A stretch of DNA of 64,000 nt, from the IMG/VR virus record IMGVR_UViG_3300010158_000051, positions 1-64,000 of that record; one strand, given 5' to 3'. Shown in pieces: positions 1 through 64,000 of the stretch. A program made the position numbers and the translations under genes. Positions within the stretch are counted from its first letter, which is position 1; every line of letters starts with the position of its first letter. Source of the stretch: a virus. The notes under the pieces were generated by a model that worked only from the letters and a program-made list of their open reading frames with translations, did no database searches and was not told where the DNA came from.

Positions 1-831
1 ACAAACGCAGCTGCAACTTTCTCAAAGGTTTCTTTGACAACACGCAAGCTTCGTCTTGACTGGGAACTCTCATCAGAGTCTCTTGAAGACAATATTGAGG
101 GTCCAGATCTAGAAGACCACATTGCACGTCTTATGGCTACCCAGGCTGGTAACGATATCGAGGATGTTCTCATCAACGGTACAGGAACTAGCACAGGTTT
201 GCTTTCAGCGTTCAAGGGCTTCAGAACACTTGCTCTCGCAAATGCACACGTTGTGGATGCTGCAGGACTAGGACTTGACAAGGCTGTGTTTAACATGGCA
301 ATCAAGACTATGCCTCGTAAGTATAAGCAACGTCGTAACCAACTTCGATTCTTCTCAGGATCAAACTTGGTACAAGATTATTTGTACAACCTAACTGCTA
401 ACGCAGGCAACGGCAATCCATTTGATATCGCTTCTGGCGTAATTCGTGGAGATGTTGCTGCTAACGATGGCGGTCCAGGTACTGTAACACCATTCGCATT
501 TGGTATTCCAGTAATTAACGTTCCATTGATGGACGAGACTCGTGCAGGAGACTATTCAAGCCCAAGCGGTTTGCATGGTGATCTACACTTGACTTTCCCT
601 CAGAACTTTATTATTGGTATCAAGCGTGATGTTACTGTTTATCGTCTGTTCCAGCCAAAGAAGGATACAATTGAGTACACTCTCTTTATTCGTGTTGGTT
701 GCCAGGTCGAAAACTTCGATGCACACGTAATCGTAAAGAACATTAAGGTCTCAGGATCAACAGGTACATCATTTGGTTCCGTAACACACGGATCAAACGT
801 AACTGGTGGCTCAGGAACTTACACATACTAA
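1..831 (+). CDS. Major capsid protein (HK97-like), 5'-truncated by the window edge
   Basis: Frame is open from base 1 (TNAAATFSKVSLTTRKLRLDWELSSESLEDNIEG...). Sequence is capsid-like and is followed by a terminator and head-tail genes. Confidence 0.9.
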   Translation, partial: TNAAATFSKVSLTTRKLRLDWELSSESLEDNIEGPDLEDHIARLMATQAGNDIEDVLINGTGTSTGLLSAFKGFRTLALANAHVVDAAGLGLDKAVFNMAIKTMPRKYKQRRNQLRFFSGSNLVQDYLYNLTANAGNGNPFDIASGVIRGDVAANDGGPGTVTPFAFGIPVINVPLMDETRAGDYSSPSGLHGDLHLTFPQNFIIGIKRDVTVYRLFQPKKDTIEYTLFIRVGCQVENFDAHVIVKNIKVSGSTGTSFGSVTHGSNVTGGSGTYTY

Positions 832-851
832 TATTTATTAGTTGCAAGATT

Positions 852-877
852 GGGGGGATTACTTCGGTAGTCCCCTT
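852..877 (+). terminator. Intrinsic terminator after the capsid gene
   Basis: Hairpin GGGGATTAC-TTCG-GTAGTCCCC followed by a T-rich stretch. Confidence 0.75.
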
Positions 878-922
878 AATCATTTTCTGCTATAATTAAA
901 TCACATTAACGAGAGGAAGATA

Positions 923-1321
923 ATGTCATTTTCAGATTTAAAAATAAGCGAGTTAAAAAAGGCAGCCGAGTCATTTGGAGTAGATCTTGATGGATCTAAG
1001 ACAAAAACAGAGATTGTAGCACTTCTTGAAGAAGAAGGCATCACTTATCAAATGTATGAAAAGTTTACCAATACTGAAAAGCAAGAAATTGAAATTTCAG
1101 AAGTAGAAAAGAAACAGAGAGAGAAAAAGATTATGAAAACTGAAAACTCAGTACTAGTAAAGATGGAAAGAGATAACTTCTCTTACCAAGCAATGGGTCA
1201 TGCTTTTACACAACAGCACCCATTTGTAGCTATGTCAGAATCAGATGCACAACGTATTTTTGATACACAAGATGGATTTAGACTTGCGACTCCAAGAGAG
1301 GCTCAAGAATTCTACGCATAA
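923..1321 (+). CDS. Hypothetical head-region protein with an N-terminal Rho_N/HeH-like helical domain
   Basis: N-terminus FSDLKISELKKAAESFGVDL..KTKTEIVALL; RBS GAGGA; TGCTATAAT at 888-896. Confidence 0.6.
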   Translation: MSFSDLKISELKKAAESFGVDLDGSKTKTEIVALLEEEGITYQMYEKFTNTEKQEIEISEVEKKQREKKIMKTENSVLVKMERDNFSYQAMGHAFTQQHPFVAMSESDAQRIFDTQDGFRLATPREAQEFYA

Positions 1322-1335
1322 CGGAGGCGTTTTAA

Positions 1336-2286
1336 TTGCAAAATATAGTCAAGGGAAGTAAGCAAAAGATATACCTTAATGTATACAACGATGGGGTCTT
1401 AACACAGGCAACAGCAGTACCAACCTTGAGCGTATATGATGCAGATAGCGATACCATTGCGTTAACTGGATATTCCAGTATTACAGTAACAGACGAGAAC
1501 GCTGCTGGGGTTTATTCTTATACAATGACCCCAGCACTTACTCAAATTAATAGAGTTTTAAAATTTGTTTGGTCATATGCACTAAGCGGTGTTGCTACAT
1601 CAGAAACTCAGTTTTATGCAGTAGAAACACAATATTCAAGCGTAAGTGAGATTCAAGACTTTCTAGGTCTAGGAACAAGCCCGTCAGAAATTAATTACAA
1701 AAACCCTAAAGAAATTGAAGCAGCTGAAAAAGTTGCAAGAACAATTATTGATGGATATACAGGGCAAAAGTTTATTCAATATTATGGTCAGCAAGAGCAA
1801 TTTGGTTTTGGATCAGATGCTATTGAACTTGTTGAAAAGATGCTTACAGTAGATAAAGTCTGGGAAAACGATGAATTGCTAATTGACAATACAGTAACCC
1901 CAGTTTATAACAATTTTGGGTTCCCGCTGGAATTAAGTCCTACAAAGAAAGCAATTAGAATTATCAATGTAGGCTGGGACCTTAGATACGATAATCAAGT
2001 AGACCCAACTGCAATGGGTAACGGTAGATTTAGAGATGGCTCAAGATACAAGTTTGAAGGCTTAGTTGGATGGAAATACGTTCCAGAAGACATTAAAATT
2101 GCTTCAATGCTTCTTGTTGGGGACATATTGGCCAATGATTATAATTGGCGTAACAAGTACCTTAAAAAGGTAAACCTTTCAGAAATTTCATTTGAAATGG
2201 CGGGAGGAGCATTTAACGGTACGGGTAATGTGACTGTGGATAATATCCTTGATCAATACCGCAACGTTAATATTGTAATCATTTAA
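1336..2286 (+). CDS. Head-to-tail adaptor
   Basis: YSSVSEIQDFLG and GWKYVPEDIKIASMLLV motifs typical of adaptors; position after the capsid gene. Confidence 0.75.
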   Translation: MQNIVKGSKQKIYLNVYNDGVLTQATAVPTLSVYDADSDTIALTGYSSITVTDENAAGVYSYTMTPALTQINRVLKFVWSYALSGVATSETQFYAVETQYSSVSEIQDFLGLGTSPSEINYKNPKEIEAAEKVARTIIDGYTGQKFIQYYGQQEQFGFGSDAIELVEKMLTVDKVWENDELLIDNTVTPVYNNFGFPLELSPTKKAIRIINVGWDLRYDNQVDPTAMGNGRFRDGSRYKFEGLVGWKYVPEDIKIASMLLVGDILANDYNWRNKYLKKVNLSEISFEMAGGAFNGTGNVTVDNILDQYRNVNIVII

Positions 2287-2747
2287 TGTTTAATACATCA
2301 ATCATTGCATCAATTATGAACATGACCGCTCAAGTTTACGGTCAACAAAATGTACAGGATACAGATACTGGAGCAATATCCAGACAATGGGTGTACAAGA
2401 AAACTATTCAATGCAAGATTGAGCCTATTCAAGCAAGAGGCACAAATACAAAAGGCGACAATAAAACTTTTGACACTTCAGATAATGCAGGTGGAGGTTA
2501 TGATGAAGGCTTTCAGCTTAAACTAAAAACTCTTGAACTACTTAGTAAGCGTTGGAGAGTTGCATATGTTAGGTCAAGTGACGGACAACAAGTGTTTGTT
2601 GAAATTGATAAGATTGATCAGCCAGATACCATTTTTGAAGTAACATCCTCACACGCAGTCTTAGACCCATTTGGAAGAGTTTCTTATTATGAAAGTACAA
2701 TCCACAGGGTAAAGGTCCAAGACAATGATAAAACTATCAATAAGTAA
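2286..2747 (+). CDS. Head-tail stopper/closure protein
   Basis: Synteny, size and beta-rich sequence. Confidence 0.6.
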   Translation: MFNTSIIASIMNMTAQVYGQQNVQDTDTGAISRQWVYKKTIQCKIEPIQARGTNTKGDNKTFDTSDNAGGGYDEGFQLKLKTLELLSKRWRVAYVRSSDGQQVFVEIDKIDQPDTIFEVTSSHAVLDPFGRVSYYESTIHRVKVQDNDKTINK

Positions 2748-3456
2748 GCAAAGTGTTGATGCTTTAAATAGAGAAATTGATCTCAAAGTTAAAGCTATTG
2801 GTCATATGACCCAACCAGATTTTTTAAATGAAGTTTCAAAAGCTGTATTTGTTATATTGGGTGAAAGATTTGTTTTAGCGGTAGATAGATTTTCTGTAAC
2901 AAATCCAAAAAGAATGCACCACATATATGAATGGAACAAAGTTGGATCCCCATCAGCAAGACTTTTTGTTTTAAATAAAGCAATATTGGTAAGTGGATCT
3001 ATGACTATTAAGACAGAATTTAAACCATCAAAAACTCCCGTTCCAATTAACCCAGAACTTCTTTTGCCTGGGGCTACAGGAAAAGTAGTAAGCAAAAAAA
3101 ATGTATTTAGAGATAAAGCTCAAGTAATGGAAGAAGGAAGAGCGGTTCACTATCAAGCAAAAAAGATGCTTGCATTTATGGGCTCAGACCTAGGTATAAA
3201 ATTTATACAGCCTGGAACCACAGTAAATATTAATAATCCAGGCGGGAAATACGTAAAAGGCTCTTTGGCTACTTTCATGTCTGCTTGGTATAATAAGAAT
3301 GCTCAAACAATTATAGATTCTTCTGGACTATATGAAAGAATAGCTAATGAAACAGCTAGGGTTTTGTCTAAGAATAATGCGGGTATTGCAGATGTAAAAG
3401 CTGTTACCCAGCAAGTTGTAAATTCAATTGTTGCAGGCAGGGAGATAATTAAATGA
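2725..3456 (+). CDS. Putative neck/tail-completion protein
   Basis: Lies between the stopper and the tail terminator. Confidence 0.45.
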   Translation: MIKLSISKQSVDALNREIDLKVKAIGHMTQPDFLNEVSKAVFVILGERFVLAVDRFSVTNPKRMHHIYEWNKVGSPSARLFVLNKAILVSGSMTIKTEFKPSKTPVPINPELLLPGATGKVVSKKNVFRDKAQVMEEGRAVHYQAKKMLAFMGSDLGIKFIQPGTTVNINNPGGKYVKGSLATFMSAWYNKNAQTIIDSSGLYERIANETARVLSKNNAGIADVKAVTQQVVNSIVAGREIIK

Positions 3457-3968
3457 CAGCAGACTACAAGTATGTGGCATCATACGATATCCGTAAAACG
3501 CTTTTAAACGAGCTTATAGCCAAGGGTATTATTGACCTTAATGATTACCTAGCAGATGGCTTTACACAGCCTCTACAGCCTATTATACCCGCACAGCAGG
3601 TACCAGAATTTAATAACATGCTTCCAGGAAAGACATTCGTAATCTATGATATTACTCAAAGTCATGGTGTTACCCAATGGTGGATGAGCGAAGACGTTAT
3701 AACATTTGATATTGTTTCAAGAGATCCTGCCGAGATTCAGACAATCATTAACATTGCTACGGACCTATTTAGAAGATATGACGATTCAGCAAGAGAGATT
3801 AACTTGTCTTTAATATCTTCAAGCCCATATACATACCACTACTTTAAGGTAGAATCAGCAGATCCCGTTCAAGCTTTTGCAAATGAAGGCGGGTTTATGA
3901 ATGGTATGCTTTCAGTAAGATACGCCTACACGAGAGAACTAGATCCAGTTACAGGTAGATACGCATAA
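3453..3968 (+). CDS. Putative tail terminator
   Basis: Immediately upstream of the major tail gene; 171 aa; ATGA overlap with the previous gene. Confidence 0.55.
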   Translation: MTADYKYVASYDIRKTLLNELIAKGIIDLNDYLADGFTQPLQPIIPAQQVPEFNNMLPGKTFVIYDITQSHGVTQWWMSEDVITFDIVSRDPAEIQTIINIATDLFRRYDDSAREINLSLISSSPYTYHYFKVESADPVQAFANEGGFMNGMLSVRYAYTRELDPVTGRYA

Positions 3969-4072
3969 AAGTTTGATTTATTTGACTTCGATGCTATGAT
4001 TTTACATGAGGAAGTAAATATGTCATCTTTTTTAGATTTTTAATCTAATTAAAATAAGGTGGTGAAATAAAA

Positions 4073-4825
4073 ATGGCTACAAATACAAAAAATGTTATTG
4101 TCGGTGCAGCATCTCTCTTCATAAGCTCTCAAGAAGACGAATCTAGACCAGCAACTACAAACGCAATTATTACAGGTACAACAGCAAATGGTGGTTTTCT
4201 AACTTCAGGTGCTTCAGCTCGTACAGGTTTGCTTGCAACAGGTTCTAAGTACCGTGAAGTTGGTTACACTAACTCAGGTCTAGAAATTTCTTACGAGCCT
4301 AACTACGGTGAAGTAATGGTTGACCAGTTGCTAGACGCAGCAAAGTTATTTAAGCAAACACTTAAAGTTACGCTTAAGACAGAATTAGTAGAAGCAACTC
4401 TTGACAATCTTACTCTTTCATGGGGTCAGATGGATACATACTATGTAAACCAAACAGGAAGCTCAATTACTGCAGTTAACTCTCTTGCTGATACAACACC
4501 AGTTGGTGGATCAGAAGTTGGTTCAACTTTGAACATGGCAGCAGGTGCTCTCGGAGATGCTCCAGTAGAGCGTACTCTTGTTGCAATCGGTAATGCTCCA
4601 GCTCAGGTTAAGAACCTTACTCCAACTTCATCTGCTCTACGCAATAAGGAGCGTGTATATATTGCACGTCGTGTTGTTTCTATGGATACAACTGCTCACG
4701 GACTAAAGCGTGATTCAGCTACAGTATTCCCAGTAAGCTTCCGTTGCCTACCAGATGACTCAAATGCTGCTTATGCAGGTGCTGAGTATGGTGTCGTAAT
4801 TGATCGTGTGTGGGGAACTAACTAA
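4073..4825 (+). CDS. Major tail (tube) protein
   Basis: NVIVGAASLF...VGYTNSGLEISYEPNYGEVMVDQLLD motif; followed by a terminator and tail chaperones. Confidence 0.85.
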   Translation: MATNTKNVIVGAASLFISSQEDESRPATTNAIITGTTANGGFLTSGASARTGLLATGSKYREVGYTNSGLEISYEPNYGEVMVDQLLDAAKLFKQTLKVTLKTELVEATLDNLTLSWGQMDTYYVNQTGSSITAVNSLADTTPVGGSEVGSTLNMAAGALGDAPVERTLVAIGNAPAQVKNLTPTSSALRNKERVYIARRVVSMDTTAHGLKRDSATVFPVSFRCLPDDSNAAYAGAEYGVVIDRVWGTN

Positions 4826-4860
4826 CTAGGATAAAACCTGTTAACAATTTAATAATATTC

Positions 4861-4887
4861 AGGCCCCGTCAGAAATGACGGGGCTTT
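4861..4887 (+). terminator. Intrinsic terminator
   Basis: AGGCCCCGTCA-GAAA-TGACGGGGCTTT. Confidence 0.8.
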
Positions 4888-4943
4888 GAATTTGTGTATG
4901 CTGATTCTATTGGTATAATTTAACTAAACAAAGGAGCTATAAA

Positions 4944-5285
4944 TTGGCAACAACAGTATACGATGTAGTAGAAATAGAACTTTCAAATGGTGAGCAGATC
5001 ACTTTAAAACCGCTTCCTATTAAGAAGTTAAGAGAGTTCATGGAACTCATTAAAAAGATGGATATGCCAGAAAATGCATCTGAAGACGCAGCTATGGATA
5101 TCTTTATTGACGGTGCAATGCTATGCATTAGCGGACTGTACCCAGACTCACCTTTAGGTAAAGATAAAGACAAGTTTGAAGACGTTGTAGAAATTCCAAC
5201 CATGATGAAGATTCTAGAAATCGCTGGTGGATTGAAACTAACAGACCCAAACCTTCTGGGAGCGGCACTAGTTGGGACGAACTAG
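4944..5285 (+). CDS. Tail assembly chaperone (gpG-like)
   Basis: Between the major tail and tape measure genes; TTG start with AAGGAG RBS. Confidence 0.8.
   Translation: MATTVYDVVEIELSNGEQITLKPLPIKKLREFMELIKKMDMPENASEDAAMDIFIDGAMLCISGLYPDSPLGKDKDKFEDVVEIPTMMKILEIAGGLKLTDPNLLGAALVGTN
5246..5252 (+). other. -1 programmed ribosomal frameshift slippery site C CCA AAC
   Basis: In-frame X XXY YYZ heptamer; the -1 frame is open from here to the stop at 5584. Confidence 0.75.
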
Positions 5286-5584
5286 ACCTACGCTCCCTTG
5301 AGTCCGAAGTTTTTCTACTTGGTCGTTGGAAAAATTATGAGGAATTAGAAAGTAGTTTGTCTTTAGAAGAATTAATGGCAACTATTGAAGCAATTCGTAG
5401 TAAAGATAACAATGATAAAAAGTTTGTCGCAGCGATAAACGGAGTAGATTTAGAAAACAGCAATGAAGAAGTAATAGAAGATGTTACTGATTTAAATTCT
5501 GCAAGAGTTGCACAAAAAGAAGGCTTCGGAATAGGTGAAGGACTTGGCTTTATGCAAATGGGGGAGGATGAATGGCAAGAGTAG
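5252..5584 (+). CDS. Frameshifted C-terminal extension of the tail assembly chaperone (gpGT-like)
   Basis: -1 frame reads PSGSGTSWDELDLRSLESEVFLLGRWKNYEELESSLSLEEL... and includes the ORF-track call 5357..5584. Confidence 0.75.
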   Translation, partial: PSGSGTSWDELDLRSLESEVFLLGRWKNYEELESSLSLEELMATIEAIRSKDNNDKKFVAAINGVDLENSNEEVIEDVTDLNSARVAQKEGFGIGEGLGFMQMGEDEWQE

Positions 5585-8500
5585 AACTTAATATAGTTGC
5601 CCTAGGTGACTTTAAATCCGTTAACTCTCAAATCAAAGCACTCCAAGATCAAGTAAACCTTCTTAATAAAAGCGTTGCTAGTGTTGGCGTTAATGCCAAT
5701 CTAACAAAACAATTAAACGAAGCTAACGCTGCTTTTAAAGCAACGCTGCTTTCTACTGGACAATTTACCGCAAGCACGGTTAGACTAAAAGCTGAAACAG
5801 ATAAATTTGGCGAATCTTTAGTTAACGGTAAATTAAAACTTACACAATATTTCCAGATCATAAAGTCTGGAACAACAAACGCAACTGCCCAAATGAAGGC
5901 ACTTGCTATGGAGCAAACAAAGCTTCAAAACTCAATGGTAATGTCAGACCCTACAAAACAAGGTGTTCTTTCTGTATTTACCCCAACAAAAATTAATGCT
6001 GTAGCCAACGCTACCAAGATTGCAGCAAATACTCAAAATCTTTACAATATTGCAGTAGACAAAGGAACACAGTCTCTTATTAACTGGGGTAAGAATACTC
6101 AGTGGGCAGGTCGTCAGTTAACAGTAGGTATGACTGTGCCTCTTACAATTTTTGGAACTACAGCAACAAGAATTTTTCAAGAAGTTAATGATGAAATTGT
6201 AAGATTGCAAAAGGTTTACGGCACTGGAATCCAGCAGCCAACACAAGCGGCATTAGCAGCAATTAAGCAACAAGTTCTTGCTCTTTCAAAAGAGTTAGCA
6301 GCAGGCATGGGTGTTGCAGTAAAAGATACTGCAGCTATGGCAGCAGATTTAGCTGCTACTGGATTGCAAGGTAATGACCTTATTGGTGCAACAAGAGAAT
6401 CAATTCGTTTACAAAAGCTTGGCGAAATGGATCAACAGTCAGCAATGCAAACAACTATTTCTTTGCAAAACGTTTATAAGCTAAGCACAAATCAATTGTC
6501 TGGTGCAATTGACTTTCTTAACGCAGTTGAAAACCAAACGTCAACAAGCATGCAAGATTTAGCAGCAGGTATTCCAAAGGTTGGACCTATTGTTCAACAA
6601 CTTGGCGGATCTTTTAAAGACACAGCACTCATGATGGTTGCAATGAAAGAAGCGGGAGTTCCAGCAGCTCAATCAGCAAACGCAATTAAATCAGCTTTGG
6701 CATCACTTATTAACCCAACTAAAGCAGCAAAAGATGCCTTTGCTGCATACAACATAGACCTATCATCAATTGCTACGAAGACTGGCGGAAATCCCGTACA
6801 AATGATTATGATGCTTCAAGATGCATTAAAAGGCTTGCAACCACTTGCACAAGCTCAATTAATTGAAAAACTTTTTGGAAAGTTTCAAGAAGCAAGAATT
6901 CAAGCACTTATTACAAACTTAGGTGCAGTTAACAGTCAAACTAAACAAGCATTTGATTTGATGAATGCTTCAGAATCACAACTAAAGGGAATTGCAGCAG
7001 GAGAATTAAAAACCGCTACAGAATCAACGACTGGAAAATTTAGAAGAGCAGTTGAAACTATGAAAGCAGATCTGTTGCCTGTTGGTGAAAAGATTATGCA
7101 AGTTGCTACAACTTTGCTTAACTTTGGTAATAGTGTTGCAAAAGTATTTGGCGGATTGCCAGGACCAGTAAAAACAGTACTTGGAATTGTAGCAGCTGGC
7201 GTTGCATTATCTGGTCCTATTATTATGTTTACTGGTGTACTTGCTAACTTTGTTGGATATTTAATCAAGGGTCTATTCTCAATGAAAGATCTTATTAATG
7301 GAACTAAAACATTTGGTCAATTATTTACGCCAGAGATTATTGCATCTCAAAATGCAGCACAACTATTTAGTCAAAAGATTTTGCAAGATGAGTCTGCAGT
7401 AATGCTTCTTAATAAAGCAGTAAGAGAACTTACAGTTAGCCTTGAAGGAATGGCTGTAGGTATGGCAGCAGCATCTGGAAGTGGCATGGCAGCAAAACTT
7501 CTTGCAGCAGAAGCTGGACTTGCAGGCGGAAGAATTCCATTTAAGGGGCCAAAGATGGCATCTGGGGGAATTGTTCCAGGTAGCCCTTCCGCAGGAGATG
7601 TTTATCCTGCACTTTTGATGGGCGGGGAATCAGTAATTCCTACAGCACAAACACAAAAGTATGCACCATTTATTACTGCAATGATTAATGGAACACTTCC
7701 TCAACATGGCGATGGAGTAACTCCAGGTGGATCAAGTAGACCTTCATCTGCATTTACACAAGCTGAAAGAGTGTATGGAGCAATGCCAGGTGTAAGAGAT
7801 ACACAGCTTGGTATTATTGCTAGAGAAATTGCTGCTATGAGAGCAGCTGGAATGTCCATATCTAGCAAATCTGAAAAAGAAATGATGTTTGGAAACATCT
7901 CACATATTGCTCCAAGAGAAGGTGCAATGCCAAAAGACTGGACAGATTACTCAAAGATGTATGCTTTGACAGCTCCAGAAAATCAATCACTTAATCTTTT
8001 GACACGACCTAATAGCAAAAACAATGTTGCAGCATTTGGCAAATCAATGGAAAATGCTATTGCAACTATGGTTGACGAAGGATTTAGTGAAACAGAACTA
8101 AGAGCTTCTGGTAAAAAAATATTAGCTGGACAACAACCAATTGAAAAATTAGAAATGAAGTTATTTAAGGCAGCATTAGATGATCTTGATAAAAGAGTCA
8201 CAAGCGGAGAATTAAAACCAGGAAAAAATTTTGGATCTAGAACCTTGCCTTGGGTTAAGAGTGCTTCAGCAATAACGGGTGCAAGATTAGCTGGAGAACT
8301 TCCAATGGCAGAAAAAATGAGATTAGATCAAATAGTAGCATCTACTACTTCCTCACCTCAACCATTTGCTAATTCACCACAATTTCAACCAAAAATTGAT
8401 TTGTCTGGGCCATCAGGAAGTAATGCTAGAAGTAGCGGAAGTTATACAAGAACACACAATCTTATTCTTGACAAAATTAAAAGAGAAGAAGAATTAGCAA

Positions 8501-10620
8501 AAGAATTAAATATTGCATCAGAGTCTAAATCTCCATCAAAAGCAACAAAACGTGCTGCTAAAAATATGGTTGATGGTGTTACAGAAGGAATTAAAGAGTC
8601 AAGACCAAAAGTTAGAGCAGCTGCTAATGTTGCTATGGAAGAAGCATTGCTTGCAAATGCGGGTGGTGGAGAATATACAAATCTTGCTACTGAAACAGAA
8701 CCAGGCCTAGCAGCAGTATCAAGATCTGGTGGAAGGTTTGATAAATTTAATGCAGCAAGAATGGCTGCAAGAGCAAAACTTCAATCAAGAATGCCTAAAA
8801 TGATGACTGGAAGATTCAGCGGAATTGGCATGGGTCTTGGATTGCAAATGGCACAACAGTTTGGCGGACAATATGTAGATAAACTTCCTGGTGGAGATAT
8901 TGCAAACTCTGCTATATCTGGTGCAAGCATGGGAGCATTTTTAGGTCCAGAAGCTGCTGTGGCAGGTGCAGCATTAGGAGGACTAGCAGCAGTAATAAAA
9001 AGAACAGCAGAAGATACTAGAATTGCATCAAATACATTACAATCCTCATTTAGCGTAAGTTCGGTAGCAGTACAACATTTTGGATTACAAGCAAATAATT
9101 TATCACAATTTGATTTTTCTAGTACTTTGTCAAATGTTAAATCTCACGCATCAGCAATAGCAGAAAATAAAGCTGCAGTTGACAAGCTAACATTAGCTTA
9201 TATGAATGCTTCAGATCAAATGACAAAAGATTATATAACTGAAGTTAAAAATTCAAACCCTCAAGAATTAACAAAATTAATGCAACAAAAATATGCATCA
9301 GATGTTGCTGCTGGAATGGGGCCAAAAAAAGATGCTAAAACTGGAGTAGTAACAGATAAAGCAAAAGAAGATGTAATTGCTATAATGCAAGCTGCTGGAA
9401 AAAATAACATTGCTCAAAATGAAGCTTTATCAAAATTGCCAAATTATGGCGTTGATGAAAAAACAACAGCAAGAGGTTTTACTAGTGCTTTAACACATGC
9501 AGCAAATGATATACCAAAGGGTACATGGAAAAGATTTTTACCAGGCGGAACAGTTGACGATACAATTGAACAACAAAACAAAGCTGTTGGAGTTGCAATA
9601 ACAAGCGTAGCAACAACATTGCCTTCAAATGTTAAAGCAGCAATATCTGGATTAAGCCCTACAGTTGTTTCTGAAATTAATAAATCAAAATTAGCTTTTA
9701 CGGATTGGATGGGAGCACTTAAAAAAGATTCTCCGACATTAGCAAAATATTTAGAAAATGCAGTAAAAATGAAAGATGCAAATGGAAAAACAGCATATTC
9801 AACACTTGATCTTGTTAAAGCAGTTTCATTATTAAATTCTGGAGTAGTAAAAACTCCAGAAGAGCTAGATAAAATTTTAAAGAAATTTGGAACATTAGAA
9901 ACATTATTTAATAGTAAAGAAGCTCAATCATATACTGGAATTACTCCTACAACAAACAATCTAAATTTTCACGCAGATGGCTCTCCTTTAAGTGCTGAAG
10001 AAATTGCTGCCAATAAAGCATCTGCTCTTCAAAAGAAATATAAGCCATTACTTGATTTAGAGAATAAAAGAATAACCGCACTAGAACGACAAAAGAAATT
10101 AATGGATGATCAAAATACTGCCGCTCAAGATGCAATTAGTTATGCTACTCAACAGACAGATATTCAAAATCAAATTAGAAAAGCTATGGCTGGTGGAGAT
10201 TATCTTCAAGCTAACCTGCTTCGTCAACAGCTAGCGGGTAATGCTGACAAATATAATCAAACAAAAATATCAAATGAAAATACTGCAACAATTGATAAAG
10301 GTCGCCAGTTAGTTGCTGATGCTCAAGAAAAACTATCAAGCGGTAAAGATCTTACAAAAGCAGAAGTTACAGCACTTAAAAATTATAACCCTAAGCTTGG
10401 AACATACAATGTTGGTTCTGTTAATATGCCTTCGGCTGTTCAATATGGAACCGCCGCATCAATGGGCTCTGGAGCAGGTGCTCAGCCAATAGTAAACATG
10501 GTATTTAACGATACTGGCAAGTTTACACAAGAACAATTACAGGCTATAGTAGATAATGCATTTAAGAAAAATGGAGTAACTGCTAATATGTCAGGTGTAA
10601 AAAGTAAGGTGGGTGGATAA
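5572..10620 (+). CDS. Tape measure protein
   Basis: 1682 aa, Ala/Gln-rich and helical, TP901-type core, directly after the chaperones. Confidence 0.92.
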   Translation: MARVELNIVALGDFKSVNSQIKALQDQVNLLNKSVASVGVNANLTKQLNEANAAFKATLLSTGQFTASTVRLKAETDKFGESLVNGKLKLTQYFQIIKSGTTNATAQMKALAMEQTKLQNSMVMSDPTKQGVLSVFTPTKINAVANATKIAANTQNLYNIAVDKGTQSLINWGKNTQWAGRQLTVGMTVPLTIFGTTATRIFQEVNDEIVRLQKVYGTGIQQPTQAALAAIKQQVLALSKELAAGMGVAVKDTAAMAADLAATGLQGNDLIGATRESIRLQKLGEMDQQSAMQTTISLQNVYKLSTNQLSGAIDFLNAVENQTSTSMQDLAAGIPKVGPIVQQLGGSFKDTALMMVAMKEAGVPAAQSANAIKSALASLINPTKAAKDAFAAYNIDLSSIATKTGGNPVQMIMMLQDALKGLQPLAQAQLIEKLFGKFQEARIQALITNLGAVNSQTKQAFDLMNASESQLKGIAAGELKTATESTTGKFRRAVETMKADLLPVGEKIMQVATTLLNFGNSVAKVFGGLPGPVKTVLGIVAAGVALSGPIIMFTGVLANFVGYLIKGLFSMKDLINGTKTFGQLFTPEIIASQNAAQLFSQKILQDESAVMLLNKAVRELTVSLEGMAVGMAAASGSGMAAKLLAAEAGLAGGRIPFKGPKMASGGIVPGSPSAGDVYPALLMGGESVIPTAQTQKYAPFITAMINGTLPQHGDGVTPGGSSRPSSAFTQAERVYGAMPGVRDTQLGIIAREIAAMRAAGMSISSKSEKEMMFGNISHIAPREGAMPKDWTDYSKMYALTAPENQSLNLLTRPNSKNNVAAFGKSMENAIATMVDEGFSETELRASGKKILAGQQPIEKLEMKLFKAALDDLDKRVTSGELKPGKNFGSRTLPWVKSASAITGARLAGELPMAEKMRLDQIVASTTSSPQPFANSPQFQPKIDLSGPSGSNARSSGSYTRTHNLILDKIKREEELAKELNIASESKSPSKATKRAAKNMVDGVTEGIKESRPKVRAAANVAMEEALLANAGGGEYTNLATETEPGLAAVSRSGGRFDKFNAARMAARAKLQSRMPKMMTGRFSGIGMGLGLQMAQQFGGQYVDKLPGGDIANSAISGASMGAFLGPEAAVAGAALGGLAAVIKRTAEDTRIASNTLQSSFSVSSVAVQHFGLQANNLSQFDFSSTLSNVKSHASAIAENKAAVDKLTLAYMNASDQMTKDYITEVKNSNPQELTKLMQQKYASDVAAGMGPKKDAKTGVVTDKAKEDVIAIMQAAGKNNIAQNEALSKLPNYGVDEKTTARGFTSALTHAANDIPKGTWKRFLPGGTVDDTIEQQNKAVGVAITSVATTLPSNVKAAISGLSPTVVSEINKSKLAFTDWMGALKKDSPTLAKYLENAVKMKDANGKTAYSTLDLVKAVSLLNSGVVKTPEELDKILKKFGTLETLFNSKEAQSYTGITPTTNNLNFHADGSPLSAEEIAANKASALQKKYKPLLDLENKRITALERQKKLMDDQNTAAQDAISYATQQTDIQNQIRKAMAGGDYLQANLLRQQLAGNADKYNQTKISNENTATIDKGRQLVADAQEKLSSGKDLTKAEVTALKNYNPKLGTYNVGSVNMPSAVQYGTAASMGSGAGAQPIVNMVFNDTGKFTQEQLQAIVDNAFKKNGVTANMSGVKSKVGG

Positions 10621-11156
10621 TGCAATTACAGACAGGAATTCAAGTATCATTAACTGGTGACGCTGGGACATGGTATAAACTTACAGATCATAATCGTCAA
10701 CCAATTCATGTTACATATGACGTGGTAGAAAAAACAAACCGTATGGCAGACGGCACTTTACGTCGTTATGTTGTGGCAAGAAAGCATAAGTTTACTGCAT
10801 CATGGAGCTTAGTCCCATCACTTACAGAACAAACAGTTGATTATAAATCAACAGATTCTTACAGCGGAAAAGCTGGAGCATGGATGAAATCATTTTATGA
10901 GGCTAATGTGTTTGTTCCTATTAAAGTTAGAATTATTAGTGCGGGATTAACTACACAAAATATTAACTCAACAGAAGGTTTTCCGCCAGATGAAAATACT
11001 TACTACTCTTCATTTCAAGCACCTACGGATGCAGACAATCCCGTATATACTGCTTATATAACAAACTTTGATTATGAGGTTGTTAAAAGAAATGCAGGCG
11101 GTAGAGGAAAAGGATTCGATCTCGTAAATATAACAATAGAATTTACGGAGGTATAA
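10620..11156 (+). CDS. Minor tail protein (distal-tail-like)
   Basis: Follows the tape measure gene; RMADGTLRRYVVARK motif. Confidence 0.65.
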   Translation: MQLQTGIQVSLTGDAGTWYKLTDHNRQPIHVTYDVVEKTNRMADGTLRRYVVARKHKFTASWSLVPSLTEQTVDYKSTDSYSGKAGAWMKSFYEANVFVPIKVRIISAGLTTQNINSTEGFPPDENTYYSSFQAPTDADNPVYTAYITNFDYEVVKRNAGGRGKGFDLVNITIEFTEV

Positions 11157-14100
11157 TGCTAGGTACATCAGCAGTTAAGCAATATTTTGCAACGGGTGAT
11201 TCACATTATGTGGTTCCCGCCGTTTCTGCTGAATGGAATTACAATTTATTTTATGCTCCATACGCTACTTTTGCTGGAGACGGAACATCACTTTCAAGCA
11301 ATTGGAAAACACCAGGAAGTTGGTCAACATCTAATTGCACAGCAACATACGAATCAACAGGAGGTAGAGGCTCAAGCGGATACACAGATACAAGCGTATT
11401 AAAGTTTGCAGCAACTGGTCAAAACGGGTCGGGAAGTTTAACAGTAGCTACTCCAGGAGGAGCTAATACATATAAGATCATATTCTATGCTAAGACTGTA
11501 GAGAATGTAGAAGTAACCCTAACATCACTGGCATACATAGATAGCCATAGATCAGATTCAAAGTCTTTAACTATTGATAATACAACATGGACCAAGTTTG
11601 AGCTTTATGCAAGTTCTCGTCCAATTGATACAACATACTCATCATTTACATTTAGCCTTGATTTTACTTCAAGAGATACAACAATTGCTTCAAAAGTTGG
11701 TACAGCACCTTCATCATATACTGTGCTAATTGATCAATTTGAAATTTTTAAATCAACAGCATTTGATTACCAATACGGCAATCTTTGGAAAACAGACGCA
11801 CCATTTGGATTCTTTAGACCTGGAGAAAGCTATGTGCCATCTGGTAATGCTTTGACACCACTACCATCAGGATTTAGAACAGTTAATACACAATTTCCAA
11901 AAGGATCTAATAGCACATTTTGGGATGCACAATCAATGCCATGTAGCCCAGTTGTATTCCATCCACAGGCATTGGGTTCATCAAAAAGTAATCCACTATA
12001 CAAAAATGGCATTCTTTCAGATTACACAACATATAAGTATTTTGTTTCAGATGGAACAACAAACTCAATTGGTGCACTATATGACAAGATAATGTCAACA
12101 AACAAGCTTGTTTTAAAGTTTAATGTTTCATATTCAACTCCAACAAGCGTTACTATTAATCTTTATAATACAGTTACAAATTATTCAAAGGCAATTACAA
12201 TCACAAATGCAAACATTTCAAGTGCTGGAGTTTGCATATTGTATCTTCAGACTAACGGTGAATGGACAACTACACCTTGGTCTACAATGCCAACATTTAA
12301 TAATCAAGGAGAAATTACTCTTTCACAAGCAATTAATAAAATTGTTCTTACTCAAAACTCAGCAGACATTAAAACAGAGTATTCATCTCCATCTGCAGAT
12401 ATTGTAAACAATGTAAGATATTCAGAGTACGGAGCAACCATCAGCGTACCTGGGAGATACACTCAGTATCAAGCAGATATGAAAAGACTACAGGTTGTTG
12501 AAATTTCTCCAAGAATTGAATTAGATCTTACTAACTTTGTAATGAATGTAGAGACAACCTCAGAGTTAGATAATAAGCAAAACCCATTGCCAATTTCAGC
12601 TATATCTTCTAATAGTGCACAAATTCATCTTTCAAATATTCCGTTCAATGTTAGCGGTTATGTATTAAGTATATTTTCAAACAACTCTTCAAAGTCACCA
12701 CTTTCTGGTTTATTTAAAAAGAACGTAAAGTTTTATGTTAACTATGTAATTAAAGATACAGTTGCGGGTGCAACTTCTGCTGATAAAGTAATTCCAGGTG
12801 GCATCTGGTATGCAGAAAACTGGGATGGACAGGACCTTCAAAGAACAACCGTTACAGCATTTGATGTGTCAAAATACCTTCAACTACTATCGCCAACAGA
12901 CTACGTTTCTAAATCTCAAGATGTATTTAACGTTATCACTAATATTTTAGATCTTGCTGGTTTTACTGATTACGATTATGATAGTTTAAGAAAAGTTACA
13001 GTTTCTAACACAACAATGGTTGACGGATCTATTCATAAAAACAAACAACCAATTGACTCTTCATTCTTTTATGCAGATGGTCAGCAACAAAAAGTTTTTG
13101 ATGTTCTAAGAGAATTGTTTGAGGTATATCAAATTGGAGCTTATGTTGATTCATATGGAGTAATGAAATTCCTCAGCCTAGACAACATCTTGTCAAACAC
13201 TCAACCAAACCTTTTGCTTCACGATAACTCTACTCCTCAGTCTATTACAACCGCAGCGGGGTACACAGACAACCTCACAGTAACAAGTAATATTACTCAA
13301 GATACATACACCGAGCAAGTAAAAACAAAGCTTGGAAAAGCTACGCTTAAGTTTAAGATACCTCAAATTAATAAAACTTTTGATATTCAAGGTCTTGCAA
13401 ACACACAATCTTTGACAACAAGTATTGTTGATAAGTACGATATTGTCTGGCAGCTAGATAAGGAAGATGTTGCTACATTTAATTATTTAAATCAATCAAT
13501 AACAAATAATTCTCAAAACTATTTCTATTTAAATCCAGATGATCTTGTAAGTACATTTAATGGGTTTGGTGTAGATCACGAAGGATTTGGAATTATTGAA
13601 GGAGAAATTGTATCTTTCAAGGATAAAGAGTTTAAATTTACAACAACCGTTTCAGATCAATCTTCAATGACACCAACTTTCTATGACAATGATTACAGAG
13701 TAATTGTTGGAAACAGTGCTGAATTAAGTACTGCTGTTTCAGATTTTTCTGCCAGAGCGGGATTTGGTGGAACTGTAAAATATACACCAACAGGAAAAAT
13801 TGCAAACGTCTCTAGAGGATTATTTAATACACCAGTACGAACACACAATATTATTTCTAATACAAATAGCTCTTCAGATCCAAATTCATTGTATTCAAGA
13901 ATGTCTTATTATTCTGGACAATATCCTTCTATTATAGATAACAAGGTTGTTATGCCTGCAAATACAGTTGGCACATATACAATTCTTACACCTAATGGCG
14001 GAGAGACAAGTTCTGCAAGTCATCCATATTACACATTTTCTACAAAGATGCATATTGGCCCAGCTTCTGATTATCCAATGAATGTTGGTATGGGCGGGGG

Positions 14101-15352
14101 AATAGTAATGAACCTCGGAAGCAATCCCGTATATGTAGAAATAAGAAAGACATTGGGTACAAGCAAGTCATCATCTGGAAAAACAACTTCAAGTTTTGAA
14201 TATCGCCTATACGTTTATCAAGGCTCAGAGTCTAATTCTTTGCTTCAAAAAGATGGCACAACTGTTCCATACCGTGTATTAGGAGCTGCTCTACTTGATG
14301 ATATTGAGGCTTATCCAGCAAATTCTCCTTTTGCAGAATTTGGAAAAACAGTTCATTTAAAGTTTGTTAAAATAGAAAATCCAACAAGTTATCTAAACCT
14401 AGACACTGGTAAAGTTATTAAAAATCCATCATTTGAAATACATTTAAATAAAAAAAGATTGGCACTTTCAACAAAAGATATCAACATAGATACAACAGGA
14501 TCTTACGGTATTTTTTCACACACTACTAATCAACAAGTTGGAACTACAGGAAGTATTGTGTTTTCAGAACTTTATGCAACACAGTCGCAGCTAGATCACC
14601 CAGCAATTTGGTATCACTGGCAACTCCCAAGCTTTGCAAATGCAATTGCTGGAGGACACAAAGTATTTGAAATTAATTATATGATGCAAACAAAACCTCA
14701 AGTTTACGGTGTAAACTATTATGATGTTCAGTATCAATTAGCACCAGCAATTAATGCTTATGCTGTACCATCGCCTTATGATTGGTATTACTATACAAAG
14801 AATCCAGCATACAATCCAAACAAAGCTGTACCAGGAGTAAGCCAACTATTGCTTGAAAGCATAAAAGTTTCAAATGATGCACTTTCGTATTCAAATATTT
14901 ATAATTCTGGATTTAGAGGAAGGTTTGCAATTATTAACGGTTCCCCTTCAGCTGTTTGGGTTAAGAAGAGCCCAGATGGTAAAAATCCAGTAGATGTTAG
15001 TTTTTTGGTAAACACTAATGATTTAATTACATTGAGTAGCGAAGTATCTGTAGAAAAAGTTTTTGATCCAGCAAATGTTAATGAAAGTGTAGAAATAAGA
15101 TCTAATTGGGTTCAATCAAAGAATGCAGCACTTGGAATTTTAAAAAACATCTTCAGAGCAATTGACGGGTTCAGTAGAGATACACAAGTCTCAATATATG
15201 GAAACCCATTATTTGAAATTGGAGATGTTGTTAAAGTTAATTATTCATTAAAGAATATATCTAATCAAACATATTTTGTTCAAGGTGTTCATCAAACATT
15301 TGATCAAGGCTTAAAAACAGTATTGGTGCTAAATCAGATAGCAACAAGCTAA
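11156..15352 (+). CDS. Large minor tail/baseplate hub protein with a carbohydrate-binding-like insertion
   Basis: 1398 aa; C-terminal GNPLFEIGDVVKVNY hub motif; CBM-like beta region near the N-terminus. Confidence 0.7.
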   Translation: MLGTSAVKQYFATGDSHYVVPAVSAEWNYNLFYAPYATFAGDGTSLSSNWKTPGSWSTSNCTATYESTGGRGSSGYTDTSVLKFAATGQNGSGSLTVATPGGANTYKIIFYAKTVENVEVTLTSLAYIDSHRSDSKSLTIDNTTWTKFELYASSRPIDTTYSSFTFSLDFTSRDTTIASKVGTAPSSYTVLIDQFEIFKSTAFDYQYGNLWKTDAPFGFFRPGESYVPSGNALTPLPSGFRTVNTQFPKGSNSTFWDAQSMPCSPVVFHPQALGSSKSNPLYKNGILSDYTTYKYFVSDGTTNSIGALYDKIMSTNKLVLKFNVSYSTPTSVTINLYNTVTNYSKAITITNANISSAGVCILYLQTNGEWTTTPWSTMPTFNNQGEITLSQAINKIVLTQNSADIKTEYSSPSADIVNNVRYSEYGATISVPGRYTQYQADMKRLQVVEISPRIELDLTNFVMNVETTSELDNKQNPLPISAISSNSAQIHLSNIPFNVSGYVLSIFSNNSSKSPLSGLFKKNVKFYVNYVIKDTVAGATSADKVIPGGIWYAENWDGQDLQRTTVTAFDVSKYLQLLSPTDYVSKSQDVFNVITNILDLAGFTDYDYDSLRKVTVSNTTMVDGSIHKNKQPIDSSFFYADGQQQKVFDVLRELFEVYQIGAYVDSYGVMKFLSLDNILSNTQPNLLLHDNSTPQSITTAAGYTDNLTVTSNITQDTYTEQVKTKLGKATLKFKIPQINKTFDIQGLANTQSLTTSIVDKYDIVWQLDKEDVATFNYLNQSITNNSQNYFYLNPDDLVSTFNGFGVDHEGFGIIEGEIVSFKDKEFKFTTTVSDQSSMTPTFYDNDYRVIVGNSAELSTAVSDFSARAGFGGTVKYTPTGKIANVSRGLFNTPVRTHNIISNTNSSSDPNSLYSRMSYYSGQYPSIIDNKVVMPANTVGTYTILTPNGGETSSASHPYYTFSTKMHIGPASDYPMNVGMGGGIVMNLGSNPVYVEIRKTLGTSKSSSGKTTSSFEYRLYVYQGSESNSLLQKDGTTVPYRVLGAALLDDIEAYPANSPFAEFGKTVHLKFVKIENPTSYLNLDTGKVIKNPSFEIHLNKKRLALSTKDINIDTTGSYGIFSHTTNQQVGTTGSIVFSELYATQSQLDHPAIWYHWQLPSFANAIAGGHKVFEINYMMQTKPQVYGVNYYDVQYQLAPAINAYAVPSPYDWYYYTKNPAYNPNKAVPGVSQLLLESIKVSNDALSYSNIYNSGFRGRFAIINGSPSAVWVKKSPDGKNPVDVSFLVNTNDLITLSSEVSVEKVFDPANVNESVEIRSNWVQSKNAALGILKNIFRAIDGFSRDTQVSIYGNPLFEIGDVVKVNYSLKNISNQTYFVQGVHQTFDQGLKTVLVLNQIATS

Positions 15353-15377
15353 ATGGTATAATTGAAAAGGAGGACAA

Positions 15378-16202
15378 ATGACACACGTATATATGAGTAA
15401 TAGAACCCCTACAAGCGTAGCGGGTAGTGTACAGAAGCGTAAGACGCTTATTATCTCAGCCACAGACCCTAGAAATAACCCTAGATACATAGCCAACTAT
15501 GTTGGAGAAGTCGTTGTCCTTTCAGAGCTTAAGTATAGAGAGTACCTTACTAGTCAAAACTTTACGATAGGGGATGATTCTGGATCAGGTACAGATAGCT
15601 CAAATGAAGTTGTTGTTTCTACATTGCATCCGCCAACAAACGTATATTGGGATCCAACATCAACATCAGACACAGAGTATATTAATTCTGGTTCAGCACC
15701 CATAGTCAATATTATTGTTACATTTGATGCTGCCACAGATGATATTACTACAGATGGATCAATATCATATGAAGCAGAAGTTGCAGTTTCTAATCATCAG
15801 GTAACTTCGGGCATAGTTGGATCTGGTGGAGGCACCAGCACAAATGCATCTGCAACAAAAACAGTTTCTACAAATGCTTCTCTTGCAAAAGTTGTTGCGT
15901 CTACAATCAAGGCACCTATTAAGACTGCAAGTCACATACAGCTTACATGGAAGCCAGCTGCAGCTTCAGGGGTTATTGGTTATGAAGTCACAGTAGTTGG
16001 AGCCAATCAAGCAGGAGCTAATGGTAAAAATACTAAAGTTTGGCATAATGGTGCAACTGTTAATGCTACAACAAAGCTTCACTATTTTAATTTATATCCA
16101 GAAACTGGTACTGTGTTTAGTGGACATTATTCTTTTACAATTGCAGCAAAATATAGCAAGGGACAATCGGGGGCGGTGACATACAGTGGATTTAACATTT
16201 AA
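15378..16202 (+). CDS. Minor tail protein with Fn3-like domains
   Basis: PPTNVYW and IQLTWKPAAASGVIGYEV segments. Confidence 0.55.
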   Translation: MTHVYMSNRTPTSVAGSVQKRKTLIISATDPRNNPRYIANYVGEVVVLSELKYREYLTSQNFTIGDDSGSGTDSSNEVVVSTLHPPTNVYWDPTSTSDTEYINSGSAPIVNIIVTFDAATDDITTDGSISYEAEVAVSNHQVTSGIVGSGGGTSTNASATKTVSTNASLAKVVASTIKAPIKTASHIQLTWKPAAASGVIGYEVTVVGANQAGANGKNTKVWHNGATVNATTKLHYFNLYPETGTVFSGHYSFTIAAKYSKGQSGAVTYSGFNI

Positions 16203-17115
16203 AGGAACCTACGTATTTAAACAAGATGGCGTAGAAATAGGAAGATCTGAAAACTTAATTACCACAAATGGTAGAAAAGTTCTTCTACAATATTTGTCGG
16301 GAGTGAGATCTAATTGGGCATCAGATATGGCACTGGGTGCAATAAATACAGCACCAACGGTTTCTGATATGGAATTAAACTTTGAAACAATGAGAGTTCC
16401 AGTATCTTTAAAAACTTATAAATCTGCGACTAATAGCAGTCCAGATTTAATTATTGTAAGAGGAACTTTGCCAGCAAGCTTGTATGCAAATATTTATGAA
16501 ATTGGATTATATCCAGATTCAAGAATAACAGATGTTGCAAATCGCAATGATAGAATTATTACTGAATTTTCTGATCTTTCAAATTGGGCTGCAAGTGTTA
16601 ATGATCCAGCTCAAACTATAGCAAATCAAGGAACTGTATACCTTACAGGATTTTCACCACAATCTGAAGCATCTCCAAGAATTGGTGGTTTTTCAGTAGA
16701 CCTTGCTCAAAATACAAGATATGAAAATAATACTTTTGGATTTAGTTTATTGGGATATTCAGATGTAGATACATTAAAAATTCTTGCATATAATACAGTG
16801 GCGGGAGTTCTTACAGTAACACTGGTAGATACATACGATAATGCATTTACATTTACATACACGCTGGAAGATAACTCTGGCTATCAAATTTTAAATGCTT
16901 CATTTCCAGCAAACGTTGTATTTAACAATACAATTAAAACAGTTAGAATTGCTACAGACAATACAGCTTCTGTTACAGTTGATGCTATTAAAGCTTCAAC
17001 AACTCAAGAATTAACAAGCGAAGATTATTTAATTAGTAAGTCAGTACTTTCAACACCAATTGCCAAAGAATACGGTACTCCATTGGATGTTGAGTATTAC
17101 GTACAAATACTATAA
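16186..17115 (+). CDS. Minor tail/baseplate protein
   Basis: ENLITTNGRKVLLQYL...IYEIGLY motifs typical of tail fibre-base proteins. Confidence 0.6.
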   Translation: MDLTFKGTYVFKQDGVEIGRSENLITTNGRKVLLQYLSGVRSNWASDMALGAINTAPTVSDMELNFETMRVPVSLKTYKSATNSSPDLIIVRGTLPASLYANIYEIGLYPDSRITDVANRNDRIITEFSDLSNWAASVNDPAQTIANQGTVYLTGFSPQSEASPRIGGFSVDLAQNTRYENNTFGFSLLGYSDVDTLKILAYNTVAGVLTVTLVDTYDNAFTFTYTLEDNSGYQILNASFPANVVFNNTIKTVRIATDNTASVTVDAIKASTTQELTSEDYLISKSVLSTPIAKEYGTPLDVEYYVQIL

Positions 17116-17131
17116 AAAAGGGGTAAGGTAA

Positions 17132-19237
17132 ATGGCAGTTGGCACATTAGCTGGAATGCATTGTTCTGCAGGTACTACTTATGTAGATATTACCTTTACC
17201 CGTCCATCCAATTGTACTAAAATTATTTTTATAATGACTGCAACAGATGGTGTCAGTGCAGCAATTCAAAAATCATATACAATACCATTGCCATATGCAG
17301 TTGGGGCAACTATCACTTATAGATTTACGGGCCTATCATCAACTAAAAAGTATTATTTAACTGGAAGACCATATAACGGATCAACAGCTGGTACATTAAA
17401 AACTTATTCCAATTCAACATCAACTCCAATAAATTGCATTGTTATGCCATCAGCAAAAACAACAGCAACTTCAGGAACCACTACAACTACAACAAAATCA
17501 CCAACAACCGCATCTGCTGGTTCAGGGCCAGTAACTACATCCTCATCAACTGGAACAACAATCAATGGTGGAACAGTTTCTACATCAAGTGCTGCAGGAT
17601 CTAACACCCCAACACCTGGTGCAACAGACGCAACCATTCCATCTGACTTAAACTCTCCGAGTAGATTAAGTTTAAAAATTCCAAATCTTGAACCAAATCA
17701 AACATATAGCATTAAAGTTCGTGCATTTACAACAGATGTAAATGGAGAAACTGTATATTCTCAATACTCAGAACCAATCTATATTACAACCCCAGGTTTT
17801 TCAGCATCTGGAACAAACCATTTAACAACAAATGTTAATGGGGATATTTTATTAAGTGGCGGATCAATTTTTGCAGGAGATTTTGGAACTGATGCTGGTT
17901 TGCTTGATGTTGTAAATGGTACAACAGACGGTACTGGTGTTATATTAAACCAAACTGGTCTTGCTGGATTTAATGCTGGAACAAGAGAGTTTTACATAGA
18001 TGCTTCAACTGGTAACGCATATTTTGCAGGAACTATTGGTGCAACAGTAATTCAAAGCACAAACTATTCAGCATCAATAGCCACATCAGAACCTAAGTAC
18101 ACAGTTGCTGGAATGCAAATAGATTTAAATAATGGATCAATTTCTTCAAAAACTTTTAGAATTACGGAAGCTGGCAATGCATATTTTGCTGGAACAATTG
18201 GTCAAGAAGCTTTAATTGGTTCTACTCTTGCATCAACAGTTGTTTCAAATGCTGCACAGGGTTTGTTAAAAATTAAAACATTCCAGCAAGATGAACCTCC
18301 AACAGCTACTCAAGTAGGTGATCTTTGGTATGATACAAATGATGGATATAAGATGTATCGTTGGAATGGATCATCGTGGATAAGCGTCCAAGATGGTGCT
18401 ATTGTTACCGCAGCAAATGCAGCAGCAGCTGCACAATCAAGTGCTAATGGAAAAAATAGGATTATTTATGGTGCAGCGGGAACAACAACGGATGAAGGAC
18501 AAGCACCAAATTTACAATACTATACGGTTAATGCAACTACAGATACATTTTCTGCAACATACTCAAATTCTACAGGCAACATAGAAGGAGACACTTGGTT
18601 TGTTAGAAACAGCGTAGGAAGCATTATTGCTCAATATACAATTGTAAGCGGAACATGGACAAGAACTACTGTGGCAAGTCAAGTAATTGGTAATCTAGAT
18701 GCTGGAAAAATTTCAGCAGGAACAATTAGCGTAGCACTTGGGATAACCAACCCTTCTGGAAATTTTACCGTAGACGCAGCAACTGGAAAACTTACCGCAG
18801 TTAATGCAGATATTAGGGGAGGGTTAACAGTAGCATCAGGTACAAACTATTGGACCTCTACAGGTTTATATGCTAACACAACATCTAACGGAACTATTGA
18901 ATTATATGCTTCTAATGGAATTGAAAATGGATCTACAGATGGATTAACAACATCTTATTCAACAAAGATCTCTAAGATTAAAATGACAGCTAGTGGAGGT
19001 ACTCAAATTTTTGGTATACCCGTACAAAAAGGTGTAACAAGTATTGGAAACTATGTAACAGATGCCTATACTGGAAACAGTGCTTGGGGACTTGGTTCGG
19101 CAGGAAGAACAAGAGTTTTAATTGAAGATATATATGATGGACAAGTTAGATTAGGTCTTGGCATTTATTATGGACAAAGAACTTCTCCCCCAGGTGCAAG
19201 CACGGGGTATGTAGGAGATCTTTGGGTTAGCTGGTAA
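17132..19237 (+). CDS. Tail fibre/host-specificity protein (Fn3 domains, Thr/Ser-rich linker)
   Basis: NLEPNQTYSIKVRA Fn3 motif; GDLWYDT and GDTWF repeats; IGNLDAGKISAGTI. Confidence 0.7.
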   Translation: MAVGTLAGMHCSAGTTYVDITFTRPSNCTKIIFIMTATDGVSAAIQKSYTIPLPYAVGATITYRFTGLSSTKKYYLTGRPYNGSTAGTLKTYSNSTSTPINCIVMPSAKTTATSGTTTTTTKSPTTASAGSGPVTTSSSTGTTINGGTVSTSSAAGSNTPTPGATDATIPSDLNSPSRLSLKIPNLEPNQTYSIKVRAFTTDVNGETVYSQYSEPIYITTPGFSASGTNHLTTNVNGDILLSGGSIFAGDFGTDAGLLDVVNGTTDGTGVILNQTGLAGFNAGTREFYIDASTGNAYFAGTIGATVIQSTNYSASIATSEPKYTVAGMQIDLNNGSISSKTFRITEAGNAYFAGTIGQEALIGSTLASTVVSNAAQGLLKIKTFQQDEPPTATQVGDLWYDTNDGYKMYRWNGSSWISVQDGAIVTAANAAAAAQSSANGKNRIIYGAAGTTTDEGQAPNLQYYTVNATTDTFSATYSNSTGNIEGDTWFVRNSVGSIIAQYTIVSGTWTRTTVASQVIGNLDAGKISAGTISVALGITNPSGNFTVDAATGKLTAVNADIRGGLTVASGTNYWTSTGLYANTTSNGTIELYASNGIENGSTDGLTTSYSTKISKIKMTASGGTQIFGIPVQKGVTSIGNYVTDAYTGNSAWGLGSAGRTRVLIEDIYDGQVRLGLGIYYGQRTSPPGASTGYVGDLWVSW

Positions 19238-19240
19238 TAA

Positions 19241-22200
19241 ATGGCAGCACATTTGTATGTTAAAAATGCAACAAGCACTTGGTCTGAAGGAACTTTGTAT
19301 ATTAAAGTTGGAGCAAGCAATTGGCAACCCGCAAGTGATGCGTGGGTTAAAACAAGCCCCTCAACGTGGGAATCAATTTATTCTTCAACATTTACAATAG
19401 ATAATACACCCCTTGTAAATTTTGATCTAACTTCTGGAAGTGCAACTTATTCTAATAATGATTTATATCAATTTTATGGAACAAATTATCATTTTACTCC
19501 AACACCAACCAGCATATCTGCAAATTTTAAAATGTTTAATCCTCAAAGTGGTAACACAACAACGCTTAAAACATATACTGGCTTAACAAACCCATCATCT
19601 AACTCATCAACAAGAGTCCCATCAAGCGGATATGCATACAAACTATTACAATCCGATGCTTATAATCGTGGAGCAGATACGTATATTACCTTTGGAGTTA
19701 CAGCGTCAAATGCAAATGGAGTAACATATACATCTACTGGGTCTTATACATTAAGAACTCCTGCAGCACCAACAGTTACAATTGATACAACATATCAAGT
19801 TTCAAATCAAATTAGAATAAATTGGACTGCAGCAAGTAATGATGATTGGTATGCAACAAATAGATACATTGTTTATTATTATGATATTACAGCTGGAACC
19901 TACACTTACGGTTCTTCTGGAAGTACAAACGGAACTGGCGGATACGGTGCAACAACTATTTCTGGTACTGCCACATTTACTGGATTAAATAATTCTCACA
20001 CGTACATTTTTTATATTTTGCCAACTACTGGTACACAAGGGTATACACCAACAAACTATAGCGGATATTTGGGTGCAGTAGGAACAGTAACAACTGGAAC
20101 GTCTCTTGCACCAGTTGCAAATTCATCACCATCAATTACAGGAAATGCTTATCCAAACGGTGTTGTAACAGTAAGTAATGCTACATGGTCATTAACGCCA
20201 ACATCATATACATATTCTTGGTATAAATCTACAGATTTTCAAACATATGTTTCTATGGGGCTTACAACACAATCAATAACAATACCATCAGATTTTATTT
20301 CAACTGGTTATCGTGCAGTAAAATGTTATGTAACTGCATATTACGGAACCATACCAAGTGATCCAAATGGTTCTTATCCGCTTGAAATTACTTCAAATCA
20401 ATTAGCTACTCCAACTTTATCAACAACTACAATAGGATATTCAGTGTATCCTGCAGGATATGCAAACGTTCAAATTGGAAATTACTATACAGCTTATACA
20501 AGTAATGAAACTTGGTCTGCATCAATTTCTCCAACAGGGCCAACAATTACAAAAAATCAAGAATTTCCAGAAGAATGGAATTTTTCAAATCTAACTGCTG
20601 GAGCAACTTATACAGTAACAATATATGTTTCAAGAACGGGATTCACTGGAGCATCACAAACAATTCAATTTACTGCATTGCCCCTTAGAGCAAGCAAACC
20701 AGTATTTATTACAAATCAAGGAACAAGTAATTCTACTAAAGGTTATATTGGAGTTTATTCCGCAAACGCTTCTTCAGTAAGCTGGCAAGTATGGAGAAGC
20801 GCAAATGGCACAGGAACAAGTGGTTATGGGAATGCATATTCTTATACACTTTATGATAGTGGTTCTTTTAGTGGAACAGGTTATCAATTTTATGATTTGC
20901 CAAGAAATGGTTATTACTATATGTCTGCAATCGGATACAACAGTCAAGGAACTGCTTCTGATACAGGTTATTCAAATGGTAGCGGAGATGCGGGTACTGC
21001 TGCAAACTGGTTTTATACTGGAACAGTAGATACACCTTCGGCGGGTGGAGGATATGCATCAGGGTCAGATGCCTATCTTTATTGGTCAGCTCCAGTGGAT
21101 TCTTATAATCAACAAATTGGTGCTTCAATATTAAACAACGTTGTTTCATATGAAATTTATTGGTCTTACTTAAATAGTACTCCATCAAGCGGTGCAACTG
21201 CAGACTACACTGGAATTACTGCAACAAACTATACCGCAACAATTGGTTTAGCAACAACAAGATATTATTGGGTAAGATCATATACAACAAGTGGAAACAT
21301 TGTTGGTAGAAGTGCTTGGGTAGCACTTGGTTCCGTAACTATTACTGGAGTAGCACCTTCTGGTATGACAGTATCTTTAGCACCTTCTGGTACACAAATG
21401 GCGGGAACAACAATAACAGCAACGGTATCTGCAGCAACTGCAGGTGCTTCTCCAATTACATATAGTGTGCAAATATTTAAAGCAACAGGAGTTGATCCAA
21501 CTAATGCTAATACTGGACTTGAAAGTGGAACAACTTCTGCAAGTCACGCAATTACAACATCTGAAGCATCAGGAACGCCAGATCGTTTTATTGCATATGC
21601 AACTGCAACAAATTCATATGGTACGCAAACAGCATATTCAAATGTTGTTACATCTACCCCATATGTTGCACCAAATGCTGCACCAACAGGAGGAACTGCA
21701 ACAGTAACACCTTCTTCAGGTACCGCTGGCTCTACATCATATACAGCATCAACTTCGGGATGGAGTGGAAATCCTTCTACATTTACATATACATATTCTT
21801 GGCAATATTTTAGTAGCAGTTCGTTTTCATGGGTACAATATACAACTGGTTCTACATTTTCACCAGCATCAAACATAAATACTTTATATCCAAACTACGG
21901 TTGGCAATTATATGTAACAGCTTCTAATGGTATATCTCCAAATGGTACAGCAAGCACAAGTTTTACTGTAAGCACTCCCGCCGCTACCACTACAACGACT
22001 ACTACAACAACAGCTTGTACTTGTGTTTATTCAGACTATGGAACATATTATTATTCTCCACAATGTTGCGGATCTGGTGCACCTTATACAGGACTACCAT
22101 CTGGTCTTTCTCCTTCAGGTTCATGTTGTCCCAATGTTAGTAAGCCAGCTACAACTACCACAACAGCTGCTTCCAGACCAACAGTTTATTGGAAATGCAA

Positions 22201-22306
22201 TTCTGCAGACGTTGCAAATGCCTCAAATCCTTGTACTTATGTTGGTCAATGTCGTTATGCTGGAAATACTTATTACTCTCCAGGTTGCGTATCGTGTTGC
22301 GACTAG
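19241..22306 (+). CDS. Large Ser/Thr/Tyr-rich fibre or adhesin with Ig/Fn3-like repeats and a Cys-rich C-terminus
   Basis: Trp-spaced N-terminal docking segment; PSITG..W..TPTSYTYSW repeats; poly-Thr linkers; 11 Cys in the last ~100 aa. Confidence 0.65.
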   Translation: MAAHLYVKNATSTWSEGTLYIKVGASNWQPASDAWVKTSPSTWESIYSSTFTIDNTPLVNFDLTSGSATYSNNDLYQFYGTNYHFTPTPTSISANFKMFNPQSGNTTTLKTYTGLTNPSSNSSTRVPSSGYAYKLLQSDAYNRGADTYITFGVTASNANGVTYTSTGSYTLRTPAAPTVTIDTTYQVSNQIRINWTAASNDDWYATNRYIVYYYDITAGTYTYGSSGSTNGTGGYGATTISGTATFTGLNNSHTYIFYILPTTGTQGYTPTNYSGYLGAVGTVTTGTSLAPVANSSPSITGNAYPNGVVTVSNATWSLTPTSYTYSWYKSTDFQTYVSMGLTTQSITIPSDFISTGYRAVKCYVTAYYGTIPSDPNGSYPLEITSNQLATPTLSTTTIGYSVYPAGYANVQIGNYYTAYTSNETWSASISPTGPTITKNQEFPEEWNFSNLTAGATYTVTIYVSRTGFTGASQTIQFTALPLRASKPVFITNQGTSNSTKGYIGVYSANASSVSWQVWRSANGTGTSGYGNAYSYTLYDSGSFSGTGYQFYDLPRNGYYYMSAIGYNSQGTASDTGYSNGSGDAGTAANWFYTGTVDTPSAGGGYASGSDAYLYWSAPVDSYNQQIGASILNNVVSYEIYWSYLNSTPSSGATADYTGITATNYTATIGLATTRYYWVRSYTTSGNIVGRSAWVALGSVTITGVAPSGMTVSLAPSGTQMAGTTITATVSAATAGASPITYSVQIFKATGVDPTNANTGLESGTTSASHAITTSEASGTPDRFIAYATATNSYGTQTAYSNVVTSTPYVAPNAAPTGGTATVTPSSGTAGSTSYTASTSGWSGNPSTFTYTYSWQYFSSSSFSWVQYTTGSTFSPASNINTLYPNYGWQLYVTASNGISPNGTASTSFTVSTPAATTTTTTTTTACTCVYSDYGTYYYSPQCCGSGAPYTGLPSGLSPSGSCCPNVSKPATTTTTAASRPTVYWKCNSADVANASNPCTYVGQCRYAGNTYYSPGCVSCCD

Positions 22307-22309
22307 CTA

Positions 22310-22338
22310 TTGACAGAAATTTGACGGGATGGTAGAAT
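22310..22338 (+). promoter_or_regulatory. Sigma-A-type promoter
   Basis: TTGACA-17 nt-TAGAAT with an extended TG. Confidence 0.65.
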
Positions 22339-22344
22339 AAACAA

Positions 22345-22704
22345 ATGCTATTAAGTAAAAACGTAATACACATAATCCCTCATGGGCAAGAATATAATTT
22401 TGATCCAAATGTTCATATGTTAGCTTGTTTTATTATTGATGATTTAGTTGTTGAAAATGGAATGTATTCAGAAGAACTAGTTAACTTATTTAATAATTCA
22501 TATGCTGAGGAAAAAGAACAATATGAAAATGGTGAAATTCTTTTTACATTAACTCATAAGTCTGATGGTTCAGAACAGTGGATGCGTTTAGATGAAAGGT
22601 TGGGATCTATCATGCTAAGCAACCCAAAGTTGGTAGAAGTAACAGAAGGATTTCAATGGGTTACAATTGGTTGCAAATATATAGACGGGGTGTTTTATCC
22701 ATGA
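22345..22704 (+). CDS. Hypothetical protein, possible fibre-associated chaperone
   Basis: Directly after the fibre gene; C-terminal VTIGCKYIDGVF. Confidence 0.45.
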   Translation: MLLSKNVIHIIPHGQEYNFDPNVHMLACFIIDDLVVENGMYSEELVNLFNNSYAEEKEQYENGEILFTLTHKSDGSEQWMRLDERLGSIMLSNPKLVEVTEGFQWVTIGCKYIDGVFYP

Positions 22705-22955
22705 CAGAAAAAACAAAATGGGAACAGTATTTAGATAAGCAAAAAGAAAAAAGCGGGAAAAAGGATGTAAAGCCTTGGGACCTTTTAAACCCTAATACAG
22801 AATATATTGATAGAGAAGTATCAGAGCAAAGGCTTGAAATTTGTAAAGCTTGCCCAGAATTTTTTGATTTAACAAAGCAGTGTAAAAAATGCGGTTGTTT
22901 TATGGCATTAAAAACAAAAATGAAAGAGGCTTCTTGCCCTATTGGTAAATGGTAA
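22701..22955 (+). CDS. Small Cys-rich metal-binding protein (DUF6171-like)
   Basis: RLEICKACP...QCKKCGCFM..K......CPIGKW; ATGA overlap gives the start at 22701. Confidence 0.7.
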   Translation: MTEKTKWEQYLDKQKEKSGKKDVKPWDLLNPNTEYIDREVSEQRLEICKACPEFFDLTKQCKKCGCFMALKTKMKEASCPIGKW

Positions 22956-23857
22956 TGGCAAGCATATTTGTTCAAATCCCCGCATATCATGATTTTGAGT
23001 TAGCTAGAACAATTAAAGATTGTTTAAGAAAAAGTTCTGGAAAACACATTATAAATTTTGGTGTACATATAACATATTTTAATGAATTAAACATTGATAT
23101 TCCTCAAATGGATAATGTTAAATATAGCACAAGTCTTGCCCCAGAGAACTTAGGGGTTGGTAATGGAAGATACCTTGCAAATGAATTTTATAATGATGAA
23201 GATTATTATTTGCAAATAGATTCTCATATGAGATTTGAGCCATTTTGGGATGATATATTAATAAATAATTATTTAAAATATTCTTCTATGGGTACAAATC
23301 CAGCAATTTCAGCTTATCCTGGAGCATACGAATATGACGGAGTTGATGTAAAAATATTAAACACTAAAGCACACGTATCATATACCGACTTTATTCAAGA
23401 GTTAAGCTTCCTAGATAATTATGTGCCACATCAAAGAGCTGTAGGAAATTTTTCAAATAACGTTTTTTCAAGATCTGTTTCTGCCGCTTCAATATTTGCA
23501 AGCGGAGAAATAGCTTCTATCAAGCCAAATAAAAAAATGTTTTTTTGGGGAGAAGAAGCTTTAACTGCTTTAAGATTATATACTCATGGATTTGATATTA
23601 TGCTTCCAGAATCTCAAAACTTTTATCATTTATATTATGACAATCAAAAAGGTTATAAAAATTTAAGAAGGCAGGCAATTGAAGATTTCCCACAAGAGTC
23701 TTCAACTTTAGAAATAGCTTCGCAAGAAGAGCTTAAAAGAATAATCATTGATAAACCAATTGATGATCAAGGTTTAGGCAGCGTAAGAACGCTAGAAGAA
23801 TATCAATCTTTTGCGGGAGTAAATTTTATTGCCAAAAAGATAGTACCAGTGCTATAA
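22949..23857 (+). CDS. Glycosyltransferase, GT-A fold, GlcNAc-transferase (GT60/Gnt1-like)
   Basis: SIFVQIPAYHD, YYLQIDSHMRF..WD, FFWGEE..RLYTHGFD and YHLY motifs. Confidence 0.8.
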   Translation: MVMASIFVQIPAYHDFELARTIKDCLRKSSGKHIINFGVHITYFNELNIDIPQMDNVKYSTSLAPENLGVGNGRYLANEFYNDEDYYLQIDSHMRFEPFWDDILINNYLKYSSMGTNPAISAYPGAYEYDGVDVKILNTKAHVSYTDFIQELSFLDNYVPHQRAVGNFSNNVFSRSVSAASIFASGEIASIKPNKKMFFWGEEALTALRLYTHGFDIMLPESQNFYHLYYDNQKGYKNLRRQAIEDFPQESSTLEIASQEELKRIIIDKPIDDQGLGSVRTLEEYQSFAGVNFIAKKIVPVL

Positions 23858-23873
23858 TAGGAGAGGAGGAAAT

Positions 23874-24086
23874 ATGACAACACTATCAAATGAAGAAAAG
23901 GTTGGGATTGCACAGCAACACCTAAGAAACCTGCAGATTAACAGATATAACATTGAATTGTCTCTTAAAGAAGAGCAGGCAGTATCAGAGCCAAGCGACA
24001 AGGTAATTCAAGATCTTACTGATCAAGCTGTTACTTTTGATTTAAGAATTGCTGCAATTCAGGCAGAAATTTCTTCCCTATCGTAA
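23874..24086 (+). CDS. Small coiled-coil hypothetical protein
   Basis: Strong RBS GGAGAGGAGG; TGCTATAAT at 23850. Confidence 0.6.
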   Translation: MTTLSNEEKVGIAQQHLRNLQINRYNIELSLKEEQAVSEPSDKVIQDLTDQAVTFDLRIAAIQAEISSLS

Positions 24087-24099
24087 AAGGAAAATATAA

Positions 24100-24279
24100 A
24101 TGGCAGAAAAAGCGGAATTAGTAATTACCGCTCTTCAGCAACGCATCGGAGAACTTGTATCACATTACGAAACTCAAATTGCGGTACTTAGAGCAGACAT
24201 TACACAACTAATGGATAAGCAGGAAGCTATAAATGAATATTCTAAAAGCCTTTCAGAAAAAACAGATCAAGCAAATTAA
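24100..24279 (+). CDS. 59-aa coiled-coil protein missing from the ORF track (MAEKAELVITALQQRIGELVSHYETQIAVLRADITQLMDK...)
   Basis: AAGGA RBS; ATG at 24100, TAA ending at 24279; fills the gap between neighbours. Confidence 0.65.
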   Translation: MAEKAELVITALQQRIGELVSHYETQIAVLRADITQLMDKQEAINEYSKSLSEKTDQAN

Positions 24280-24634
24280 AGATGCACCTTTTGTACCCAG
24301 CGGTTTAATCGGATTAAACGCTGGTTCTTTTTACTATGTAAAGGGTAATAAGAGGTTTAAATTTGTTTCTGAAAGAGCCATGAAGTCTTGGTACCTTCCC
24401 GTCCTTAAAATTGATGCAACGTTTTTAAACAAACTATTATCTGGCGGAACTTTAGGCTTTAGAGATGGTTCTTTGGTTAAGGACATTTCTGATGGTAAAA
24501 TATATCTTATAAGCGATTCAAAACGTAGGCATGTGGTTGATCCAGATGTGTTACAATGGATTGATACAGATATTATAGAGGCGGGACAAAAAGAAGTCCT
24601 AGTCCATCAAGAGGGAGAACCAATTGGCGAGTAA
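24233..24634 (+). CDS. Hypothetical protein with two repeated small beta modules
   Basis: GSFYYVKGNKRFKF and GKIYLISDSKRRHV repeats. Confidence 0.55.
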   Translation: MNILKAFQKKQIKQIKDAPFVPSGLIGLNAGSFYYVKGNKRFKFVSERAMKSWYLPVLKIDATFLNKLLSGGTLGFRDGSLVKDISDGKIYLISDSKRRHVVDPDVLQWIDTDIIEAGQKEVLVHQEGEPIGE

Positions 24635-25049
24635 TAAGATTATCCAATCAGACAATGCAGTAATTGACTATACAACTATTTCAGTAATGATTGATACTTT
24701 AAATAATCAGCAAAAGTCTATTGAAGATTTGCAAGCAGCAATTACACATTCACAAATCAATGTAGACCCTACAAGTGGATCAACAACTACTGTACAAGGA
24801 ACTCAAAAGGTTGCTGCAGGAATTGTTCCAATAAAAGGGACAACGGTTGACGTTACATACTCGTTTAGCTCAAAGCCATCATCAGTTGTAGGCACAGTTC
24901 TTTCAAATACTAAGACTCAAAATGGATATGCTTACATTAGCAAGACCATTACAAATACGGGTGCAACATTTACTTATGTTGGTAAAACAGCCCCTACAGC
25001 CCAAACAACAGGCTTGTACCTATACTGGATAGCAGTAGGTCTACAGTAG
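24624..25049 (+). CDS. Putative short fibre/lectin-like virion protein
   Basis: Coiled-coil N-terminus followed by a beta domain ending LYWIAVG. Confidence 0.45.
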   Translation: MASNKIIQSDNAVIDYTTISVMIDTLNNQQKSIEDLQAAITHSQINVDPTSGSTTTVQGTQKVAAGIVPIKGTTVDVTYSFSSKPSSVVGTVLSNTKTQNGYAYISKTITNTGATFTYVGKTAPTAQTTGLYLYWIAVGLQ

Positions 25050-25309
25050 TGTATTCTCCTATCAATGCTTGGACTAAGCGTGATAGGAAAATAAGTCGTG
25101 AAGGCTACATTTTAATTAAAGTACCTGAACATCCTAAAAACTTTAAAGGCTGGTATTATGAACACCGCCTTATGATTGAAAAACAATTAAATAGAATTAT
25201 AGAAGATTGGGAAACTATCCATCATATCAATCAAGATAAAAAGGATAACAGATTAATCAATCTTTTTCTTTGTTCAAGAAAAGAACATAATAAAGCACAC
25301 GCTGCTTGA
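25049..25309 (+). CDS. HNH endonuclease
   Basis: YEHRL...IHHINQDKKDNRLINL...EH. Confidence 0.85.
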   Translation: MYSPINAWTKRDRKISREGYILIKVPEHPKNFKGWYYEHRLMIEKQLNRIIEDWETIHHINQDKKDNRLINLFLCSRKEHNKAHAA

Positions 25310-25361
25310 CAGAAAACAATAAGATACGCTACAATTAACTAAACCCTCAGAAAGGGATTAC

Positions 25362-26165
25362 ATGAGTAATGATTTAAAATGGATGCTTTCATCCGACCAG
25401 CAATTTCCATATCAGGATGACAAGGCCATTGAACTATGGTTTAAGGTCATGAAATGGTTCAAACCAGATGTTGTAGATTATCTTGGAGATACAGACGATC
25501 AAGCATGCTATAGTAAATATACAGAGGGCAGATCTGCAGAATTTATGCAGTTGCACAAAGATGATAGCAAAGATCTTATTGTCCCTATGATGAGACATGA
25601 AGCAAAAGGTGCAAGAGATTTTTATGCTAAGACCAGAGATATGCTTCCAGATGCTCAATTATTTTCCGCATTAGGAAATCACGATGTTAGAGTTTTTGAT
25701 TATATTGACAAAAAGCTTCCAGACTATGCTAAAGATGTTACTCCAGAATCTTTGTGGTCGCTAGATTCACTTGGCTATGAATATATTTATTATAACGAAT
25801 TGCCTAAGCATCGCTTTGGTGATATTCACGTACATCATGGTCTTTCAATTGCTGACACAGGTGCAGCAAGAAAAGATATTGATGACCTTCAAATTTCTTT
25901 AATTAGAGGACACTCACACAGAATTGCCTCACACTTTCAAACATACGAGCTCCCGCTAGCAACTGGTGGTAGAGCAATTCGTGGTTACGAGATTGGTCAC
26001 ATGTGTGATGAAAAAAGCTCTGGTATGAACTATACACAGAACCACAATTGGCAAAAAGGTTTTGCTATCGCACACATTGAGAATGGTGAACATCCTCATG
26101 TGCAGATAGTAGAAATTTCCCCTAACTACACTTGTTTTGTAGATGGGAAACTGTTCTCTTTGTAG
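25362..26165 (+). CDS. Calcineurin-like metallophosphoesterase
   Basis: SDQQ, LGD, GNHD, HHG and GHSH motifs. Confidence 0.85.
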   Translation: MSNDLKWMLSSDQQFPYQDDKAIELWFKVMKWFKPDVVDYLGDTDDQACYSKYTEGRSAEFMQLHKDDSKDLIVPMMRHEAKGARDFYAKTRDMLPDAQLFSALGNHDVRVFDYIDKKLPDYAKDVTPESLWSLDSLGYEYIYYNELPKHRFGDIHVHHGLSIADTGAARKDIDDLQISLIRGHSHRIASHFQTYELPLATGGRAIRGYEIGHMCDEKSSGMNYTQNHNWQKGFAIAHIENGEHPHVQIVEISPNYTCFVDGKLFSL

Positions 26166-26260
26166 AGAGCAAATACGTAGATGGAAAAATTTTATATAAA
26201 AAGGTTTCAAATCCTGCTTGCAAAAGCAACATCTATACTAACAAATAAGGAGAAATAAAA

Positions 26261-26563
26261 ATGAAGATTAATCAAGCAATGATTGAATCTTATATCCGTA
26301 ACTTGGTAGGTCAAATTATTGGAGCGGCAACAATTGTTGCAGCATCAACACATGTGGCTATTTCAAGTTTCGGTGGACATGAGTGGTTGCTAGTAACAAA
26401 CTCTCTATGGGCATCACTTGTTCCAGTAGCACTACGCTATGTTAACAAGAAGGATCCTGCATTTGGCATGGTTGCACAATTTGCAACATCTGCTGTAACC
26501 AAGAAGCTAGATGAGGCTGCGAAGCCTAAGAAGGCTCCTGCTAAGAAGTCAGCTTCTAAGTAG
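26261..26563 (+). CDS. Putative holin
   Basis: Two hydrophobic segments, ALRYVNKKDPAFG motif and a basic C-terminus. Confidence 0.6.
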   Translation: MKINQAMIESYIRNLVGQIIGAATIVAASTHVAISSFGGHEWLLVTNSLWASLVPVALRYVNKKDPAFGMVAQFATSAVTKKLDEAAKPKKAPAKKSASK

Positions 26564-26582
26564 TCTATAGAAAAACTAAATA

Positions 26583-26765
26583 ATGTATTGTAAAAGATGT
26601 AATGGCAGAGTTTTTGTAGACAGGGTTTATTCTCAAAAAATCCGTGTTGAACTGTATTGCATTATGTGTGGGAACAGATGGATGATCAAGAGAGATTCAA
26701 GGTTCGGTATATGGCTGTCAAAAAGCGAGGAAAGGCTTCACAAAAGCTACGGTATTTCTACTTAA
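26583..26765 (+). CDS. Zinc-ribbon protein
   Basis: CKRC...CIMCG. Confidence 0.65.
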   Translation: MYCKRCNGRVFVDRVYSQKIRVELYCIMCGNRWMIKRDSRFGIWLSKSEERLHKSYGIST

Positions 26766-27226
26766 ATACCAAGCTTTATAAAGTCTTAAGACAATCAAGA
26801 GCAGAAGATCTTATGGTCGCCTGGGATTACGAGATGGGTAAGCGTGTAGCGTTTGTATTAACTGACGTTAAAAACAATATGCAAAACGCTTACCCTCTTT
26901 CCAAAGTTTGTAAACTTATCGGAAGACATGAAGACACGATCAAAAGACATTTATATGCGGGTAATATTAGAAAGCCACAACAGGTTTATTCTTTAAACGG
27001 AAAGAAAACTCCAGGTAAGTATTATTGGAGTGAAGATGATATTAGAGAAATGCATGAATTTTTTAAAACTGTACACAGAGGTAGACCAAGAAATGATGGC
27101 GAGATCCATCCAGGCAATATGCCAAGTAGAGCAGAGGTGGAAGCAATGATGAGACAAGAAAATATTTTATATGTTAAAAATAACGATGGGACATTTAGTC
27201 CAGTTTGGAAGCAACCAGAATGGTAG
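26711..27226 (+). CDS. HTH (MerR-like) DNA-binding protein
   Basis: YPLSKVCKLIGRHEDTIKRHL...YYWSEDDI; likely start MAVKK at 26711. Confidence 0.65.
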   Translation: MAVKKRGKASQKLRYFYLNTKLYKVLRQSRAEDLMVAWDYEMGKRVAFVLTDVKNNMQNAYPLSKVCKLIGRHEDTIKRHLYAGNIRKPQQVYSLNGKKTPGKYYWSEDDIREMHEFFKTVHRGRPRNDGEIHPGNMPSRAEVEAMMRQENILYVKNNDGTFSPVWKQPEW

Positions 27227-27462
27227 AGAATAATAAATTAAGTAAAGAGGCAAAGCAAACTCTTGATGCTGCCATTAGAGTTCTTGAATACGCTATGGAG
27301 ATAGCTGGACAAAAAGAGGATCTTGATGCTATGATAGCAATATCAGACCGCCTTATGATGCTTTACCAGCATTTGGCAGACAAAGGTCACAAGAAGTTTA
27401 AGCCAGGCTTTGCATTAATGGAAAAGGAAGATATAAAAGATGACAACTCAGACGAACGTTAA
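27220..27462 (+). CDS. Hypothetical protein
   Basis: Coupled ORF in the replication operon. Confidence 0.55.
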   Translation: MVENNKLSKEAKQTLDAAIRVLEYAMEIAGQKEDLDAMIAISDRLMMLYQHLADKGHKKFKPGFALMEKEDIKDDNSDER

Positions 27463-27652
27463 GGTTGATTTACAATTTACTCGTAACCTAGGAAACTTTG
27501 AAAGTTTAAAAGTCGGGATTGGAATTGAAGATTTTCAACGCAATGGTGAGACTATTGACGAAGCCACAAATAGAGTGTATACTTTTGTAGAGAAAAAGCT
27601 AATGGAAAAAGTTGGCGAGATAGAGGAAGAGCTAAAGGCCAAGAAAAAATGA
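27440..27652 (+). CDS. Hypothetical protein
   Basis: TRNLGNFESLKV motif; coupled ORF. Confidence 0.55.
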   Translation: MTTQTNVKVDLQFTRNLGNFESLKVGIGIEDFQRNGETIDEATNRVYTFVEKKLMEKVGEIEEELKAKKK

Positions 27653-28008
27653 CCAAAGATGAAGCAAAGTTAGCCTACGGTTTAGTTGGGTTTTATTGTG
27701 CTTTATACAAACAGGTCTACGGTAAATCCCCAGTTGTAAATCGTTATCGTGAAAAATGGGCGATGCAAGATGTTATTGATAGTATTGGATATGACAGAGC
27801 AAAAGAATTACTTGAGTATTATTTTAAATCAAGTCGTCCAGGTCATCCTATACAATGGTTTTTTTATAACTTTGAGAAGATAGATTTAACTCTTACTCAA
27901 ATTGAGCAAGACAAAGTGCGTCGTGAACTAATAAGAGCCAAGACAAAGACTATGGTTGAAGAAAGAGACAATGAATACAGAGTCAGCAGTAATCACAGCG
28001 ATATGTGA
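27649..28008 (+). CDS. Hypothetical protein, possible helicase loader or initiator
   Basis: Immediately upstream of the DnaB gene. Confidence 0.45.
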   Translation: MTKDEAKLAYGLVGFYCALYKQVYGKSPVVNRYREKWAMQDVIDSIGYDRAKELLEYYFKSSRPGHPIQWFFYNFEKIDLTLTQIEQDKVRRELIRAKTKTMVEERDNEYRVSSNHSDM

Positions 28009-29197
28009 AAATAAAGATATTTCAGTTGTTATGTCTGGAAATATTGATGAAGTCTTTACTTCACACAGAGATGTGTGGGAAGGTCTTAAGTCTTATTATT
28101 TAAAGTTTAAAGCTGTACCTGATGTTTCTGTGCTTACTGAAAGATTTAAAGATTTTGAGCCTACAAAAACTAAAGGTGAAACAGCATACTACCTAGATCA
28201 ACTTAAGAATGAATATCTTGCTTCCCGTCTACGCAACTTACTTTTATCCTCTGGTGCAAGTTTAAAGACAGAAGCTTCAGGAAGAGTTGTTGCACAAATG
28301 CAAGCAGAACTTGCAACACTTAGCAGACTAACTTCTAATGTTAGAGATGTTGACTTAACTGATTATAAAGAAGCAAAAAAACATTTTCAAGCAATTAAAG
28401 ACCGCTCTGATGCAATGGGTGGTAGTCCAGGAATTATGACTGGCTTTAAAGCAATTGATTATGCATATCCTACAGGAATGGCTCCAGGACACCTTATCGT
28501 TATGATTGGTTGGCCAGGTAAGGGTAAGACTTGGTTCTCGTCTTATTTGGCCTGCAAAGCCTGGGAACAGGGCTTTAAACCCATGATTGTGTCACTTGAA
28601 ATGACACCAGAGAATATGCGTGACCGTATCTATACTATGATGGGGTCGGGATTGTTTAAGGCTTCAGACTTTGCTAGAGGAGATATTAACATTGATCAAT
28701 TTGATGATTGGGGTTCAAAGAAATTTGCTGATAAGAACCAATTTATCCTAGTATCAAATGAAGGTGTGGGAGAAGTAACTCCAAATGTTATTCAAGCAAA
28801 AATTGACCAGTATAAACCTGATATTGTTATTTTAGATTATCACCAGCTGTTTTCTGATAACCAGAATTCAAAGGGTCCTACAGAACGAAATATGAATATT
28901 TCTAAATCTTTCAAGAAGTTGGCAATGTCTAATAACATTCCAATTATTGATATTACTGCTGCAACTGCAGAAGAAGTAGCAGATCACGATTCACCGCCAA
29001 TGCTAAGCCAAGTTGCTTGGTCAAAGGCAATTGAATATGATGCTGATATGGCTATGGCAATACACAAAAACCCTGATAGCAATATCATGGAGATTGTCAG
29101 TCGCAAGAACCGTCACGGAACTGAATTCGGAATGTATCTGGATTGGGATCTTAATCGGGGAATTGTTAAAGAAGTCTACGATATTCCTATTGGATAA
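27971..29197 (+). CDS. dnaB: DnaB-like replicative helicase
   Basis: Walker A GWPGKGKT, SLEM, ILDYHQL, IEYDAD and KNRHG motifs. Confidence 0.92.
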   Translation: MNTESAVITAICENKDISVVMSGNIDEVFTSHRDVWEGLKSYYLKFKAVPDVSVLTERFKDFEPTKTKGETAYYLDQLKNEYLASRLRNLLLSSGASLKTEASGRVVAQMQAELATLSRLTSNVRDVDLTDYKEAKKHFQAIKDRSDAMGGSPGIMTGFKAIDYAYPTGMAPGHLIVMIGWPGKGKTWFSSYLACKAWEQGFKPMIVSLEMTPENMRDRIYTMMGSGLFKASDFARGDINIDQFDDWGSKKFADKNQFILVSNEGVGEVTPNVIQAKIDQYKPDIVILDYHQLFSDNQNSKGPTERNMNISKSFKKLAMSNNIPIIDITAATAEEVADHDSPPMLSQVAWSKAIEYDADMAMAIHKNPDSNIMEIVSRKNRHGTEFGMYLDWDLNRGIVKEVYDIPIG

Positions 29198-29202
29198 TAT
29201 GT

Positions 29203-29226
29203 AATGTCTGGCTAACTTGGTATAAT
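29203..29226 (+). promoter_or_regulatory. Promoter of the TGTCWG-N10-TATAAT class
   Basis: AATGTCTG-GCTAACTTGG-TATAAT. Confidence 0.55.
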
Positions 29227-29247
29227 TATCAAGACAGTTAGGCAGCC

Positions 29248-29529
29248 ATGTACCCAAGAAAAATACATGACTTTTGGATTAGCGGAACCATCATGGATGA
29301 TTCTAAACTCCAAAACTCTAGAGAGAATTACGAGAGGCTTTTAGTCCAGCAGATGCGGGACAAGGGCTATATACCCGTCCTTGACATACAGCCACAATTT
29401 AATATAAAATATAACGAGGAGAAGGATCACTATACCTTCAACCTAGTTATGTACGGGATTTATCTTGGGAAAGCCAAAGCACTGAAATACGAAGGTTTCT
29501 CGGGACAGAGTTTAATACCTAAAGGATAA
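29248..29529 (+). CDS. Hypothetical protein
   Basis: ORF between the helicase and primase genes. Confidence 0.55.
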   Translation: MYPRKIHDFWISGTIMDDSKLQNSRENYERLLVQQMRDKGYIPVLDIQPQFNIKYNEEKDHYTFNLVMYGIYLGKAKALKYEGFSGQSLIPKG

Positions 29530-29532
29530 TAC

Positions 29533-30492
29533 ATGTTAGATGCATATACTAAAGCGGATCTCCGCTCTATTCTGCGTTCTTGCAATATAGAAATTGTTTC
29601 AGAAACAGGCACAGATTTTTTATGTCTATGTCCATTTCATCACAATGTAGACTCCCCAGCTTTTGCAGTAAGTTATTCAAAAGGCCTTTACATTTGCTAC
29701 AATCAAAATTGTGATTCATCTGGAACTGTATTAGACCTTGTAAAACTACTTACAAATAGAAATGACTTTGAAGCATTAAGATTTATTTCTCAAAACAAAC
29801 AGACTGCAGAAGATGCATTTGAAGATGGGCTCAAAGACTTGCTTGATGAAAAACCAGAGTTTGTTCCGTTTCCAGAAGAGACATTAGAAAAATTGTACAA
29901 AGAACTTGCAGTAACACCAGAAGCTGTGAGCTATTTTGATTCACGTCAAATAGGTTTGTCTGCAATTGCACATTTTAAACTTGGCTACTCTTCTAATATG
30001 GGAATGGTAACTGTACCATTGCATTCACCAGATGGGTTACCTGTAGGCATTATTGGCAGATCAATTACTGATAAAAAGTTTAAGAATAGTGTTAACTTAC
30101 CACGTAATAAGACTATGTTTAATTTGCATCGTGCTAAGCGTGAGGGTGGAACTATTATTGTTGTTGAGTCTAGCTTTGATGCTATTCGTTTATGGCAGGC
30201 GGGATATCCAAATGCAGTAGCCACTCTAGGTGGAAGCATTTCAGAGATTAATATACAAAACTTAAACAAATACGCATCTACAATTATTTTAATGATAGAT
30301 AATGATTCTGCTGGACGTGCACTTGGTAATACAATTGCTAATAAATTAAAGAGTAAAAATGTTTTGTGGGCTAAATATGACCACAACAATATCTATCCTC
30401 ATTCTGCTAAAGATGTGGGAGATATGACAGATGAAGAAATAAAACAATGTATTAAGAATGCAATTCCGCATTTTGAGTACGCTGTTATGTGA
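29533..30492 (+). CDS. dnaG: DNA primase (CHC2 zinc finger plus TOPRIM)
   Basis: CPFH...C..C; VVESSFDA; DNDSAG; KDVGD. Confidence 0.92.
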   Translation: MLDAYTKADLRSILRSCNIEIVSETGTDFLCLCPFHHNVDSPAFAVSYSKGLYICYNQNCDSSGTVLDLVKLLTNRNDFEALRFISQNKQTAEDAFEDGLKDLLDEKPEFVPFPEETLEKLYKELAVTPEAVSYFDSRQIGLSAIAHFKLGYSSNMGMVTVPLHSPDGLPVGIIGRSITDKKFKNSVNLPRNKTMFNLHRAKREGGTIIVVESSFDAIRLWQAGYPNAVATLGGSISEINIQNLNKYASTIILMIDNDSAGRALGNTIANKLKSKNVLWAKYDHNNIYPHSAKDVGDMTDEEIKQCIKNAIPHFEYAVM

Positions 30493-30543
30493 TATAATGG
30501 TAATAACAGGACACATTACAGTCCACTACACAAGGAGAAATAA

Positions 30544-31221
30544 ATGGGAATAGTAACAGGGTTGAAGGCAATGAACCTTCAAATGGAACAAAAATCACAT
30601 TCAGGTGATTCACAAAAAGGAAGATGGCTACAACTTAAAGATGGTCAATCACTAAAAATCAGATTCATGCAAGAAATTGATCCAGACTCACCAACATATG
30701 TTGAAAAAGCTGGTCTAGCATTTATTGCAATTGAACACACAAATCCAGCAGACTACAAGCGTAAAGCACTTTGCACAATTGAAGACCAAGGTCGTTGTTA
30801 CGGATGCGAAATGCATCGTCGTGATCCAAAGGCAGGTTGGAAAGGTCGTCAACGTTTCTACGCAAACGTTTTAGTTGATGACGGTACAGAAGAGCCATAC
30901 GTTGCAATCTTTTCACAAGGCGTTGGTCCAAAATCAGCAACTCAAGAAGTTGTTTCTTATGCGGGAGAAACTGGAAGCATCACAAACCTTAACTGGAAAC
31001 TAAAGCGTACAGGCGAGAAGACTGATACAAATTACTCAATCATTCCACTTCCTACTGCATCTGCAGAAGCAATTGATTTTGACAAGTATGAACTTCATGA
31101 TCTTTCAAAGACAGCAGTTCGTGATGTTCAATATCCAGACCAGGAAAATTTCTATTTTGGAATTACTTCAGAATCATCAGATTCAAAAGCATCAACCACC
31201 TCATCAGCTGTTGAGTGGTAA
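30544..31221 (+). CDS. Single-stranded DNA-binding protein (gp32-like, Zn-binding)
   Basis: LKDGQSLKIRF, C..C..C, KLKRTGEKTDTNY and a Ser/acidic tail. Confidence 0.7.
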   Translation: MGIVTGLKAMNLQMEQKSHSGDSQKGRWLQLKDGQSLKIRFMQEIDPDSPTYVEKAGLAFIAIEHTNPADYKRKALCTIEDQGRCYGCEMHRRDPKAGWKGRQRFYANVLVDDGTEEPYVAIFSQGVGPKSATQEVVSYAGETGSITNLNWKLKRTGEKTDTNYSIIPLPTASAEAIDFDKYELHDLSKTAVRDVQYPDQENFYFGITSESSDSKASTTSSAVEW

Positions 31222-31245
31222 TAACTAACAAGTAGAAAGCTAAAC

Positions 31246-34200
31246 ATGTCTGACTTTGTTCACCTGCATGTCCATTCGCACTATTCGCTTATGGATGGTT
31301 TAAATACACCAAACGAGTTGCTCGTTGCTGCAAAAAATCAAGGTCAGGCATGTTTGGCTATTACTGATCATGGCTCTCTTGCATCTCACAGAGATATGCA
31401 AATTGCTGCAAAAGAACTTGGTATGAAACCGATTCTTGGGCTTGAAGCCTATCTTTCAGAAACAGATCGTTTTGACAAAAGAGCAGTAGCAAAAAGAGAT
31501 GACAATACTTCTTTATATTCTCACATTATCCTATTGGCAAAGAATGATTTAGGTTTAAAAAATCTTCAAAAGCTTTCCCAGATTGCTTGGACAGAAGGTT
31601 ACTACCATAAACCACGCATTGACATGGAAGTTCTTTTTGAGTTTGGTGACGGTATAATTGTATTGTCTGGTTGCATGGGTGGAATTATTTCTAAAGCTAT
31701 AGAGCGTGGGGATAATGAAAAAGCAAGAGAATATACTAAGATGCTAAAAGATCGTTTTGGTAAAGATTTTTATATTGAAGTTCAAGCACATAACCCAGAT
31801 AGTTTAAATACTGCTTTACTTGCATTGGCAGATGAGTTTAAAGTACAGCCAGTAGCAACGGGGGATTGTCATTTTGCAGTTAAAGAAGAACGGGATTTGG
31901 AAGAGCTTTTGCTTATTCTATCTACCAAGCCAACACAAAACAAAGAAGCAGATTATACAAGTGGTCGTTTACGATCTAACATTATTGATAGGTTTGACCA
32001 TCTTTATCCCAATCGCCCTATTAGTTTCGCTGACATTAACGTTTTTATTCAATCCCGCATTGAGATTGAAGAAGACTTTATCAAAGCGGGCATTACACGC
32101 AAAGACATTTATGAATCATCAGTAGAGATTGCTGATAAGATTGAAGCATATGATTTTCACGAAAATCTAGATTTGCTTCCAGTACCAAAAAAGAATGCAC
32201 TAAAAACAGTAAAAGATTTATGTGAAAAGTCTCTAGTAGAAATGGGTTTAGATAATGAGACATATAAAGAAAGACTTAAAGAAGAACTTCAAGTTATTTC
32301 CGATAAAAACTTTGCTAGCTATTTCCTTGTTGTTGGGGATATGGTTGGCTGGGCGAAAGAAAATGAAATCCTTGTTGGACCAGGAAGAGGATCTGCAGCA
32401 GGATCGTTAGTATGTTATTTAATGGGTATTACAGAAGTAGACCCAATTAAATATGATTTACTTTTCTTTAGATTTATTAACCCAGAGCGTAATGACTTTC
32501 CAGATATTGATACAGATTTTATGGATCGTCGTCGTGGTGAGGTTAAAGAATATCTAAGAAAAAAGTTTAAACATGTTGCTTCTATTTCTACATTTCAATA
32601 TTTTAAAGATAAGGGCGTAATTAAAGACGTTGCACGTACTTTTTTAGTTCCGCTTAAAGAGGTTGAAAGAACACTCAAGCATGTTGAAACTTTTGAAGAA
32701 TATGAATCAAGCCCAAACACAGAAGAATTTAGAAAGAAGTATCCTGAAGTAACAAAATATGCATCAATGTTGCGTGGAAAAATTCGTGGTAATGGAATGC
32801 ATGCAGCGGGAGTTGTAGTTGCAAAAGATGATATTAGCAAGTACGTTCCAATTGAAACACGCAAAGACCCAAACGATTCAGTATCTGGGCGTATTCCAGT
32901 TGTTGCATATGACATGGAGCAAACAGCAGACTTAGGTTTGATTAAACTTGATGTGCTTGGACTTAAAACTTTATCAGTTATTGATGACACATTAAAAACT
33001 ATTCAAAAGATTAGCAAGAAAAAGATTGACCTTAAATCTTTAACGCTTGACGATCCTAAAGTATTTGAGATGCTTTCAAATGGATTTACTAAGGGTGTTT
33101 TTCAAGCTGAAGCAACACCTTACACAAACCTTCTTATGAAGATGGGCGTTAGCACATTTGAAGACCTAGCAGCATCTAATGCTTTGGTTCGTCCAGGTGC
33201 AATGAATACTGTAGGTGGATCTTATGTTCGTCGTAAAAAGGGTGATGAAATGATTACATATGCCCATCCAATTATGCATGAATTTACAGAACGTACATAC
33301 GGTGTTATTATTTATCAGGAACAAGTCATGCAAGCTTGCGTTCACTTAGGCGGAATGACTTGGATGGAAGCTGATAAGGTTAGAAAAATTATTGGAAAGA
33401 AGAAAGATGCTAAAGAGTTTGATATATTTAAAGATCAGTTTATTGCGGGAGCAAGCAAACATATTACTCCAGAAGATGCCGCCAAACTTTGGCATGACTT
33501 TGAAGCTCATGCTGGTTATTCTTTCAACCGTTCCCATGCTATTGCTTACTCTATGCTTAGTTATTATACTGCTTGGCTTAAGTGTTATTATCCGCTTGAG
33601 TTTATGTTTGCCATTCTTAAAAATGAAAAAGACAAAGATGCAAGAACAGACTACCTCCTTGAGGCTAAGCGATTGGGAATTAAGGTCTTATTACCCCATG
33701 TAAATGAATCAGAGTTGGATTTTAGTATTCAAGGCAACTCAATTCGATTTGGTTTATCCAATATTAAATATATTTCAGATAACATTGGTAGTAAGATTAC
33801 AACACTAAGGCCTTTTAAAACATATGCAGAATTTATTGATAAAGCTAAAGAAAAGGGTAGCGGTATTAATTCAAGAGCATTAGAATCTTTAAATATGATT
33901 GGTGCTTCTGCTTTTCCAGATAATCCACGTAAGGGTAACGAAAATGAAAACCTTTATGAGTATCTAGGAATTCCAAAGTTTGATACTGGAAAGCTAAGTC
34001 CAGCAATTAAAGCACAAGTCAACCCACTTCAAGAGTTTCTTGAGGAAGGATGCTTTGTTCTTTTAGCAATGGTTAAGTCTATTAAGAAAGGGACGGGATG
34101 GAGCCGTGTAGAGCTTGTAGATGATACAGGATCAGTAGGTATATTCCATAGCGAGAATACGCAGATTGAGACGGGCATGATGTACTTTTTCCTAGTCGGA

Positions 34201-34521
34201 GATAACCGTATTCATAAGTATGTAACTATTGATGATGTTGTAAATAAAACAGATGATGCATTTGTACAATGGCTTTATAGAGACAAGTTAAAGATTGATT
34301 CTGGCAAAAGGTTAGTTCTTGATTTTACACACTATAAAACAAAAGCTAATAAGATGATGGCACATATTATCTTGTCTGATGCAGATAAAAATTTAGAGCG
34401 TGTTATTGCTTTTCCAAAGTTGTACACAAAAGCTCTTGGCAAAATGCAGGCGGGAAGTATTTGTGACCCTGCTATTGCTGAAATGGATGATGGAACGCTA
34501 TACGTAAAGGAGGTAAATTAA
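31246..34521 (+). CDS. dnaE: DNA polymerase III alpha subunit (DnaE-like, with PHP domain)
   Basis: HLHVHSHYSLMDG, TDHG, GPGRGSAAGSLV, PDIDTDF, KLDVLGL and YSFNRSHA motifs. Confidence 0.96.
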   Translation: MSDFVHLHVHSHYSLMDGLNTPNELLVAAKNQGQACLAITDHGSLASHRDMQIAAKELGMKPILGLEAYLSETDRFDKRAVAKRDDNTSLYSHIILLAKNDLGLKNLQKLSQIAWTEGYYHKPRIDMEVLFEFGDGIIVLSGCMGGIISKAIERGDNEKAREYTKMLKDRFGKDFYIEVQAHNPDSLNTALLALADEFKVQPVATGDCHFAVKEERDLEELLLILSTKPTQNKEADYTSGRLRSNIIDRFDHLYPNRPISFADINVFIQSRIEIEEDFIKAGITRKDIYESSVEIADKIEAYDFHENLDLLPVPKKNALKTVKDLCEKSLVEMGLDNETYKERLKEELQVISDKNFASYFLVVGDMVGWAKENEILVGPGRGSAAGSLVCYLMGITEVDPIKYDLLFFRFINPERNDFPDIDTDFMDRRRGEVKEYLRKKFKHVASISTFQYFKDKGVIKDVARTFLVPLKEVERTLKHVETFEEYESSPNTEEFRKKYPEVTKYASMLRGKIRGNGMHAAGVVVAKDDISKYVPIETRKDPNDSVSGRIPVVAYDMEQTADLGLIKLDVLGLKTLSVIDDTLKTIQKISKKKIDLKSLTLDDPKVFEMLSNGFTKGVFQAEATPYTNLLMKMGVSTFEDLAASNALVRPGAMNTVGGSYVRRKKGDEMITYAHPIMHEFTERTYGVIIYQEQVMQACVHLGGMTWMEADKVRKIIGKKKDAKEFDIFKDQFIAGASKHITPEDAAKLWHDFEAHAGYSFNRSHAIAYSMLSYYTAWLKCYYPLEFMFAILKNEKDKDARTDYLLEAKRLGIKVLLPHVNESELDFSIQGNSIRFGLSNIKYISDNIGSKITTLRPFKTYAEFIDKAKEKGSGINSRALESLNMIGASAFPDNPRKGNENENLYEYLGIPKFDTGKLSPAIKAQVNPLQEFLEEGCFVLLAMVKSIKKGTGWSRVELVDDTGSVGIFHSENTQIETGMMYFFLVGDNRIHKYVTIDDVVNKTDDAFVQWLYRDKLKIDSGKRLVLDFTHYKTKANKMMAHIILSDADKNLERVIAFPKLYTKALGKMQAGSICDPAIAEMDDGTLYVKEVN

Positions 34522-34739
34522 TGACTGAAGAAACAAAGCAAGATATTAACAATATTAATATCTCTATTGAACAAATTATTGCAGCAATTCTTAACAAGGT
34601 TGGGAAAATGGAACTTACTTTGCAAGAATTATTAACTGATTATTCATCTAAGAGTATTGCGGTTAATCAAGATCCAGATACTCAAATGGTAACATTTGAA
34701 ATGGCAGATGTGCCAGAAACAGAAAACGAAGAAGTTTGA
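34521..34739 (+). CDS. Hypothetical acidic protein
   Basis: Coupled ORF with RBS GGAGG. Confidence 0.55.
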   Translation: MTEETKQDINNINISIEQIIAAILNKVGKMELTLQELLTDYSSKSIAVNQDPDTQMVTFEMADVPETENEEV

Positions 34740-34753
34740 TATAATAGGTATAT

Positions 34754-35008
34754 ATGTCTAAAGCTTACATACTAAAAGGTACGCAAGAAGAATACCTTTT
34801 AGTTATTAGAACGGAAGATGAAAAAGCAGTCTATAAAATAATAGACTTTTTAGCAACAAGTAAAAATGAACAGGTACAACAACTGGCTATCGAATTAGAG
34901 AAGAGTATGAATGATAACGGAAGAGATTCTAGCAAAGCTAGACCCGAAGACAAGAGCAAGAGTACAGCTAGCAACAAAAATAAGCGTAGAAAAACAAAAG
35001 ACTCCTAG
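34754..35008 (+). CDS. Hypothetical protein
   Basis: ATG shortly after TGATATAAT (34737-34745). Confidence 0.5.
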   Translation: MSKAYILKGTQEEYLLVIRTEDEKAVYKIIDFLATSKNEQVQQLAIELEKSMNDNGRDSSKARPEDKSKSTASNKNKRRKTKDS

Positions 35009-35909
35009 TATTGGTTTAAACTTAGCACTCAAAGGTGGACTAGGTTTTGGTCGCCAAGTAATGATTTGGGGTAACAAGTCTGCGGGTAAGTCATCTTTTT
35101 GTTTGCAAATGATTGCTGATGCACAAAAAAATGGAAAGACGTGTGCTTGGATTGATGCGGAAGCATCATATGATGTAGCTTGGGCTAAAACTTTGGGTGT
35201 TGATTCAGATTCACTTATTTATTCGCAAGCTAAATCAATTAATGACATGGTAGATGTTGCAACTCAGCTTATGGATGCTGGTGTTGATATAATTGTAGTT
35301 GACTCTATTTCAGCACTACTTCCCGCAATTTATTTTGAAAAGGACAGTACAGAGTTAAAGAAGCTTGAAGATACTAAGCAGATTGGTGCGGAAGCAAAGG
35401 ATATGACCCATGCGGTCAAAATGTTAAACTATGCCAATAAAAACACGCTACTGGTTCTCATTTCACAACAACGTAATCAGTTTGGTAGCATGCATGCCTC
35501 CCACATCCCCACAGGTGGAATGGCGGTCAAATTCTTTTCATCTACGATCATTAAGCTTTGGTCGTCAGAAGCTGAGGCGAATGCTATTAAATCTGGCATT
35601 CAAGTTGGTGATAAGATTATTGAACAAAAAGTCGGACGACCAGTCAATTGGATTGTTGATTACAATAAACTCGGACCGCCAAATCTCTCAGGACAATATG
35701 ACTTTTACTACCAAGGTGATTCACTGGGAGTAGATTCTATAGGTGAAGTTTGCGACGTTGCAGAAATGATGGGAATCATTCAAAAAGGCGGAGCATGGTA
35801 TACAGTTGGAGAAGAACGTTTTCAAGGACGTGCTAAAGTTGTAGACTATTTAAAAAATAATCCTAAGATAGTTGAAGAATTAAGAGGCAAGATTTATGAC
35901 AAGTCTTGA
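34911..35909 (+). CDS. recA: RecA/UvsX-like recombinase
   Basis: GNKSAGKS, WIDAE, IVVDSISAL, TGGMAVKF and GAWY motifs. Confidence 0.93.
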   Translation: MITEEILAKLDPKTRARVQLATKISVEKQKTPSIGLNLALKGGLGFGRQVMIWGNKSAGKSSFCLQMIADAQKNGKTCAWIDAEASYDVAWAKTLGVDSDSLIYSQAKSINDMVDVATQLMDAGVDIIVVDSISALLPAIYFEKDSTELKKLEDTKQIGAEAKDMTHAVKMLNYANKNTLLVLISQQRNQFGSMHASHIPTGGMAVKFFSSTIIKLWSSEAEANAIKSGIQVGDKIIEQKVGRPVNWIVDYNKLGPPNLSGQYDFYYQGDSLGVDSIGEVCDVAEMMGIIQKGGAWYTVGEERFQGRAKVVDYLKNNPKIVEELRGKIYDKS

Positions 35910-36093
35910 AGATTTTTTAAAAAGTAATAAAGTAGAAACAGGTTCTTCTATACAAAAAGAACCAGCAAATGGATCTTTTTCTTGTCAACATGAAGATTGT
36001 GATGAAGTAATTTACGAAGGTACAATTGACAGAAGCAATCATCGCCTAACCTGGACTTGTTCTAGGGGCCACCATTCAAGCGTGGTCGTTTAA
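35896..36093 (+). CDS. Small zinc-binding protein
   Basis: CQHEDC...CSRGH. Confidence 0.55.
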   Translation: MTSLEDFLKSNKVETGSSIQKEPANGSFSCQHEDCDEVIYEGTIDRSNHRLTWTCSRGHHSSVVV

Positions 36094-36398
36094 TGTCAGA
36101 GCGTGGGGAGATAAAAAGAGATGGTGCAAAAGGGCAAAAAAATAGTGGTCGTGGTGACTATCAAAAAGGGGACGCTCAATGGCGTAATTTTTTGGTTGAT
36201 TACAAAGAGTATTCAAAATCAATCTCGATATCAAAAGACATTTGGGCAAAAATTTGTACTGACACTTTTAAGGTGGACAGAAATAAATATCCAGTCCTTA
36301 AGCTCATACTTGGCGAGAGCACTAAAACGAGACTTGCGGTAATAGAATGGGCGTTACTAGAACAACTGATAGACTGTTGGGAGCAGCATAATGAGTAA
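36093..36398 (+). CDS. PD-(D/E)XK Holliday-junction-resolvase-like protein
   Basis: NSGRG..KGD......VDYKE. Confidence 0.7.
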   Translation: MSERGEIKRDGAKGQKNSGRGDYQKGDAQWRNFLVDYKEYSKSISISKDIWAKICTDTFKVDRNKYPVLKLILGESTKTRLAVIEWALLEQLIDCWEQHNE

Positions 36399-36573
36399 GT
36401 ATGAAATAACTGATTTTCAAGAATGGTTAGAGTTTGGTCATTCTAAAGGTTGGGTAAGCGATGTGTTTTGCAATACACATGACGGTGGACCAATGACTGA
36501 TGAAGAATCACAGGAATGGGAAGAAGGCGGAGATCCTTGCATGTTCTGCGTTAGGGTGAATGAACTTGACTGA
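36391..36573 (+). CDS. Hypothetical protein
   Basis: GWVSDVFCNTHDG...GDPC. Confidence 0.55.
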   Translation: MSKYEITDFQEWLEFGHSKGWVSDVFCNTHDGGPMTDEESQEWEEGGDPCMFCVRVNELD

Positions 36574-36892
36574 GAAACCTTTAATTGAATTGATTAGTGA
36601 AGTAACTGAATTCAATGATATAAAAGAGTATATGAATGATCCAGATTTAGATTATGCTCTTGATTTAATTATTAAACTTATTACTAAGCCTGATGTTCCA
36701 TCTTCAAAAGCTCCCGACCTTATTATTAAGATGCAAGCGTTGGGTGCAAAGTTTGCCATGCTTTCCAGATTCTACACCACCTTTGAAAAAGGCGGGGAGA
36801 ATTCAAAGAAGAAGAACGTATATTACACAGCAGAAGAAGCAATTAATAGACTAGTGGATGCTCTTAAGTATTCAGCAAGGTATGGAGCATAA
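36560..36892 (+). CDS. Hypothetical helical protein, possibly a recombination mediator
   Basis: Coupled ORF between the resolvase and exonuclease genes. Confidence 0.5.
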   Translation: MNLTEKPLIELISEVTEFNDIKEYMNDPDLDYALDLIIKLITKPDVPSSKAPDLIIKMQALGAKFAMLSRFYTTFEKGGENSKKKNVYYTAEEAINRLVDALKYSARYGA

Positions 36893-37674
36893 TGGCTAGA
36901 GAGATTATAAGTAATTTAAAATTCCAGAAAAACCATGAGCCTGGAAGTTTTGATGTAAACGAGTTTGCACTCATGGTAGAAAAGGCATATACAGATGGAG
37001 AACAAAGAGATCCCTTCACTCAAAAGAAGACGTTTAGCCCCAGTACTATTGGTTATGGTCACGGTAACTGTGCTAGATATTGGTTCATTGCTTTTACTGG
37101 TGCGGAGTTTGAAGACCAGTTCGATGCTATGGCTAGGGCTAACATGGATAACGGTACGGCTGCTCATGACCGCATTCAGAAAGTCATGGCTAAAACTGGA
37201 GTACTCAAGGCAACAGAAATTGAAATTACCCATGATGATCCTCCGATTCGAGGCTTTGCAGACGCTATTATCGAATGGAACGGAAAAGAAGTAGTAGGAG
37301 AAATCAAGACTGCTAAAGATGAAGTTTTTTCAATGCGAAGAGCAGAAATGAAACCATCAGGCAATCACTTGCTTCAAATTCTTACATACATGAAAATTAG
37401 AAAAGCTGCACAAGGATTTTTGTATTATGAAAATAAAAATGATCAATCAATTTTAATCATTCCAGTTAATGTAAATGAAAGAAATAAAGCAATCATTGAA
37501 GAAGTTTTTGAATGGTTGAGAACAACTTACAAAGCATATACTGATAATACCTTGCCAGAAAGACCTTTTACTAAATCGCAATCGGCTTGTAAGTATTGCC
37601 CAGTTAAAAAGGTTTGTTGGAAAGAAATGGATGAGGGCGAAATTTTTATACCAGCAATGGTGCCACCAAAATGA
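36892..37674 (+). CDS. Cas4-like/RecB-family exonuclease with an Fe-S cluster
   Basis: SPS..G.C.R, GTAAH, GFAD, EIKT, QILTY and CKYCPVKKVC motifs. Confidence 0.85.
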   Translation: MAREIISNLKFQKNHEPGSFDVNEFALMVEKAYTDGEQRDPFTQKKTFSPSTIGYGHGNCARYWFIAFTGAEFEDQFDAMARANMDNGTAAHDRIQKVMAKTGVLKATEIEITHDDPPIRGFADAIIEWNGKEVVGEIKTAKDEVFSMRRAEMKPSGNHLLQILTYMKIRKAAQGFLYYENKNDQSILIIPVNVNERNKAIIEEVFEWLRTTYKAYTDNTLPERPFTKSQSACKYCPVKKVCWKEMDEGEIFIPAMVPPK

Positions 37675-37967
37675 TATGTGCTTACGATAAATGCAACAAT
37701 GAATTTGAGCCAAAAACACACAATCAAAAGTATTGTTCAGATGAGTGTTGCAGAACTGCTACAAATCAAAAGCTTAAAGACGCATATTATGAAAAAAAAG
37801 CAAGGCTTGCTGGAAAGCCAAGAATTTGTAAAACTCAAGGATGCAACGTAGTGCTTAGTAGATATAACGAAGGTCGTATTTGCGATAAGTGCGAGAGTGC
37901 AAAGAGAGAAGAAGAGCGTAAAGCTTTGGTTGAAATGGTGAGAAGTGTCTCTGGCAAAACTCGTTAA
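37671..37967 (+). CDS. Zinc-finger protein
   Basis: C....C..F......QKYCSDECC plus a second C....C...C..C cluster. Confidence 0.65.
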   Translation: MICAYDKCNNEFEPKTHNQKYCSDECCRTATNQKLKDAYYEKKARLAGKPRICKTQGCNVVLSRYNEGRICDKCESAKREEERKALVEMVRSVSGKTR

Positions 37968-38502
37968 ACCAAGATCTAATAGGGTTTTGGGTATAGATGC
38001 TAGCACCAACAACATTGCTTTTTGCCTTATGGAGGATAAAAAAGCAATTAAATGGGGAGAAATAACGTTTGAAGGATCAGATGTTTATCAAAGAATACTT
38101 GATGCAAAAAGAAAAATCAAGGCTTTTAAAAACGAGTTGGATACAGATTTTGTTGCAATAGAAGCAGCCATATCTGTCAAGTCAGTACACACGGGAATTA
38201 AGATGGCATACGTATTTGGTGCTATAATGGGAGAGTTACTTAGTGATAATATGCAAGTGGTTGAAGTTCACCCTATAACCTGGCAATCATATATTGGTAA
38301 TAAAAACTTTAACAAAATAGAAAAGCAGGCAATAAAAGATGAGTTTCCAGACAAATCCGACACATGGATTAAAGGAAAAATCAGAGAGCGTAGAAAACAA
38401 CGCACTATTGATTTTAGTAGAACGTTGGGCGTTGAAACTCAGTCCGATAATGTTGCTGATGCGACGGGAGTAGCTTGGTATGCCATCAATGAAATTATAT
38501 GA
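37945..38502 (+). CDS. ruvC: RuvC-like Holliday junction resolvase
   Basis: VLGIDAS, VAIEA and DNVADA catalytic pattern. Confidence 0.85.
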   Translation: MSLAKLVKPRSNRVLGIDASTNNIAFCLMEDKKAIKWGEITFEGSDVYQRILDAKRKIKAFKNELDTDFVAIEAAISVKSVHTGIKMAYVFGAIMGELLSDNMQVVEVHPITWQSYIGNKNFNKIEKQAIKDEFPDKSDTWIKGKIRERRKQRTIDFSRTLGVETQSDNVADATGVAWYAINEII

Positions 38503-38650
38503 CAGTAAAGACTGGTGTTACAAACGTTATGTCGTAGAAAAGAAAACAATATTAGATATGGCTATGGAAGCTAAATGTAGCCACATGACTATTCAAAGAT
38601 CCTTGCAAAGATGGGGTCTGATTAAGCAGCAAAGAAAATGGACTAAGTGA
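38489..38650 (+). CDS. 53-aa HTH protein missing from the ORF track (MKLYDSKDWCYKRYVVEKKTILDMAMEAKCSHMTIQRSLQRWGLIK...)
   Basis: Fills the gap and overlaps both neighbours; HTH residue pattern. Confidence 0.7.
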   Translation: MKLYDSKDWCYKRYVVEKKTILDMAMEAKCSHMTIQRSLQRWGLIKQQRKWTK

Positions 38651-39300
38651 TACCAGTATTAGCTATACCAGTTTTAAATAGATATGATCTGTTAGATCAA
38701 AACTTAGAAACAATTGATTATCCAGTTAAAGAAATATTAATATTAAATAATGGCAAAGAGCCATATGAGCCTAAGCGTAAAGATTTAAATGTAAGAGTAC
38801 TTAATCTGCCGTCAAATCTTGGCATGTCTGGTTCTTGGAACCTAACCATAAAACTTTACCCACATGAAGAATACTGGATGTTTTCATCAGCAGATACACA
38901 TTGGGTTCCAGGATCTCTTGAAGAATTAAATCGTGCAAGTGGAAAAGAAAAACTTGTTATGACAGTAGAGGGTTGGAGCTGTTTTTCAATTGGAGAAAAT
39001 ATTGTAAGAGAAGTTGGTTTATTTGATGAATTCTTTTATCCAATTTACTTTGAAGACAATGACTACTATGAAAGAGTTATGCGCTCAAGTGTAAAAGACG
39101 GCTATGTAAATGGTACTATAAAAGTTAATGTGCCAGATGGTGCGTCTCAAACTATTAATAGTGATGAAAAGTTAAAGAATAGAAACAATGAAACATTTGT
39201 TGTAAATGAAGCATACTTTAATCAAAAGAAAGAACAAGACTTTAAGATTAATGGTGTTTGGAATATTGATCGTAGAAAGGCTCAAGAATGGCTGCGGTAA
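38647..39300 (+). CDS. GT2-family glycosyltransferase
   Basis: IPVLNRYDLL, ILNNG, NLGMSGSWN and VGLFDEFFYPIYFEDNDY motifs. Confidence 0.85.
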   Translation: MIPVLAIPVLNRYDLLDQNLETIDYPVKEILILNNGKEPYEPKRKDLNVRVLNLPSNLGMSGSWNLTIKLYPHEEYWMFSSADTHWVPGSLEELNRASGKEKLVMTVEGWSCFSIGENIVREVGLFDEFFYPIYFEDNDYYERVMRSSVKDGYVNGTIKVNVPDGASQTINSDEKLKNRNNETFVVNEAYFNQKKEQDFKINGVWNIDRRKAQEWLR

Positions 39301-39950
39301 TTGGTTTACTACCTGCTTCTGGAAGTGCATCAAGATTGGGCGGAATCCCAAAGTTTTGTTTACCATTAACTGATCAACAGAATATATTACAATGGCATGT
39401 AGAGCAAATGCTTAAGGTTTGCGACATAGTAAAGATATCAACTAGAAAATCATGGCTTCCTATTGTAAATCAAATGGATTTGCCACCGACAGCAGTTGTA
39501 TATGAAATTGAACCTTCAACAATGTCAGATGCATTAGTTAAAATGATGGTTAACCCAAACTCTAAATACATTATTGGTATGCCAGATACTTATATGCCAG
39601 GTTCTGACGGAGATTTTTACAGACAACTTGCTTGGTCTGATGCAGACGTAACATTAGCAGCATTCGAATGTCATGAAGATATCAAAGGCAGAGTTGGGCA
39701 GATTAAGTTTGATGAGTTTGGCAGAGTTATTGATGCTCTTGACAAGACCCCAGGTTGTGATTATAATTATATGTGGGGAGCGATGGCTGTACAAAATATT
39801 TATATTGATGAAGAGCTTCCAAATCCAGGCGTTCAAATTATGGATTGGGTTAATGAAGGTAAGGATGTAAAAGCGTTAGTTGCACAAGGCAAGTACCTAG
39901 ATATTGGAACAGTAAATGGTCTTAAAATGTTGTATAGAGAGGAATTATAA
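39288..39950 (+). CDS. Sugar-phosphate nucleotidyltransferase (RmlA-like)
   Basis: LPASGSASRLGGIPKFCLP, GMPD and YLDIGT motifs. Confidence 0.8.
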   Translation: MAAVIGLLPASGSASRLGGIPKFCLPLTDQQNILQWHVEQMLKVCDIVKISTRKSWLPIVNQMDLPPTAVVYEIEPSTMSDALVKMMVNPNSKYIIGMPDTYMPGSDGDFYRQLAWSDADVTLAAFECHEDIKGRVGQIKFDEFGRVIDALDKTPGCDYNYMWGAMAVQNIYIDEELPNPGVQIMDWVNEGKDVKALVAQGKYLDIGTVNGLKMLYREEL

Positions 39951-40291
39951 TGTCGGATTATCCAGATAAAAGCGGATATCAATCTTGGATTACAGATCTT
40001 CAATTAATGGCTACTGGAGCACCTTCAGGTAGCAAGATTATTGTATCCTGTTTAGAAATCATGGAGATGCTTATTAAAAAGAATGTTTCATACGGAGATT
40101 CCGCACTTAGCCCAGTTAGAATATTTGCACAATCTGACAGCATTGAACAAATTAAAATTAGAATTGACGATAAAATCAACCGTGTAAAGAACAATCAAGG
40201 TTTTGCTGGAGACAACGATATTGATGATTTGATTGGTTATTTAATTTTACTTAAAATTGCTATTGACAAAGACAGGTCTAAAGGAGTATAA
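39950..40291 (+). CDS. Nucleotide-modification-associated domain 1 (DUF1599-like) protein
   Basis: KKNVSYGDS...IRIDDKINR...DLIGYLIL. Confidence 0.75.
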   Translation: MSDYPDKSGYQSWITDLQLMATGAPSGSKIIVSCLEIMEMLIKKNVSYGDSALSPVRIFAQSDSIEQIKIRIDDKINRVKNNQGFAGDNDIDDLIGYLILLKIAIDKDRSKGV

Positions 40292-40292
40292 T
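40263..40292 (+). promoter_or_regulatory. Consensus sigma-A promoter
   Basis: TTGACA-18 nt-TATAAT ending 5 nt before the ATG at 40298, so probably leaderless. Confidence 0.7.
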
Positions 40293-40297
40293 AGATT

Positions 40298-40477
40298 ATG
40301 CCTACATATGAGTATGCTTGTATTACATGTGAGACAAGCGAAGAAATAACAAGAGGGCTTAGTGATCCAGAATCATTACCCGCCTGCCCTTCATGCGGAT
40401 ATAGTATGGCAAGGGTTTACAATGCTCCAGGAATTACGTTTAAAGGGTCAGGGTTTTATAAAACAGACAATGGATAA
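40298..40477 (+). CDS. FmdB-family zinc-ribbon protein (59 aa, missing from the ORF track)
   Basis: MPTYEYACITC...CPSCG..M.RVY...GITFKGSGFYKTD. Confidence 0.85.
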   Translation: MPTYEYACITCETSEEITRGLSDPESLPACPSCGYSMARVYNAPGITFKGSGFYKTDNG

Positions 40478-40994
40478 TTCAGTAGAACTTGCAAGTCAGT
40501 TTGATCAAATGAATAAGGTCGTAGAGGAATTGCTTAAAGGCAACTCCCCTGCAAAGATTGCCACAAGCTTAGGGCTGACTAGAGTTCAAGTAGAAAACCA
40601 TGTAAAAAGTTGGAAAAATTTTGTGCAAGATAGCAAAGTTATTCGTGAACGTGCAAAAGAAGCACTTGCTGGAGCAGACGAACATTACAACATGCTTATT
40701 AAAGAAGCGTGGGACGTTGTTCACGAAGCTGGAGTTGCATCAGAACTTAACACAAAAAACGCAGCATTAAAACTTATTGCTGACATTGAGGCTAAACGTA
40801 TTGATATGCTTAACAAGGCGGGAGTCCTTGAAAGCGATTCTATGGCTGATCAGATACTAGAATCAGAAAGAAAGCAAGACTTATTGGTTGGAATATTAAA
40901 GGATGTTACTGCAAAATGTGAACACTGTAAGTGGGAAGTGTCCAAAAGATTATCTCAGGTTACAGGACAAGTTGAAGCAGTAATAGTAGACTAA
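40470..40994 (+). CDS. HTH protein, putative terminase small subunit
   Basis: GNSPAKIATSLGLTRVQV HTH; coupled to the large terminase; likely start MDNSVEL at 40470. Confidence 0.6.
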   Translation: MDNSVELASQFDQMNKVVEELLKGNSPAKIATSLGLTRVQVENHVKSWKNFVQDSKVIRERAKEALAGADEHYNMLIKEAWDVVHEAGVASELNTKNAALKLIADIEAKRIDMLNKAGVLESDSMADQILESERKQDLLVGILKDVTAKCEHCKWEVSKRLSQVTGQVEAVIVD

Positions 40995-42841
40995 TGTCAG
41001 AATTTAATATCTTTTTAGATGCACTTGAAGGCGATGAATTTGTAGAAAAACCAGCACCTCTTGAAGAGTTTGTAACAAGCAAAGATTATTTAGGGTTGCC
41101 CCCTTTATCAGAACATCAATACACAATGATTAAAGCATCAACACAAATTTACAAGCAAGAAACATTGATTAAAATTTACGGGGAAGATGAAGGTCGCAAG
41201 ATCTTTAAACAAACATGTAATGAAGTAATCCTACAACTGGGCAAAGGTTCTGGTAAAGATTATACTTCTACTATTGCTTGTGCATATATGGTGCACTTGC
41301 TTCTTTGTCTTACAGATCCTGCCAGATATTATGGCAAACCTCCAGGCGATGCAATTGATATTATTAACATTGCTATTAACGCTGTTCAGGCAAACCGAGT
41401 ATTTTTTAAAGGCTTTAATCAACGTATTGAAAAGTCACCTTGGTTTCAAGGCAAGTACATATCAAAAGCTAATATGGTTGAATTTGATAAAGGAGTTACA
41501 GTTCACTCAGGTCACTCTGAAAGAGAAGCTTGGGAAGGATATAACGTTCTTGTTGTTATTCTTGATGAAATTTCAGGTTTTGACTTGGAATCAACATCTG
41601 GAAATGAACAAGCTAAAACAGCATCATCTATTTATAAGATGTATCGTGCATCTGTAAATTCTCGTTTCCCAGACTTTGGTAAAGTTATTTTGCTTTCATT
41701 CCCACGCTTTAAGAACGATTATATTCAACAAAGATACAATGAAGTTATTGCTGAAAAAGAAGTTGTTCTACGTCATCATAGGTTTAAGGTAGATCCAGAA
41801 TTGCCAGACGGGGTGGAGGGAAATGAATTTGAAATGGAATGGGAAGAAGACCATATTGTTTCTTACAAAATTCCTAGAGTATACGCACTCAAAAGACCAA
41901 CATGGGAAGTAAACCCTACACGTCAGATAACTGATTTTACTATTGACTTTTATACAGATCCTACGGATGCTTTATCTCGTTTTGCATGTATGCCACCAGA
42001 CGCAACAGATGCATTCTTTAAAAACCGTGCAGTAATTGAAAAAGCATTTTCAAATCCTAATTTAAATGTAGACTCATATGGTCGTTTTGCTGATACATTT
42101 AAACCAGATCCAGATAAATGGTATTACATTCACGTTGACCTTGCACAAAAGCATGACCATTGTGCCGTAGCATTAGCACATGTTCACAACTGGGTAACGA
42201 TGAAAATCGGGGATAAGATGAAAGAAGCTGCCCCACGCATCATAGTAGACGCAGTTAGATTTTGGACACCTACAGCATCAAAGTCTGTAGATTTTACAGA
42301 CGTAAAAGAATATATAATTAGTTTAAGAGAACGTGGTTTCAATATTAAGATGGTTACATTTGACCGTTGGAATTCACACGATATGATGCAGCAATTAAAA
42401 GCTCATGGAATGAATTGTGAAACTTTATCTGTTGCTAAAAAGCACTACGAAGATATGTCTCTTTGTATTACAGAAGAACGAGTAGATGGTCCTAGAATCC
42501 AGCTGTTGGTTGATGAGCTGCTTCAGCTTCGCATTGTAAAGGATAAGGTAGACCACCCTAGAAAAGGCTCTAAGGACCTCTCTGATGCCGTTTGCGGGGC
42601 TATTTACAACTCTGTAGCCCTAACACCTAGGGATTTAGACCCTGAAGTAGAACTTTATACTTACGCTGGTGTATTTTCAGATGAATTAGATCAATTAAGA
42701 AAAGAATCAGATGCCAGACTAATTAGAAATAAAACAATTAAACTTCCAGATAGGGAAGAGATGCCATCAAATTTGCGGGACTACTTAGGGATAGAAGAAG
42801 ATGAAGATGAATTCCCTATTGACAGCATGCGTGTGCTCTGA
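40994..42841 (+). CDS. terL: Terminase large subunit
   Basis: LGKGSGKD Walker A, VILDEISGF Walker B, HVDLA, FDRWNS and DHPRKGSKDLSDA nuclease motifs. Confidence 0.92.
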   Translation: MSEFNIFLDALEGDEFVEKPAPLEEFVTSKDYLGLPPLSEHQYTMIKASTQIYKQETLIKIYGEDEGRKIFKQTCNEVILQLGKGSGKDYTSTIACAYMVHLLLCLTDPARYYGKPPGDAIDIINIAINAVQANRVFFKGFNQRIEKSPWFQGKYISKANMVEFDKGVTVHSGHSEREAWEGYNVLVVILDEISGFDLESTSGNEQAKTASSIYKMYRASVNSRFPDFGKVILLSFPRFKNDYIQQRYNEVIAEKEVVLRHHRFKVDPELPDGVEGNEFEMEWEEDHIVSYKIPRVYALKRPTWEVNPTRQITDFTIDFYTDPTDALSRFACMPPDATDAFFKNRAVIEKAFSNPNLNVDSYGRFADTFKPDPDKWYYIHVDLAQKHDHCAVALAHVHNWVTMKIGDKMKEAAPRIIVDAVRFWTPTASKSVDFTDVKEYIISLRERGFNIKMVTFDRWNSHDMMQQLKAHGMNCETLSVAKKHYEDMSLCITEERVDGPRIQLLVDELLQLRIVKDKVDHPRKGSKDLSDAVCGAIYNSVALTPRDLDPEVELYTYAGVFSDELDQLRKESDARLIRNKTIKLPDREEMPSNLRDYLGIEEDEDEFPIDSMRVL

Positions 42842-42877
42842 TAGACTAACACCTATAACTACTAACAAAGGAATAAA

Positions 42878-43165
42878 ATGCTAGGTAATGGCACAATGAG
42901 AACAATTGAAGATGAAAAAGATATTTATATTTCTCTTACACAACTTTGCGAATACTTTACACAATCTGTTGTAAACATGCAAAAAGAAATTGAAGAAGCT
43001 GATCCAAAAAGTAAGCGATATGCAGCAGGATTGCTTGATATGATGCACACAATTGCTGATGAAATGGTTCAACTTGGTAAGTTTGAAGCACAGAGACGTT
43101 TGATTAATAGTCCAGAAGATTTGCTGAAGATGATTGACAACAATCCATTCGGTAAGGTAGAATAA
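42878..43165 (+). CDS. Hypothetical protein
   Basis: Promoter TTGACA(42819)-17 nt-TAGACT and AAGGA RBS. Confidence 0.6.
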   Translation: MLGNGTMRTIEDEKDIYISLTQLCEYFTQSVVNMQKEIEEADPKSKRYAAGLLDMMHTIADEMVQLGKFEAQRRLINSPEDLLKMIDNNPFGKVE

Positions 43166-43175
43166 ATTCTACTGA

Positions 43176-43248
43176 TGCCCCATAGCTCAATTGGCAGAGC
43201 ACCGCACTGTTAATGCGGGTGTTCCTGGTTCGAGTCCAGGTGGGGCAG
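43176..43248 (+). tRNA. tRNA-Asn(GTT)
   Basis: Acceptor TGCCCCA/TGGGGCA; anticodon arm CCGCA-CTGTTAA-TGCGG; T-loop TTCGAGT. Confidence 0.93.
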
Positions 43249-43283
43249 CAAATTATCAACCTTCAACTAGAGAGAGTATAATT

Positions 43284-43523
43284 ATGAATATGACAGCAGA
43301 ATCAGTTGTAGAAGAAATAGAGTATGTATTAAGTCCACTTGATCGTTGCGATCAATGTTCTGCAGAAGCCTTAGTTTTAGTAAAAGGCGTAACGGGTCAG
43401 CTTATGTTTTGCGGTCATCACTACGCAAAAAATGAAGAAGCATTATCAAAGTTTGCATATGAAACTATTGATGAGCGAGATAAACTAAAAGAAAATAAAT
43501 CAAAAGAACCCCCACACGCATAA
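43284..43523 (+). CDS. Small actinobacterial-type zinc-binding protein
   Basis: LSPLDRCDQC.A.A......G.LMFCGHH; start corrected so it does not overlap tRNA-Asn. Confidence 0.7.
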   Translation: MNMTAESVVEEIEYVLSPLDRCDQCSAEALVLVKGVTGQLMFCGHHYAKNEEALSKFAYETIDERDKLKENKSKEPPHA

Positions 43524-43531
43524 TTAAACAA

Positions 43532-43605
43532 AGAGCAATAGCTTAGTTGGTTAAAGCCCCGAACTCATAATTCGGTAATCGTAGGTTCGAGTCCTACTTG
43601 CTCTA
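43532..43605 (+). tRNA. tRNA with CAT anticodon (elongator Met or lysidine-modified Ile2; not initiator)
   Basis: Acceptor AGAGCAA/TTGCTCT; CCGAA-CTCATAA-TTCGG; lacks the initiator C1:A72 mismatch and GGG/CCC stem. Confidence 0.9.
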
Positions 43606-43608
43606 CAA

Positions 43609-43732
43609 GGCTATAAACGACACAACTTAGGATGTTATAGTTACATATACACCCAAAACTCGGAAGAGTGGCGTGTGAGACAGATACAGCATGTACGTCA
43701 TGTGCAACTGGAAGTCGCCATCGTTTATAGCC
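43609..43732 (+). ncRNA. Candidate structured ncRNA between two tRNAs
   Basis: Perfect 12-bp closing stem GGCTATAAACGA/TCGTTTATAGCC with internal hairpins. Confidence 0.6.
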
Positions 43733-43735
43733 CCT

Positions 43736-43806
43736 GCGAATATTGCATAGTGGTAGTGCGTAACCTTGCCAAGGTTAATGTGCGAGTTCGATTCTCGCTA
43801 TTCGCT
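43736..43806 (+). tRNA. tRNA-Gly(GCC)
   Basis: GCGAATA/TATTCGC; TAACC-TTGCCAA-GGTTA; discriminator T. Confidence 0.92.
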
Positions 43807-43811
43807 CATAT

Positions 43812-43882
43812 TCCCAGATCGTCTAACGGTAGGACACCGCCCTTTGGAGGCGGGTATCTTGGTTCGAATCCAGGTCAGGGAG
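43812..43882 (+). tRNA. tRNA-Gln(TTG)
   Basis: TCCCAGA/TCAGGGA with one A:A mismatch; CCGCC-CTTTGGA-GGCGG. Confidence 0.88.
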
Positions 43883-43901
43883 CTGATATAATAGGAGGAC
43901 T

Positions 43902-44939
43902 ATGCCATATAAAATTGTTCAACACGGAGATAAGTTTTCAGTAGTAGCACAAAATACTGGACACGTAGCTGGGACACACCCAAGCAAACAAAAAGCACAA
44001 GCACAAATGGCGGCTTTGTACGCCAACGAACCAGAAGCAAGCGTAAAAAAATGTATGACTTGCGGATGCGATGATTTAGGAAATGATCATCATTATGTTT
44101 CTGATACAGAAAAATGCACATATTGTATTGATAAAGGTCAAGGCCCATGTTGGGATGGCTACGAGTATGCTGGGACTAAAGACAAAGATGGTAAGACAGT
44201 TCCTAATTGCATTCCCGTTAAAAAATCTGATGGTGGATATCAACCAAACGCAGGCATGAAAGCAGCAGCACGTCGTGCATTAAAATGGCGAGATGCAGGA
44301 TTAGCAACTGGAGCGGGAACACCCGTTGGTTGGGGTCGTGCAAGCGATATAGTTGCAGGTAGATCAATGTCTCTTGATACAGTTAAAAGAATGTATTCTT
44401 TCTTTTCAAGACATGAAGTTGATAAAAAAGGCAAAAATTGGAACGATCCTTCTAACGGAAAAATTATGTGGAATGCTTGGGGCGGAGATGCAGGATTTGC
44501 ATGGTCTCGTGCTATTGTAAACAGAGAAAACAAGATTGAAAAAGAATCAGCTGGTGCTGGAAGATTAGGCGGCGGAAATGGATTTAAACTTGAATACAAT
44601 GTTCCAGATTGCCAAGGTGGATATGCTATTACTAAAGTAGGAACAGGACAGGTAATTGGTTGCTATACAACTAAAGCACATGCAGAAGAAGCTATGAAAG
44701 CAATAGCAGTAAATGAACCAATTGTAAAAGGTGGAGATCCAGTTCCAACAAAAGATTCAACTTCTATTTGGGATGGCGTATTTGAGCCAACAGGAGACAT
44801 AACCTCTGGAACTAATTTTGGTGACCGTATGGGAGATGTTGGTTGGAGATCAACTTACAACAGCCCACCGCAAAATGACGGAAAACCAAGTGCGGGATAC
44901 GGAAATCGTTCCGATCAACACGGTAGATCTAATTCATAG
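43902..44939 (+). CDS. Multi-module protein, putative internal head (cargo) protein
   Basis: Small modules (duplicated G.V.G.[HY]..K..A...M.A unit, CWDGY...VPNC, RMYSFFSRH..WGGDAG..W) separated by hydrophobic-x-K junctions. Confidence 0.6.
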   Translation: MPYKIVQHGDKFSVVAQNTGHVAGTHPSKQKAQAQMAALYANEPEASVKKCMTCGCDDLGNDHHYVSDTEKCTYCIDKGQGPCWDGYEYAGTKDKDGKTVPNCIPVKKSDGGYQPNAGMKAAARRALKWRDAGLATGAGTPVGWGRASDIVAGRSMSLDTVKRMYSFFSRHEVDKKGKNWNDPSNGKIMWNAWGGDAGFAWSRAIVNRENKIEKESAGAGRLGGGNGFKLEYNVPDCQGGYAITKVGTGQVIGCYTTKAHAEEAMKAIAVNEPIVKGGDPVPTKDSTSIWDGVFEPTGDITSGTNFGDRMGDVGWRSTYNSPPQNDGKPSAGYGNRSDQHGRSNS

Positions 44940-45012
44940 TTTGTGATATAATATATATACAGAATGCCGTAAGGGTTCTGAATTTAACTAACTTGCTGAA
45001 AAGGAGCTAAGT

Positions 45013-45447
45013 ATGACAAACCTAACATATACAAATCCATTTACACAAATTCAAACCATTTTTAATGACCCATTTTTCTTGGGTTTTGGTGATCAATTTG
45101 TGAGATGGGAAACAAATAAGAAGACAACCTCTTCATTCCCACCATACAATGTAAAACAAATTGATGAAGATAACTACACGATTGAACTTGCAGTTGCAGG
45201 GTATACTCGTGAAGATCTTGATATCAAGGTGGAAAAAGATACTCTAACAATTAAAAGCGATAAAGATAATGACGATAAGTCTGATTTCTTGCATCGTGGG
45301 ATTGCTGGACGTAACTTTACACAACATTTTACATTAGGTGAATATATGAGTGTTAAGTCAGCTTTACTTGAGAATGGAATGCTTATCATTAAGATTGAGC
45401 GTGAACTTCCAGAGGAAGCTAAGCCTAAGACCATTAAAATCAAATAA
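45013..45447 (+). CDS. Small heat-shock protein Hsp20 (IbpA-like)
   Basis: FPPYNV, IELAVAG, FLHRGIAGRNF and ENGML motifs. Confidence 0.95.
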   Translation: MTNLTYTNPFTQIQTIFNDPFFLGFGDQFVRWETNKKTTSSFPPYNVKQIDEDNYTIELAVAGYTREDLDIKVEKDTLTIKSDKDNDDKSDFLHRGIAGRNFTQHFTLGEYMSVKSALLENGMLIIKIERELPEEAKPKTIKIK

Positions 45448-45460
45448 GGTATATAATATA

Positions 45461-45527
45461 AATCTGCACCCCTTCATCGGGGAGTCGCAGATTAGGGGCC
45501 TGAGCAAGCCCCAAACAAAAACTGCTC
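45461..45527. ncRNA. Structured element: hairpin plus H-type pseudoknot
   Basis: AATCTGC/GCAGATT hairpin; GGGGC/GCCCC stem whose loop GAGCA pairs with the downstream TGCTC. Confidence 0.55.
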
Positions 45528-45528
45528 T

Positions 45529-45828
45529 TTATTTTTTATCTTTTGTTACGGCTTTTTCAATTCTATCAATTGAATCACGCAATGATGATCCGCCGTTATT
45601 AAATAATTCAGCTTTGACTATGCTGATTTCTTTTTCAATATTATCAAATCTTGCATTACCGTGTGCTAATCTTTCTACCACACCTGGATACTCTTCTGTT
45701 CCGTACCAGTCATCCATAAACCTAGTCATAGATTGTACAAAGTTGTATAATTTATGTAAAATAAATCCAATAGATGCAAGTGCAGTTGTTGCTCCACCAA
45801 TAATAAACAATATGTTAACGGATGACAT
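45529..45828 (-). CDS. Single-pass membrane protein with a coiled coil (possible lysis accessory)
   Basis: N-terminal TM segment; ELFNNGGSSLRDSIDRIE motif. Confidence 0.65.
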   Translation of the reverse strand: MSSVNILFIIGGATTALASIGFILHKLYNFVQSMTRFMDDWYGTEEYPGVVERLAHGNARFDNIEKEISIVKAELFNNGGSSLRDSIDRIEKAVTKDKK

Positions 45829-45846
45829 GATAGGTTAATTATACAT

Positions 45847-45862
45847 TGTGATTTATATCACG
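45847..45862. promoter_or_regulatory. CRP/GlxR-type box between divergent promoters
   Basis: TGTGA-TTTATA-TCACG, 8 nt upstream of TTGACA(45871)-18 nt-TATAAT. Confidence 0.6.
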
Positions 45863-45924
45863 CAAAATTATTGACAAAAATATAGTAAATAGACTATAAT
45901 GAAAATAACAAACAAGGGAGAATC

Positions 45925-46071
45925 ATGGGAAGCAAAAAGAATCAAATGAAGATCAAGGCCGCACTTGAAGTGCGTATAGCCAAGACTCCAAATAAACCAG
46001 GATTTAAAAAGCCAGGCTCAATGAACAAGAAAAAAACGGGATTTGTTAAAATTGCCCCTCTTAACAAATAG
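45925..46071 (+). CDS. 48-aa Lys-rich protein missing from the ORF track (MGSKKNQMKIKAALEVRIAKTPNKPGFKKPGSMNKKKTG...)
   Basis: Consensus promoter and AAGGGAG RBS. Confidence 0.6.
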   Translation: MGSKKNQMKIKAALEVRIAKTPNKPGFKKPGSMNKKKTGFVKIAPLNK

Positions 46072-46085
46072 GGTATAATAAATAC

Positions 46086-46535
46086 ATGGAAGCATTAATT
46101 AAAGTACTAAAAGAACTGCAAGCAGATTCAATGAATATGTATGCACAATCACACGGATACCACTGGAATGTGGAAGGTCGTATGTTTAAGCAAGATCACG
46201 CATTTTTCCTAGAAATTTACGAGGATCTATTTGATTCAATTGACGATTATGCAGAAAATATTCGTAAGTTAAATGCAAAAGCACCATTTGGATTATCTCA
46301 GCTACAAGCAAACAGCGATTTAAAAATTAATGATTCGCTTGAATTAAGTGCCACACAAATGTATCTTGAATTAATTACTACAAATAATCATATTATTGAA
46401 AAACTAAAAAGTGCTTGCGATGTTGCAGATGCTTCTCGTGAACAATCAATTCTTAATTTTTTTGCAGATAGATTAGCACAGCATGAATTTTGGAACTGGC
46501 AATTGACAGCATCAATTAAAACAACTATAATGTAA
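46086..46535 (+). CDS. dps: Dps-family ferritin-like DNA protection protein
   Basis: HGYHWNVEG..F...H.F..EIYE.....D..AE.IR ferroxidase signature. Confidence 0.9.
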   Translation: MEALIKVLKELQADSMNMYAQSHGYHWNVEGRMFKQDHAFFLEIYEDLFDSIDDYAENIRKLNAKAPFGLSQLQANSDLKINDSLELSATQMYLELITTNNHIIEKLKSACDVADASREQSILNFFADRLAQHEFWNWQLTASIKTTIM

Positions 46536-46562
46536 TTAACAGATCAACGTTCTGATTTATAT

Positions 46563-46589
46563 AAGGGGTACTAGAAATAGTACCTTTTA
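46563..46589 (+). terminator. Intrinsic terminator
   Basis: AAGGGGTACTA-GAAA-TAGTACCTTTT. Confidence 0.7.
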
Positions 46590-46594
46590 TGTTT

Positions 46595-46667
46595 GCCCCC
46601 ATAGCTCAGAGGATAGAGCGTTGGACTTCTAAGCCAAGCGTCGTAGGTTCGAGTCCTACTGGAGGCA
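46595..46667 (+). tRNA. tRNA-Arg(TCT)
   Basis: GCCCCCA/TGGAGGC with one mismatch; anticodon loop CTTCTAA; T-loop TTCGAGT. Confidence 0.88.
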
Positions 46668-46668
46668 C

Positions 46669-47190
46669 ATGAAAAGAGATTATTTTAAAAAGTTATGGTC
46701 ATCTATTTTGTCTAACGGTGTTAGGCAAGACGGTGATGGTAATTGGAATGTCATAAATTCTTCAACAAATAAAAGAAGAATGGAAGGCAAAGGTTCTTCA
46801 GTTGGCGGTCCTGCGGGAGAAAACCAAAGGCTTTGGATACCAGCAAAAATTATAGTTACACCAGCAGAGTTACAAGAAATCTGGGAAAAACAAGATGGGC
46901 GTTGTTATTGGTTTGGTGTACAATTAGATTTAGGATTGCTATATAAGGATCACCCTGATTGGATGCCAAAACATCCATTAGCCCCATCTATTGATAAGAT
47001 AGATGTAAATGGTGATTATACAAAGGAAAATATAGTAATCACCTCAAGGTTCGCAAATTTTGGAAGAAATGTGTGTGACTTTGACAAATTTTATGAAATA
47101 GTAAAAACTTTAAAAGGAGAAGATATATGTCAGCAAAACCAGTACCAGCAGTTACAACCGCTCAACCAGGAACAGCCGCAAGACTATTAG
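46669..47190 (+). CDS. HNH-like (His-Me finger) endonuclease
   Basis: QDGRCYWFG...SIDKID....YTKENIVI....AN..RN. Confidence 0.7.
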   Translation: MKRDYFKKLWSSILSNGVRQDGDGNWNVINSSTNKRRMEGKGSSVGGPAGENQRLWIPAKIIVTPAELQEIWEKQDGRCYWFGVQLDLGLLYKDHPDWMPKHPLAPSIDKIDVNGDYTKENIVITSRFANFGRNVCDFDKFYEIVKTLKGEDICQQNQYQQLQPLNQEQPQDY

Positions 47191-47660
47191 AAATTGCAAA
47201 GTCACAAATTGGCGTTGTAGAAGGTCCAAAAGATAATGAAACAGATTACGGCAAGTTTACAAAGCATGATTTTCAACCTTGGTGCGGAAGTTTCTGCATG
47301 TGGGTTGCTAATCAAGCAAAGGTAACAATTCCTAATACAGTTTATACTCCATCAGGAGCAGATGCTTTTAAGAAAAACAAAAAGTGGTCAGATGCCGCAA
47401 CAGCAACTCCAAAGCCTGGAGACATTGTTTATTTTGACTTTGTTAAAGGCGGGAATGCAGTAGAGCATGTAGGCATTGTTGTAAAAGACAATGGTGATGG
47501 AACTGTAACAACTTATGAAGGAAATACAAGTCCAGAACATAAAGCTACTGGAAGTCAAGCAAATGGCGGAGAAGCAGCAGAAAGAATTCGTGCTTACAAA
47601 ACAAATAAGCGAGGACTACTACAATTTATTGTAGGCTTCGGTCATCCAGATTATAAGTAA
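47127..47660 (+). CDS. Endolysin, CHAP domain
   Basis: QPWCGSF, PKPGDIVYFDF, HVGIV and EGNT motifs. Confidence 0.9.
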   Translation: MSAKPVPAVTTAQPGTAARLLEIAKSQIGVVEGPKDNETDYGKFTKHDFQPWCGSFCMWVANQAKVTIPNTVYTPSGADAFKKNKKWSDAATATPKPGDIVYFDFVKGGNAVEHVGIVVKDNGDGTVTTYEGNTSPEHKATGSQANGGEAAERIRAYKTNKRGLLQFIVGFGHPDYK

Positions 47661-47670
47661 AAGGATAAAA

Positions 47671-47997
47671 ATGGAATACGATCCATCAAATGAAGAGCAT
47701 CGTGAAGCAATGGAGCACCTTATAGAAGAAGGTGCTGCAATTCTTGACGGGATTGATGAAGATGGGGAACCAGTCTATAAGTTTGACATGAACGTACTAG
47801 AAGAAGTAATGCCAGAACTACATCAGGCTATGATGGATGATATGGACAAAGTTCTTATTGATTTATATCAAAAAGGGCTTATTGAGATAAGTTATGATGA
47901 AAACCTTAACGCTCAAATGTCCGTATCTTTAGAAGGCAGGCAGGCTTTGGAAGATGCAGGATTTGACATGGATGGTTCTGAAGAAGAAGAATATTAA
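47671..47997 (+). CDS. Acidic hypothetical protein
   Basis: ORF with AAGGA RBS. Confidence 0.6.
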   Translation: MEYDPSNEEHREAMEHLIEEGAAILDGIDEDGEPVYKFDMNVLEEVMPELHQAMMDDMDKVLIDLYQKGLIEISYDENLNAQMSVSLEGRQALEDAGFDMDGSEEEEY

Positions 47998-48027
47998 GGT
48001 ATAATTAACCATAAGGCGGTGATTTAA

Positions 48028-48267
48028 ATGGATAACAACCAACAAGTAGCTGGTGCAGGAACAGAACAACCAGCAACAGCAACTCCAGTAACAGAACAAG
48101 CAGGCTCAGGTAATACACTTGCAGCTCCAGCAGTTTCTAACCTAGGAGTGCATAACCCAAGCACAATGAATACAGGAAGCCCATTCACAGGGAAAGATGT
48201 TTCAATGACAACACCACAGTATGCAGGTGGACCAATTGCAACAACTGAAGCAGGCTCACACGCATAA
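48028..48267 (+). CDS. Low-complexity, probably disordered protein
   Basis: GGTATAAT promoter and GGCGGTGA RBS; T/G/A/P-rich. Confidence 0.55.
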   Translation: MDNNQQVAGAGTEQPATATPVTEQAGSGNTLAAPAVSNLGVHNPSTMNTGSPFTGKDVSMTTPQYAGGPIATTEAGSHA

Positions 48268-48896
48268 TGAATAGCAAACAATTTTTTAATGAAGTTGTTA
48301 GCATGATCAAAGCTATTGGTACTTCATCTTCGGCTAACGAGGAACGAGATGAAAGATCAGTTGAAAACTATGTTAGAGGAAATGCTAACACAAATACAAA
48401 TTCAAGTATAGGAGGTAGTATAGTGTCAAACACAACAGAACCAGATCCACAAGGAGATATTGCGGTAACAAAGTCTTTTTCAAACGCAACAGGTGGTCCA
48501 CTGATTAATCAGGAAACTCGTCCAACAGACGGAGTTGCAGTGGCATCAGCACCAAATAATGATGGAGTTGTTCCAAACAACGCAACATTTGATAGCTCAG
48601 CAACTTCAGCTATTGCTCCAACATCTGCACAGATGGCAGAAGCAACAGAAGAAACAATTTCAAAGGCTGCAACTTGCAAGGAATGCGGACAAGCACTTCC
48701 AGTAGCAAAAGCAGATGAAATTGCAAAAGCAGCAACATGCCAAGATTGCGGAAAGTCAATGGATTTGTGCGATTGCATGGGCAAAGCAGTAGATGAAAAA
48801 GAATCTGCAGCGGAAGCAGCAAAAGAAACTCCAGAAGATGAAAAGGCGGAAATGAAGAAGTCCCTATGGGGCGGAGCATTTGCACCACGTAAGTAA
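48267..48896 (+). CDS. Scaffold-like disordered protein with repeated [IVM]-x-K-[AS] sites and CxxCG mini-motifs
   Basis: MIKA, VTKS, ISKA, VAKA, IAKA, MGKA and MKKS; ends KSLWGGAFAPRK. Confidence 0.6.
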   Translation: MNSKQFFNEVVSMIKAIGTSSSANEERDERSVENYVRGNANTNTNSSIGGSIVSNTTEPDPQGDIAVTKSFSNATGGPLINQETRPTDGVAVASAPNNDGVVPNNATFDSSATSAIAPTSAQMAEATEETISKAATCKECGQALPVAKADEIAKAATCQDCGKSMDLCDCMGKAVDEKESAAEAAKETPEDEKAEMKKSLWGGAFAPRK

Positions 48897-48918
48897 TTAA
48901 TTATATATACGTATATAT

Positions 48919-48955
48919 ATGAACAAGGACGGTAACCCCGTCCTTGTTCATTTCA
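48919..48955 (+). terminator. Strong hairpin/terminator
   Basis: 14-bp stem ATGAACAAGGACGG/CCGTCCTTGTTCAT. Confidence 0.65.
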
Positions 48956-48966
48956 GAAAGGAAAAA

Positions 48967-49335
48967 ATGAGAGTAATAGTTTTTGGAAGCAAAGATTGGT
49001 CAGATTACAATGATCTAATCCGTCAACTTACAGTATTGATTGATGACCGTAAACATTTCTATCCTGAAGATACAGAGTACACTTTTGTTCACACAGGTAT
49101 GCGGGGTGCAGAAAATATGGTTACAGAATACATTGGTAAGACAGAAAAGTTTCTCAGACAAAAAGGTTATAAGATCAAAGAAGAAATAATCAAAGATAAA
49201 TCTGGTTTAGCAGATCATTCTTTAATTGAAGCTATGCCTGATTTTGCCCTTGTTTTTGGAGACTCACCTAGAAATAGGTCATGTGTAAAATTGTTAGAAG
49301 CATATGCAGTTCCACACAGATATATTAAAAAATAA
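48967..49335 (+). CDS. SLOG/YspA-like (DUF2493-like) protein
   Basis: MRVIVFGSKDWSD...VHTG.RGAE...PDFALVF. Confidence 0.6.
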   Translation: MRVIVFGSKDWSDYNDLIRQLTVLIDDRKHFYPEDTEYTFVHTGMRGAENMVTEYIGKTEKFLRQKGYKIKEEIIKDKSGLADHSLIEAMPDFALVFGDSPRNRSCVKLLEAYAVPHRYIKK

Positions 49336-49401
49336 GCTTGACACAAGCGTGTATAAACTGATACAATAGATTAACACTATACTTACTATTAAAGGAATAA
49401 A

Positions 49402-49707
49402 ATGACAGATATTGAACCATTTGGAAGCTTGCTTTTGATTGAAGAAATTGAGCAGGCAGATAGAAAGACAGCCTCTGGACTTGTATTATCCGCATCAGTT
49501 CTTGATAGCGAATTAAAGCGTGGAAAAGTAATTGCTGTTGGTACAGGTGATTACGATAACGCAGGGAACAAACACGAAATACCCTTGACATTCGGGGATG
49601 TAGTAATATATAATGAAGGTAACGCCACTGAAGTAACAGATGCTTCAGGAAGTAAATACTACTTTATTAACTGGCGACATTTATTTGGAAAAGAAGGTAA
49701 TATCTAA
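49402..49707 (+). CDS. groES: GroES-like co-chaperonin
   Basis: KTASGLVL, GKVIAVGTG and GDVVIY motifs. Confidence 0.88.
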   Translation: MTDIEPFGSLLLIEEIEQADRKTASGLVLSASVLDSELKRGKVIAVGTGDYDNAGNKHEIPLTFGDVVIYNEGNATEVTDASGSKYYFINWRHLFGKEGNI

Positions 49708-49937
49708 TGACAAAGATTGTATTAAATTATGATAAAGCACATAGTTTTGTAAACAAGAATAAGAAGAATGGCTTCTTCTGGGATGGTTACACCATTGTAA
49801 AATGGACACCAGGCTCCAACGGTTACATGCAAAAAAATGGCATGTTTCGAAATAATCAATGGGGTTATTCCTCACGATATGAAGTCACTTCCTCTGGCAC
49901 ATGGGAATTAAACGACAAATATGCCAGATTTATTTAG
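49707..49937 (+). CDS. Hypothetical protein
   Basis: Coupled ORF. Confidence 0.55.
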   Translation: MTKIVLNYDKAHSFVNKNKKNGFFWDGYTIVKWTPGSNGYMQKNGMFRNNQWGYSSRYEVTSSGTWELNDKYARFI

Positions 49938-50247
49938 TCAATTAGGTTTAGATGAGCAAGATGTTAAGTGGTATCACTTAGCAGCATGCAAAGGTATGCC
50001 AATTGATTGGTTCTACGATAATTATGAAGCAGATAAAGAATTAGCTAAACAAGCTGATCAAGTATGTTTACATTGTCCTGTAATTAAAATGTGTCACGCA
50101 CAAGGCGTGATTAACAAAGAAAAAGGAGTTTGGGGCGGGGTCTACATGGACCTTGGAAGACCAGACAAACAACATAATTCACATAAAGATCCTGAGATAT
50201 GGAAGCAGTTAAAAAAGGCACATGGTAAAAATATCGTACACGGTTGA
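49921..50247 (+). CDS. whiB: WhiB-family Fe-S transcription factor
   Basis: W...AACKG...C..CPV...C...GVWGG. Confidence 0.92.
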   Translation: MPDLFSQLGLDEQDVKWYHLAACKGMPIDWFYDNYEADKELAKQADQVCLHCPVIKMCHAQGVINKEKGVWGGVYMDLGRPDKQHNSHKDPEIWKQLKKAHGKNIVHG

Positions 50248-50500
50248 TATGGCAAAAAAAATAAGGGATGTTAAAGTTCCTGTCAAAGGCCTTATCCTAG
50301 ATGTTAGAGCAAGACCAAACTATCTTGCTTTAACTGTGTATGAAAGCAATATCATGGAATATAACGAAAGTCAACGAATGCAACTGATGGAGTATTTGTT
50401 AATGATTAGAAATCTTATCATGTCTTATGGAACACCATGTGAAATAGAGGGGATGAAATATACTGATGAGCAAGCAAGAAAACAACGAAGAGCTACCTGA
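50222..50500 (+). CDS. Hypothetical protein
   Basis: Coupled ORF. Confidence 0.55.
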   Translation: MVKISYTVDMAKKIRDVKVPVKGLILDVRARPNYLALTVYESNIMEYNESQRMQLMEYLLMIRNLIMSYGTPCEIEGMKYTDEQARKQRRAT

Positions 50501-50717
50501 TTTAACTGTTACATATGTCTACATTCCAGATGAGGACATATATGGAACTCTTATCGCCCAAAATAGTTACTATTCTATAGTAGAATATTTTGATAATGGT
50601 GTAGGTTATCGAATTGAAGTTGACAATGAAGATTTTTTTGTTGTTGATGAATTTGGAATAAGTTACATTGAAGAAACTGAAGACTACGAAGATGAAGAAA
50701 TGGAAGAAGATTTATAA
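50466..50717 (+). CDS. Acidic hypothetical protein
   Basis: Coupled ORF. Confidence 0.55.
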   Translation: MSKQENNEELPDLTVTYVYIPDEDIYGTLIAQNSYYSIVEYFDNGVGYRIEVDNEDFFVVDEFGISYIEETEDYEDEEMEEDL

Positions 50718-50947
50718 TGCAATGTTTTAGTTGCGGAAAGCCAAAAAACGAGCTTCACCCTAAAAAGTCCGATATAATTAATGGAGTGACACTATTAATG
50801 TGTCAAACCTGCATAGATGCTAAATTTGAGCCTAGATGGGTTATTATTCTGAGTGGTAGGCAGAATGGCGTAGATTCAGTAAAAGATTATATTGTTAAGC
50901 GACGTTATATAGGCAGAATTATTGATGCCGAAGAATTGATCGCTTAG
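50717..50947 (+). CDS. Zinc-finger protein
   Basis: CFSCG...CQTC. Confidence 0.6.
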   Translation: MQCFSCGKPKNELHPKKSDIINGVTLLMCQTCIDAKFEPRWVIILSGRQNGVDSVKDYIVKRRYIGRIIDAEELIA

Positions 50948-50960
50948 AAAAGAGGGTAGT

Positions 50961-51269
50961 ATGCTAAAAATTAGCAATGACATGGAAGAAATTATTAATC
51001 AGGACAACGCTGTTGTTTATTTTAGTGCTGAATGGTGCGGACCATGTAAGCAATTAAAACCACAATATGCTAAAGCTGCGGTAATTGATGCAGACACTAT
51101 GTATTATGTAGTAGATGTAGATAAGGTAGGATCAGAGTATTTAAATCAGTATGGTATTCAAAGTATTCCCCAAATTTTTGAAATGAATAAGGGATTAATT
51201 AACAAAAAAATTATAGGAAAAACGTCAGATGCTATTCTGGCAGAAATGGGTAAAACAAATGCAGCGTAA
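50961..51269 (+). CDS. trxA: Thioredoxin
   Basis: WCGPC active site and IQSIP cis-Pro loop. Confidence 0.93.
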   Translation: MLKISNDMEEIINQDNAVVYFSAEWCGPCKQLKPQYAKAAVIDADTMYYVVDVDKVGSEYLNQYGIQSIPQIFEMNKGLINKKIIGKTSDAILAEMGKTNAA

Positions 51270-51804
51270 TAAGTTAATGATTGCTATTGCTTTAGGACTT
51301 ACTATGGTAAGTACATCAGCGATTGCAGCAACTACAGCAAAGAAACCAGATTGGGTTGTTCAGGATAAGAAGGTAACTCCAGGAGCATTGAATCCTTCAG
51401 TTACACAATCAAATATTGCTACAACAGTTTGTAAGTCTGGATGGACAGCAACAATTCGTCCAACAGTAACGTACACAAACAAGCTTAAAGATACACAACT
51501 TAAGACAACCTATAAGTCTTATGTTGCTATTTGGGGTGCAACTTCAGGAGGATATGAAGAAGATCATTTAATCTCACTTCAACTTGGCGGAGATCCATCA
51601 AGCGAAAAGAACCTTTGGCCTCAACCATATGCTGACAATGGTGCACGTAAAAAAGACGTTGTAGAGACTGCTCTAAAGCGTTTGGTATGTGCAGGTACAC
51701 TTAAGTTGGCTGATGCTCAAAAGGCTATCTTAGATTGGCCTACAGCCTATAAAAAGTATGTTACAGCAGCAGATGCTGCAAAACCAGACACATCAGATAA
51801 CTAA
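51259..51804 (+). CDS. Secreted HNH-like nuclease-fold protein
   Basis: Signal peptide MQRNKLMIAIALGLTMVSTSAIA; EEDHLISLQLGG....NLWPQ motif. Confidence 0.7.
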   Translation: MQRNKLMIAIALGLTMVSTSAIAATTAKKPDWVVQDKKVTPGALNPSVTQSNIATTVCKSGWTATIRPTVTYTNKLKDTQLKTTYKSYVAIWGATSGGYEEDHLISLQLGGDPSSEKNLWPQPYADNGARKKDVVETALKRLVCAGTLKLADAQKAILDWPTAYKKYVTAADAAKPDTSDN

Positions 51805-51818
51805 TTAAAGGGATAGAA

Positions 51819-52364
51819 ATGACAACTATTGTTGGATTGTGTAAAAATGGAACCGTAACACTTGGGGCAGACTCACAAGTTACAGATGATGACAGACGAC
51901 ATAATAGTTTAATCATGGAAAAAATTACTAAAAATAATGGATATTTAATTGCAGGTAGTGGAGATTCTACTCCTTGCGATATTCTTCAACACATATTTAA
52001 ACCTCCAGTTCCTACTGTTGCTGAAAGAAAGAATATGTACAAATTTATGATTACTAAATTTGTACCAGCAATGCGAGAAGCTTTGGAAGAAAATGGTTGG
52101 AAACCAACACCTAATGACGATTCAGGATTTAGTATGCTTATAGCCTTTGATGGAGAGCTATTTGACATAGGTGATGACTTTAGTGTATTATTGAATGATA
52201 CGGGCATATATGGGGTCGGGAACGGCTCAAAATATGCCATAGGAGCATTATCAGTAGGGGCATCTGTAGAAAAAGCTTTAGAGGTTGCCGCAGATAATGA
52301 TATTTATACATCTGGACCATTTCAGATTGTAAAGCAAACCAAGAAGATAAATAAGAATTCGTAA
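51819..52364 (+). CDS. HslV/proteasome-beta-like Ntn protease
   Basis: N-terminal MTTIVG, ADSQ, GNGSKYAIGAL and DIYTSGP motifs. Confidence 0.85.
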   Translation: MTTIVGLCKNGTVTLGADSQVTDDDRRHNSLIMEKITKNNGYLIAGSGDSTPCDILQHIFKPPVPTVAERKNMYKFMITKFVPAMREALEENGWKPTPNDDSGFSMLIAFDGELFDIGDDFSVLLNDTGIYGVGNGSKYAIGALSVGASVEKALEVAADNDIYTSGPFQIVKQTKKINKNS

Positions 52365-52419
52365 CACCCGTTACGATAATCCTGATCAGGGATAAAATAA
52401 ACTAAACTATAGGAGAAAA

Positions 52420-53433
52420 ATGAACACGTTCAAGAAGATCAGTGCAGTCGTTGCTACAGTAGTAGCATTCGGTGCACTTTCAACACTTCCAGCAAACGCA
52501 GCAGTATCAACAACACTAACAGTTGGCGGATCAGCAGCAGCGACAACTGGAGCAACTTCAGCAACAGCAATTGCACTACCAGTTCCAGCAGATAATTCTG
52601 TTGATTCAGCAGATGCACTTAAAATTGCAGTTACAGGACTTGATACAGGTACAACAGTATCTGCAGTCGCATCAAACGCAACAATCGTACCAGCACTTGC
52701 AACAGTAGCAACACCTGTTACTGCAGCATCAGGTTCGGCATCACTTTCTGTTTCAACAGGAACAGGAACAACAGCAGAATTTTTTGTTTACACAAAGACT
52801 TCAGCAGTTGGCTCAGTGTCAGTGACTATCGCTGGAAACACAACAGTATATTATGTACAAGGTACCGCAGGTGCTTTGAACTCTATTACTCTTACAGCTC
52901 CTGCAACAGCAGCAGCAGGTACAACACAGAAGATCACAGTTGCAGGATACGATGTATTCGGTAACGCAAAGTCTGGTGCAACAATCAATACTTTGGTTAC
53001 AAAGGATGGAGCAGCAACTGCTACAGCCCTTACAACTGATACAGCAACAGCAACAATTGGAACAAAGACACAAGATATCGTTCTTCCAGCATCAGGTTCA
53101 GTAAGCATTACTGCTTATGCAACAGTTGCTGCAGCGGTTACAGGTCTTTCAACACCAGTTGGCTCAGTAGTTACAACAATTTCAGTTCGTGACCTTGCTG
53201 GAGAATTGGCATCAATTACAGCACAGCTTGCAGCAGAAAAGGCTGGACGTGCAGCAGATAAGGTAGCAGCAGATAAGGCACTTGCAGATGCAAAGGCAAC
53301 TGCAGCAACTGCAGCAACAACTGCATCAGCAGCAGCAGATCTTGCAACAGCAACATATAAGGCAGAGTACAATGCTCTTGCTACAAAGTGGAACAAGGCT
53401 CATCCAAAGGCTAAGGTTGCACTAAAGAAGTAA
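52420..53433 (+). CDS. Secreted Ala/Thr-rich surface (S-layer-like) protein
   Basis: Signal peptide ending ANA; Ig-like beta body; Ala-rich coiled coil and basic tail; strong RBS and own terminator. Confidence 0.65.
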   Translation: MNTFKKISAVVATVVAFGALSTLPANAAVSTTLTVGGSAAATTGATSATAIALPVPADNSVDSADALKIAVTGLDTGTTVSAVASNATIVPALATVATPVTAASGSASLSVSTGTGTTAEFFVYTKTSAVGSVSVTIAGNTTVYYVQGTAGALNSITLTAPATAAAGTTQKITVAGYDVFGNAKSGATINTLVTKDGAATATALTTDTATATIGTKTQDIVLPASGSVSITAYATVAAAVTGLSTPVGSVVTTISVRDLAGELASITAQLAAEKAGRAADKVAADKALADAKATAATAATTASAAADLATATYKAEYNALATKWNKAHPKAKVALKK

Positions 53434-53446
53434 TCAAGCTCACCTT

Positions 53447-53479
53447 GGGGGACGGGAATTTAATTGTCCCGTCCTCTTT
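53447..53479 (+). terminator. Intrinsic terminator
   Basis: GGGGGACGGGA...TCCCGTCCTCTTT. Confidence 0.65.
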
Positions 53480-53499
53480 GGTTTAATAAAGGAGATATT

Positions 53500-53736
53500 A
53501 TGGCTGACATTCCATTGTCAATGAATGAACTAGAAGATATTGCAACAGAAGTAGCAAGAGAATTGTTAGAACAATGGGCAATTGATGATAGATTTACAGA
53601 AGAGCAAGAACTTGAAGCAGCACAAAATGCAGCAAGTGATGCCATATTTGTTATTAACAGATTTATGGAAGCTTTTAATGATCATATGATGATTAAAGCA
53701 GAGCAAGTACCAACAAAGTTAGTACTACCAGAATAA
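53500..53736 (+). CDS. Acidic hypothetical protein
   Basis: AAGGAG RBS before the ATG at 53500. Confidence 0.6.
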   Translation: MADIPLSMNELEDIATEVARELLEQWAIDDRFTEEQELEAAQNAASDAIFVINRFMEAFNDHMMIKAEQVPTKLVLPE

Positions 53737-53750
53737 TTATTTAACAATAG

Positions 53751-53790
53751 AAAAGAGCTATAGCATAAACGCTATAGCCCTTCTTTATTT
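53751..53790. terminator. Bidirectional terminator between convergent genes
   Basis: A-tract, GCTATAGC/GCTATAGC stem, T-tract. Confidence 0.65.
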
Positions 53791-53794
53791 CTAT

Positions 53795-54091
53795 TTACTT
53801 CTTTGCTTTTGCTCTGCGTGTTTCAACTTCAACATCTGCAACAGATGGTTCTGCTGCATCAATTGTTGAGAATGCAGAATTAATTTCATCTGCAGTTAGC
53901 TTTCCGTCGTCCATAAATGCACGAGCTAGCTTTTCAATTACCGCTGCTACTGCTGTAAGTCCAGCTACAGTGATTGCTTTTGCTGTAGAGATACCTGCAA
54001 TTGCTCCAGCACCAATAACAGCAAGGCCATTTGCAGCAAATACTGCAACAATACGCATTAGTATATTTTTAATATTTTTTACGCCGTTCAT
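53795..54091 (-). CDS. Membrane protein with an EF-hand-like DDGKLTADE motif
   Basis: Two hydrophobic helices; DDGKLTADEIN. Confidence 0.65.
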   Translation of the reverse strand: MNGVKNIKNILMRIVAVFAANGLAVIGAGAIAGISTAKAITVAGLTAVAAVIEKLARAFMDDGKLTADEINSAFSTIDAAEPSVADVEVETRRAKAKK

Positions 54092-54092
54092 G

Positions 54093-54278
54093 TTATTCTC
54101 CTTCCTTTGGGTTACGTAATCTTAGTGTGATGATCCATAGAACAAAAGACACTAAAGTTACTTTTCCAATTACTGTTTTAGCAGATCCAGTGAGAACCAA
54201 CCATGCTGAAAATAATCCAACAAATGTCCAAATCTCACTGAAAAAATCTGCAGATATATCTTTAAAGAATTGCTTCAT
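54093..54278 (-). CDS. Small two-TM membrane protein
   Basis: Hydrophobic and translationally coupled to the upstream gene. Confidence 0.65.
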   Translation of the reverse strand: MKQFFKDISADFFSEIWTFVGLFSAWLVLTGSAKTVIGKVTLVSFVLWIITLRLRNPKEGE

Positions 54279-56011
54279 TATCCGAACCTCCTTCTAACGG
54301 CAGCGACCACTACAGTCAATACCAGTATTTTTTTAGCTTTTTTTCTTGTTATAGGCGACATATCGTTTCCAATATTAGCCATTGCTGTGTAGGCTGCACC
54401 TACTGCTTGCACTGCTTGCCCAGCTCCTGGGATAGCATTAAGTGCTGCAGGTAAGAACGTACATTGTGAAATCGGATGTTCTTCTCCGTTTACATCTAAA
54501 TGTATTTCTTTGCCATCTTTTGTGATTGTTTCGCAGACATACGTCATTAATACAGGCACAGCAATATCAGGGGCATTAAATGTTGTACCGCCAGGTTGAC
54601 CAATAAATGTAGCAGTGGTTGTAATTGCATCTGCAGGAATAGGAAGACCTGATCCTGGAGGTGGGGCGGGAGGAGTAAGTTTGCCATTTTCTCCTACTAC
54701 TTGAGGTGCAGACTTAGTACCAAAAAATTCAATACCACCATTTTCTACACCTGCTTTATCTACTTGTATATGTGCTACCAATACTTCTTTAGGTGCTTCT
54801 TTAACTACAGTATCTAAAAGTTGATCTGGATTATTAGGTTTTAAACCAGTTTGCTCTTCAATTTTTTTATCTTCTTCTGCTTGAATTGCTTTTTCTTCTG
54901 CAATCTTTGCATCTTGTTCTGCCTTAGCATCTATTACTTGTTGTTCTTTATCTGCTTTTTCTTGAGCAATTCTATCTTCTTCAGCTTGTTGTTTATCAAC
55001 TTCTGCTTGAGCATTTGCTTCTTCTTGTGCAATACGATCAGCTTCATCTTGTGCCATTTGTTCTTCTAAAATTTTATTAGCTTCTTCTTGTGCAGCCGCT
55101 TTAGCTTCTGCAGCAATCTTATCGGTTTCAGCTTTTGCATTTATCTCTGCTTGTATTCTTGCTTCTTCTGCCGCAATTGCTGCAGCATTTTCTGCTTCTT
55201 TTGCAGCAAGCTCCGCTGCTATTTTATCCGCTTCCGCTTTTGCTGCTGCCGCTTCTGCAATTTTATTTGCTTCGGCTTGCGCTGCTGCTGCTTGTTGTGC
55301 AATTAATGCTGCTGCTTCTGCTTGTATTCTTGCCGCTTCTGCTTGTTGAGCAGATAACTGGGCTGCTACTTGTGCCGCAATTTCAGCTGCCGTTGGTCCA
55401 GATGGCTCTATTGCAACTGGTGTAGGTGGTGGTGTTTGAGTTGCAACTGGTGTGGGTGTAGGCGTTGGTGTAGGTGTAGGCGTTGGTGTGGGTGTAGGCG
55501 TTGGTGTGGGTGTAGGCGTTGGTGTGGGCGTTGGTGTGGGTGTTGTTACGGTTGCAGTCTCACTTGGAGTAGGTGTTGGAGAGGGTGTAGGTGTAGGAGC
55601 AACGGTAGAAATATTTGCAATATTTGATGCTGAAGAATAAGCATGAAGTGTATCATTGTCAGATCTAATACTAAATGACCATACTGTTCCTGCAGGACAA
55701 ATGCTATCTAAAAAAGATTTAGGAAGTGTCATTGTTGTTTTTAGGGCAGATGCGTCTCCACCATTTCCTGTTGCAATTCCGTAACCACCGCCACCTCCGC
55801 TAAACATAATAGCGTATCTTTCTGGTTGAACTGTTGCTGTGCCAGATTCTGGTGCATTCCATGTAAGAGTAAATGAAGTATTAGTTTCTGTAATAGTTAA
55901 ATTAGTTGGTGCTCCGATAGATTGACCATCAGCTTGGGCGGGAGCCATAAACATCCATCCCATTGATAATAGACTAACTAAGAATATATGAAATTTAATC
56001 TTTCTGGTCAT
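54278..56011 (-). CDS. Membrane-anchored surface protein: signal peptide, Fn3, (TP)n linker, Ala/Glu coiled coil, C-terminal TM
   Basis: APTNLT...TLTWNAP; PT repeats; AAEA-type helix; ILVLTVVVAAVRRRFG; start MTRK after GGGGG RBS. Confidence 0.75.
   Translation of the reverse strand: MTRKIKFHIFLVSLLSMGWMFMAPAQADGQSIGAPTNLTITETNTSFTLTWNAPESGTATVQPERYAIMFSGGGGGYGIATGNGGDASALKTTMTLPKSFLDSICPAGTVWSFSIRSDNDTLHAYSSASNIANISTVAPTPTPSPTPTPSETATVTTPTPTPTPTPTPTPTPTPTPTPTPTPTPTPTPVATQTPPPTPVAIEPSGPTAAEIAAQVAAQLSAQQAEAARIQAEAAALIAQQAAAAQAEANKIAEAAAAKAEADKIAAELAAKEAENAAAIAAEEARIQAEINAKAETDKIAAEAKAAAQEEANKILEEQMAQDEADRIAQEEANAQAEVDKQQAEEDRIAQEKADKEQQVIDAKAEQDAKIAEEKAIQAEEDKKIEEQTGLKPNNPDQLLDTVVKEAPKEVLVAHIQVDKAGVENGGIEFFGTKSAPQVVGENGKLTPPAPPPGSGLPIPADAITTTATFIGQPGGTTFNAPDIAVPVLMTYVCETITKDGKEIHLDVNGEEHPISQCTFLPAALNAIPGAGQAVQAVGAAYTAMANIGNDMSPITRKKAKKILVLTVVVAAVRRRFG
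55422..55598 (-). repeat. Pro-Thr coding tandem repeat (6-bp units, 18-bp higher-order unit GGCGTTGGTGTGGGTGTA on +)
   Basis: Directly visible tandem array. Confidence 0.9.
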
Positions 56012-56080
56012 TTTGACCCCCAAATAAAGCATATTTAACTATTTAATTATAACATTTGTGTTGACAAAAACATAAGTTGG

Positions 56081-56407
56081 ATGGTACACTTAAGCGTGGA
56101 CATTAAAGCAGCCGAAGAATATATTATAGAAACAACAGATGTTGATCTTAAAATTGAAAACAAAACAGAAAATAAACCCCCATGTCCTTGTAGCACTTGT
56201 GCTAAATCAAGACAATGGGAGCGGGATCAAATTATAGATGCACTCTTAACGCACAAACGTGAGTATCTTGTATACAGAGGCTCATCATTTGATGCAGATG
56301 GAAACTTGTATTTTGCTAAAGATGATGCCTTAGCTTATTCAGAAGGTATTGATGCCGTAATAAAATTTATTGAAGATAGGAAACCTAAAGTTGCCAAAAG
56401 AAAATAA
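56081..56407 (+). CDS. Hypothetical protein
   Basis: CPCSTC motif; the true start may be the GTG at 56096 given TTGACA at 56061. Confidence 0.5.
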   Translation: MVHLSVDIKAAEEYIIETTDVDLKIENKTENKPPCPCSTCAKSRQWERDQIIDALLTHKREYLVYRGSSFDADGNLYFAKDDALAYSEGIDAVIKFIEDRKPKVAKRK

Positions 56408-56556
56408 CGATATTGATTGGATCAAACACGAACATCCTAATTGGTTTAAACGTACATATAGCAACATTATGGGAAAAATTTCACATATATTTCTTATTCA
56501 ATATTTAAAATGGGGAACTACATTTGAGTGGAGCATGGAAGAGGACATAGATAAAG

Positions 56557-56733
56557 ATGAGTACTGAATCTGGTTTTGATGCATACATCAAACGAATTAT
56601 GGACGAGAATAAAGAAATTCTTGAAGCCCTTGGATCAGATTTTGATGAAGAAGGAATTCCTTATTGGGAAAAATGGGGCAAGGGTAAAGAAACTAGATTT
56701 GATGCTGAATACCCTATTGACAAGACACAATAG
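56557..56733 (+). CDS. 58-aa hypothetical protein missing from the ORF track (MSTESGFDAYIKRIMDENKEILEALGSD...)
   Basis: GAGGA RBS; fills the gap. Confidence 0.55.
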   Translation: MSTESGFDAYIKRIMDENKEILEALGSDFDEEGIPYWEKWGKGKETRFDAEYPIDKTQ

Positions 56734-56752
56734 TAAATGGTAGACTAAGGTC

Positions 56753-57238
56753 ATGCAAACATTCCTTCCTTATGGTGATTATGAAGCCTCAGCTCAAACA
56801 CTAGATAATAAAAGATTAAATAAACAAATACTTGAAGGATATCAAATTCTTAAAGTATTATCTAACGCTTCGCCTTCAGGTGCTTGGCGTAATCATCCTG
56901 CAGTACTAATGTGGAAAGGCTCAGAGAAAGAACTTCTTGCCTACCTTGATCACATGATTTATGAAGCTAATTGGCGGGGTATCAAGACAGATAAAAATGC
57001 AGCTAACATTAAAGAACTTAAAAGACAATATGGTAATCAATGGGGTGAAAACATTCCATCTTGGATGGAGGATGTAGAAAAACTTAGACGTGTAACTACT
57101 ACTCATCAAGTTAATCTATTTAATAAAGATTCAATAGCGTATGCTGGATTTAAACAATCTTTGAACAGTTCATATAATCAACCATGTTGCCCAAAATGTC
57201 TATACTTTTGGCCTACTCATCCATTAAAGAAAAAATAA
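56753..57238 (+). CDS. Pyrimidine-dimer DNA glycosylase/endonuclease V-like (MSMEG_6728-like)
   Basis: MQTFLPY...LDNKRLNKQILE..QIL...W.NHPAVLMW.G...YFWP; promoter TTGACA(56717)-18 nt-TAGACT. Confidence 0.85.
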   Translation: MQTFLPYGDYEASAQTLDNKRLNKQILEGYQILKVLSNASPSGAWRNHPAVLMWKGSEKELLAYLDHMIYEANWRGIKTDKNAANIKELKRQYGNQWGENIPSWMEDVEKLRRVTTTHQVNLFNKDSIAYAGFKQSLNSSYNQPCCPKCLYFWPTHPLKKK

Positions 57239-57761
57239 TGGGTGCATACAATCGTTGTCCCGATTGTGGGAGTTTAAAGAAGCGTCACATGCCATTAGGG
57301 GATAAAAAGGTGTGCATTGATTGTTATAATGAATATGCAGCATTTGCATGGTTAAAGGAGCAAAAAGAAAAAGATGGATAAAAAAAAGTTAAGAATGGGA
57401 ATAAAAAAGGCACAAACAATGAAAAAATGCGATCACACTTGGTATATGAAAGAGCCAGAAATCCAATGTACGAAATGTCTAGAAGTCTGGGAAAGTGATG
57501 ACAAATGACCCACGATTGCATATTTAATTTAGATTTAGATGGGCAGGTAACTTGTTCTATATGTGGCGCGATGGATGATGATATGGATAATAGTATGTTT
57601 GAAACACAGGTGGATTTTGAATGAATGAACGAGAGTTGAGAGAAGAATTAGTTAAGCAGCTTGAAGTCCTTAAATACAAGGTGGATGGCACCCCAATGGA
57701 GTCCATAATGGCTCATTTATGGGTAAATAAGTGTATAGAGATTGTAAGACCGAAAGATTGA
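57238..57761 (+). CDS. Four coupled microproteins (57238-57381, 57374-57508, 57505-57624, 57621-57761), three with Zn-ribbon motifs
   Basis: CPDC..CIDC; CDH..CTKC; HDC..CSICG; overlapping start and stop codons. Confidence 0.6.
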
Positions 57762-57832
57762 GCAAAAAGCAGGAAGGATATTTGCCTTGTCAGGATTACC
57801 CAAATACGGTATAATTAATACGGTATGGTAAG

Positions 57833-58054
57833 GTGGTTGAATTTATGGGTTGGTTATTTTTGCCGTTGGCAATAAATTTCTTTTTTCTTTGGAAACTAGA
57901 AAAACACGATCATGATATGGCTAAAAAGCACTTTGGCGAATTATATAAACAATACGAGAAGTTAGGCAAAAAATATGAAAAAGAACAACGTAAAAACATC
58001 GCAGCGGGGATTAAAGAGAGATTCAAAAAACAAAGCCCGAATAATCAGGGCTAA
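57833..58054 (+). CDS. Small membrane-anchored protein
   Basis: N-terminal TM; promoter TTGTCA-17 nt-TATAAT at 57787-57815. Confidence 0.55.
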   Translation: MVEFMGWLFLPLAINFFFLWKLEKHDHDMAKKHFGELYKQYEKLGKKYEKEQRKNIAAGIKERFKKQSPNNQG

Positions 58055-58146
58055 TAAAAAACGGGATTGGCACCACATGGTAGCCCAAGTAAAGTTTATG
58101 CAAGATTATATGAAGAAGGTACAAGACGGCGGGTCTGGAAGTAAAG

Positions 58147-58712
58147 ATGCCTAAAGAATCAAGTATAATGAAGATGGATTGGAAAGCTTTAGGCTATTGG
58201 CCTGTATATAAAGATGGTAAATTAGTTTGGGAGAAACAAAAATGAACTGGATACAAGCAGCAGTAATATTTGGTCCAATTATATTCCTATTAGTTGCCTT
58301 TTGGGATGACATTAAATGAGCGAAAATAATGGAACAGTATTGTTTGTTTGTCCCTCATGTGGCAAGTCAAACAGAATAAAATATAATGATAAGATAGTCT
58401 GTAATAGTTGCATATACGGGGAGAAGAAATGAGCGAAAAAGTGGAAAACAACATAATCAATTTACCCATAGAAAATAAGGTCACAGATGAGGAATTTAAC
58501 CTATTTATGGAAGCTTTGTTAGGACCATATAAGGGTGGAGGATATAACCCAGAATGAGTTACATGCACACATATGAGTACGAATGCACATGCGGATACAA
58601 GGTAAAGATGGAGATCCATAAGGTCCTTGATAAGCATCATAATCAGTGCGTTTGCGGGAATACAATGGATTTAAACTTCTATATGAGAAGTCCAGATACG
58701 AGAGCGGAATAA
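58147..58712 (+). CDS. Five ATGA-coupled microproteins (58147-58245, 58242-58319, 58316-58432, 58429-58557, 58554-58712)
   Basis: Exact 4-bp overlaps; two carry Cys-pair Zn motifs and one is a single TM helix. Confidence 0.6.
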
Positions 58713-58713
58713 A

Positions 58714-58917
58714 ATGGAAACCAAAGAAAAGACAGTTTGTTATACATATAAGGTAGAGATGATTGTCCAAGTATTGGCTGATAGTGAAGAGAAAGCTAAG
58801 GCTATGCTAGATGATAAGGGTGGATATGTAACCCGTCGTAAAGTCTCAATTATAGACTCAGTAGCCCTGCACAGCGGGGATACTCTAAAAGTAGCAAAGG
58901 GCGGGAATGATAAGTAA
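58714..58917 (+). CDS. Hypothetical protein
   Basis: Coupled ORF. Confidence 0.55.
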   Translation: METKEKTVCYTYKVEMIVQVLADSEEKAKAMLDDKGGYVTRRKVSIIDSVALHSGDTLKVAKGGNDK

Positions 58918-59305
58918 TACTGAATGGCTTATACTAGGCATAATGCTCCCTTATACTATAGTAATAGTACTAGGTATACATAGATATGAAGCTAAGCTTA
59001 AGAGAATAAAAAATGATCTAGATATTCTAGAAACAGATTTTTTTGACTTATATAATGAATACTGCAATAAGAGCTCAAATGCACAACATTACACTCAAAT
59101 TCAGCTAGATAATATAGACCTACGTAAGACCATATCCGACCTAGATGTTGCCAATAAGTTGCTTCAACAGCAAAATAGGCAATTAAAGGAATCTCTAGCC
59201 CAATCCCGCCTTCCCCAATATGAGTCTAGTGTCTATCAGAATAATCTATGGGCTAATCAACAAGAGTTAGAATTAGAACACAAATACATTAAGGATAAAC
59301 CATGA
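58907..59305 (+). CDS. Membrane-anchored coiled-coil protein
   Basis: N-terminal TM followed by heptad repeats. Confidence 0.55.
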   Translation: MISNTEWLILGIMLPYTIVIVLGIHRYEAKLKRIKNDLDILETDFFDLYNEYCNKSSNAQHYTQIQLDNIDLRKTISDLDVANKLLQQQNRQLKESLAQSRLPQYESSVYQNNLWANQQELELEHKYIKDKP

Positions 59306-59593
59306 GCTTCGTAATACTTGCAGTGATTATATTGATTTTAATTGCAGTTGTTCCGTTAGATAATGATAAGTAAAGGAAATATGGATTATTTAAAAAAGAT
59401 TCCCACCGAATGTAAGCACAAGATAACAGTTGTAGATCAAAAACTTATCTGTGCTTATTGTGGTGAAGCAATTAAACTATAATAAGATAAATATACATTA
59501 TATAAGCTATATTCTATGGTTTAAAGTGGAGTAAAGTGGAGTATTGTGGAGAATAAATACAGTAGTTATTATTTATTTAACAATTCATTATAT

Positions 59594-59607
59594 GTTTCAC
59601 GTGAAAC
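59594..59607. promoter_or_regulatory. parS: parS centromere-like site
   Basis: Perfect GTTTCACGTGAAAC palindrome (15/16 match to TGTTTCACGTGAAACA). Confidence 0.75.
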
Positions 59608-59634
59608 CATGTTATAGAACGATACATGATGGCG

Positions 59635-59985
59635 TTCGTAATGTCAAGTCCATATACGCATAAAATATGTGATTAATATCACACATAATATGCCTATAAA
59701 ATTGGACAAAATAGGACAAAATGTACACAAAATAGGGTTATTTTGTCCATATATTGAGATATATTGTGTGAATTTGATCACATTTAATGTATCTCTATTT
59801 TTGTATACATTATATGATCAACATCACACTTTATATGCTTGACTTCCAGCGAAATTTATGCATCTTCGTAATGTCTGCATATTTGAATATACATTTATAT
59901 AGACATATGTTTCTCCAGGTATTATTTGGTATGTTCGTAATGTCTGGAAAGTTCCAGCGAAATTCCCGCCCCTTCGTAATGTCTG
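59635..59985. repeat. TTCGTAATGTC x4 and TTCCAGCGAAATT x2 direct repeats
   Basis: Copies at 59635, 59865, 59934, 59973 and at 59844, 59952. Confidence 0.85.
59668..59828. promoter_or_regulatory. Cluster of CRP/GlxR-type boxes (59668-59683, 59767-59782, 59813-59828)
   Basis: Two perfect TGTGA-N6-TCACA and one TATGA-N6-TCACA. Confidence 0.65.
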
Positions 59986-60021
59986 GATCTGAGCTACGCC
60001 TGCTCCTGCGTTTGGAAATGC

Positions 60022-60058
60022 GAGAGACCCCCACACCCAACATGTGGAGGTCTCTCTT
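60022..60058 (-). terminator. Hairpin ending the minus-strand gene block
   Basis: GAGAGACC-C-CCACA...TGTGG-A-GGTCTCTC. Confidence 0.5.
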
Positions 60059-60086
60059 GGACTTGGCGGAAAAGCCTGAACGCCCG

Positions 60087-60380
60087 TTATGTCAGCATGA
60101 ACTCATTCATTGGTTCATCTTTTCTGACCATTCCCGTAAGGCCCAACTCCTCTAAGGAATACTTTAATTGCTTACACATCTGGTGAATTTCTACCAGTGG
60201 CATTGGTACCATTTCTTGGTCAGCCATTAGGATTACATAGTTAACTAAATAACCTAACATGGCCTCATTTACGTAGCGGTTTTCTCTTGTCATTTTAAGT
60301 GCAAGAATAGCGGGACTAACTCTTTGGTCCGCCAACCCTGCAGTAATCTTGTCATGTAGTTTTTGGTCAACGCTTGCCAT
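60087..60380 (-). CDS. Hypothetical protein
   Basis: GAGGAG RBS; coupled ORF. Confidence 0.6.
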   Translation of the reverse strand: MASVDQKLHDKITAGLADQRVSPAILALKMTRENRYVNEAMLGYLVNYVILMADQEMVPMPLVEIHQMCKQLKYSLEELGLTGMVRKDEPMNEFMLT

Positions 60381-60577
60381 TATGGATACTCCTCTTCGAA
60401 AGACAATGGTATCATATCATCTTCTAACTCGTCAACTCCTAAATCAATAAGTAACTTGGCTATGATGTTATGAGCTGCGATATTCTCAGTCTCGGACCCA
60501 CCCCATAAAAGCTTTTGGGCAAGTGCCAACTGACGATTTAGATGCTGATCACTGATCTTCATCTTCTTCCTCCTCAA
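60380..60577 (-). CDS. Hypothetical protein
   Basis: Coupled ORF. Confidence 0.55.
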   Translation of the reverse strand: MRRKKMKISDQHLNRQLALAQKLLWGGSETENIAAHNIIAKLLIDLGVDELEDDMIPLSFEEEYP

Positions 60578-60914
60578 GGTCTTCTACGGGGATAACGATA
60601 TCTCTATCAATCATCCAGTCCCATATGTGCTCGTCTAGGTCTTCTGTTCCATACTCCAGTGTGAAGCCATTCTTGTCTGCATCTTCCCAGAACATTTTAA
60701 ATATATCATGCATCTCAAGGCCAGGCTTGATAACATATTCATCATCAACGTTTTCCAAATGATTCTTGTACTTGTCAACAACTATATCCCAGGTCCATAC
60801 CCAAACCAGGGACGGGAATACAGGAAGGTCTGTAATCAATGCTGATATAGTCTGTAACTTATCATAGATATCCCACATACGTGTTTCATCTTGTAGATCT
60901 AATTCATTATCCAT
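60549..60914 (-). CDS. Acidic hypothetical protein
   Basis: GAGGAG RBS. Confidence 0.6.
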   Translation of the reverse strand: MDNELDLQDETRMWDIYDKLQTISALITDLPVFPSLVWVWTWDIVVDKYKNHLENVDDEYVIKPGLEMHDIFKMFWEDADKNGFTLEYGTEDLDEHIWDWMIDRDIVIPVEDLEEEEDEDQ

Positions 60915-60995
60915 TTAGCACTCCTCACATAGTACATCGCCATAGGGAATAGATTTCCCACATTCACAACACCAGTCTTCATCATACATTCCCAT
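60915..60995 (-). CDS. 26-aa Cys-rich microprotein MGMYDEDWCCECGKSIPYGDVLCEEC
   Basis: Exactly fills the gap between neighbours; two CxxC pairs. Confidence 0.55.
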   Translation of the reverse strand: MGMYDEDWCCECGKSIPYGDVLCEEC

Positions 60996-61270
60996 TATCC
61001 TTTTGCCTCCCTATCAGCAATTGCAAAACTTAGGTCATATGTCATTTTATATAGTGCAGTTAAAGCGTCAAGGAAGCCTTCTGCATATTTTCTTTCAAAC
61101 CCGTCCATTGCGTCAGAGTAGTCATTCTCTTCCTCAACTTCAACAGCATTTGAGTACTCTTGCTCCCAGATAAGCATTAGGTTCTTAAGTTCACCGTGCA
61201 TTATATCTAGTGGGTTAATCTTGTAATTAACCAAACGTTGTAAATGTGGTGCCAACTCTTGCTTTTCCAT
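60995..61270 (-). CDS. Hypothetical protein
   Basis: Coupled ORF with its own promoter at 61311-61334. Confidence 0.6.
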   Translation of the reverse strand: MEKQELAPHLQRLVNYKINPLDIMHGELKNLMLIWEQEYSNAVEVEEENDYSDAMDGFERKYAEGFLDALTALYKMTYDLSFAIADREAKG

Positions 61271-62055
61271 TATGATTCTACCTTTCGATATTCAGGGACT
61301 TTGGTTTCCAAGTATACACTGTGGGTCTGACATTCTGCTACAGCCTCAAGGTCTGCCTCGCCAAGCCAATTGCAGTTACTACAGATTTCACCACATTCAT
61401 TTTCGCAATAATCTAATGTATTATATGAATCACAATCTCTGCATTGATTATCATATTCAACTAGTTCTTTTACATTACCACGAACAATCTCATACTCCCC
61501 ACCCCAACCTGTCTCTTCCTCAAATTCTAAAGTAAGCAGGCAGTTAGGAACAAGATTAGATAGTTTAGTTAAGATAGTTACAGCAGGTGACCATGCTGTT
61601 TCATATTTGTAGACAAGCCAGTTATCTTCGCCTTCTGATTTATATTCAAGTAACTCCGTATTTGGATACTCATCTTCATCACGAACGGCTACATCCCATT
61701 TGGTTCCCCAATTTGAGTTGTTCCATGAATACCAGTCTTTTTGAGTTTTTGCATGTGCAACTTCTTGTGCAAACCAATTAGGGTCTTTCATATCTGCCCC
61801 AGACCGTGTAGGTTGGCAAGCATATTCCTCATCTGTAATACCGTCGTCTTTATACGAATGGATATTAAAGAAAGAGAATACAGGATTAGAGTAACTAACC
61901 TGTGTAACTTTGGTCGGGAATCCAGAAGATGAAATATCACCCATACCATATGTCTCTTGTGCTAATGTAAAAGGTTTATTCAATCTATCCTTAATCATAT
62001 CAACTTCTGATTTAGGACCTTGTATAGTTAATGTGTTATATACCCAGTTTGGCAT
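61270..62055 (-). CDS. DUF1281/YubB ferredoxin-like domain protein with a C-terminal Cys cluster
   Basis: MPNWVYNTLTI, WYSWN..NWGTKWD and ETAWSP motifs. Confidence 0.75.
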   Translation of the reverse strand: MPNWVYNTLTIQGPKSEVDMIKDRLNKPFTLAQETYGMGDISSSGFPTKVTQVSYSNPVFSFFNIHSYKDDGITDEEYACQPTRSGADMKDPNWFAQEVAHAKTQKDWYSWNNSNWGTKWDVAVRDEDEYPNTELLEYKSEGEDNWLVYKYETAWSPAVTILTKLSNLVPNCLLTLEFEEETGWGGEYEIVRGNVKELVEYDNQCRDCDSYNTLDYCENECGEICSNCNWLGEADLEAVAECQTHSVYLETKVPEYRKVES

Positions 62056-62080
62056 TGTTCTTACTTTCTCTTAGTTGGGG

Positions 62081-62269
62081 TTAGTTATCTGAATCTAATT
62101 CAGCGATGATTTCATTACAAGCATAAGCGATTTCGTTGAATACTAAGTCGCCTTCTGCATTTACTGATGATAGGGCTTCAATGTCCATTTGAGTTTGGAT
62201 AATACCTGCCTCATCTGTGAGTTCGGGTAGTTCAATGTAGTATTTAGCAGATACATAAAATCCAGCCAT
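62081..62269 (-). CDS. Hypothetical protein
   Basis: GAAAGGA RBS and promoter at 62299-62322. Confidence 0.6.
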   Translation of the reverse strand: MAGFYVSAKYYIELPELTDEAGIIQTQMDIEALSSVNAEGDLVFNEIAYACNEIIAELDSDN

Positions 62270-62304
62270 TTTGTTTCCTTTCGTTGGTTTATTGTCCTAT
62301 TGTA

Positions 62305-62547
62305 TCAGAGGGCACTGACATTTTCAATAGCATCTTGCTTAAAGTACCAGCCAAGTGACCTGATTGATAGGTTAATCTCTGATTCAGGATACCTCTTGAT
62401 CATCCAGTTCAAAGCTTGGGCGGGATTCCGAAATTCAGCATAGGAACTATGATATAGAGAATCCCTTATATCTAAACCCCACATGTTTATTCCACCTGGG
62501 GAACATGAATAATCAATTTCGTAAAGTTCTGCATTCATAGGGTTCAT
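62305..62547 (-). CDS. Hypothetical protein
   Basis: ORF track; fits the gene block. Confidence 0.5.
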   Translation of the reverse strand: MNPMNAELYEIDYSCSPGGINMWGLDIRDSLYHSSYAEFRNPAQALNWMIKRYPESEINLSIRSLGWYFKQDAIENVSAL

Positions 62548-62605
62548 AATACCATATCGTAAAGGTTACTGTCTAGTAGCATCTCATTATATGAGATATA
62601 TTTCA

Positions 62606-62621
62606 TGTGATAAATATCACG
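62606..62621. promoter_or_regulatory. CRP/GlxR-type box
   Basis: Intergenic TGTGA-TAAATA-TCACG. Confidence 0.55.
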
Positions 62622-62725
62622 TCTTCATAATCCCGTGATTAAATATACATATCCGTAATGTCCGATTTGTATGCTTTTGTCGGCACGGCTGTGCCCACTT
62701 TGTCAAGTGGGACACGCCTGGCTAT

Positions 62726-62881
62726 TTAATCAAAATATCCTTCTGCCCAAAGCCCATCCAAAAAGCTTTTCACCATGTTTAATCCAATAGTGATTCCTTC
62801 TTGTGCAGGTGGAATATAAAGCTTTGATTGTTCTACCATGTCAGACATGATGTTTAGATCTTCTAAATCATACCCCAACAT
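62726..62881 (-). CDS. Hypothetical protein (start MLGYDL)
   Basis: AAGGA RBS; ends FLDGLWAEGYFD. Confidence 0.55.
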   Translation of the reverse strand: MLGYDLEDLNIMSDMVEQSKLYIPPAQEGITIGLNMVKSFLDGLWAEGYFD

Positions 62882-63236
62882 GGTATTCCTTGACTTCCTG
62901 TTGGTATTCAATGAATGAATCAAACGAGTGCCAATTACCATCATCACAAACTTCTTGTGTGATTAGATTTACTTCTACTGTTGTGTCAAAGTAATCTTGG
63001 TCTGCTTTTGCTAAATAGATTCCGAAACCAGTTTCCTCGTCCCGTCCCTCTTTAGTTAGTTGGTCTATGATGTTGCGAAGTGCGTATGATGTATCACCAA
63101 TGTTTAGCCGCTTGCTTGCGAATAACAAAGCGTGTGCCAAATCTTCACGCCAAGAAGTTTCGCCCCAATGTGAATACAGCACAATGTTTGGAAGTTCCTC
63201 ATCTGTCTTGAATACGAAATTGACTCGTGCTCCCAT
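62868..63236 (-). CDS. Hypothetical protein
   Basis: MGARVNF...LYSHWG. Confidence 0.6.
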   Translation of the reverse strand: MGARVNFVFKTDEELPNIVLYSHWGETSWREDLAHALLFASKRLNIGDTSYALRNIIDQLTKEGRDEETGFGIYLAKADQDYFDTTVEVNLITQEVCDDGNWHSFDSFIEYQQEVKEYHVGV

Positions 63237-63368
63237 TACATTACACCCCCGATTGCGATTAGAATTGCGATTGCGATTACGCCTAGAATTATGAAGTTTG
63301 TCATTTGCCTATCCTATCAGATTGGGGGTGGGGAGTCAATGACCCCCCACCCAAGAGAAGTTATCTAA

Positions 63369-63785
63369 TTAGAGATACTTAGCAATCTGCTTCATAGTGG
63401 AAGCATTTACTGTTTCCTCATCTGTCATACGCAAGATAGAGAGGGCATTGTTAATTTCCTCTACAATTTCATTGTATGTGTGTTGGTGCATTGTTGTAAA
63501 ATCACGCTGTGGCTCTGCTGGGAACTCAGTTTCTTTTACAATCAAATCAAAATCAACATTAAGAGTGTTGTTCCAAGAACGATAGTTTGTGCGGAAGTTT
63601 TCAGCCTTCTTGATGTTAGCGATAGCAAACTCGCCAACTTCCTTACGCCATTTTTCCCGTGACTTTTCATACTTGGCTTCATTTGCTGATTGTTCAGCAT
63701 AGTCCTTTTTGATTGTTACCAACTTTGTTTCCAAAGCCTTGATTACCTTTGGTGTTGCTACCTTTACTGTGATTGCTCTACTCAT
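63369..63785 (-). CDS. Hypothetical protein
   Basis: AAAGGA RBS; own promoter at 63818-63840; downstream hairpin at 63322-63354. Confidence 0.65.
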   Translation of the reverse strand: MSRAITVKVATPKVIKALETKLVTIKKDYAEQSANEAKYEKSREKWRKEVGEFAIANIKKAENFRTNYRSWNNTLNVDFDLIVKETEFPAEPQRDFTTMHQHTYNEIVEEINNALSILRMTDEETVNASTMKQIAKYL

Positions 63786-63817
63786 TTTTTTCCTTTGTTA
63801 GTTGGGTTGGAGGTTTT

Positions 63818-63938
63818 ATTATACCAGAGGGGTCTGACATAAACTTAGGTGCTAGTTCTTACTTACGACATTGGGCTAGAACTCTAGCAAACTGCCCCTG
63901 TTTCGTTATCCCCTATTATAGCGTAGGGGTCTGACATT
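63818..63938 (-). promoter_or_regulatory. Two tandem TGTCAG-N10-TATAAT promoters flanking a structured element
   Basis: Minus strand reads ATGTCAGACCCCTCTGGTATAAT and AATGTCAGACCCCTACGCTATAAT. Confidence 0.7.
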
Positions 63939-64000
63939 ATGCCTCGTATTTGGGCATACCTACCCTGACTTCTTTGTGATTTACAGCACTTAGGATTTTA

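Follow-up and report, generated by a model that had tools for sequence, protein, structure and literature searches.

Two converging gene blocks in the genome of an uncultured lake phage are separated by an ORF-poor, non-coding hub of 604 nt. The hub occupies positions 59483–60086 of the window, which is the whole stretch of DNA that was analysed; the window comprises the initial 64 kb of an IMG/VR record of 77,819 bases (G000), which has a CheckV completeness of 72%, and the genome of the phage is approximately 108 kb long. The plus-strand genes end at position 59482 and the minus-strand genes at position 60087, which results in convergent transcription at the hub. The genes that flank the hub are mostly ORFans. 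A search for relatives of the 132-residue protein encoded on the left flank found none, and a search of GenBank phages with the DNA of the hub produced no match. The last plus-strand gene before the hub (59363–59482) encodes a zinc-ribbon protein with a CxxC...CxxC motif, which has a length of 39–50 residues and is encoded in this last position in all nine flanking contigs. A weak match of this protein to the TFIIB zinc ribbon (E 0.006) was obtained in contig L005 only.

The left part of the hub contains three GTGGAG repeats with an exact period of 10 bp (59526–59551, plus strand), which are kept in all related hubs; the third of them, TGTGGAGAA, differs from a DnaA box at a single position. 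The repeats form the left border of a hypervariable slot (59552–59612) of fixed length, and the right border is formed by an iteron with the sequence TTCGTAATGTC (59635–59645, plus strand). The record contains four exact copies of the iteron, all of them within the hub, with the second, third and fourth located at 59865–59875, 59934–59944 and 59973–59983 of the plus strand. Because the exact copies are confined to the hub, the TTCGTAATGTC units were rejected as genome-wide promoters. The segment 59740–59850 is a core with CRP-like TGTGA-N6-TCACA boxes. The closest relative in IMG/VR, contig L002, has a syntenic hub, and approximately 100 nt of its core are the same as in the window (100% identity in alignment columns 297–400), with the adjacent 97-residue protein being 81% identical. 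Twenty-five nucleotides of the core (59761–59785) are invariant in both clades of related hubs. At 60022–60056, where the minus-strand operon has its 3′ end, there is a GC-rich inverted repeat, which is a probable terminator. Its position is conserved and it contains compensatory differences between the clades; it failed a terminator scan, as it has no T run.

The slot of the window contains GTTTCACGTGAAAC, a perfect 14-bp palindrome at positions 59594–59607, which is a chromosomal-type parS core that agrees with the actinobacterial parS in 14 of 14 positions. The corresponding 16-mer, TGTTTCACGTGAAACC (59593–59608), agrees with TGTTTCACGTGAAACA in 15 of 16 positions, with the outermost A replaced by C. 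With these numbers of agreeing positions, the core and the 16-mer match the chromosomal-type parS inverted repeat tGTTNCACGTGAAACa. The parS of Mycobacterium smegmatis is exactly GTTTCACGTGAAAC, that of Corynebacterium glutamicum is TGTTNCACGTGAAACA, and the 14-mer fits the consensus of C. glutamicum and Streptomyces (PMC7022226). The first-pass annotation of the window had described a perfect palindrome at 59593–59608 and had identified it as the parS consensus of Actinobacteria and Firmicutes; both statements are borne out, the coordinates being those of the 16-mer. Among 156 sites on viral contigs of IMG/VR, which were sampled without bias, the canonical outer A is present in 82% of the exact 14-mers, and an outer C beside the 14-mer is rare (5% of parS flanks).

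The palindrome is present in a single copy in the 77,819-base record, also when one mismatch is permitted, and the 64-kb window contains no further copies of GTTTCACGTGAAAC with two or fewer mismatches. The number of exact copies expected from base composition is 3e-4 per record, which is close to the earlier estimate of approximately 2e-4. This expectation alone is weak evidence, because approximately 250,000 windows were scanned, among which tens of chance 14-mers are expected. Conservation is stronger evidence than rarity. The hexamer CACGTG is found once in 77.8 kb, where composition predicts 9.1 copies and a Markov model 3.5, and its sole copy is inside the parS palindrome.

Palindromes of 6 bp that contain GC are strongly avoided in the record. 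There are no copies of CCATGG (9.2 expected), GACGTC (3.0 expected) and ATCGAT (2.2 expected), and one of CACGTG (3.5 expected), which suggests pressure from restriction systems.

Readings of the palindrome as a hairpin, a terminator or a structured RNA were rejected. The RNA fold at the palindrome is weak (−5.2 kcal/mol) and not meaningful (z = −0.22), the terminator scan detected no intrinsic terminator, and a scan of the hub against Rfam returned sub-threshold miRNA noise only. The palindrome was also considered as the junction of two CRP boxes, which was rejected on reading the sequence.

Measured from the first GTGGAG repeat up to and including iteron 1 (window 59526–59644), the hub segment has a length of 118–119 nt in nine distinct and diverged hub sequences. 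The fixed span points to a constraint on spacing or phasing. Approximately 50 nt in the middle of the slot cannot be aligned between cassette types. Cassette P, which contains parS, is present in the window and in contigs L009/L010, L011, L005/L012 and L236. The AT-rich cassette N is present in L002, L004, L007/L008, G051 and G003, and the slot of G050 contains another AT-rich sequence. Cassettes P and N are both found in each of two diverged clades, and contigs L011 (P) and L003 (N) are 90–95% identical over 11 kb while carrying different cassettes. Therefore, the cassette is exchanged by recombination.

The slot of G035, a genome that is 99% complete, contains two perfect DnaA boxes and the span of 118–119 nt is extended to 125 nt. 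Because two DnaA boxes occupy this slot, the slot evidently acquires sites for proteins of the host chromosome origin. The hub of G035 (locus L104, G035:C1:25281–28329, minus strand, positions ~1860–1970) has three perfect DnaA boxes, TTATCCACA, and two boxes with one mismatch, all of which are co-oriented and lie within approximately 100 nt. By comparison, G000 has no more than three perfect DnaA boxes, which are scattered over 78 kb. The cluster in G035 is strong evidence that its hub recruits host DnaA.

The hub has features of both origins and termini of replication. The hub-specific iterons, the AT-rich slot of fixed length and the cluster of DnaA boxes in the hub of G035 are origin-like, and the convergent transcription and the maximum of the cumulative GC skew at the hub are terminus-like. 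The polarity of the skew is that expected of a terminus; it may follow from coding-strand bias. Judging from these features, the hub resembles an origin-like or centromere-like nucleoprotein hub, and no stronger label is given to it.

A 22-mer from the conserved core retrieved ten metagenome contigs, five of which, representing three distinct sequences, contain the exact palindrome at the syntenic position; it is absent in the rest. An exact copy of parS was found in none of 50 DnaE relatives. Roughly two in three related hubs do not have the site, and the approximately ten hubs without it include three near-complete genomes. With the exception of L236, the contigs with cassette P were retrieved by probes other than the 14-mer.

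Five lineages contain cassette P (the window, L009, L011, L005 and L236), and their hubs are 59–88% identical, with identities of 35–87% in the neighbouring 97-residue protein, the lowest values of which are 54% and 35%. The longest exact string common to all five hubs is a 31-nt block (59585–59615) centred on the palindrome. It is followed by strings of 13 and 12 nt (iterons), and then of 10 and 9 nt. The four lineages that were retrieved without the palindrome as a probe share an invariant run of 34 nt (59583–59616), a length reached by none of 20,000 shuffles. The clades differ at seven of the approximately 24 positions that adjoin the block on its left and at none within it, which makes it less likely that the whole cassette was transferred very recently. 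In L236, the hub has diverged to about 60% identity and the neighbouring protein to 35%, and the block is intact. However, because the cassette moves between backgrounds, the identity of the block across the clades could stem partly from recent recombination rather than from purifying selection.

The phage family also has the site in a second context, in which it is intact in L247, and in G031 and L273 its central CG has decayed to TG. Therefore, the element has been gained, kept and lost. The decayed parS of G031 (locus L241) and L273 abuts an ORF with the motif CxxC...HFDH...CANCH, which by eye is HNH endonuclease-like, and L247 has a different sequence in its place.

The first-pass annotation had proposed a comparison of the syntenic locus in related phages, and had held that absence or degeneration of the site next to conserved flanks in close relatives would refute its interpretation. 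The comparison has two outcomes. In the five diverged P lineages the site is invariant, and retention is evident within this group. It is not evident across the family: in the closest relative, L002, the flanks are conserved and the hub contains no parS-like sequence with three or fewer mismatches, and the copies in G031 and L273 are the decayed ones. On the basis of these alignments, parS is an allele that is optional and can be swapped, rather than a feature of the family, and it is dispensable, being missing from most related hubs and decayed in two contigs.

The phage does not appear to encode a protein that would read the site. It had previously been noted that there is no parA or parB gene in the window, and the search of the rest of the genome extends this observation. 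No match to PF02195 (ParB_N) or PF13614 (AAA_31, ParA-type ATPase) was found in the whole 77.8-kb record, and no ParA and ParB genes defined by these families in 20 long relatives. ParB_N is similarly missing from the closest relative G001, from the 20 long relatives, three of which are 97–100% complete, and from three further parS-bearing relatives (G103–G105). The ParB_N searches covered about 25 records of the family at E values of up to 0.1–1. The part of the genome that is missing from G000 corresponds to 20.5–48.9 kb of the complete relative G051, and G103, which is of the P type, covers 19.3–73.5 kb of G051. Since the two P-type records jointly span the map of the G051 genome, the whole map is without a ParB gene. 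The phage thus combines the lack of its own ParA and ParB with a parS of the host consensus, as is the case for phi29. Element-encoded ParA and ParB adjoining a centromere were found neither in the record nor in its relatives, and the single copy of the site and the lack of a ParB_N gene differ from an array of the KorB/OB type.

A reader of another kind was sought among genes that accompany the site. Within 4.5 kb of the hub, there is no gene family common to the P contigs and missing from the N contigs. No P-linked gene was identified in the genome-wide comparison either, in which the small candidates are without a DNA-binding domain. The candidates shared by G000 and G103 and missing from G051 either occur in the N-type contig L003 as well or are tiny ORFans in which no DNA-binding domain was found. 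An unrecognised binder could be among the small ORFan proteins. The P-type contigs of clade B, and no others, contain a two-gene insertion between a coiled-coil gene and the zinc-ribbon gene (L005:501–2154, also in L012), which encodes proteins of 241 and 323 residues without a Pfam match. The genes of this insertion were rejected as parS readers, because they are absent from clade A and do not encode a DNA-binding domain.

The host of the phage is likely an actinobacterium. The record encodes a WhiB protein, a family that among 14 control genomes is present in Corynebacterium only, and a DnaE-type polymerase with 56% identity to the DnaE of large Streptomyces phages; these two features make an actinobacterial host plausible. 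No integrase or resolvase was found in the phage. Contigs L232–L234 carry WhiB proteins that are 81–82% identical to that of the phage and belong to MAGs labelled as Bacteroidetes, Omnitrophota and a cyanobacterium; one of the contigs is 109.9 kb long. They are probably phage genomes that were mis-binned into the MAGs. Identification of the host through WhiB homologues in bacterial genomes was abandoned, because the matches are probably such mis-binned relatives of the phage. The hub was not found by BLAST in the MAG that contains the WhiB homologue.

The best explanation of the palindrome is that it is a genuine chromosomal-type parS, which is an accessory allele in a sub-population of a freshwater actinophage family. 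On balance, we favour the view that it serves as an accessory docking site for host ParB. Since the phage has no ParB, it is most likely the ParB of the host that reads the site. Binding of host ParB and all the steps downstream of it are what we infer from the sequence. A host ParB dimer would nucleate on the single site with CTP, close as a clamp, and spread several kilobases across the hub. ParA and SMC of the host would then act on the phage DNA as their substrate. In slowly dividing hosts the phage would probably benefit by having its genomes positioned or partitioned, which amounts to a carrier state; the model is phi29, the DNA of which segregates into the prespore in a Spo0J-dependent manner. 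Because parS fills the spacer of a promoter-like element, ParB may also silence a leftward promoter of the hub.

In C. glutamicum, ParB has been shown to nucleate on one parS, which may also be an ectopic one, and from there to spread 9–16 kb to each side and to recruit SMC (PMC7083940). A single site is therefore sufficient in an actinobacterium for the ParB spreading and SMC loading that the first-pass annotation had ascribed to parS. It had further proposed that the phage may recruit host ParB, for example in a carrier state, or may titrate it. Recruitment agrees with the consensus sequence, the lack of a phage ParB, the constraint in the carriers and the plausible actinobacterial host; however, it would not apply family-wide. 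A more far-reaching idea, which we regard as speculative and rather unlikely, is that the slot is a socket for sites of host chromosome-origin proteins (DnaA boxes and parS), with which the hub imitates an oriC–parS neighbourhood. The ParB-less phage would then be maintained as a carrier-state episome by host ParABS and SMC in slow-growing, non-sporulating lake Actinobacteria, and the P and N cassettes would constitute a balanced polymorphism of persistence and rapid lysis.

It is possible, but rather unlikely, that the palindrome is an operator in a phage promoter that is read by a dimer other than ParB, either a phage ORFan or a host regulator, and that it came to be the same as parS by coincidence or secondarily. 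The minus strand of the hub contains a sigma-70-like promoter match, ATAACA-17 nt-TATAAT (59587–59615, 10 of 12 positions), the spacer of which is filled by the palindrome. This match covers nearly the same nucleotides as the invariant block of 31 nt, and the conserved unit may be a promoter with parS as its operator. The block is wider than the ~16-bp footprint of ParB; therefore, something besides ParB binding is constrained. The hub is also rich in other regulator-like sites, such as the CRP-like boxes and the GTGGAG repeats, and many of the neighbouring genes are ORFans. However, the chance that a conserved 14-bp palindrome would be the same as the parS consensus is approximately 1 in 4^7 (6e-5), and neither a P-linked gene nor a DNA-binding domain was found that would provide another reader. 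Promoter-like matches are no more common in the AT-rich hub than in shuffled sequences (6 compared to 5.2), and there is no gene downstream of the match on the minus strand. An operator would, moreover, be compatible with ParB as its repressor.

A reading that we consider doubtful is that the palindrome has no function and is a chance or hitch-hiking sequence in an AT-rich hypervariable spacer, spread by recombination among co-circulating phages, so that its invariance reflects a recent common origin. No part of the hub varies more than the slot, most relatives do not have the site, a decayed copy exists, and cassettes have been swapped between backgrounds as similar as those of L011 and L003. 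The tens of 14-mers expected by chance in the scan also fit this reading. By contrast, a recent common origin is difficult to reconcile with the seven clade differences next to a block that has none, and with the preservation of the block in L236 beside a diverged hub and protein. The palindrome contains the sole CACGTG in a genome purged of palindromes, and chance fails to explain why the exact site of a known protein is the most conserved element of the hub. A phage-encoded ParB-family protein or an analogous clamp (of the KorB/OB or P1/N15 type), located in an unsampled accessory region or too divergent for Pfam, is allowed for by the 72% completeness of G000 but is very improbable, given that no ParB_N was detected in the records of the family, including both P-type records that span the map, that such systems have many dispersed sites where here there is one, and that the site has the consensus of the host rather than a variant specific to the lineage.

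Host Spo0J-binding parS sites in phi29, a virulent Bacillus phage, were reportedly described by Meijer et al. in 2005. That a ParB-less phage borrows the parS reader of its host is already known from phi29, and the idea is not new. The genome of phi29 is described as containing five parS sites for host Spo0J, through which the host segregation machinery is used for entrapment in the spore, and Spo0A boxes that tie the phage to host regulation (PMC2731898). The docking of host ParB that we favour for the lake phage shares several aspects with phi29. Both phages carry a parS of the host chromosomal type without having a ParB of their own. Both have sites of other host regulators, which are the Spo0A boxes in phi29 and, by sequence, DnaA and CRP-like boxes in the lake family. 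The proposed role is also the same, in that a non-integrated phage genome would be carried by the segregation machinery of the host. However, phi29, a podovirus with a protein-primed genome of 19 kb, infects a spore-forming firmicute and has five sites, the gain of which is spore entrapment. By contrast, the lake phage has one optional site in a DnaE-encoding genome of ~108 kb and a probable actinobacterial host, and sporulation is not known to be involved. Binding of Spo0J to the phi29 sites has been shown, whereas binding of ParB to the site of the lake phage is predicted. By analogy, the lake case would represent the logic of phi29 in another phage family and host phylum; it differs in that the site in the origin-like hub is single and optional.

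The other systems that the site resembles differ from it in the location or number of sites, or in the source of the ParB. The chromosomal parS, ParB-CTP and SMC systems of C. glutamicum, M. smegmatis and Streptomyces have the identical 14-bp core; however, chromosomal parS sites are clustered near oriC beside parAB, whereas the lake site is viral, single and without par genes nearby. The P1 ParAB-parS, N15 SopAB and mycobacteriophage parABS systems also include a centromere-like site on a phage that may enable extrachromosomal maintenance. Unlike the lake phage, which has no par genes and a site of the host consensus, they have their own ParA and ParB and element-specific centromeres. The IncP KorB-OB network and the phage arrays of palindromes with ParB-like proteins are similar in that a site for the ParB family over a promoter-like element could be an operator. 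Such networks consist of many dispersed sites and a ParB-family protein encoded by the element, neither of which is present in the lake phage.

The exact 14-mer of parS is present in at least 119 viral contigs of IMG/VR (loci L113–L231). Among the matches listed, 21 of 118 parS loci have 2–5 sites each. A ParB_N match was found in 3 of 50 parS-bearing records, the other 47 being without a ParB gene, and in the records that are at least 90% complete the proportion without ParB_N is 9 of 11. Orphan parS sites seem to be common on these contigs; alternatively, some of the contigs may be host or plasmid DNA mis-called as viral. A 19-mer that includes the flanks of the lake-phage site was rejected as a special widespread motif, because its 42 matches fit several thousand ordinary parS sites. 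Orphan parS sites in phages may be under-described, and the result for the lake locus is incremental. If host ParB binds to the site, the trick of phi29 extends to a large and abundant family of lake actinophages, the hosts of which are not known to form spores. It would represent a general path to pseudolysogeny or a carrier state that requires neither an integrase nor partition genes. A ready comparison of the effect of a single parS is provided by L011 and L003, which carry the natural alleles P and N in near-identical backgrounds.

An ORF located upstream of the hub (window 56753–57238, plus strand) encodes a pyrimidine-dimer DNA glycosylase (PF03013, E 2.6e-18), and this denV-like UV-repair gene would fit a phage of surface waters.
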